NCBI GenBank assembly: GCA_964426185.1
Contig: CAYRPF010000022.1
Span: 1 to 32,000, forward strand
DNA length: 32,000 nucleotides
DNA from: an uncultured archaeon
Lineage (GTDB): Archaea; Asgardarchaeota; Lokiarchaeia; Sigyniarchaeales; Promethearchaeaceae
Reading direction: 5' to 3'
Part shown: positions 1-32,000 of the stretch, piece after piece
Layout: each line of letters opens with the position of its first letter
Position numbering within the stretch: the stretch's first letter is position 1
Position numbers and translations under genes: made by a program
Notes under the pieces: generated by a model
Database searches by the model: none
What the model was told of the DNA's origin: nothing
What the model saw: the letters and a program-made list of their open reading frames with translations, nothing else

Positions 1-61
1 GCTTGAAATTCCTTCGGGGAGGGGGATAAAAATAGAACGAAACGATAAATTTAAAATTTTT

Positions 62-1036
62 TTAATTTTTTCGCAAAATACAGCAGAAGAAGGCGTCAGT
101 ATTGTGCAAATGGGGTGTTAATCTCCGAGTTTTAAGCATATCGTAACCAAATTCAAGATTTTCAACTTCTGAAAAACCAGGCACTCCAATATTTTCTTGG
201 GGTTCAATGATCTCAACATTTTTAACATCTTTTACAACTTCAGCAATTAACATCTCATTTTCTTGATAGTGAAAAGAGCAAGTAGAATAAACTAAGGTTC
301 CCCCTTTAGTGAGCAATTTTAAACCCGCTTTTAATAATTGTTTTTGTTGTTGGCGTAAACGTTGAATTTTAGAATCATTTTTCACCCGCTTGACAGAAGG
401 GTCTTGTCTGATAATACCACTCCCAGTACATGGAGCATCAAGAAGAATTTTGTTGGGGCGGAATTTTCCCAATTGTTGAATGTAAAGTTTAGTTGCATCA
501 TAAGCAAAAACAATAGCATTTCTAACATCCATACGTCGGAGATTTGAAATTAAAGAGCTTAATCGTGAATGTTTTATATCGACTGCAACGATTTGGCCTT
601 GATTTTGCATATATTGCGCAATTTGAGTTGTCTTACTTCCAGGTGCGGCACACATGTCCAAAACTTGATCTCCGGGTTTGGGATATAATAAATGCACTGG
701 AATCATGGATCCCAAACTCTGAATATAATATAATCCTTTAAGATATTCATGCGTTGCCCCAAGTGTGTGTCGAGATTGACTTGAATCCACATGGAATGCA
801 TAATCTAGCCAATCTACGGGAGTTAGTTTAAAACCTTTCGCTTCTAAACGTGCTTTTAACTCTTTAGGTGTGATTTTAAGTGTATTGATTCTAATTGTTT
901 CAGGTGCCGGCTGAGCAAACGCTTTCAACACCGTCACATAATCTTGTGGAAAATTTTTCATAATTTGCTTAACCATAAATGGAGAATATTCGAATCTTTC
1001 TGCAAGTGCGAGGATTTTATCAAGATCTTCAACCAT
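62..1036 (-). CDS. RsmB/NOP2 (NOL1/Nop2/Sun) RNA m5C methyltransferase
   Basis: Motifs IRINTLK, YYIQSLGSMIP, LDMCAAPGSKT, LLDAPCTGSG and YSTCS (both catalytic Cys). ATG at 1036 preferred over TTG at 1048. Directly downstream of the Nip7-like gene. Confidence 0.95.
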   Translation of the reverse strand: MVEDLDKILALAERFEYSPFMVKQIMKNFPQDYVTVLKAFAQPAPETIRINTLKITPKELKARLEAKGFKLTPVDWLDYAFHVDSSQSRHTLGATHEYLKGLYYIQSLGSMIPVHLLYPKPGDQVLDMCAAPGSKTTQIAQYMQNQGQIVAVDIKHSRLSSLISNLRRMDVRNAIVFAYDATKLYIQQLGKFRPNKILLDAPCTGSGIIRQDPSVKRVKNDSKIQRLRQQQKQLLKAGLKLLTKGGTLVYSTCSFHYQENEMLIAEVVKDVKNVEIIEPQENIGVPGFSEVENLEFGYDMLKTRRLTPHLHNTDAFFCCILRKN

Positions 1037-1044
1037 AATTATTA

Positions 1045-2328
1045 TCAACTCCCTTTTCGGAGATATTTGCCTCCATCGCTTAAATTTAATAAACTCAATT
1101 TGAAGTGAGGGGATCGACTATAGATATCGGTAGTTTTTATGCCTAAAACGGGCTTTTCAGTCCCTGCTTGTTTCACCATCAATAATGCCAAGCCTATATA
1201 TTCTCCATGCTGATCTAAAACAAATGTAATTTTCTTCTTAACTAAATGTTCCGTTTCAGAAATAACCTCGTCCATTTCAATGTTTCGACCATAAAAAAAG
1301 GCTTTTTCACCTTCTTCGTCCAAAGAAACTGATTGTAAATCCTTTTTAATTTCAGGAAAATGCGAATTCACATAATCCCATAAGAAGCGACCTCCTTCAA
1401 ATGAAAGAAAGAACTGCCTTTCAAAATGTGTTCGCGTTTGCTGACGTTTCATAAATCCCAAATAAATGCCCGCTGACATTATAGGGTAATTTTTGTTGAG
1501 CTGCTTGATCATTGGACTGATTTCACTCGGAACTAAAAATATTTCATATCTATTTCCTTCTGCTTGATAGAGAACAAATTGTCCTGAACGCGCTAAAGTA
1601 TCATACAGTGTGGGAGATATGGTTTCAAAGTATTTATGAACGATTTGAACGTTAGTTGTATTGAGAGTGGTAAATTTTGGCTCACGAATACCTTTCGCCT
1701 TCTTATTTACTGATTTCTTTTTCACTTTAGAATTATGAACAGATCCTGGTTGAAACCGTGGAGATTTTGAATAATAAGATTTATGAAAAATTGGAGTAAT
1801 TTCATCGTTGGTCTTTTTTATGATTTTTGGCAGACCTTTGACTCGTTTGGGCGATAATTTAACCTTTCTTTTTGTTTGAATATCAGAAGTTTCTTGAGGT
1901 TTATGGATTGATTGAGATCGGGAAGATGTTCGATCTGGCCGGGAAGTTCTTGAATATGTTTTGGAAGATGAGAGATGTTTATGAGCTGTTTGAGATCGAG
2001 AAGAAGTTCGATTTGGCTGAGAAGTTTTAGAATAAGATTTGGAAGATGAATGAGGGTTGTGGGATGTTTGAGATCGGGAAGATGTTCGATCTGGCGGGGA
2101 ATTTCTTGAATATGATTTGGAAGATGAATGCGGTCTATGAGATGTAGTAGAATGAGATTTTGAAAATGTATGATGTTTGTTAAATGGCTTTTTTGAATTT
2201 CTGGATGTTTTTATAGGATCTGAATCTCTCTTTTTCCGCGAAAAATTTCTATGTTCTTTTGAAGATTTTCTCTCAGAAGAAGCTTTCTGATTCTTTCGAG
2301 TTTCATTCGCGGTTTTTCCATTTCCCAT
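1045..2328 (-). CDS. Nip7/UPF0113-like ribosome biogenesis protein (C-terminal PUA domain) with a ~230-aa basic Ser/Arg-rich N-terminal extension
   Basis: The C-terminal half has SAGIYLG, FFLSFEG, GEKAFFYGRNI, DQHGEYIGLA and a terminal DGGKYLRKG, typical of Nip7. Adjacent to a Nop2 homologue. ATG 2328 chosen over TTG 2337. Confidence 0.8.
   Translation of the reverse strand: MGNGKTANETRKNQKASSERKSSKEHRNFSRKKRDSDPIKTSRNSKKPFNKHHTFSKSHSTTSHRPHSSSKSYSRNSPPDRTSSRSQTSHNPHSSSKSYSKTSQPNRTSSRSQTAHKHLSSSKTYSRTSRPDRTSSRSQSIHKPQETSDIQTKRKVKLSPKRVKGLPKIIKKTNDEITPIFHKSYYSKSPRFQPGSVHNSKVKKKSVNKKAKGIREPKFTTLNTTNVQIVHKYFETISPTLYDTLARSGQFVLYQAEGNRYEIFLVPSEISPMIKQLNKNYPIMSAGIYLGFMKRQQTRTHFERQFFLSFEGGRFLWDYVNSHFPEIKKDLQSVSLDEEGEKAFFYGRNIEMDEVISETEHLVKKKITFVLDQHGEYIGLALLMVKQAGTEKPVLGIKTTDIYSRSPHFKLSLLNLSDGGKYLRKGS
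1897..2130 (-). repeat. Three tandem imperfect 78-bp (26-aa) coding repeats inside the Nip7 N-terminal tail
   Basis: tgagatcg recurs at 1913, 1991 and 2069. Units: HSSSKSYSRNSPPDRTSSRSQTSHNP / HSSSKSYSKTSQPNRTSSRSQTAHKH / LSSSKTYSRTSRPDRTSSRSQSIHKP. Confidence 0.95.
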
Positions 2329-2436
2329 CTGTATCAAGATAGAAAGTAATGGCTTGCCAATTAACTTTTCGATTAGAATTTCCCCACCGAGATTTTATAG
2401 AAATCCTTATTGAGGTGTATTTTCTTTTTAAGATCT

Positions 2437-2898
2437 ATGAAAATTTATTTGGTTCAACACGGAATCGCTTATACTAAAGCGCAACATCCAGATCGACCAT
2501 TAACCAAGGATGGTATTTCAATTCTGCACAAAGTTGGTGGTTATTGCCAGAAACACTTTGATTTTTCTCTATTTGCCATTTTCCACAGCAGCAAATTACG
2601 TGCTCAGCAAACCGCAGAGATCTACGCCAACTATTTTACTCCCAAAGAAGGAGTTAAACCAGTAAAAGGACTCGATCCTCTGGATGATCCATCAATTTGG
2701 GCAAAAAACTTAACTCAACATCAAGAAAATATTATGCTCGTAGGGCATCTCCCGCATCTGGAGAAATTAGCGGGGCAATTGTTGAATGATTCAAATGAAA
2801 CAGTTTCCTTTCACAATGGAGGAATTGTCTGTTTGGAGAAATACCCAGATAACCGATGGGTGGTTGATTTTGAAATTCATCCAACAGATGCCAATTAA
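2437..2898 (+). CDS. sixA: Phosphohistidine phosphatase SixA
   Basis: MKIYLVQHG..., DRPLT, HSSKLRAQQTA and MLVGHLPHL. ATG at 2437. Confidence 0.88.
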   Translation: MKIYLVQHGIAYTKAQHPDRPLTKDGISILHKVGGYCQKHFDFSLFAIFHSSKLRAQQTAEIYANYFTPKEGVKPVKGLDPLDDPSIWAKNLTQHQENIMLVGHLPHLEKLAGQLLNDSNETVSFHNGGIVCLEKYPDNRWVVDFEIHPTDAN

Positions 2899-2963
2899 AT
2901 AATATAGGATAGGTGGTTTAGGATATAAGATAAAAGATATAAGAAAAAGAAAAAAGAAGAAAA

Positions 2964-4175
2964 TTAATCTTCATCCAGAGGATAAATTGTTAGACCAGAA
3001 AGCAACTTGGGTTCAAACCAAGTACTTTTCGGAGGCATGACACCACCAGCACCCCCAATTATTTCGATATCATGGATATCTACTGGAAAAAGGTTAAAGA
3101 ACACATCGTTGCCTTGTTTTTCTATGAACTCGCTCTGCATTAACTCCGGATTCTTATAATACTTTACTTCTCCCACAAAGAAGATATTTTTATCTTTGCG
3201 GATATCTTTAATTCCTAATATCTGTTCCAATACCCTATCTTGCAAAATGGCTACGTCCAAGGCGTCGCGGGGATTGCTGAAATTTTGATCTTTGACGGTG
3301 GCCTTCAACCATTGTCCCTTAACACAAATCGCTATTACATGTTTTTCTGTGGGATTAAAGGCTTTATCTGCTGGTTCAATTTCAAATACTTCTTCTAATT
3401 TCCGAATAAATTCTTCTTTTGGCATGGGTAACTTTCGAATAACTCGATTATAGGGTAGAATCCAGATTTGGTCATCAGAAGATACATAGGTCATAAGATA
3501 TTGCCAAGCATGTTCGCTGTTTGGATCGGCTCCATTTGCGATTTGCATTTTGCGATATTCCGCTGCACTGGCGGCTCTATGATGTCCATCCGCAATAAAA
3601 ATTTTACGTGTGGCAAATAATTCTTTTAGTTTATCAATTTTGGAAGGATCTGTTATTTGCCAGAGCAATTGGCGGTAACCTTTCATTTGAAAATCGAATT
3701 TTGGCTCCACATGTTTCATTTCTTCTATCAGTGCTTTAATTTCTGCATCTGCTTGAAATACATTCCAAACTAATCCTGTTGCAGCTTTAATTGTGGCAAT
3801 ATGCTTGGTGCGATCTTTCAAAGGTTTTTCCCGAGTATGCTCGTGCTTTACAATATTGCCATCTTCGTAATCTTGCAGTGAAACACCCAGTATTAAACCT
3901 TGCTGGCTGAATTCATGGGATTCTTGTCGGTAAAGGAAAATTGAGGGCTGATTGGATTTTTTAATCAATTGCTCTGATTTAAAGCGTTCATAGGCTTTTT
4001 TGGCATTTTGGTAAACTTCATCCCCTTCACCATTGGGTAGAATTAGATGGATTAATGAGCGGGGGTTTTTTTTAAGCTCGAGTTCCTCTTCTTTCTCGAT
4101 GATGTCATAGGGATTGGTGCAGAATTCTTCCGGATAAGTGGGTAAATAAGGGGAAATTGGTGTTATCTTGACCAT
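2964..4175 (-). CDS. DUF1015 family protein (ParB/Srx-like fold)
   Basis: NPYDII, HEHT, IADGHHRAASA, ILPYNRV and MPPKSTWFEPKLLSGL. Confidence 0.92.
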   Translation of the reverse strand: MVKITPISPYLPTYPEEFCTNPYDIIEKEEELELKKNPRSLIHLILPNGEGDEVYQNAKKAYERFKSEQLIKKSNQPSIFLYRQESHEFSQQGLILGVSLQDYEDGNIVKHEHTREKPLKDRTKHIATIKAATGLVWNVFQADAEIKALIEEMKHVEPKFDFQMKGYRQLLWQITDPSKIDKLKELFATRKIFIADGHHRAASAAEYRKMQIANGADPNSEHAWQYLMTYVSSDDQIWILPYNRVIRKLPMPKEEFIRKLEEVFEIEPADKAFNPTEKHVIAICVKGQWLKATVKDQNFSNPRDALDVAILQDRVLEQILGIKDIRKDKNIFFVGEVKYYKNPELMQSEFIEKQGNDVFFNLFPVDIHDIEIIGGAGGVMPPKSTWFEPKLLSGLTIYPLDED

Positions 4176-4232
4176 AGTACTTGTAATGAATGTTTAAATA
4201 TATAAAAGTGTTGTCAAGATGTTAGTAAAAAA

Positions 4233-4308
4233 TGGTAGCTCCTACCAGATTCGAACTGGTGTCAAGAGGGTCAGAGCCTCCCATGCTTGGCCACTACACT
4301 AAGGAGCT
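4233..4308 (-). tRNA. tRNA-Gln(CTG), intronless, CCA encoded
   Basis: Reverse complement is AGCTCCTTAGTGTAGTGGCCAAGCATGGGAGGCTCTGACCCTCTTGACACCAGTTCGAATCTGGTAGGAGCTACCA. It has a 7-bp acceptor stem with A1:U72 (typical of archaeal Gln), anticodon loop CT-CTG-AC and a GTTCGAATC T arm. Confidence 0.97.
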
Positions 4309-4328
4309 TAAAATTTTTGGAATTTTTG

Positions 4329-4336
4329 TTTTATAT
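4329..4336 (-). promoter_or_regulatory. Candidate TATA box for tRNA-Gln
   Basis: ATATAAAA on the minus strand, ~25 nt upstream of the tRNA 5' end. Confidence 0.4.
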
Positions 4337-4521
4337 GAGAACTAGAAATTATTATTAAAATTAAAATTTTCTACTCTAGTAATACCCCGATTTCGGAGCA
4401 TTTGAAAGACTATTCCACAGCTAATTTTAAAATGATCAAACTTGATCAAGAAAAAATAATCATTTCAGTTAAATACTCGAAAATTTGAAATTGGTCATCG
4501 TATTCTTCGTTAATATTCAAG

Positions 4522-5208
4522 ATGTTGGAAGTAGAAGTTAAAATAAAGATTCGCGGGGAAGATGAAGTTCGGCGCAAGTTGAAAGAGTTAGGTGCAAAAC
4601 CGTCAGTTCATCTTCATCATATTGACAAGTACTTTGATAGTCTGCATCCTAATAGAAGTTTCGCCCTTTCCGATGAGGCACTTCGATTGCGGATCTCAGA
4701 AGAATTTCCCATCGCTCAAAGAAATGCAGAAATGGGTTCAACCCCCCAAAATCATTATGCAAATATCGCTTCAGAAGCCATTAAAAGGATTGATTTGACC
4801 TATAAAGGGCCCAAAGAGTCGGGAGTGGTAAAAAGCAGGAAAGAAATTATCTGCAACTTGGATAATTCTGAGGCGATGGAGAAGATTCTTACTTCAATTG
4901 GTTTTTTTTTGCGTTGCATCATTGACAAGCATCGCGATGTTTTTAAAATCCAATATTCCAGTAGTATCGAGGTGCCTATTGAAGTGCTTGTTGATCACGT
5001 GGAAGGATTATCTGGTGCCTATTTAGAGGCCGAAATAATGGTTCCAAGCACTATGGAAGAAATAGATAAAACAAACAATGCAGTTATGGATAAAGATCGT
5101 GCCACCGAAATTCTACTGGATTTTATAGGTAAGCTGGGTTATTCAGCTTCCGATTCGATCACAAAATCCTATTTAGAAATGGTGTTAGAGAAAGAGTTAA
5201 ATCATTGA
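4522..5208 (+). CDS. cyaB: CYTH-domain protein (class IV adenylate cyclase CyaB-like / triphosphatase)
   Basis: EVEVK (ExExK), DKYFD, DEALRLR, LTYKGPK, KSRKE, KHR and VDHVEGL..YLEAE. Confidence 0.88.
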   Translation: MLEVEVKIKIRGEDEVRRKLKELGAKPSVHLHHIDKYFDSLHPNRSFALSDEALRLRISEEFPIAQRNAEMGSTPQNHYANIASEAIKRIDLTYKGPKESGVVKSRKEIICNLDNSEAMEKILTSIGFFLRCIIDKHRDVFKIQYSSSIEVPIEVLVDHVEGLSGAYLEAEIMVPSTMEEIDKTNNAVMDKDRATEILLDFIGKLGYSASDSITKSYLEMVLEKELNH

Positions 5209-5277
5209 AATAACCCTTAAAATAACATAAAAAATAACCATGAAAATATTGAATTTGTTAAAAGAAGTGTATGAAGA

Positions 5278-6000
5278 ATGGAAAAAACTGAAAATTTAGA
5301 AGAAACAATATATAAGAAACTCGAAAAGCTTAGTGAACCTGAAAAAAAAGTAAAGCTACCGCAATTCTTTCAAGCGTTTCCAGAAGGTTATGGTGAAGGG
5401 GATAAATTTATCGGTGTTAGGGTTCCAAACGTACGAAAAATTGCCAAACAATATCAAAACATTGAATTGAATGATTTAATTCCACTAATAACAAACGAAT
5501 TTCATGAGATCCGGCAGTGTGCTTTCATGATTCTCGTTAATAAAATGCAAAAGGCAAAAAAAGAAACCCAGCAAGAAGAAATTGTTCAATTTTATCAAAA
5601 ATACATAGAATACTGCAATAATTGGGATTTGGTTGATGGTACAGCTCCGAATATTCTCGGGGTTTATTTAATAAATAAAAATAAGGATATTCTCTATAAA
5701 TATGCTTGTAGTGGAGATTTATGGCTCCAAAGAATTGCGGTTCTCAGCACTTATTATTTTATCAAGGAGCGTAAATTTGATGATACATTGCAACTGGCGG
5801 AAATTTTGTTAGATAATCCCCACGATCTCATTCATAAAGCCGTGGGATGGATGCTGAGGGAGATAGGAAACCGACATCGACCTACTGAAGAAGCATTTCT
5901 GCTGCAAAATTATAAAAAAATGCCAAGAACCATGCTCCGATATTCAATTGAGAAATTTCCCCAAGAATTACGTCAACGCTATCTAAAAGGGCTTATTTAA
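5278..6000 (+). CDS. alkD: DNA alkylation repair protein (AlkD family glycosylase)
   Basis: GYGEGDKFIGVRVP, NNWDLVD, LWLQRIAVLST, DLIHKAVGWMLREIG and MPRTMLRYSIEKF. Confidence 0.93.
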   Translation: MEKTENLEETIYKKLEKLSEPEKKVKLPQFFQAFPEGYGEGDKFIGVRVPNVRKIAKQYQNIELNDLIPLITNEFHEIRQCAFMILVNKMQKAKKETQQEEIVQFYQKYIEYCNNWDLVDGTAPNILGVYLINKNKDILYKYACSGDLWLQRIAVLSTYYFIKERKFDDTLQLAEILLDNPHDLIHKAVGWMLREIGNRHRPTEEAFLLQNYKKMPRTMLRYSIEKFPQELRQRYLKGLI

Positions 6001-6014
6001 CCGTTGTTCTTCTT

Positions 6015-6493
6015 CTATTTGACCATTTTATTTTCTGTATTTGACCAAAGTTCTTCTTCCATTTGGTCTTTAAACTGCATAATCCTTAAGGTTAAAGGTT
6101 GTGCCAATTGACGGGAAACTGCGAGAGTTTATCAGCATCGGAAAGGATTTGAGCTTCAAGATTGTCAGCTGATTCCCCTAAAGAGAAGGAATGGGCGCGG
6201 ATAATATGGGTTAAAGCCGCGATTGGCTCAGGGTCTATATGTTTAGCTTTAAGAAACTTGGTTACAAGAGCAGCAGAAATGACTGCATGATTTTCAGAAT
6301 GATTTTTTTCCGAAATGAGGGGATTTCGGCCTATATCATGTAAATACACCGCAATCTCTAACAAATTCTTGTTGATCTTATTTTTATCTTCCAACCTTGC
6401 GGCAATTTGTTTACATTTTTTTAAAACTCTTTCAATATGCCCCCATCCGTGTAAATCATCTTGTAAATCGTAAAACTTTCGAGCAAAAGCTCG
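6015..6493 (-). pseudogene. Degenerate second copy of the HD-domain hydrolase (5' end deleted, internal frameshifting deletion)
   Basis: Reads RAFARKFYDLQDDLHGWGHIERV...AVYLHDIGRNP...IIRAHSFSLGE..LEAQILSDADKL. It then jumps frame to AVSRQLAQPLTLRIMQFKDQMEEEL, which matches PAAREIASLLIDRIRQFKKQLELEL of 6625-7287. About 40 codons are missing and there is no native start. Confidence 0.9.
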
Positions 6494-6559
6494 GTAGAAA
6501 ATTTTTACAAATGGCTGGCACGGTCAAATACTAGAGTTGGGACTAATAATGCTCAGCAA
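6491..6559 (+). pseudogene. 5' fragment of a second copy of the ESCRT-III-like gene
   Basis: Translates to SVENFYKWLARSNTRVGTNNAQQ, versus SVENFYKWLARSNTRLGTNNAQQ at 7358-7426 (22/23 aa identical). Confidence 0.92.
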
Positions 6560-6642
6560 AAATGCCTTGAACTATGTTAAGATATGCTATCGAGAAATTC
6601 CCTCCAGAAATACGACAGCAATACCTAAAGGGTCTGATTTAG
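6559..6642 (+). pseudogene. 3' fragment of a second alkD copy with an in-frame TGA
   Basis: KMP*TMLRYAIEKFPPEIRQQYLKGLI* versus KMPRTMLRYSIEKFPQELRQRYLKGLI* at 5917-6000. Confidence 0.92.
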
Positions 6643-7287
6643 TTGAAGTTCTAGTTCTAATTGTTTTTTAAACTGCCTTATTCTATCTATCAATAGGCTG
6701 GCAATTTCACGTGCGGCCGGCAGATAAAGTTTCTCATCAAGGTTTAAAAGTTTTTTATCGCAATGGGAAATAACTGCTGCAATATTGCCTCCATGTTTCA
6801 TTTGAAAAGCACAAACTCGAAAAATTCCCACAGCGCCCAGTGCATCTATTTTATCTGCATCAGAGAGAATTTGAGCTTCTAGAGTATTGGCTTGTTCTCC
6901 CAGGGAAAATGAATGGGCGCGGATGATATGGATTATAGCAGAAATAACATCTTCCGAAATTTTTTTAGTAGCAAGAAATTCGGATGCCAGAATAGCAGAA
7001 ATGGCAGCATGATTGGTTGAAGCATAATGTGCAGATTTTGGGGGATTTCGACCAATGTCATGCAAATAAACTGCGGCTTCTAAAATATTTTTATTAACCT
7101 TTTCTGAGATTGGTAAAAGGGATAAAATTTGCTGACATCGGCGCTGTACTCTTTGAATATGTCCCCATCCATGGAGATCATCCCATAAATCGTAAAATTT
7201 TTGAGCAAAATTCCGAATATCTGCTAAAACCTCGATTGAAAGATAAAGGGGGGTAAGATTGCGAAAAATATGAGAAGTATCGGGCAT
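6625..7287 (-). CDS. HD-domain metal-dependent phosphohydrolase
   Basis: HGWGHIQRV, YLHDIGR, NHAAISA, IRAHSF and LEAQILSDADKIDALGAVGIFR. Confidence 0.92.
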   Translation of the reverse strand: MPDTSHIFRNLTPLYLSIEVLADIRNFAQKFYDLWDDLHGWGHIQRVQRRCQQILSLLPISEKVNKNILEAAVYLHDIGRNPPKSAHYASTNHAAISAILASEFLATKKISEDVISAIIHIIRAHSFSLGEQANTLEAQILSDADKIDALGAVGIFRVCAFQMKHGGNIAAVISHCDKKLLNLDEKLYLPAAREIASLLIDRIRQFKKQLELELQLNQTL

Positions 7288-7351
7288 CGATGGATTGATA
7301 ATTTTGCGAAAAAAATAAAGGCATTTGTCAATAAGGTAATAGCAGAGAAAA

Positions 7352-8068
7352 ATGGGCTCAGTGGAAAATTTTTACAAGTGGTTAGCACGTTCAAATACCC
7401 GTCTTGGGACAAATAATGCCCAACAAACCATAATGGCGCTTAAGATTTTCAACCGGCAGTTAGAGGGGCAGTATAAACGCATGGAAATTCAAAGAAAGCA
7501 CGCCTATCAAAAAGCTCAAAAGCGTTATTCCGATGGAGACAAACATGCAGCTTTCAAACTTATGCGGAGTGCTCTGTTATATCGAAAATGGGCAGATAAA
7601 CTGGATGAATTTCGCACCGATTTGGATGATGTGCAATTTCAACTTTCTACCGCCCATGACATGAACAATTATGATGAAGTTGGCTATGATATGTTGAAAA
7701 CTCTCTGCGAACTCCGTTTAACCCTTGGAAATCCTCAAATTCAAAAAATGTTAAATGAATTAGATGTTGGATACGGTTCATTGCATAATGTTTATCAAGA
7801 TTTCATTAAATCTGAGGAATTGACGGAGAAATTACGTCCGTTAGAGGTAAGGGAGCGAGAGATTCGACAAGAATTTGGAGAAGTAAGTAAAACCAAGAAA
7901 ACGAAGGAAAATGATGAATCATCGATGGATAAATTGTTGCTGGATGAATTACCTGATACACCTGATGGAGCTGCTTCAAGTCGACAATCAAGTGGGAAGA
8001 ATTCCGATGATGAATTGTTTGATTTAGAAAAAGAGTTGGCACGATTGCGCAAAAAGCGCCAAGGTTAA
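7352..8068 (+). CDS. ESCRT-III/Snf7-superfamily protein, Vps2/24/46 (CHMP1-3)-like, divergent
   Basis: 238 aa and all-helical. It has an N-terminal amphipathic helix (VENFYKWLAR), a basic helical hairpin with a GDKHAA turn, an acidic C-terminal half, LPDTP (MIM2-like) and a terminal DELFDLEKELARLRKK (MIM1-like). Confidence 0.75.
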   Translation: MGSVENFYKWLARSNTRLGTNNAQQTIMALKIFNRQLEGQYKRMEIQRKHAYQKAQKRYSDGDKHAAFKLMRSALLYRKWADKLDEFRTDLDDVQFQLSTAHDMNNYDEVGYDMLKTLCELRLTLGNPQIQKMLNELDVGYGSLHNVYQDFIKSEELTEKLRPLEVREREIRQEFGEVSKTKKTKENDESSMDKLLLDELPDTPDGAASSRQSSGKNSDDELFDLEKELARLRKKRQG

Positions 8069-8105
8069 GGAATATTCAATGAAATCTTGAGGAACGAATC
8101 ACATT

Positions 8106-9146
8106 ATGAATTACTCTATGAATCGGAAATATTACATTGGGGTCGACATCGGAGGAACAAATGTTCGTACTGTTTTTGCGACCGATTCTGAATATTTGTT
8201 AAAAATAGTCCAACCCACAAGAAAAACTGGACCGGATACCACATTGGTTTCTCAAGTCATCCAAATGATTGAATCAGGGCTCTCAACTCTAAATATTCAT
8301 AAGGGCGAGATCTATGGAATTGGAACCAGTTCAGCTGGACCATTTGTAGATGGCGGGACAAAGATTTGGACGCCAAATATATCGGGCGTGGGCAATGATT
8401 GGAAGGGTGTTCCATATATTAAACCTTTGAGAGAATATTTTGGTCCAAATTGTATACTGGGCTTGGCAAATGATTGCGTTAGCTCTGTAAAAGCAGAACA
8501 ATTATTTGGAGCAGGTCAAGGATATTCAAATTTAGTATATGTGACCATCAGCACCGGAGTGGGAGGCGGAATTATTGTCAATAATCACTTACTTAAAGGA
8601 AAATCCAAAAATGCTGGTCATGTGGGGCATCTGATCGTGAAAAAAGATGGACCATTATGCGGTTGTGGGCAGCATGGATGCATTGAAAGTATAGCTTCCG
8701 GTAGAGCGATTGTACGCCGTGCAAAAGAACAAGGTATAAAGTTAGAAAATGGAAAAGGTTTAACCACAAAAGATGTTTTTGACCTATATCATCAAGGAAA
8801 TGCCAAAGCTCAAGAATTAATTCATGAAACAATTGAATATTTAGGCATTATGTTCAGTGATATTATCTCTATTGCAGATCCTGAGATTATCATCATTGGT
8901 GGTAGTGTTTTTATCTATAATCAAGACCTTCTCTTGCCGAAAATTATCAGTTATGTCAAAGATAACTCTTTTGCTCAAATATCCAAAGGAGTAAAATTTG
9001 TCCCCAGCCAGTTAAAAGAATTTGTGGGGGATTTAGCAGGATTATCCCTGATTTTTCCATCCGAAGTTATCTCAAAGTGGCAGCAATTGCAACCTTGGCG
9101 TAAAAAAATCAAGATCAAGGATCAAGTCGTTGATAAAGTGAATTAA
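8106..9146 (+). CDS. ROK family sugar kinase (glucokinase-like)
   Basis: IGVDIGGT, ND..., TISTGVGGGII and GHVGH...CGCGQHGCIESIASG (Zn motif). No N-terminal HTH. The start could be 8118. Confidence 0.93.
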   Translation: MNYSMNRKYYIGVDIGGTNVRTVFATDSEYLLKIVQPTRKTGPDTTLVSQVIQMIESGLSTLNIHKGEIYGIGTSSAGPFVDGGTKIWTPNISGVGNDWKGVPYIKPLREYFGPNCILGLANDCVSSVKAEQLFGAGQGYSNLVYVTISTGVGGGIIVNNHLLKGKSKNAGHVGHLIVKKDGPLCGCGQHGCIESIASGRAIVRRAKEQGIKLENGKGLTTKDVFDLYHQGNAKAQELIHETIEYLGIMFSDIISIADPEIIIIGGSVFIYNQDLLLPKIISYVKDNSFAQISKGVKFVPSQLKEFVGDLAGLSLIFPSEVISKWQQLQPWRKKIKIKDQVVDKVN

Positions 9147-12100
9147 TTTTTGGGATTATTTGAAGTGTTTTTTTTATTGCAGTAATCATCTTGAGCAAAT
9201 ATGTGAGTTCTTCAAAGGAGAGAGGTCTTCTGATTGTATTCCATTTTCGTTCTTTAGAATAAATTCTGCTATTAAGAAATTGAGGTATTTGCGTAATACC
9301 ACCGAGGGAAAACTTCCAAACATCGAGCGAAATTGGGCGAATCCATGGAATTTTGTTTTTACTTAAGTAAAGTGTTTCAGAGATTGAGTCATAATAATAA
9401 TCCCTTATGATCCATTCATCTGCTCCAATATCTGCTGTTTCCAATCTAGGATCAATATCTAATTGAAGTAGGTGAATTTCAGTAAGGTTTTGGCCCAATT
9501 TACTTAGATCGTAAAAGATCTCTCCATCAGCTGGTAAGGGGATTCGGGGAAAGTCTTTTCGTAAAAATTCATCATATCGAGTCCGATAATGTGGGCAATG
9601 CAGAACTGCGTATATATAATAAAACATCTGCTTATCTGTAACCGAATAGGGAAGATCTGGTAAAATCATATTTGATTTTCCCTTAAATGATAGCAAAAAT
9701 GCATAAGCGGTATCGGTAACACTCATATAGCATTTTTCTATTAGTTTGTCTGCAATCCAAGCAGTGCAGAAATTTTTCTTGCGGGAAGATTTTGTGACAG
9801 TTAGAGCTGGGTTGTCTGCAGTAATCATATCAATATATCCCATGCGATGCCCTTCCAAGATATGACGATCATACACGATATATCGATAATCCCATCCTCG
9901 GTAAAGTATTGGCTTGATTTTTTGCATGCACTCCGAAAAACTCGTCTTGGAATAAACTTTAGCGCGATTCCATGATTTAGTATCATTATAGCGAATTTGC
10001 CACTTGTCCAGTAATGAAAATTTCTTGTGAAAAAAGGCTTCCATATTCTTTTCTAAATTCTGAGGGTCACAATCGATTACCAAGCGATCTTTTCCAGCCA
10101 TTATACCGCTTATAGGACGTTTTCTAAAGAATTTGTTTAATGGGACAAAACTTTGATAGTGAGTTAAAAAGGTGGTATCGATATCCACAAAAAAGGATTT
10201 GGGTGTAGGTGGTAGCAGTTTGAATCTCTTTTCATCGAAACCTTGGGCTAATATTTCGAATTTTGATTCTTTTGTAGGATTGGGTACATCCATATAATGT
10301 ATAGCAGCATTTTTTGGTGAGCAATTATCTATTCGGATCATAAATGCAATGCATACCCCAACCTTGATGTTGAACGGATTTCCGGATTCTTTTTTCCGAT
10401 AATCTCCGTGTAAATTGACGATATATATGTGATCAAAGGTTTTTTGCAGCGATTTTCTCATTACGGAAAACATCTGTCCGTCTAAATATTTATTGTTAGT
10501 AATAAAAGCTACGATACCCTTACCAACTTGCTCAATTTTCCATTGGGCAAATCGGATGAATTTTACATAATCATCTGATAATATTTTTTTATTTCGTTCT
10601 TGTAAATCTTGTTTGTAGTCTTGAATTTTTTCATTTATCCATTTGCAATCATTTTGACTGCTGAGATTATAGGGAGGATTGCCCATGATGACAAAAATAT
10701 CCTCTTTATCTCTAATTCGTAATGCTTCTTTTATTTCCTTCCCAATTTCTGTATTATGAAACATCCATTCATCTAGTGTCTTATCCTTTGGAGGACTCAT
10801 CAATGTATTCATTAAGTAGGATTTTAAGGGATAATCTACAGCTTTCAAAGGCAATCCTAAATTATCTAAGGTCAGAAAGGTGCGTATATGACCTAATACA
10901 TAAGGTGCCATGAGAATTTCAAAGGAATAAACGTTACCAAAGAATTCTGAAATCACCCAATCTTTAAACTCAGCGTGGGCTAATCCTGGCTGTTTTTCGT
11001 ATTTCTTTTCCATAAGTTCTTTAGCAATATGAAGTAAACCTGAAGCAAATGCCATTGTCCCGGCAGCAGGATCCAAAATTCTCAAACATTGTATGGGAAT
11101 TTGAAGCGGACGGCTTGTTTGCAATTTTTGCTGAATAAACTTTGAAGCCGGAATGTTTAAGAGATTTTTTGAAGATAATTCTTTCTTAACTGTTCGAGAA
11201 AGAATTCCATCCCGCTTATTAAACCATCTTTTCAGAAAGAAATCGATTCCCTTAATGATAAATTCCACAACTTCATAAGGAGTATAAATCACTCCCCGCT
11301 CTTTGGCAGTTTTTGGGTCGTATAGATTTAGAAAGTCGCTGTAAAATGTGGTGATTAAAGTTTCTGAATTACTGATTATGGGTTTAAACTGTGTTTTCTG
11401 GAACCTGACTTCCATTTCTTGGAATAATGGTTTAAATTCCAAAGGGGTTTGATTTTTCAAGTTTAGAAAAAGATTGCGGAGAAAGCTTCCAAAAGGTAGA
11501 TAATCACCAACTGTATATAGTGAAAATTTAGATGATTTATCTGGATTTTGCTGATGATACTTAATCCAAGCAGAGAATGCACCATAAACTAATGTTTGGG
11601 CAAATAAATCTGCAAACATATCTATCTTAGGGCTTTTTTCTTCTTTGAAAATTGATTTGGCAAAGTCTTCTTTTATTTGGATTAGATATTGAGCTGCCTT
11701 TTTTTGAGAAGATGACATCTCTTCCCCATTTAAAAATGCCATTAATATTTTTTTTGTTTTTTCCTTTATTTTAATCGCAATGCTGGCTAAAGGATGTATA
11801 AGTTTTTTTACATTAGAAATGTTCTGAAGGTGTTCCGAACAAGTGGCTGTCAGCAGCTGTTGTAAGTTGGAAGAAGCGTTTTTAGCTGGAATAAGTGTTT
11901 TTTTTGCATTTATTTTCAACAATTGACAGGAAAATTGGAATTCTATTTTTTTAGTAGTAGTTGGTTGCTGTTCTTGAATGGAGTTTTTTGGTTTCACCAA
12001 CCAGAGATTTAGAAAATCTGTGATTAATACTTGAGCGCCCTCCTTCTGATATCGCTCAATTTGATTGAATAATCTGGATCCTGGTTTATATTCAATAATT

Positions 12101-12378
12101 TCCTTCACCGGAGTAAAAGGTTTCTTTGCTTCTATATGAAAGAGAACCATCCCATTAAATGTCACTGTCATATCGGGTTTATTGCGCGAACCTGAAATTT
12201 TATATCCACTTTGTATGAGATAACCTCTTGAAGGTGGAAAGATGGTTTCTAAGAATTGTTTGAACTCATCGTAATAGGTGATCTCTGTGGCTGTTCCGCT
12301 TTCTAAATGAAGCGCAGTTTTATGTGCATATTCTTGAAATGACTTCGGGGACACAAGGATAATATCTGGGATTTCCAT
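9115..12378 (-). CDS. Single-chain Type IIG / Type ISP-like restriction-modification enzyme (PD-ExK nuclease, N6-adenine MTase, C-terminal specificity domain)
   Basis: KPDM...HIEAKKP, FAQTLVYG, GVIYTPYEVVEFI, ILDPAAGT, MGNPPY, DDYVKFIRFA, NLHGD and YIYAVLH..YRTRY..FLRKDFPRIP. No helicase motifs. ATG at 12378. Overlaps the ROK 3' end by 32 bp. Confidence 0.88.
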   Translation of the reverse strand: MEIPDIILVSPKSFQEYAHKTALHLESGTATEITYYDEFKQFLETIFPPSRGYLIQSGYKISGSRNKPDMTVTFNGMVLFHIEAKKPFTPVKEIIEYKPGSRLFNQIERYQKEGAQVLITDFLNLWLVKPKNSIQEQQPTTTKKIEFQFSCQLLKINAKKTLIPAKNASSNLQQLLTATCSEHLQNISNVKKLIHPLASIAIKIKEKTKKILMAFLNGEEMSSSQKKAAQYLIQIKEDFAKSIFKEEKSPKIDMFADLFAQTLVYGAFSAWIKYHQQNPDKSSKFSLYTVGDYLPFGSFLRNLFLNLKNQTPLEFKPLFQEMEVRFQKTQFKPIISNSETLITTFYSDFLNLYDPKTAKERGVIYTPYEVVEFIIKGIDFFLKRWFNKRDGILSRTVKKELSSKNLLNIPASKFIQQKLQTSRPLQIPIQCLRILDPAAGTMAFASGLLHIAKELMEKKYEKQPGLAHAEFKDWVISEFFGNVYSFEILMAPYVLGHIRTFLTLDNLGLPLKAVDYPLKSYLMNTLMSPPKDKTLDEWMFHNTEIGKEIKEALRIRDKEDIFVIMGNPPYNLSSQNDCKWINEKIQDYKQDLQERNKKILSDDYVKFIRFAQWKIEQVGKGIVAFITNNKYLDGQMFSVMRKSLQKTFDHIYIVNLHGDYRKKESGNPFNIKVGVCIAFMIRIDNCSPKNAAIHYMDVPNPTKESKFEILAQGFDEKRFKLLPPTPKSFFVDIDTTFLTHYQSFVPLNKFFRKRPISGIMAGKDRLVIDCDPQNLEKNMEAFFHKKFSLLDKWQIRYNDTKSWNRAKVYSKTSFSECMQKIKPILYRGWDYRYIVYDRHILEGHRMGYIDMITADNPALTVTKSSRKKNFCTAWIADKLIEKCYMSVTDTAYAFLLSFKGKSNMILPDLPYSVTDKQMFYYIYAVLHCPHYRTRYDEFLRKDFPRIPLPADGEIFYDLSKLGQNLTEIHLLQLDIDPRLETADIGADEWIIRDYYYDSISETLYLSKNKIPWIRPISLDVWKFSLGGITQIPQFLNSRIYSKERKWNTIRRPLSFEELTYLLKMITAIKKTLQIIPKINSLYQRLDP

Positions 12379-12487
12379 GAATATAGTCAAGTTAAATTAA
12401 ATCTCATGGATTTTATTAAGGCAATAAGATCCAAATAACATTCATCCATAAAAATTACTACATTTTGCTCTCAAAAATTGAGATATA

Positions 12488-12631
12488 TTACCGAATAAAT
12501 CCGAAAAATATCCATAAACCAACCAATAAAATTGTAATTAATAACCAAAGCCAGAATTTTCGATTGTTTTTTCTTTTAAACCGTTCATAACGAGCCAATT
12601 TTTCCTCATCGGTCAAATTTTCATTTTCCAT
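12488..12631 (-). CDS. Small (47 aa) single-pass, tail-anchored-like membrane protein, below the ORF-track cutoff
   Basis: MENENLTDEEKLARYERFKRKNNRKFWLWLLITILLVGLWIFFGFIR*. Acidic start, basic patch and a C-terminal ~21-aa hydrophobic helix. Same strand as both neighbours. Confidence 0.65.
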   Translation of the reverse strand: MENENLTDEEKLARYERFKRKNNRKFWLWLLITILLVGLWIFFGFIR

Positions 12632-12708
12632 TTGTAAACATAACACATTTTCATTCTAAAATATTGCTCTGAATAGAATTCGAATTCAAAAAGTGATTGT
12701 TTTATCTA

Positions 12709-13440
12709 CTAGGATTTTTTTGATTTGTTCGTTCTGAATTCGAATAGCGTTTTTAGCGGGAATACCATGTTGAAAGCGAGGTAAGGATGAATTAATTGCG
12801 TGCTTTTTGATTGTTCTTTATCAATGTAAGCTAATGTTTTCCGCATTAATTCTTGATAATCTTGTAAATATCGTTGAAAAGCTGCTTCAGAAAGCGGGAT
12901 TAAATCTCGAGGAACTTGATGAGATTGGTGAAAATTTAGGGCTTCCACTTCGGATTGAATTCTTTGCTGATTTTTAGCATAAAACTCTCCTAATCGGTGT
13001 AAAAATTCCCTAATCGTTTCAAAAAGTAAAATATTATACTTAAATACCGTGCGAGAATAGTCCAAAATTTCCGAAGGTGATGCTGTATCGAGTTTTTCAA
13101 ACGGTTCATACAATTTTTTATGAAAATCGGGGTGCAGTATAAAATATTTAATAGGTTTAATTGAATGAGCTTCTTTTTCATTTAATTCAAGAATTAAACC
13201 ATGTTCTCGCAGCATTTTCATGTGATAAATGATGGTATTTTTTGATTTTTGCATTAATTCACTTATTCTTGTCAAGCTTAATTTCCGGTAAATGAAAAGG
13301 AGTAACAGTGCTTCTAATCTGGATTTGCTATTTAAAGTTTTAACTATTCCGAATTTTTCAGTTAAAGGGGAGGTTTTTTTGTTTTCTTTTATCGTCAATT
13401 TGGAAGATTTTGAAAGAGAATTTTGCGATTTTGATGGCAT
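12709..13440 (-). CDS. ArsR-like winged-helix transcriptional regulator
   Basis: LNSKSRLEALLLL..YRKLSLTRISELMQKSKNTIIYHMKMLREHGLI followed by a wing ending KYF. Confidence 0.85.
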   Translation of the reverse strand: MPSKSQNSLSKSSKLTIKENKKTSPLTEKFGIVKTLNSKSRLEALLLLFIYRKLSLTRISELMQKSKNTIIYHMKMLREHGLILELNEKEAHSIKPIKYFILHPDFHKKLYEPFEKLDTASPSEILDYSRTVFKYNILLFETIREFLHRLGEFYAKNQQRIQSEVEALNFHQSHQVPRDLIPLSEAAFQRYLQDYQELMRKTLAYIDKEQSKSTQLIHPYLAFNMVFPLKTLFEFRTNKSKKS

Positions 13441-13513
13441 TTTTTTACCTACTCTTGAATATGGGGCCTTCTTCTAAGAAAAATTAAAAAAAATTTACAA
13501 AAGAAAAATTAAG

Positions 13514-15151
13514 TTATGTTCGATATACAGGTTCTAAACCAGATTGAAAATGCCTTAAACTGAGTTCTCTCCCACGGGAAATACGAACCTTAGGAATAAT
13601 ATGCTTATTCTTGTATAATTCAGTTATTGCAGCTACTGTATAATCGATGTCTGCTTTGGTGTATGCATTTCTAGGAATTGCAAATCTGACAAAATTAAGA
13701 ATTCCCTTTCGCTCTTCAGGACTACGTTGATCCCATTCAAAAGCAAATGGGCCTAATTCACAAGCGCGAATTCCGTAATGTCGTAATAATTCTATAGTAA
13801 ATCCTACTCCTCCAAAATCTTCCGTGGTCAAATCCGTTCCTTCCAAAAATCTGTCCATATCAATGTAAACAGCATGACCACCCGGAGGTAGAATTACAGG
13901 AATGTCTCTTTTTCCTAATTCTGCAGCAAAATATTGAGTTAAGCCGATTCTTGCCTTTAAATATGATTCCTTCACCACTTCATATAATCCCATAGTCAAG
14001 GCCATGATATCTCGTCCGCTTAAAGCGCCGTAAGAATCATTTCCAATAGTAACAATTTGTTTTTCTTTAATTCTGATACCGACATTTTTGCCGTTAAGAG
14101 AATATTTCTGAACAAATACGCCATTATCTCGTAAGAATAATGCGCCTCCCATATTGGCTAATCCATCTTTTTTCAGACTAATGGTGAAACCATCGGCATA
14201 AGAGAACATTTCCTGAACAATGGATTTGACTGATTTATCTCCATATCCATCTTCATATTGCTTAATGAAATATGCATTTTCAGCAAAACGGCAAGCATCA
14301 AAAAATAATGGAATATTGTATTTATCTGCAATTGATTTAACTTCTTTAATATTTGCCATTGAAACGGGTTGCCCTGCCACAGAATTATTCGTTATTGTAA
14401 GATAAATTAAAGGAATCGAATCCGCTCCACGTTCTTGAATAATTGTCTCCAATTGGGCTACGTCCATATTCCCTTTGAAGGGATTGGAATTGGGGGTATC
14501 TTCAACTCGAAATGGCTCTAAAACCACTTTCTTATCGAAAACATTAATGGGGTCGATGTTTACCGCCCGAATATTTGCTCCAGTTGTATCAAAATGTCCA
14601 TTATTTGGGATAGCATAATGTTTAGAAGGATCAATTTCATGTAAGATTTCTGCTAAAGTGGAGAATAATAAGTGTTCTGCCACACGTCCTTGAGGACATA
14701 TAAATGTGTTAGGGCGCATTAATTGATATTTTCCTCCATTGACAAATCCGCCTTCATAGCTCTTCAAATACAGTTCTTCCATTAGTAATTGTGTGGATTC
14801 TTCTCCCTTCATAATCAAATCTAATGGTCTTAAAGGATGTTCTCCCCGCTCGAAAGTGTCTCGGAACGCTTCTAGCAGTACATAATAGCCCCGATTGCGA
14901 CCGTAGGATTCGTCTCCGAGCATTAATGCTGCCCACTGCAAGTCCGTCATAGAGGTGGTTCCGCTATCGGAGAGATAATCCAGATATAAAAGATCTGCTG
15001 GGAATGAAAACATATTATATTCGGTTTCCTTTAAAATCCGTTCCCGTTGTTCACGGGTGACTGTTTTATAATTACGGACAATATAGGCTTTATGAGATGG
15101 CAAAGGCGCGTCGAGTTCATCTTGAGATTTTAGTTGATTTGTTTTTGACAT
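13514..15151 (-). CDS. tnaA: Tryptophanase (PLP-dependent beta-eliminating lyase), long form
   Basis: DYLSDSGT, GDESYG, QGRVAE, FDACRFAENAYFIK, SLKKDG (PLP Lys) and PPGGHAVYID. HFDTT and LRHF favour tryptophanase over tyrosine phenol-lyase (FTTT/LRFF). ATG at 15151 is likely. Confidence 0.88.
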   Translation of the reverse strand: MSKTNQLKSQDELDAPLPSHKAYIVRNYKTVTREQRERILKETEYNMFSFPADLLYLDYLSDSGTTSMTDLQWAALMLGDESYGRNRGYYVLLEAFRDTFERGEHPLRPLDLIMKGEESTQLLMEELYLKSYEGGFVNGGKYQLMRPNTFICPQGRVAEHLLFSTLAEILHEIDPSKHYAIPNNGHFDTTGANIRAVNIDPINVFDKKVVLEPFRVEDTPNSNPFKGNMDVAQLETIIQERGADSIPLIYLTITNNSVAGQPVSMANIKEVKSIADKYNIPLFFDACRFAENAYFIKQYEDGYGDKSVKSIVQEMFSYADGFTISLKKDGLANMGGALFLRDNGVFVQKYSLNGKNVGIRIKEKQIVTIGNDSYGALSGRDIMALTMGLYEVVKESYLKARIGLTQYFAAELGKRDIPVILPPGGHAVYIDMDRFLEGTDLTTEDFGGVGFTIELLRHYGIRACELGPFAFEWDQRSPEERKGILNFVRFAIPRNAYTKADIDYTVAAITELYKNKHIIPKVRISRGRELSLRHFQSGLEPVYRT

Positions 15152-15506
15152 GATATCTTCACGCTGGTCTTTGTTTTTAAGATAAAAAACGAGAAAATGA
15201 GTTATGTTAGTTCTTATAAAAAAAGTTCTATAATTAAGCATATAACGAAAAGTATTTAACTATTCGCGAAAAATTTTGATATTTATCTCACATAGAAGGA
15301 AAACCGATATTTATCCAATAAAAGGGCTAAATTAACGATAAAATGGGAAAATAATAATTAATTCGCTAGGTTTTATGAAATATCATAATACATTCAATTT
15401 TAGGTATTCGATTGACTGAAAATATATGATTTAAAGAAGATGTATTTAATTTCAAATTTAATGGAGAAAATTAAATGTTTGGAATACTTGTGTACTGTGA
15501 AAAAAT

Positions 15507-15884
15507 ATGAATTTCTGTATTCATGGATATCCGATTGAAAACTGCCCGCACTGCTTGAAAACTATGGGCATTAAACCACCTATACAATTAGTAAAACCAG
15601 CCCCTCGAGAGATTCCAATGCCAATTTCCCACAAAGAAAAATTATTGAACTCAAATAAAATCACACCAACACCACTTTTTAAGGGATCTACATCAATTAT
15701 GCGTGAAATTAAGCCCATTCCTCGACAATTTCACCTTGAATCTACACAGATCCATGAGAACGAATCTCTCTTTCTCCAACGGAAAAAATTACTGGAAGAA
15801 AAGTATAAAATTGGCTCCGAATCGGAAAATCTTTTTCAACCTGAACAATTAATTGATCTTAAGAAAAAATTTACATTAAATTAA
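15507..15884 (+). CDS. Hypothetical protein with an N-terminal CIHG-x5-CPHC putative Zn site
   Basis: Clean ORF. CxH..CxxC motif followed by a Pro-rich region. Confidence 0.7.
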   Translation: MNFCIHGYPIENCPHCLKTMGIKPPIQLVKPAPREIPMPISHKEKLLNSNKITPTPLFKGSTSIMREIKPIPRQFHLESTQIHENESLFLQRKKLLEEKYKIGSESENLFQPEQLIDLKKKFTLN

Positions 15885-16396
15885 ATTTTCCAGCTTGGGG
15901 GTGCAATAATTCCAATTTTCTTTCGCATCCCAGTTTTTATTATATGGTAAGGAAATTTCAATTTTCCAGCGATTTTTTGAATTAAAACAAGTTCACCGCC
16001 TCGGTTAGCATCATCGAATATTAAAGGAACTTGTGTGTTAAATAATTCCAAATTATGTAAGAAGCCTTCTCGTCCTATTTTTTTTGGTGGGCCGTCAATT
16101 AAAATGAAATCATAATGCTTTGGAATTTTTTTTTGTATCTTTTTGGTATCATACCAAGAATATTCTCCGTAATTTATAATAGGCGCATAAATGTAATTAG
16201 AAGGAGCTTTTCCTACCCATTCGGGATTATGTTCAATGGAATATACTGAATAATGTTTGGTAAACTCTTTGGTGGCATTACCTGAACCCAATTCTAACAT
16301 TACATTTCCATCTGGAAAATGGGCAAGAATCCAATTAAAAGTTTCTCTTGAGATAGAGGCAAAGCCAAATCTTCCCAATTGTTTAAGACGTTCCAT
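15881..16396 (-). CDS. Class I SAM-dependent methyltransferase-like protein
   Basis: MLELGSG, SIEHNPEW, YDFILIDGPP and LIFDD. Start 16396 (ATG) or 16417 (TTG). Confidence 0.75.
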   Translation of the reverse strand: MERLKQLGRFGFASISRETFNWILAHFPDGNVMLELGSGNATKEFTKHYSVYSIEHNPEWVGKAPSNYIYAPIINYGEYSWYDTKKIQKKIPKHYDFILIDGPPKKIGREGFLHNLELFNTQVPLIFDDANRGGELVLIQKIAGKLKFPYHIIKTGMRKKIGIIAPPSWKI

Positions 16397-16495
16397 AAAT
16401 AGATTTTTAACCCCCAAAATAAATATGTTATGGGTATATTAATGAAAATTAGAGAATAAAAAATGGATGTTGAAGATCTAACTTGTTATAGAATT

Positions 16496-17716
16496 CTAAA
16501 TGCGAGAGAAGCTCCAATTGGAAAAATCATGGGTAACAGAACGGAGATATTCGATTTTCTCTTGAATTGGAAAATAACGATTAAATCTTTGCATCCTATT
16601 CCAGAGCAGAGCATAGTTTTCATATTTCTCGATCAATTTTCCATTCACTTTCTCCCAACTTCGCTCTTTTGCATATTTTAATCCTGCTTCTCGGAATTTA
16701 TGATATTGTTCTGCATCGGTTAACATTATTTCACAAGCCCGTTTCCATTCTGTCATGTTTTTTGAGGGAACAATTATTCCTCCATTAGATGTTTTAACAA
16801 TTTCCTGACAACCCCCTTTATCAGAAACGATCACAGGGAGTCCGGATGCCAATGCTTCTTGAATTACTTGTCCAAAAGTTTCTGTGGTGGAAGGAAAAAG
16901 GAAAACATCAGAACTGGCATATGCTTTTCCCAGTGCTTCTCCTTCTAAATAACCTGTAAATATGGCTTTAGGCATACTCTTTTCTAAATGTGAGCGAATT
17001 GGACCATCTCCGGCTAATACAAATGCAATGTCCTTATCAAGGCGATCTTCAAAATATCGGTATAATCGCACAAAAGTGCGAAGTCCTTTATACCAAACTA
17101 ATCGACCAACAAAGAGAAATACTTTTTTGTTTTCAGCCCCCCATTGTTTGCGAAGAGTTTGCGAGCGATATTTTGGATTAAATTGATTTCGATCAATGCC
17201 ACGTGACCAAATATCAACGTGTTTAACACCTTTGTGTTGAAGAAGATCTACATATTGTTGGGTTGGGGCGAAAACATTTAGGGCTTTATTATAAACTGCG
17301 ACCATTGCTGGCCACATGGTTTTAACCAACCAGTCTACTTGAAAATATTTCATATATGATTGAAAATCGGTATGATGAATAAAAACTACGGGAATATTAC
17401 GACGTTTGGCATAAACTAAGGTTAATAACCCCATTAAGTCGGGTGTTGCGATATGAATGAGATCTGGCTGAAATTCATCTAATTCTCGATAAAATTTTAT
17501 CGAAGGAAGCGCACAGCGGTAATCCGGATAGAAATTAAATGGAATTGAAGGCACTTCGACTAATTTTAAGCCCTTTCGTTTTTGAGGGGTAATCATTGGG
17601 GCACCTAACAATATTCGGTGGTGTCTCTTTAAAAGAGAATCAACTAATTCATAGGTAGCACGGGCTACTCCATCTTGATTTTTTTTAAAAGTACCACTGT
17701 AAATTGCAAAGCGCAT
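16496..17716 (-). CDS. GT4 glycosyltransferase (MgtA/alpha-mannosyltransferase-like)
   Basis: DGVAR, PDLIHIATP, RGIDRNQFNP, FVGRL, GDGP and FPSTTETFGQVIQEALASGLPV. ATG at 17716. Confidence 0.93.
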   Translation of the reverse strand: MRFAIYSGTFKKNQDGVARATYELVDSLLKRHHRILLGAPMITPQKRKGLKLVEVPSIPFNFYPDYRCALPSIKFYRELDEFQPDLIHIATPDLMGLLTLVYAKRRNIPVVFIHHTDFQSYMKYFQVDWLVKTMWPAMVAVYNKALNVFAPTQQYVDLLQHKGVKHVDIWSRGIDRNQFNPKYRSQTLRKQWGAENKKVFLFVGRLVWYKGLRTFVRLYRYFEDRLDKDIAFVLAGDGPIRSHLEKSMPKAIFTGYLEGEALGKAYASSDVFLFPSTTETFGQVIQEALASGLPVIVSDKGGCQEIVKTSNGGIIVPSKNMTEWKRACEIMLTDAEQYHKFREAGLKYAKERSWEKVNGKLIEKYENYALLWNRMQRFNRYFPIQEKIEYLRSVTHDFSNWSFSRI

Positions 17717-17934
17717 AAGTATAAATTCACCTCGAAACTTATTTATGATTTGGAGTCCAATTTCTATCTTCAAATGGTTACCCAAATAAATAATCTTCAA
17801 TTTGTAACAAACATTTCGATAATATAAATTTAATTATCTGAAAAAAATTGCCCAGAAATTGATAAATCTAAAATATTCTTTCTCTTTTTGGAATTCTGGC
17901 AAATTTTACCTTCATTATGATTTTTTGAAGAAAT

Positions 17935-18210
17935 TTACGATCCCCCTTGGAGAGGTTGCAAAATAGAAATCTTATCGGATTTTTGAAGACGATATCGTTT
18001 AGCTTTTTTCGGCTCAATTTTTTCACCATTTACCATTATCAAATACAAATTTGAATTTAAATTCGAAATGGAAAAAAATTTGGTGTTAAAGATATGTCGT
18101 AGCTCTTTCAACAGCATTTTAATTGTTCCGTCATCTGGGATATCGACTAGTTGATCTTTATGTAACATCCCACTGCCAAAATTACCTGTTATATTCACTT
18201 CTAATTGCAT
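17935..18210 (-). CDS. MoaD/ThiS/SAMP ubiquitin-like protein ending in -GGS
   Basis: TIKMLL, IMVNGE and DKISILQPLQGGS*. GGAGGT RBS upstream of ATG 18210. Downstream of aor. Confidence 0.85.
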   Translation of the reverse strand: MQLEVNITGNFGSGMLHKDQLVDIPDDGTIKMLLKELRHIFNTKFFSISNLNSNLYLIMVNGEKIEPKKAKRYRLQKSDKISILQPLQGGS

Positions 18211-18436
18211 ATCCTTGAACCTCCCACATTTTTGAAGATATTGAAATTTATGCAAATAACTTCTAGAAATATTGAAAGAATATTGGAAATGAAAAAAGGT
18301 TAACATCCCGCTTAAAACTTTTGGATAGTTAGGTTATGGCATTTTCAGTAATTTGTTGAGGGACATACTAACAGTGCCGATGGTACCATGACTGATGGGT
18401 AGTATTTGATTGACTATGACATAGTGAGACATAAGG

Positions 18437-18447
18437 AAAAAAAAAAA
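18437..18447 (-). terminator. Oligo-T (T11) archaeal terminator after aor
   Basis: Run of 11 A on the + strand, ~40 nt past the aor stop. Confidence 0.5.
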
Positions 18448-18487
18448 TATTAGAAATGAAAATAATTAATCGTTTTTCAGATTTTTA

Positions 18488-20491
18488 CTAAAGATTTTCA
18501 GGAAGAATTGAAATTGGCTCGTTATCTCCATCTTTACCAATAATATCTTTCGTAAAATCTAATCCCAATTTCTCTAATGTAGATTCCTCTGGAATTCCGG
18601 TTTGAGAATCCCATTCCATGGCAGAGTAATAATCGCTTACCATCGTTTTTATATCCAAAGAAATTCCTTTCAAAGGTCCTTTTTCCATCGGTGGAATTCC
18701 TAATGCTCGGGTATTAATTTTATGTTGAATTGCTCCATGTTTGGCATTGAAAGATTGTCTTAATGTTTGAATTCGATATCCGATAGTCATTAAATCTTCA
18801 TTTGAAAGTTCAATCCCCGTAGCGTTAGCAATAAAGCTGCGAACTTTCATGGAGCCTGACCATGAAGCAAAGTTACAGAAGCCTAGAGATGCCAAAGTCT
18901 GCTGGATTTTTGCAATATATGCTTGAGCCGGACCCTTCGAATCATATTTATGCTTTTTGGATTTGGGAATTTTCAAACCCTTGATAAATTTACCTACAGG
19001 ACCGACTTCCATGAAATCTACGCTTGCTGCAGTATGTCTACCTGGAGTTGGATCTGACACATAAGTCGTGGCTAAACTTGGACCGTATTTAGGATCATGC
19101 ATCGGAAGCTCTTGGCCATTGGCGTGAACTGCAAATTTTTCCGCTCCATTACCGATTTTTTCTGCTGCAATTTTTACCCCTTCTGCTAGTATGGAACCAA
19201 TATGTTCTCTTTTAACAATCATTTCCAGAAGCGGAATGATACATTCAGAATTCCCCCAACCAAGTTCCAAACCACCAGTATCTTCTTTTGTAATAATTCC
19301 TTGCTCATAACATTCAATTGCAAAAGCGACTACTCCACCCGCTGAAATAGAATCATAACCCATTCGGTTAAGATATTCATTCACTTTTAACAAGGTTAAA
19401 ACATCGTCATTTAGAATTAATGCCCCAAAGGCGGTGGCTGTTTCATATTCAACCCGATGTGTCTCTGAAAGATCGATTTCAGGTATTGAAAGGATCGCTC
19501 CACAACGTAATGGACATGCAAAACAACCATACGGTTTTTTCTTCCATTTTTCCAAATTGTGAGCAGTCAAGTTGCGTACCTTACTTTGGGGAAAATCAAG
19601 ATATCCAATTCCTGCCCAATTTTTTACCGGAGCATCTCCTACTTCAGAGGAAATTGCAGTACTCATCCCAGTTCCATATTTTGACATCATAGTTACCTGC
19701 ATTCCTGCTGTGAGGAACATATCCATTTTAAGAAACCGTAGCATACCTGGTAAAATATTATTGAATTTCATCATCACCCGACTCATCACATCTTTGAAAT
19801 TCATTTTATCCTTGTATTCTTTGGTTAATTGTATGACTGCGTATTTGTCCTTATATGGATAGGATATATTTCCTTTGAGAGCAACGGCTTTTAATTTCTT
19901 CGCCCCCATCACTGCACCCAATCCCGATCGAGCGGCTAAACGTCCTTTATCGTTTACTATTCCAGCATTACGCACTAAATTCTCCCCTGCCGGACCTATG
20001 GCGGCTACGTGCAATCGATTTCCATGCTGAAGCTTGAGAATTTCTTCCGTTTCTACTGCGTCTTTTCCCCACACCGCTGTAGCATCTTCGATGGTGGCTT
20101 TGCCTTCCTTAACTAACAGATATACGGGCTTATCGCTCAATCCCGTGCATACAATCCCATCGTAACCGCATTTTTTAATTTCGGGACCGAAGGTGCCTCC
20201 GCTGTTAGAATCTCCCCAACCACCGGTTAGAGGGCTCTTTCCACAAACCATATAACGGCCGCTGAAGGGAGTGGTTGTTCCGGTTAATAAACCCGGCATG
20301 AAAGCCAAAGCATTATCTGGTCCGAGAGGGTCTGCATCGGCTGGAATTTCTTCATATAAAATTCGTGCTGCCAAACCATATCCTCCTAGATACTGAAGAT
20401 ACCATTCATCTGGAATACTTCGCTCTGAAACTTCCTTTTTTGTTAAATCCACCCACAATATTTTACCAAAATATCCGAATTTTTCTTCCAT
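18488..20491 (-). CDS. aor: Tungsten-containing aldehyde:ferredoxin oxidoreductase family protein
   Basis: YLGGYGL, KSPLTGGWGDSNSGG, IGPAGE, ARSGLGAVMGAKKLKA, CFACPLRCG, EYET, GYDSISAG and ELPMHDP. GGTGA RBS before ATG 20491. Confidence 0.95.
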   Translation of the reverse strand: MEEKFGYFGKILWVDLTKKEVSERSIPDEWYLQYLGGYGLAARILYEEIPADADPLGPDNALAFMPGLLTGTTTPFSGRYMVCGKSPLTGGWGDSNSGGTFGPEIKKCGYDGIVCTGLSDKPVYLLVKEGKATIEDATAVWGKDAVETEEILKLQHGNRLHVAAIGPAGENLVRNAGIVNDKGRLAARSGLGAVMGAKKLKAVALKGNISYPYKDKYAVIQLTKEYKDKMNFKDVMSRVMMKFNNILPGMLRFLKMDMFLTAGMQVTMMSKYGTGMSTAISSEVGDAPVKNWAGIGYLDFPQSKVRNLTAHNLEKWKKKPYGCFACPLRCGAILSIPEIDLSETHRVEYETATAFGALILNDDVLTLLKVNEYLNRMGYDSISAGGVVAFAIECYEQGIITKEDTGGLELGWGNSECIIPLLEMIVKREHIGSILAEGVKIAAEKIGNGAEKFAVHANGQELPMHDPKYGPSLATTYVSDPTPGRHTAASVDFMEVGPVGKFIKGLKIPKSKKHKYDSKGPAQAYIAKIQQTLASLGFCNFASWSGSMKVRSFIANATGIELSNEDLMTIGYRIQTLRQSFNAKHGAIQHKINTRALGIPPMEKGPLKGISLDIKTMVSDYYSAMEWDSQTGIPEESTLEKLGLDFTKDIIGKDGDNEPISILPENL

Positions 20492-20633
20492 ATATATAAT
20501 CACCTTGTTATTTTTACTATTTGTTTGAATTTAGTATAAAATGTTTCCTTTTGATTTTAATTAGATAGTAAAATACCTTAATTATCGGATTCTCATATAA
20601 ATGTAGTCCGCGTGGAAGCTTCCGCATATTTGA

Positions 20634-20795
20634 CATCTCGTAAATATCTGTAAGCAATACTGTGATCCTTGTTCTTCATATAAACCGAATGAATTAATGA
20701 AATCTCCCCCTAATGCACTGTTCTGTGCTCGAGGACCCTCGGAATTGCCGGATTTTGATATCAAAATGAATGGTTGTAATTGTAGCAAATGTCTT
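20634..20795 (+). pseudogene. Truncated remnant of a Cys-rich DUF2769-like protein
   Basis: The frame of ORF 20697 extends upstream: VNICKQYCDPCSSYKPNELMKSPPNALFCARGPSE...NGCNCSKC. It is preceded by TGA at 20631, has no convincing native start, and lacks the C-terminal YFC part. Confidence 0.6.
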
Positions 20796-20818
20796 ACAGA
20801 TTTACTTTTTTTTCCTTA

Positions 20819-21159
20819 TTACTTTTTAATTCTGAGTTCTCCTAAAAATTGGACCATATTTCCAAAAGGATCCCATGCATCGAACACTGAATTTTCGATG
20901 TCTCGACTTTTAAATCACTCAAAAATTTCTTTGTTTTATCAATATCACGCACATTAAAATAGATAACCGCTGAATTCAAACGGATTACAACTTTTTCCTT
21001 TAAATCTAATCCGATTCGCAAACCTTCCACTGGAGATGATAATTCCAACCATCCCATATCCTTTGCTTCTTCGAAAACCACAGAAAATCCTAAAATATTG
21101 TCGTAAAATCTCAAAGCTACCTCAAAATCCGTTACTGGAATGTGAACATATACCATCAT
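20819..21159 (-). pseudogene. VOC/glyoxalase-family gene, frameshifted
   Basis: HIPVTDFEVALRFYDNILGF...IYFNVRDIDK. The canonical C-terminus SVFDAWDPFGNMVQFLGELRIKK* lies in another frame after ~20890. Confidence 0.8.
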
Positions 21160-21247
21160 ACCCAATCAAGTTCTTATTATCCATATTAAAGTTAATCGCC
21201 TAGCTGTTTAAAAATACATGGATTACTTTTCATCATGAGAACCTCAG

Positions 21248-21350
21248 CAAAAACCTTTTAATTTTTGGTGACTTAGACTTCCATAAGATCAGATGGTTCT
21301 CTTTCCATCTTCCAAAATGGAAAAAGAACCTAAAAAATCATTACAGAGGT
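21248..21350 (+). promoter_or_regulatory. Thermosome promoter/leader: BRE-TATA, inverted repeat, RBS
   Basis: CAAAAACC-TTTTAATT (TATA 21256-21263), a 13/14-bp inverted repeat at 21295-21330, and GAGGT at 21346-21350. Confidence 0.55.
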
Positions 21351-21357
21351 TTAAAAA

Positions 21358-23025
21358 ATGTCACAATTAGGCGGAACTCCCGTATTAATCTTAAAAGAAG
21401 GTGCAGAACGACAATCTGGTAAAGATGCATCTCGAAATAATATTCTCGCCGCAAAAACAATTGCTGAAGCAGTCCGCAGCTCTTTAGGACCTCGCGGAAT
21501 GGATAAAATGTTAGTTGATCAATTTGGCGATGTGACCATTACTAATGATGGTGCCACCATCTTGAAAGAAATTGAAGTGCAACACCCAGCTGCAAAGATG
21601 TTAGTGGAAGTTGCCAAAACTCAAGATGAAGAGACTGGTGATGGGACAACCACTTCCGTAATCTTAGCAGGTGAATTACTGAAACGTGCCGAAAAATTGC
21701 TTGATCAGAAGATTCATCCTACAGTTATTACCGAAGGCTTTCGGAAAGCAGCAAATAAAGCGTTAGAGATTTTAGATGAAATAGCAACGACTGTTTCACC
21801 TACTGATAAGGAAATCTTAAAGAAAGCGGCAAAGACATCCATGAGTTCAAAAATAATCCATGAATACGACAATTTAATTGCTGATATCGTGGTTGATGCA
21901 TGTTTAGCGGTTCGAGAGGAAATCGATGGTCAAAATTTGGTTGATTTGGATCGAATTCAAATCCAAAAGAAAGAAGGTGATTCTATTGAGGAGACCAAAT
22001 TTATTTCCGGAATTATCTTGGACAAAGAAATTGTTAATTCTGGAATGCCTAAACGGATAGATGATGCAAAAATTCTCTTGATTTCTGCCGCAGTTGAGGT
22101 AGAAAAAACCGAATTTGATGCAAAATTACAAATTACGAGTCCCGATCAAATTAATGCCTTTTTAGACCAAGAACAACACATGTTGGAAGAATTAGTGGAA
22201 AAGATTGCCGCTACTGGCGCCAATGTTGTAATTTGCCAGAAAGGTATTGACGATATGGCTCAACATTTCTTGGTTAAGAAAGGTATCGCCGCTGTGCGTC
22301 GGGTGAAAAAGTCCGATTTAGAAAAATTGTCTAAAGCCACAGGAGCAGTGATTTATTCCAATTTGGATGATATGTCTACCGAAGGTTTGGGATTTGCCGG
22401 TTTAGTCGAAGAGCGTAAGGTAATGAATGAAAATTGGGTGTTCGTAGAAAAATGCAAGCATCCAAAGTCTGTGGTTGTATTCATCCGGGGCGGAACCGAA
22501 TTAGTTGTGGATGAAACCGAACGTTCCATTCACGATGCTCTTTCTGTTGTAAAGGATGTCATTGAAGAACCAAGCATTGTGGGTGGTGGTGGTGCACCGG
22601 AGGCAGAAGTGGCTAAAGGTTTGCGAAAATTTGCCGAAACCTTGGAAGGTCGTGAGCAATTAGCAGTTGAAGTCTTTGCTGATTCCATGGATATCATTCC
22701 CAAAACCTTGGCTGAAAATGCAGGATTAGATCAAATTGAAATGTTAATGAAAATTCGAGCCGCTCACGGAGAGGGAAAGAAATACGCCGGTTTGAATTTG
22801 GAAGAGATGAAAGTCGAAGATGATATGACCAAAATTGATGTAATTGAACCCGTAGCGGTGAAGAAACAAACCATTAAATCGGCTTCCGAAAGTGCTCAAA
22901 TGATTTTACGCATTGATGATATCATAGCCAGCGGAAAATCAGACAATCCAGCCGGTCCTCCAGGTGGTATGGGTGGTATGGGTGGTATGGGCGGCATGGG
23001 TGGAATGCCTCCGGGTATGATGTAA
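21358..23025 (+). CDS. ths: Thermosome (group II chaperonin) subunit
   Basis: [50 protein letters not shown] and a GGM tail. Confidence 0.98.
22963..23007 (+). repeat. 5x 9-bp GGM-coding repeat in the chaperonin tail
   Basis: ggtggtatg x3, then ggcggcatg and ggtggaatg. Confidence 0.9.
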
Positions 23026-23034
23026 GCGCAAAAA

Positions 23035-23076
23035 TTTTTTTTTGCATTGCTTTCATTCTTTTTTATTCTTATTTTT
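23035..23076 (+). terminator. T-rich terminator region after the thermosome gene
   Basis: Several oligo-T runs (T9, T6) just after the stop codon. Confidence 0.5.
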
Positions 23077-23232
23077 AAATTTAAGGGGATTATGTTAGGC
23101 AAATCTAGATAGTTATTTAACTAAAATGAAAGAATTATTTATTTGTAAGTATTATGAATAAGTAGAGATTCTCTGCTAATTAGTAAAGATGTGAACACGT
23201 TTTTAGATAGGCGATTTTAGGAGCTGAAATTA

Positions 23233-24039
23233 GTGAGCATGAAAACCAATATATCACAAGAAGTTTATGCAGCATTAAAAGAATACGGTCTTACAGATTA
23301 TGAAACTCGTGCATTTGTTGCATTAATCACCAATGGTGTTAGTTCCGCCAAGGAACTGAGTGATCGGACAAATATCCCTTATAGTCGGATTTATGATGTA
23401 TTGGTTAATTTAGAGACTCAACAATGGGTGAAAGTTATCAGCGGGCGCCCAATGAAATATAAAGCTGAACGTCCTGCTTTTGTGGCTAAATTGGCTAAAA
23501 AAGAATTGGAAGAGAAATACCAACGGATTGAATCTGCACTGTTGGAAAAACTGGAACCGCTATATGGTGCAGAAGAAACGGTTGAATCTACTCCAATTTG
23601 GATTCTAAATGGGCAAGTTTTCCAGAAAGTGGAGGAAATGATTAGAACCACATCTAAAAACCTAACCCTCTTTTTGAAAAATCCGAATGAGAAAATGATC
23701 TCGGATTATTTTGATATATTTTTAGATCTCTCGGAAAAAAAGGTCGAAATCAATGTTTTGGTGGATGAAACTCACCTGAAAATCCAAAATAAAAATACTT
23801 GGCGAAAATTGGCTTCGATTGCGCACATTCAATTAGTGAAACATGTTTTATTCGATGCATTTTTGTTTGATCAATCTGAAATGATTATCTTTTTGACTTC
23901 ATTTATGAAAATTGACATAAAAGATGAGAATATGGTATTTTTAATCCAAGAAAATCGGCTGATCAATTATAGTAAAACGTATTTTAAAATGCTCTGGAGC
24001 ATGGGTCGAAAGTTTTCAATGCGAGAATTTAATAACTAA
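23233..24039 (+). CDS. TrmB family transcriptional regulator
   Basis: GLTDYETRAFVAL...SAKELSDRTNIPYSRIYDVLVNLE...GRPMKYKA wHTH plus a C-terminal PLD-like effector domain. Start GTG 23233 or ATG 23239. Confidence 0.9.
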   Translation: MSMKTNISQEVYAALKEYGLTDYETRAFVALITNGVSSAKELSDRTNIPYSRIYDVLVNLETQQWVKVISGRPMKYKAERPAFVAKLAKKELEEKYQRIESALLEKLEPLYGAEETVESTPIWILNGQVFQKVEEMIRTTSKNLTLFLKNPNEKMISDYFDIFLDLSEKKVEINVLVDETHLKIQNKNTWRKLASIAHIQLVKHVLFDAFLFDQSEMIIFLTSFMKIDIKDENMVFLIQENRLINYSKTYFKMLWSMGRKFSMREFNN

Positions 24040-24078
24040 TTACGGAAAATTTTTTGGAATTCTAATTTTTAAATAATT

Positions 24079-24468
24079 ATGGTGTTAGTTGCCGTTCTTG
24101 CTGGATCCACCTCAGATGAGAAGGTGTATCAAAAAGCATTAGATGTTTTAAAAGAACATCAAATAGATCATGAATTGAGAATTTTATCTGCTCACCGAAA
24201 TCCTAAAGAATTGGAAGAATATGTGCGCACAACCGATGCACAAGTCTTTATTTGTGTGGCTGGTCTTTCTGCTGCATTACCTGGAGTAGTCGCGTCGCAA
24301 ACCAAAAAACCCGTGATTGGAGTTCCCGTTAGTGCCAAGCTTGGAGGATTAGATGCTTTATTATCTATTGCTCAGATGCCTCCAGGAGTACCGGTTGCTT
24401 GCGTTGGAATTGATAATGGAAAAAATGCCGTTTATTTAGCAATGCGAATATTAGAGATAGAGAAATAA
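24079..24468 (+). CDS. purE: N5-CAIR mutase / AIR carboxylase PurE (short form)
   Basis: [49 protein letters not shown] and NA. Confidence 0.95.
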
Positions 24469-24756
24469 TTTCCAACCCTTGGACCTTTTTTTCATTCGTT
24501 TTCTTCTAGATATTTCCTAATTCATGCTGTAATTTTCCATTTTTCGAAATGGTGGTATATTATAATCAGTTAAATATACTTAAAAAGAGGGTTCCAACAA
24601 AATATGCGGATCTTTATCTTCTTGAAAATTTTTGGAAAAATTAGGCAAAAAAAATGTGAATAAATTGTACAAGGTGGTAGCAATCCAAAAGAAGAAAAAA
24701 ATAACCACAATCATGGTTAGAGAGAATTATTCACCTTAGGGGGAATTAATATTAAT

Positions 24757-25995
24757 TTATTTATTATTTGATTCTTTCGGCTTAATTCCGAAAACTTCTT
24801 CAACTATCGGTTGTATGTGAAGTTTACGGGTGTCTCCATTGAAGTTTTCCAAATCAGGATGAGATTTTTCAATTTTTTCCACTAATTCTTCCAATATTGT
24901 GTGGTAAACACCTAAATTTTCATCGGCGAGTAACAAACAGAGAACTACTTTACCTTGTTTGAATATCAGCGATTTTTCTCCTATTTCAATATTTTCTAAC
25001 TTACCACGTTCGCCCGAAATTTCCGAAAGCATTCCTTTAATGCCAACCAAACCGCCTGCAACTAAGTCTGTATTTGGTCGACTTTCATCTTCTGGAATTG
25101 ATGCAGTAACTCGAATATCTCCATGTAATTCCGCCGCAGCAATCTCCGCAAACGATTGGTAATATAAAGAGATTCCAGTCTCTGCGATGATCACATGAAG
25201 TTCTTTCATTCCAGATTTCCATGAAAATTCGTCGTATGATGGAATTGAAAGGAAAAAATAACGCATGATGAGAAATCCAATCAGTTCAATTATGGTCCCA
25301 TAGACATACCACCAATTTTGATCGTAACCTTCCTTTCCTCTCACAATAATTTCAATTGCTCCTCCAACTCCTGCGATTATGATTCCTAAAATTCCGAGAA
25401 GGACTTTTCTTCTCACTTCGCGTTGCGGGGATAGTTTTACTACTAAAATAAACACAATCCCCAGAAAATCAATAATACTGAAGCCAAATATCACTAAGAT
25501 CACTGGAATCATAGTGGGAGAAGAAATTATCACGTATTTGATGTTTGCGGGATCGGAGGCACATAAAACCATCCAAACAAACATATAGATTACCGTTAAA
25601 ATTCCAAATAGCCCAATTGAATAAAGAAGGATTTTTTTACCTTTTAGCAATATTAACAAGCAGACATATCCTATTGAAACGATAATAGACAGCATTATAA
25701 TGTACTGTAGAGGTGGAATCCAAGCTAAATTCATTTGGCTGGCTTCGAAATCACTTTTCAAAAAGTAGTTCAGGAAAGCGGGAAACAAATATAACCCGTA
25801 TCCCAACATAGCGCAAGATATTATAAAGAATACCATATACGCGGGATCACCACGTGTTCGTTTATCCGCGCGAATATATCTTGCGAGCAAATCACTTCCA
25901 AATAAGGTCAATAAGAGGATAAATGCTCCATAAAGCACCATCACGATTACTTCGATGGTTGTAAATGAATGATTCAGATTTTCCAGAAATAGCAC
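24757..25995 (-). CDS. Seven-TM membrane protein fused to a C-terminal longin/roadblock-like domain
   Basis: Seven hydrophobic segments in aa ~15-250, then ELHVII.ETGISLY...DLVAGGLVGIKGMLSEI...IEIGEKSLIF..G..VLCLLLADE...FNGD, the pattern of Lokiarchaeal longin-like domains. Confidence 0.72.
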   Translation of the reverse strand: MLFLENLNHSFTTIEVIVMVLYGAFILLLTLFGSDLLARYIRADKRTRGDPAYMVFFIISCAMLGYGLYLFPAFLNYFLKSDFEASQMNLAWIPPLQYIIMLSIIVSIGYVCLLILLKGKKILLYSIGLFGILTVIYMFVWMVLCASDPANIKYVIISSPTMIPVILVIFGFSIIDFLGIVFILVVKLSPQREVRRKVLLGILGIIIAGVGGAIEIIVRGKEGYDQNWWYVYGTIIELIGFLIMRYFFLSIPSYDEFSWKSGMKELHVIIAETGISLYYQSFAEIAAAELHGDIRVTASIPEDESRPNTDLVAGGLVGIKGMLSEISGERGKLENIEIGEKSLIFKQGKVVLCLLLADENLGVYHTILEELVEKIEKSHPDLENFNGDTRKLHIQPIVEEVFGIKPKESNNK

Positions 25996-26081
25996 TTTTG
26001 ATTATCTCCCTAAGAATTATTAATTGATTATACTATTGTTTATTTGTGCCTAAATAATTTAAGCATTTTTTATTTTTTCAT

Positions 26082-26345
26082 TTAGCTCTCTTCAAACCAA
26101 AAACCACAAGTGTCTTTTGTAAGATGTTCTCTATTCGTTCTCGGATATTTTTTGCAAGAGGGAAATCTAATAGGATAGATCAAGCATTTTGCTTTCTTAT
26201 TCTCATCATACCTCAAGAATGGACATTTGTTTGGTAATTTACAGCACTCCCCACAGCGATTACAGCTTCCTCTTCGTGTTTTACTGATAGGTAAAAATAG
26301 TGCTACAATATTACGGTAAATTTTCGCTAGGTATGTATTTTTCAT
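26082..26345 (-). CDS. YkgJ-like CxxCxxCC cysteine-cluster protein
   Basis: CNRCGECC, CPFL and CLIYPIRFPSCKKYP. Confidence 0.8.
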   Translation of the reverse strand: MKNTYLAKIYRNIVALFLPISKTRRGSCNRCGECCKLPNKCPFLRYDENKKAKCLIYPIRFPSCKKYPRTNREHLTKDTCGFWFEES

Positions 26346-26441
26346 AATATTTATATAATTCAGAAAAGACTAAAGATTTTCTTAAAAAAAAAATGAACTT
26401 TTATATTTTCTAAGGGTTATTGGATATTAGAGGAAAAACGC

Positions 26442-26957
26442 ATGAACTCCGATCGTATTCTTATTGGGGTGCTTTCTGACACCCATATCTCTTCTTCCAG
26501 CGGGATTTCTTCAGAGTTAAAAACGGCTCTCTCTGAATTTGATCGATTAAAGATTAATTATCTATTTCATTTAGGTGATTTTACCAATATTGGTGTATAT
26601 AGGCAATTGGTTAATAAGTATGGGGAAGAACGAGTAATTGCTGTTCTTGGAAATATGGATGGTAGAAACTTGGAATTATCCTCATTATTACCTGAATTTC
26701 GGGATTTAACTTTATTGGGGCATCATATTCTTCTTCTTCACGGCTGGGGTGCTCCTATAAAAATTATCGAGCGAATTAACAAGCGATATGATACTTCTGA
26801 ATATGATCTCATTGTTTTTGGGCATACGCATCGCCATTTATTAATTCAAAAAGGCCAAAAATGGTATTTCAATCCCGGACCCTGCAAAGCCCGTGGATCG
26901 TTCGGTTTTATCGAGCTTACTCCAGATGAAATCATTCCTCGAATTGTGCAAATTTAA
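26442..26957 (+). CDS. YfcE/MJ0936-family metallophosphoesterase
   Basis: SDTH, HLGD, GNMD, LHG, FGHTH and NPG. Confidence 0.92.
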   Translation: MNSDRILIGVLSDTHISSSSGISSELKTALSEFDRLKINYLFHLGDFTNIGVYRQLVNKYGEERVIAVLGNMDGRNLELSSLLPEFRDLTLLGHHILLLHGWGAPIKIIERINKRYDTSEYDLIVFGHTHRHLLIQKGQKWYFNPGPCKARGSFGFIELTPDEIIPRIVQI

Positions 26958-27130
26958 TTGATATTTCTTTGCGTGTTATTTATTTCGCTATTTTTAACGC
27001 TTTTTTAATTCTCAAATATGATATTTATTATTAAGTTAATTTTTTCAAATATGCAATACTTATCCAAATAAGTAATGCGTTCTTACGATTCATAGTTGCT
27101 AAAGAACGACTTTGTACGGGGAAAAACTTC

Positions 27131-28666
27131 ATGACCTCAGACACTAAAAAATCGCAGAAAAAGAAAAAAAACACCCCCCAGTCGACTAAAACGGCTCTCA
27201 ATAAAGGGCTTCCTCCATTTGAGAACTTTAGCGAATGGTTTAACCAGGTAATTTTTGATGCTGAAATTATTGACTACCGATATAATTTGAAAGGCTGTGG
27301 CGTTTGGTTACCTTATGGGTTCAAAGTGCGGCAAAATTCATTTCAAATTATTCGAGATTTACTAGATAACACTCCCATTCCTCATGATGAGATGTTATTC
27401 CCCTTATTGATTCCCGAGCCACAATTTATGAAAGAAGCAGAAACAGTAAAAGGTTTTGAAGAGGAAGTATATTGGGTAAAGGATGGGGGTACAAAACCCT
27501 TAGATATTAAACTAGCGCTCCGTCCTACTTCAGAAACAGTTATGTATCCGATGGCGGAACTTTGGATTCGTTCCCACCAAGATTTACCCTTAAAGACCTA
27601 TCAAATCGTGAATACATTTCGTTATGAAGGTAAAAACACGCGCCCCTTGATCCGGGTTCGTGAAATTACTACCTTTAAGGAAGCTCATACTTATCACGCT
27701 ACTGCGGAAGATTGTGAAGAACAAATTCGAGAAGCGATTCAATGCTATCGCTCATTTTTCGATGCAATGGGGGTTCCGTATGTAATTTCCCAACGTCCCA
27801 AGTGGGACACCTTCCCGGGAGCGAAGTACACCATAGCATTTGACTGTGTGTTCCCTATTACTCATAAAGCCCTCCAAATTGGAACCGTTCATAATTTGGG
27901 ACAAACTTTTGCTAAAACTTTTAATATTACATTTGAGAATCCTGAAGGAAAGCAAGAATACGTGCATCAAACTTGCTATGGAATAAGTGAACGTGCTATT
28001 GCTGCTTTGATTGCATCACATGGTGATGATAACGGTTTGAAACTTCCTCCTCGAGTGGTTCCTATCGAAATAGTAATTGTTCCAATTCTATTTAAAAATA
28101 AAGAAGCACCAGTTTTGGAAGCAGCCAGTCAAACCTTTACTACCTTGAAAGAGGAAGGTTTTAAGGTGAAATTTGATAAACGGGAAATGAGTCCTGGACG
28201 AAAATTTTATCACTGGGAATTACGCGGCGTTCCAATTCGAATAGAGATAGGCCCCAGAGATGTTCAGAAGGGGAATGTTTGCTTAGTGCGCCGTGATACC
28301 AAGGAAAAGATATTTATCCCACAAACAGAAGTCACCAGTGAAATTCGTAAACTTTTAGAGCAGATTCAAAGTGATCTATGGGAAGCAGCTAAAGCCCGGC
28401 ATATTAAATGGAACTTACGAACATCGAATCTGGAAGAAGCATTAGATTTTATCGAGTCTGGAAAAGGATTAGCAGAAATTCCATTTTGCGGCAAGGAATC
28501 ATGTGCTGCTGCAATTGAGCAACGGTTAGAAGGATTAAAATTCTTAGGTATTCCAGAAGAGTATATTCCAGCTTTAAATGATAAATCCGCTGAAGAGAAG
28601 GATATTTATTGTGCTCATTGTCAGGAAAAAGTTTCTCAATATTGGCGGATTGGTCGATCATATTAA
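27131..28666 (+). CDS. proS: Proline--tRNA ligase, archaeal/eukaryotic type
   Basis: [64 protein letters not shown], a C-terminal Zn domain and terminal Y. Confidence 0.98.
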
Positions 28667-28798
28667 TAATATCATATTAATAACAATTCTTCTGTCCTTT
28701 TTTCCAGTTTATCTATAAATGCTAAATTCTCCTTTATGAGTTAAATAGGAGAAGAAAGCAGTTAAATAGTGTGAAAAAGATAGGATCTAGTGCTAAAA

Positions 28799-30013
28799 AT
28801 GAAGTTCACTACTATTTTATATCGCCTGCGTCATATTGTTTTTCGTGGGGCAATTAAAATTATTAAATTCCCTAACCCGGAATTAATCCAAGGCGAAAAT
28901 GCAATAAAGCAATTAGCTGAACGAATTAAATCCGATGGGTTATCCAAGGTTTTAATCGTCACCGATGCAAATTTACACAAAATTGGTTTGCTGGATTCCC
29001 TTAAAGAAGCGTTAAAAGCTGAATCAATAGATTTTGCGGTGTATGATGATGTCCAGCCGAATCCTACTATTGAAAACATCGAAAACGCTTGTCATGCATA
29101 TTTGAGTGAAAATTGTGATGGATTCATCGCATTCGGCGGTGGTTCCCCTATGGACTGTGCTAAAGTTGCAGCATGTCGCGTGGTAAAACCGAAAAAACCA
29201 GTTGTTAAAATGAAAGGGCAATTTACAATTTTGAAAAAACTCCCTCCATTTTATGCAGTTCCGACTACTGCTGGAACTGGTTCAGAAACTACGGCTGCCG
29301 CAGTAGTAACAAATCCTGAAACACATGAGAAATTTGTAATTGTAGATTTGAATATCATACCCCATGTTGCAGTTTTAGATCCTCATTTAATGGTTGGTCT
29401 ACCGCCATTTATTACCGCTACAACCGGTATGGATGCTTTAACTCACGCGGTTGAGGCAGTCATTGGGTGGCATGGAACGAAGTTTATCTGGGGTTATTCT
29501 GAGAAAGCCACCAAACTGATCTTTGAGAATCTTGAAAAAGTGTATCAAAATGGATCTGACCTTGAAGCTCGAACAAACATGTCTTTAGCTGCTTTTTACG
29601 CAGGTATGGCATTTACTCGAGCATCTGTAGGTTATGTTCATGCAATTGCACATAATCTTGGGGGACTTTATGGAGTTGCCCATGGGTTAGCCAATGCTGT
29701 AGTTTTACCTTATATGCTAGAAGCATTTGGATCAAAAATTCACAAAAAATTGGCTCGTTTGGCCTTAGCTGGTGGTTTAATTTCAGCTTATTCTAATCCA
29801 AAGGATGATGCTGAGATTTTCATTCAAAAGGTTAAAGATATGAATAAAAATATGGGAATTCCTACATACATTAAAGAATTAAAGGAAGAAGATATTCCCT
29901 TATTGGCAAAACGCGCTGCAAGTGAAGGCAATTCTGCGTATCCCGTTCCAAAGATATTCTATCCTGAGGATTTTAAAAAAATATTACATAAATTACTACC
30001 TTCTAATGAGTGA
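28799..30013 (+). CDS. Iron-containing alcohol dehydrogenase
   Basis: GGGSPMD, PTTAGTGSE, GMDALTHAVE and HAIAHNLGG..HGLANA. Start ATG 28799 or GTG 28790. Confidence 0.95.
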   Translation: MKFTTILYRLRHIVFRGAIKIIKFPNPELIQGENAIKQLAERIKSDGLSKVLIVTDANLHKIGLLDSLKEALKAESIDFAVYDDVQPNPTIENIENACHAYLSENCDGFIAFGGGSPMDCAKVAACRVVKPKKPVVKMKGQFTILKKLPPFYAVPTTAGTGSETTAAAVVTNPETHEKFVIVDLNIIPHVAVLDPHLMVGLPPFITATTGMDALTHAVEAVIGWHGTKFIWGYSEKATKLIFENLEKVYQNGSDLEARTNMSLAAFYAGMAFTRASVGYVHAIAHNLGGLYGVAHGLANAVVLPYMLEAFGSKIHKKLARLALAGGLISAYSNPKDDAEIFIQKVKDMNKNMGIPTYIKELKEEDIPLLAKRAASEGNSAYPVPKIFYPEDFKKILHKLLPSNE

Positions 30014-30073
30014 AGCTAGAAATTTTATCAAAACCGAATTTTTTATTAATTTTTAATTCTATTTTTATCCAAT

Positions 30074-31183
30074 ATGATGAAAGCTGATAATACCCGATAT
30101 CGAATAGATCAAATCCATGCTAAAAGTCTTGAAGGTAATTCAATCGGGGATTCTACAGGAAAATACGCTTCAATCTATTTACCACCTGGTTATTTTTCTC
30201 CAGAAAATGTTCAACTCAGATTTCCGGTAATTTATCTATTGCACGGTTATTCCGGGGATATAGATGATTTACTAATTATTTCTAAGAACGATATCCCCAA
30301 ACATTATTCCCTACTATATAGGCTACTTTTAAGGCGATTCTTTGCCAATTTTCCCACATTTGAAGTTTTGGATGATTTAATTGTCACTGGAACACTCAAA
30401 CCGTTTATTTTAGTTCAACCAGATGGTTCTTTATCGCTTGAAAATATCTACTGTGAAAAAGGTTTCAATGGCAAAATCAAAAAGAAAGGATCGTTATATC
30501 TCAATTCACCTTATACCGGTCGATATATGGATTATATCTTTGATGATGTTATCGAATATGTAGATTCATATTACAGAACTATCCCTGAAAAAAGCAATCG
30601 GGCATTGGTGGGCGCTTCAATGGGAGGTTTCGGTGCTTTATTAGGTGGGATTTTCAAAAGCCATCTTTTCGGTTCTATTGCTGCTTTAAGTCCCAGTATT
30701 TCTTGGTTAGACTTAGTGAACAGAGAAGAAATCGTTCCTTTTTACCGATTAATCTATGGAAAGCGAAAAGCAACGAAAATCGGCCGAAGGGACCTTAATG
30801 ATATATTACATACAGCTAATTTGGTTTTTTCAAAAGAAAATCCTCTAATTCCTTCGATAAAGCGTGATAAGAACGGGAATTTCAAGATGTTGAATAAAAA
30901 GGTCAAATCTAAATGGAAAGAATTCGATTTGAAATTCATGGTTGAAAGAAATCTCAATGTCTTTGATGGTTGTAATTTGCTGATAACTTGCGAAGAAACA
31001 GATGAATATGGATTTAAGGATCAAATCGAACAATTTTTACACACACTAAAATCTCAAGGTATATCAGTTACAGTAGATATCTTCCAAGATAGATTTGCCA
31101 GCCGAGTTTCACCCCATATGATTGGAATTGTAAAAAAAATTCTTCCCGCTTTCGAATTCTGTGCGAAAAACTTCTCCTACTAG
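30074..31183 (+). CDS. Esterase (alpha/beta hydrolase, Fes/XynY-like esterase family)
   Basis: IYLPPGY, PVIYLLHG, GASMGGFGA nucleophile elbow, DEYG and a C-terminal His. Confidence 0.88.
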   Translation: MMKADNTRYRIDQIHAKSLEGNSIGDSTGKYASIYLPPGYFSPENVQLRFPVIYLLHGYSGDIDDLLIISKNDIPKHYSLLYRLLLRRFFANFPTFEVLDDLIVTGTLKPFILVQPDGSLSLENIYCEKGFNGKIKKKGSLYLNSPYTGRYMDYIFDDVIEYVDSYYRTIPEKSNRALVGASMGGFGALLGGIFKSHLFGSIAALSPSISWLDLVNREEIVPFYRLIYGKRKATKIGRRDLNDILHTANLVFSKENPLIPSIKRDKNGNFKMLNKKVKSKWKEFDLKFMVERNLNVFDGCNLLITCEETDEYGFKDQIEQFLHTLKSQGISVTVDIFQDRFASRVSPHMIGIVKKILPAFEFCAKNFSY

Positions 31184-31262
31184 TGGGGTATTTTCATCTT
31201 TTGTTTACTCTGCCTCACAGAGAATATTGGCCATTTAAAAAGTCAAAAAATAAATGTTTCTT

Positions 31263-32000
31263 ATGAAATATAGAAATTCCCGCTTTACACAACAGATCCT
31301 TGCATTAGGATTTTTAACACTTTTTTTCATGGGATTAGTGTTTAACGATGGAACTATAACAAGTTCTGAAAAATTAACACCGAAAGAAAGTACCCCTTTA
31401 TCTCTTGAGAGAAGCCAGATACAAGCACAAATTATTTTTAATGAAACCCAGTTGGCAGATTTTGCAAGCAGCGGAGATGGTAAATCTTGGGAAACTGCGT
31501 ATATTATAGAAAATTTAGAAATTGAACAAAATATCACTGATTATGGAATATTTATGGCTAATATTTCTCAATATGTCATATTTCGCAATATTTACTTCCA
31601 CAATCATTATCCTGGAGATGATTCTTCTTCATTATTGCTCGAAAACGTAGAACATTTGCGAATTGAAAACTGTATTTTTCGTTCTTATACGATGAAAATA
31701 TCATGGGGGATTAAAATTGAATCATGCAACTCGATTAACCTTCAAGAAGTAAATATATATGACTATTTCTACGGTGTCTCCTTGAATAATAGCTTTAATT
31801 TTCTCATTAATGGGTCCTATTTATCCAATCAAATATACTCTCAACTTTCCTTTAAAAATAGTCAAAATATATCAATTTTAAATAACCGAATGTCTTATCG
31901 AAATGAATTTGAAGATCATGGAGATAATCTTGCAATCAGTTCATGGAACATTTCGGATTGTGAGATCATGGGTAATACTATTGAATTGAAAAACCAAGAT
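31263..32000 (+). CDS. Secreted/surface right-handed beta-helix (NosD/pectin-lyase-like) protein, 5' part; runs off the window
   Basis: Frame is open from ATG 31254/31263 to the window end. N-terminal signal/TM (ILALGFLTLFFMGLVF), GDGKSWETAYIIENLEI, repeated GI/GV-x-x-x-S/N-x-N-x-x-I-x-x-N coils and several N-x-S/T sequons. Confidence 0.8.
   Translation, partial: MKYRNSRFTQQILALGFLTLFFMGLVFNDGTITSSEKLTPKESTPLSLERSQIQAQIIFNETQLADFASSGDGKSWETAYIIENLEIEQNITDYGIFMANISQYVIFRNIYFHNHYPGDDSSSLLLENVEHLRIENCIFRSYTMKISWGIKIESCNSINLQEVNIYDYFYGVSLNNSFNFLINGSYLSNQIYSQLSFKNSQNISILNNRMSYRNEFEDHGDNLAISSWNISDCEIMGNTIELKNQD

Follow-up and report, generated by a model that had tools for sequence, protein, structure and literature searches.

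How a Lokiarchaeial (Asgard) genome came to carry two versions of one alkD-HD-ESCRT-III segment side by side, with each of the three genes complete in only one of them, is the question raised by this locus. The window, i.e., the whole stretch of 32,000 nucleotides that was analyzed, belongs to the genome designated G000. A repeat finder and local alignment revealed head-to-tail copies of the segment, unit A (5916-6560) and unit B (6558-7427), which are collinear and 73 to 84% identical, with spacings of 642, 722, and 867 nt. The order along the locus is alkD (intact), HD' (broken), and ESCRT-III', followed by alkD', HD (intact), and ESCRT-III (intact), where a prime denotes an incomplete copy (HD' and ESCRT-III' in unit A, alkD' in unit B). 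The initial annotation had given the same order, and the hybrid tandem locus was confirmed. The features are as follows.

5278-6000, plus strand: alkD, DNA alkylation repair, 240 aa, intact (PF08713, E value of 5e-59)
5916-6560: unit A, 645 nt, with the alkD 3' end, HD', and the 5' fragment ESCRT-III'; aligns with 6558-7427
6018-6128, minus strand: HD' tail (C-terminal), 37 codons, open, in a frame differing from that of the core; stop codon at 6015-6017
6092-6394, minus strand: called ORF of HD', from a TTG (PF01966, E value of 3e-11)
6125-6496, minus strand: HD' core, 124 codons, with the H..HD..D motifs and no internal stop
6488-6489: joint of a 145-nt deletion, equivalent to 7211-7355 of unit B, where the flanks are GAGCAAAA and GAGAAAAA
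6489-6560, plus strand: ESCRT-III', codons 3 to 25 intact, no start codon; compared with 7358-7426
6557-6560: novel joint between ESCRT-III' codon 25/26 and alkD' codon 213, with AAA(A) microhomology; read from the sequence
6558-7427: unit B, 870 nt, with alkD', HD, the intergenic region, and the ESCRT-III 5' end; from alignments
6559-6642, plus strand: alkD', the last 27 codons plus the stop codon, with an in-frame TGA at 6568-6570
6625-7287, minus strand: HD, HD-domain hydrolase, 220 aa, intact (PF01966); orthologues in G001, G002, and X
7288-7351: divergent intergenic region between HD and ESCRT-III, 64 nt, in unit B only
7352-8068, plus strand: ESCRT-III, orphan paralogue, 238 aa, intact; weak Snf7 match

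The intact genes were compared with protein family profiles and with the close relatives G001 (a closed genome), G002, and "species X," the organism of a 2,612-bp contig encoding the proteins P0122 (alkD), P0002 (HD), and P0242 (ESCRT-III). The alkD product scored 200 bits against PF08713 (cut-off, 21) and covered profile positions 3 to 213 of 213; it is 82.5% identical to that of X and 72% identical to the G001 orthologue. The last 28 codons of this gene (5916-6000) form the left end of unit A. HD scored 46.2 bits and the HD' ORF 43.9 bits against PF01966 (cut-off, 22), and the motifs HGWGH, LHDIGR, and SDADK were seen in both. HD overlaps alkD' by 18 nt, and alkD and HD likewise overlap in G001. 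ESCRT-III, which supplies the right end of unit B with its first 25 codons, reached 19.9 bits against Snf7 (PF03357), for which the curated cut-off is 27.3; its orthologues P0242 and P0243 have a precomputed PF03357 match. The protein is approximately 30% identical to two canonical ESCRT-III genes of contig C3, and identity to its orthologues is 84.5% in X, 79% in G001, and 70% in G002.

The two short fragments differ from their live counterparts almost exclusively at synonymous sites. ESCRT-III' differs from 7358-7426 at 13 nucleotides; 11 of its codons differ, 10 of them synonymously, which leaves 22 of 23 amino acids identical. This codon recount reproduced exactly the figures of the initial annotation. 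The one differing residue is a V, a state also present in X and P0244. In alkD', 21 nucleotides and 18 codons differ, and the 13 synonymous codon differences counted before were found again; the previous value of 21 of 26 identical amino acids had to be corrected to 22 of 26 nonstop residues. At three positions, alkD' retains the ancestral residue (A, P, and Q), whereas the live gene encodes S, Q, and R. The differences by codon position are 3, 0, and 10 in ESCRT-III' and 5, 2, and 14 in alkD', a bias with a P value of <2e-5 for each fragment when the same number of changes is placed at random. For ESCRT-III', the P value is 0.004 even if half of the differences are placed randomly on the dead copy. 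The resemblance of the fragments to X at the amino acid level consists of ancestral states and hence is silent on the donor. When aligned with G001 and G002 DNA, the short fragments gave near-equal identities of 75 to 86% over 63 to 83 nt; because synonymous sites are saturated, these identities are uninformative.

HD' had been described as broken, which it is, but the damage consists of two clean deletions and not of diffuse, random erosion. What is left are in-frame pieces without internal stops. Through one deletion, of 145 nt, HD' lost its first 26 codons, ESCRT-III' its ATG, and unit A all of the divergent intergenic region. The other is internal: between its tail and its core, HD' lacks approximately 42 codons, which in intact HD come after SDADK. 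The frame of the core is open over 6092-6526, and no ATG, GTG, or TTG start was found upstream of its first His. In the NCBI annotation, the HD' ORF is a 136-aa protein with ATT as its start codon. The tail aligns with HD residues 189 to 217. At the amino acid level, HD' is 72 to 73% identical to X and about 64 to 65% identical to the neighboring HD.

Synonymous divergence between the units is saturated (dS of at least 1.6). The dN/dS ratio between the copies was approximately 0.04 for ESCRT-III' (pS of 0.69, pN of 0.077), approximately 0.1 or less for alkD' (pS of 0.86, pN of 0.09; dS saturated), and 0.18 to 0.26 for HD', with a value of approximately 0.18 for the core (pS of 0.66, pN of 0.24) and approximately 0.26 for the tail. 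For a copy dead from birth, a dN/dS of at least 0.5 is expected, together with stops that accumulate with divergence. A single stop was found in the 211 dead codons. Polarized amino acid changes amounted to 2 over approximately 114 nonsynonymous sites, and the neutral decay since inactivation was estimated at a d of approximately 0.02 to 0.03 per site (upper limits, 0.06 to 0.16). This low divergence at the amino acid level and the little neutral decay indicate that both units were functional for a long time, as the initial annotation had supposed, and that inactivation is recent. The units worked as genes for more than approximately 90% of their separation, and their divergence is comparable to that between species of this genus.

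To a single position, 6558, the tandem owes its arrangement. Both sides of this joint have only 3 to 4 nt in common, AAA(A), and the ends of the two unit alignments overlap there, at 6558-6560. A single novel joint in head-to-tail collinear units is as expected for a partial tandem duplication; a joint with short microhomology between nonhomologous positions, with a truncated fragment beside an intact homologue, is as expected for a scar of the homology-facilitated illegitimate recombination (HFIR) type. The "reciprocal trimming" proposed earlier holds insofar as both end fragments are real; instead of two separate deletions, however, one joint accounts for them.

Further contigs were inspected with respect to the reality of this arrangement. 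The HD' ORF with both deletions was found in three of them (7,775, 35,459, and 664 bp). The 7,775-bp contig (NCBI/JGI), which belongs to another assembly and also carries alkD, has a K>N variant in the HD' ORF and encodes the same 145-nt deletion joint in P0260 (MFYRAFARKF...); the 664-bp contig (ENA) has an F>C variant. Since the ORF recurs in three other contigs, at least two of which have variants of their own, unit A is real and not a misassembly. The 6558 joint is documented in one assembly, in the 39.6-kb contig of this MAG. Contigs of two other assemblies end at approximately 6415 (P0259, without its N terminus) or start at approximately 6765 (P0252, which stops at residue 174), and strain variants cluster between these positions. 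An exact-sequence look-up of the ORFs across the 6558 joint in the protein collection returned none.

The close relatives carry one block each. In G001, the tightly packed order is DUF1015, tRNA-Gln, CYTH, alkD, HD, ESCRT-III, and ROK, and the locus of this closed genome is free of remnants of a second block. G002 has one HD and one ESCRT-III. For alkD, HD, and ESCRT-III of X, the longest contig listed is in each case that of 2,612 bp, which is too short for the tandem, as 2,740 to 2,791 nt would be required. A second alkD or a second copy of this HD was sought elsewhere in G000, G001, and G002, and none was found; the additional HD match in G002 (C177) comes from a truncated paralogue that is unrelated and sits in another context. 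A single metagenome scan with HD as the query, over a collection from which records near this genome may have been withheld, returned only distant loci with 35 to 42% identity. In the best HD tree, ((HD, strain P0001), (HD', X)), HD' groups with X with a support of 80/80. A clade of HD' and HD was not rejected by the AU test (P = 0.148). The switch of nearest relative at approximately 6560 that the initial annotation had anticipated was not seen, X being the nearest available relative for alkD, HD', HD, and ESCRT-III alike. Both intact blocks in tandem were not found in G001, G002, or X, which were the relatives available.

Four explanations were weighed against these data. The most economical one-step route to exactly this topology, including the microhomology joint, is a simple in-place tandem duplication limited to the stretch between alkD codon 213 and ESCRT-III codon 25, whose end fragments would have been dead from birth and drifting neutrally. 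Like segmental tandem duplications that arise by unequal or illegitimate recombination, the locus has head-to-tail units, one joint at a microhomology of 3 to 4 nt, and truncated genes at the joint. Its saturated synonymous divergence with conserved protein is, however, incompatible with fragments that were dead from the start. At a dS of >1.6, such fragments should show many stops and a dN/dS at neutral level, not the values of 0.04 to approximately 0.1 obtained for them, and ESCRT-III' combines a single amino acid change in 23 codons with its 13 nucleotide changes. Simple in-place duplication was therefore rejected. It is also improbable that alleles of two co-occurring populations were concatenated during assembly (a linearized bubble) or joined by a chimeric read, so that no cell would have the 6558 joint. 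The confinement of the joint to one contig and the clustering of strain variants between the ends of the other contigs would fit such an artifact. Against it, AAA(A) is all that the two sides share; there is no k-mer overlap and there are no duplicated flank k-mers, and with 3 to 4 shared nucleotides a k-mer assembler could not have created the joint. Read as alleles, moreover, unit A with its two inactivating deletions and alkD' with its TGA would leave each "strain" with a dead ESCRT-III or a truncated alkD. The combination of unit A with the same alkD recurs in at least two contigs with variants of their own, and the 90% cluster contains no ESCRT-III call starting at Met28.

The choice thus narrows to the origin of two blocks that had both been selected until synonymous saturation. 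They may descend from an old tandem duplication of the whole block, at or before the split from X, that was recently trimmed by one deletion spanning ESCRT-III' codon 26 through alkD' codon 212 and by two in HD'. The dN/dS ratios and the recent inactivation also fit this history, tandem duplication is a common mutation, and no transfer across a sequence gap of approximately 22% is required. X is the nearest relative on both sides of the joint, and the AU result is compatible with the HD'-HD clade and hence with a duplication within the lineage. We nevertheless consider it the less likely history. Three functionally unrelated genes would have been kept double over a period on the scale of species divergence, and each of them would then have lost one copy, in complementary fashion and almost simultaneously. 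Neither two blocks nor any remnant was seen in G001, G002, or X, and among 5.8 billion proteins only 8 matched ESCRT-III at an E value of ≤1e-20, and their lineages gave no indication of a second copy. Under the best tree, X must in addition have lost the other block independently. The best reading, to which we assign a probability of roughly 0.5, is that a sister lineage supplied the second version of the block, with one illegitimate joint completing the import. An import from a diverged relative, as suggested in the initial annotation, is thus plausible and favored, with HD' next to X in the best tree but with the clade of HD' and HD not rejected by the AU test. The further proposal that a segment was integrated beside the locus and one copy of each gene was then deleted takes more steps than are needed, as one joint suffices.

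The two versions of the block had each been functional genes up to synonymous saturation. According to the import reading, the second version most likely came from a sister lineage whose distance is similar to that of species X; either side of the joint may be the foreign one. After uptake, the incoming DNA would have been integrated by a homologous crossover at one end and an illegitimate joint at the other (HFIR), which would have placed the two versions in tandem; unequal exchange in a transient heterozygote is an alternative route. A single illegitimate recombination at AAA(A), from ESCRT-III codon 25 of one version to alkD codon 213 of the other, would have produced both end fragments together and left two HD genes beside a single intact alkD and a single intact ESCRT-III. 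The left HD, being redundant, would then have died by its two deletions, that of 145 nt, with loss of the shared promoter region and of the ESCRT-III' ATG as well, and that of approximately 42 codons after SDADK. Against this reading, homologous anchoring at approximately 78% nucleotide identity is expected to be inefficient, as established in bacterial systems.

Strains differ in HD by 5 to 6 aa, all in the last 40 aa. These differences prompted a Campbell-type model with a circularized donor fragment and a crossover near HD residue 180. It was discarded, as the HD' tail is only approximately 50% identical to the HD tail of either strain and the strain difference of 5 to 6 aa is far below the difference between units A and B. 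The idea that gene conversion by HD' had introduced the strain differences was likewise dismissed, as the variant residues are never those of HD'. tRNA-Gln as a perfect homologous anchor is not supported; within it, only two stretches of approximately 20 to 24 nt are common to G000 and G001.

A bacterial precedent for the proposed mechanism is provided by the HFIR displacement scars (PMC5361080, citing de Vries and Wackernagel 2002 and Prudhomme 2002), namely, orphan immunity genes and 3' effector remnants in the type VI secretion (T6SS) loci of Vibrio cholerae and orphan 3' ends in Rhs/CDI loci. Like the import reading proposed here, these scars have a homology anchor on one side and an illegitimate joint on the other; a resident gene is truncated, its fragment lies beside the incoming intact copy, and the remnant resembles the working genes of other strains. 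The present locus differs in that it concerns ordinary genes (a DNA glycosylase, an HD hydrolase, and an ESCRT-III paralogue) and not polymorphic toxin modules, in its Asgard archaeal host, and in a joint that leaves both a 5' and a 3' fragment, and we infer its membership in the HFIR class. In a bacterial tandem paralogue cluster, the evolutionary unit is reported to reach from the 3' portion of one ORF across the intergenic region into the 5' portion of the following ORF (PMC2568036). The repeated or exchanged unit there also runs from inside one gene into another, ignoring gene borders; that cluster is a multicopy paralogue family, whereas the present locus has three unrelated genes in two copies, of which one is dead.

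Archaea are able to recombine chromosomal DNA across species-level divergence. Naor and colleagues (Curr Biol, in 2012) reportedly obtained interspecies haloarchaeal hybrids by homologous replacement of large tracts in the laboratory, at approximately 86% identity. In contrast to those hybrids, the present case involves approximately 78% identity, an illegitimate joint, and a natural population. To our knowledge, gene flow in Asgard archaea has so far been treated mostly in terms of mobile elements and phylogenetic incongruence.

The locus is a tidy molecular fossil and not a new kind of system, and neither import nor old duplication implies a new protein function. Tentatively, it may represent a base-pair-resolved HFIR footprint of chromosomal DNA from another species in a Lokiarchaeial genome, common to the sampled co-occurring strains and observed shortly after it arose. 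If the import is true, the locus would be a datable, sequence-level case in which genes passed between diverged Asgard lineages by means of the recombination machinery of the cell itself, and it would illustrate a route of orthologue displacement, one joint followed by decay of the sole redundant gene. It would then be direct evidence that natural interspecies recombination, beyond mobile elements, reshapes core loci in archaeal relatives of eukaryotes. If the duplication is old instead, the locus would record ordinary paralogue loss.

Further strain contigs of the locus are 13,875, 1,474, and 1,150 bp long. The locus can be used as a PCR- or read-sized marker of strain structure, the distance between alkD and ESCRT-III being 2.8 kb versus approximately 2.15 kb, and an unscarred single-block haplotype would be marked by the alkD ending (...YAIEKFPPEIRQQYLKGLI).

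Analysis of the region between the CYTH and ROK kinase genes with a repeat finder and local alignment confirmed the tandem of two diverged alkD-HD-ESCRT-III blocks noted in the initial annotation. The region is located on contig C22 of a 3.26-Mb MAG (155 contigs, 92% complete); among named entries of the protein collection, its nearest relatives carry the label Candidatus Harpocratesius sp. or Promethearchaeota. The left copy, unit A (5916-6560, 645 nt), is collinear with the right copy, unit B (6558-7427, 870 nt), at 73-84% identity. The features are as follows, with primes marking dead copies.

5278-6000, + strand: alkD (PF08713)
6015-6526, - strand: HD', the broken HD gene
6489-6560, + strand: ESCRT-III', a 5' fragment
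6559-6642, + strand: alkD', a 3' fragment
6625-7287, - strand: HD, intact (PF01966)
Between HD and ESCRT-III: divergent intergenic region, 64 nt
7352-8068, + strand: orphan ESCRT-III paralogue, intact

Because the end of unit A and the start of unit B overlap in AAA(A), the two units lie strictly head to tail and meet at a single novel joint, at 6558, which fuses ESCRT-III codon 25/26 to alkD codon 213. A tRNA-Gln(CTG) gene (4233-4308, - strand) lies between DUF1015 and CYTH, at a position equivalent to that in the closed relative genome G001; the anticodon-stem and variable regions differ between the two.

The possibility of an assembly artefact was addressed by exact protein look-ups. The HD' open reading frame with its frameshifted C terminus was present on three other contigs: one of 7,775 bp (NCBI/JGI), where HD' has a K>N variant and is accompanied by a 100% identical alkD, one of 35,459 bp, and one of 664 bp (ENA), where HD' has an F>C variant. 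The HD' record P0260 (MFYRAFARKF...) also encodes the joint of a 145-nt deletion. The recurrence of HD' on these three contigs indicates that unit A and its lesions are real and common to the sampled strains. The 6558 joint is documented solely in the 39.6-kb contig of the window; in other assemblies, one contig stops at ~6415 inside HD' and another starts at ~6765, truncating the HD protein P0252 at residue 174. Strain variants are concentrated between ~6415 and ~6765. The HD proteins of two strains of the same species (P0001 and P0253) differ from that of the window at 5-6 amino acids, all in the last 40 residues, the first 174 being identical. These observations point to a tract around the joint (6625-6765, HD residues 175-220) that is polymorphic or recombinant at the level of strains. 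An artefactual joint is very improbable, since its two sides have only 3-4 nt in common, no duplicated flank k-mers occur, and every "allele" would on its own carry a dead gene.

The damage to HD' is not random erosion and is explained by two deletions. Neither the core (6125-6496, 124 codons) nor the tail (6018-6128, 37 codons, in a different frame) contains a stop codon. The 145-nt deletion corresponds to 7211-7355 of unit B, where it is flanked by GAGCAAAA and GAGAAAAA, and removed HD' codons 1-26, the entire divergent intergenic region and the ESCRT-III' ATG. The second deletion took out ~42 codons immediately following SDADK and caused a frameshift. A search for ATG, GTG or TTG 5' of the first metal-binding His in HD' revealed none. 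In another assembly, HD' is the NCBI-annotated 136-aa protein P0260 (6092-6502 of the window, - strand), which starts at an ATT of the window. P0260 keeps every H..HD..D motif, and residual expression or function may be possible.

Comparison of the dead copies with the live genes by the Nei-Gojobori method revealed mainly synonymous differences. ESCRT-III' codons 3-25 (23 codons) carry 13 nucleotide differences (3/0/10 by codon position) and 1 amino acid difference (pS 0.69, pN 0.077). The 27 codons of alkD' carry 21 nucleotide differences (5/2/14) and 5 amino acid differences including the TGA (pS 0.86, pN 0.09). For HD', dN/dS was ~0.18 in the core (pS 0.66, pN 0.24) and ~0.26 in the tail. 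A simple partial duplication was rejected, because fragments dead at birth should show dN/dS of at least 0.5; the same number of randomly placed changes gave as few amino acid changes in 0 of 50,000 trials. For ESCRT-III', P was 0.004 even with just half of the changes placed randomly on the dead copy. Polarization with relatives revealed that the dead fragments retain the ancestral state at several residues, namely V in ESCRT-III' and A, P and Q in alkD', and that the live genes hold most replacements, the only assignable changes in the dead alkD' lineage being R>stop and L>I. The dead codons carry 1 stop in 211 and 2 replacements over ~114 nonsynonymous sites, corresponding to neutral decay of ~0.02-0.03 per site (upper limits, 0.06-0.16). 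Because the units have a synonymous divergence of at least 1.6, both were functional for well over 90% of the period since their separation, and the joint and deletions are recent. The long functional divergence claimed initially is well supported.

The closed genome G001 (4.36 Mb, same genus) has the matching order DUF1015, tRNA-Gln, CYTH, alkD, HD, ESCRT-III, ROK and methylase, with a single, tightly packed block and no remnants of a second one at the locus. The second relative genome, G002, has a single HD and a single ESCRT-III, and an additional 451-aa gene (L023 2691-4046, contig C101), by eye a putative M20/ArgE-type peptidase, separates alkD and HD; the MAG and G001 instead show an 18-nt alkD/HD overlap. 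More than one rearrangement has occurred at the alkD/HD boundary within the genus. Elsewhere in the three genomes, neither alkD nor this HD has a further copy. A 109-aa truncated HD-domain ORF of G002 (contig C177, L027 292-621), 49% identical to HD' and adjoining a histidine-kinase-like gene, is an unrelated paralogue and may be a further pseudogene. The nearest known relative, species X, is represented in the large protein collection by alkD (P0122, 82.5% identical), HD (P0002) and ESCRT-III (P0242, 84.5%). As the longest contig is 2,612 bp for each, we infer one shared contig, which is too short for a similar tandem (2,740-2,791 nt required).

Across the 122 columns in common, HD' shares 72% identity with the HD of species X and 65% with the neighbouring HD, and HD is 66% identical to that of X. 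The maximum likelihood tree (LG+C20) was ((HD, P0001), (HD', X)), with support of 80/80 for HD'+X; an HD'+HD clade was not rejected by the AU test (p=0.148). The A/B split is thus probably about the age of the split from X or earlier. The sampled taxa do not show the predicted change in nearest relative at 6560, since all four genes are closest to X.

Import from a sister lineage is favored over an ancient duplication of the entire block, at a probability of about 0.5. Sister-lineage DNA would have entered the resident locus by homologous recombination on one side and by illegitimate recombination, at the AAA joint, on the other. This single event would yield the ESCRT-III' and alkD' end fragments and leave HD as the sole redundant gene, which would subsequently decay. 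Import requires a donor and recombination across ~22% nucleotide divergence; as initially proposed it is plausible but unproven, and the AU result counts against it. An old duplication, with three gene pairs kept to synonymous saturation before near-simultaneous complementary loss, also fits the data, but we consider it rather unlikely: selection would have had to retain three unrelated gene pairs for a long time, X would have had to lose its second block independently, and no relative lends support to this reading. The import model has likewise been proposed for orphan 3' fragments and immunity genes at V. cholerae T6SS, Rhs and CDI loci (PMC5361080). The locus would add an Asgard archaeon to the examples of this known kind of recombination scar and implies no new function.

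Beyond the genus, Firmicutes and other bacteria provide best matches to alkD (55-60%) that are about as close as those from other Promethearchaeota (~63%), which hints at inter-domain transfer of the gene at some depth. The orphan ESCRT-III paralogue is rare, with 8 matches at E<=1e-20 among 5.8 billion proteins, all on Promethearchaeota-type contigs; contig C3 carries the two canonical ESCRT-III genes together.
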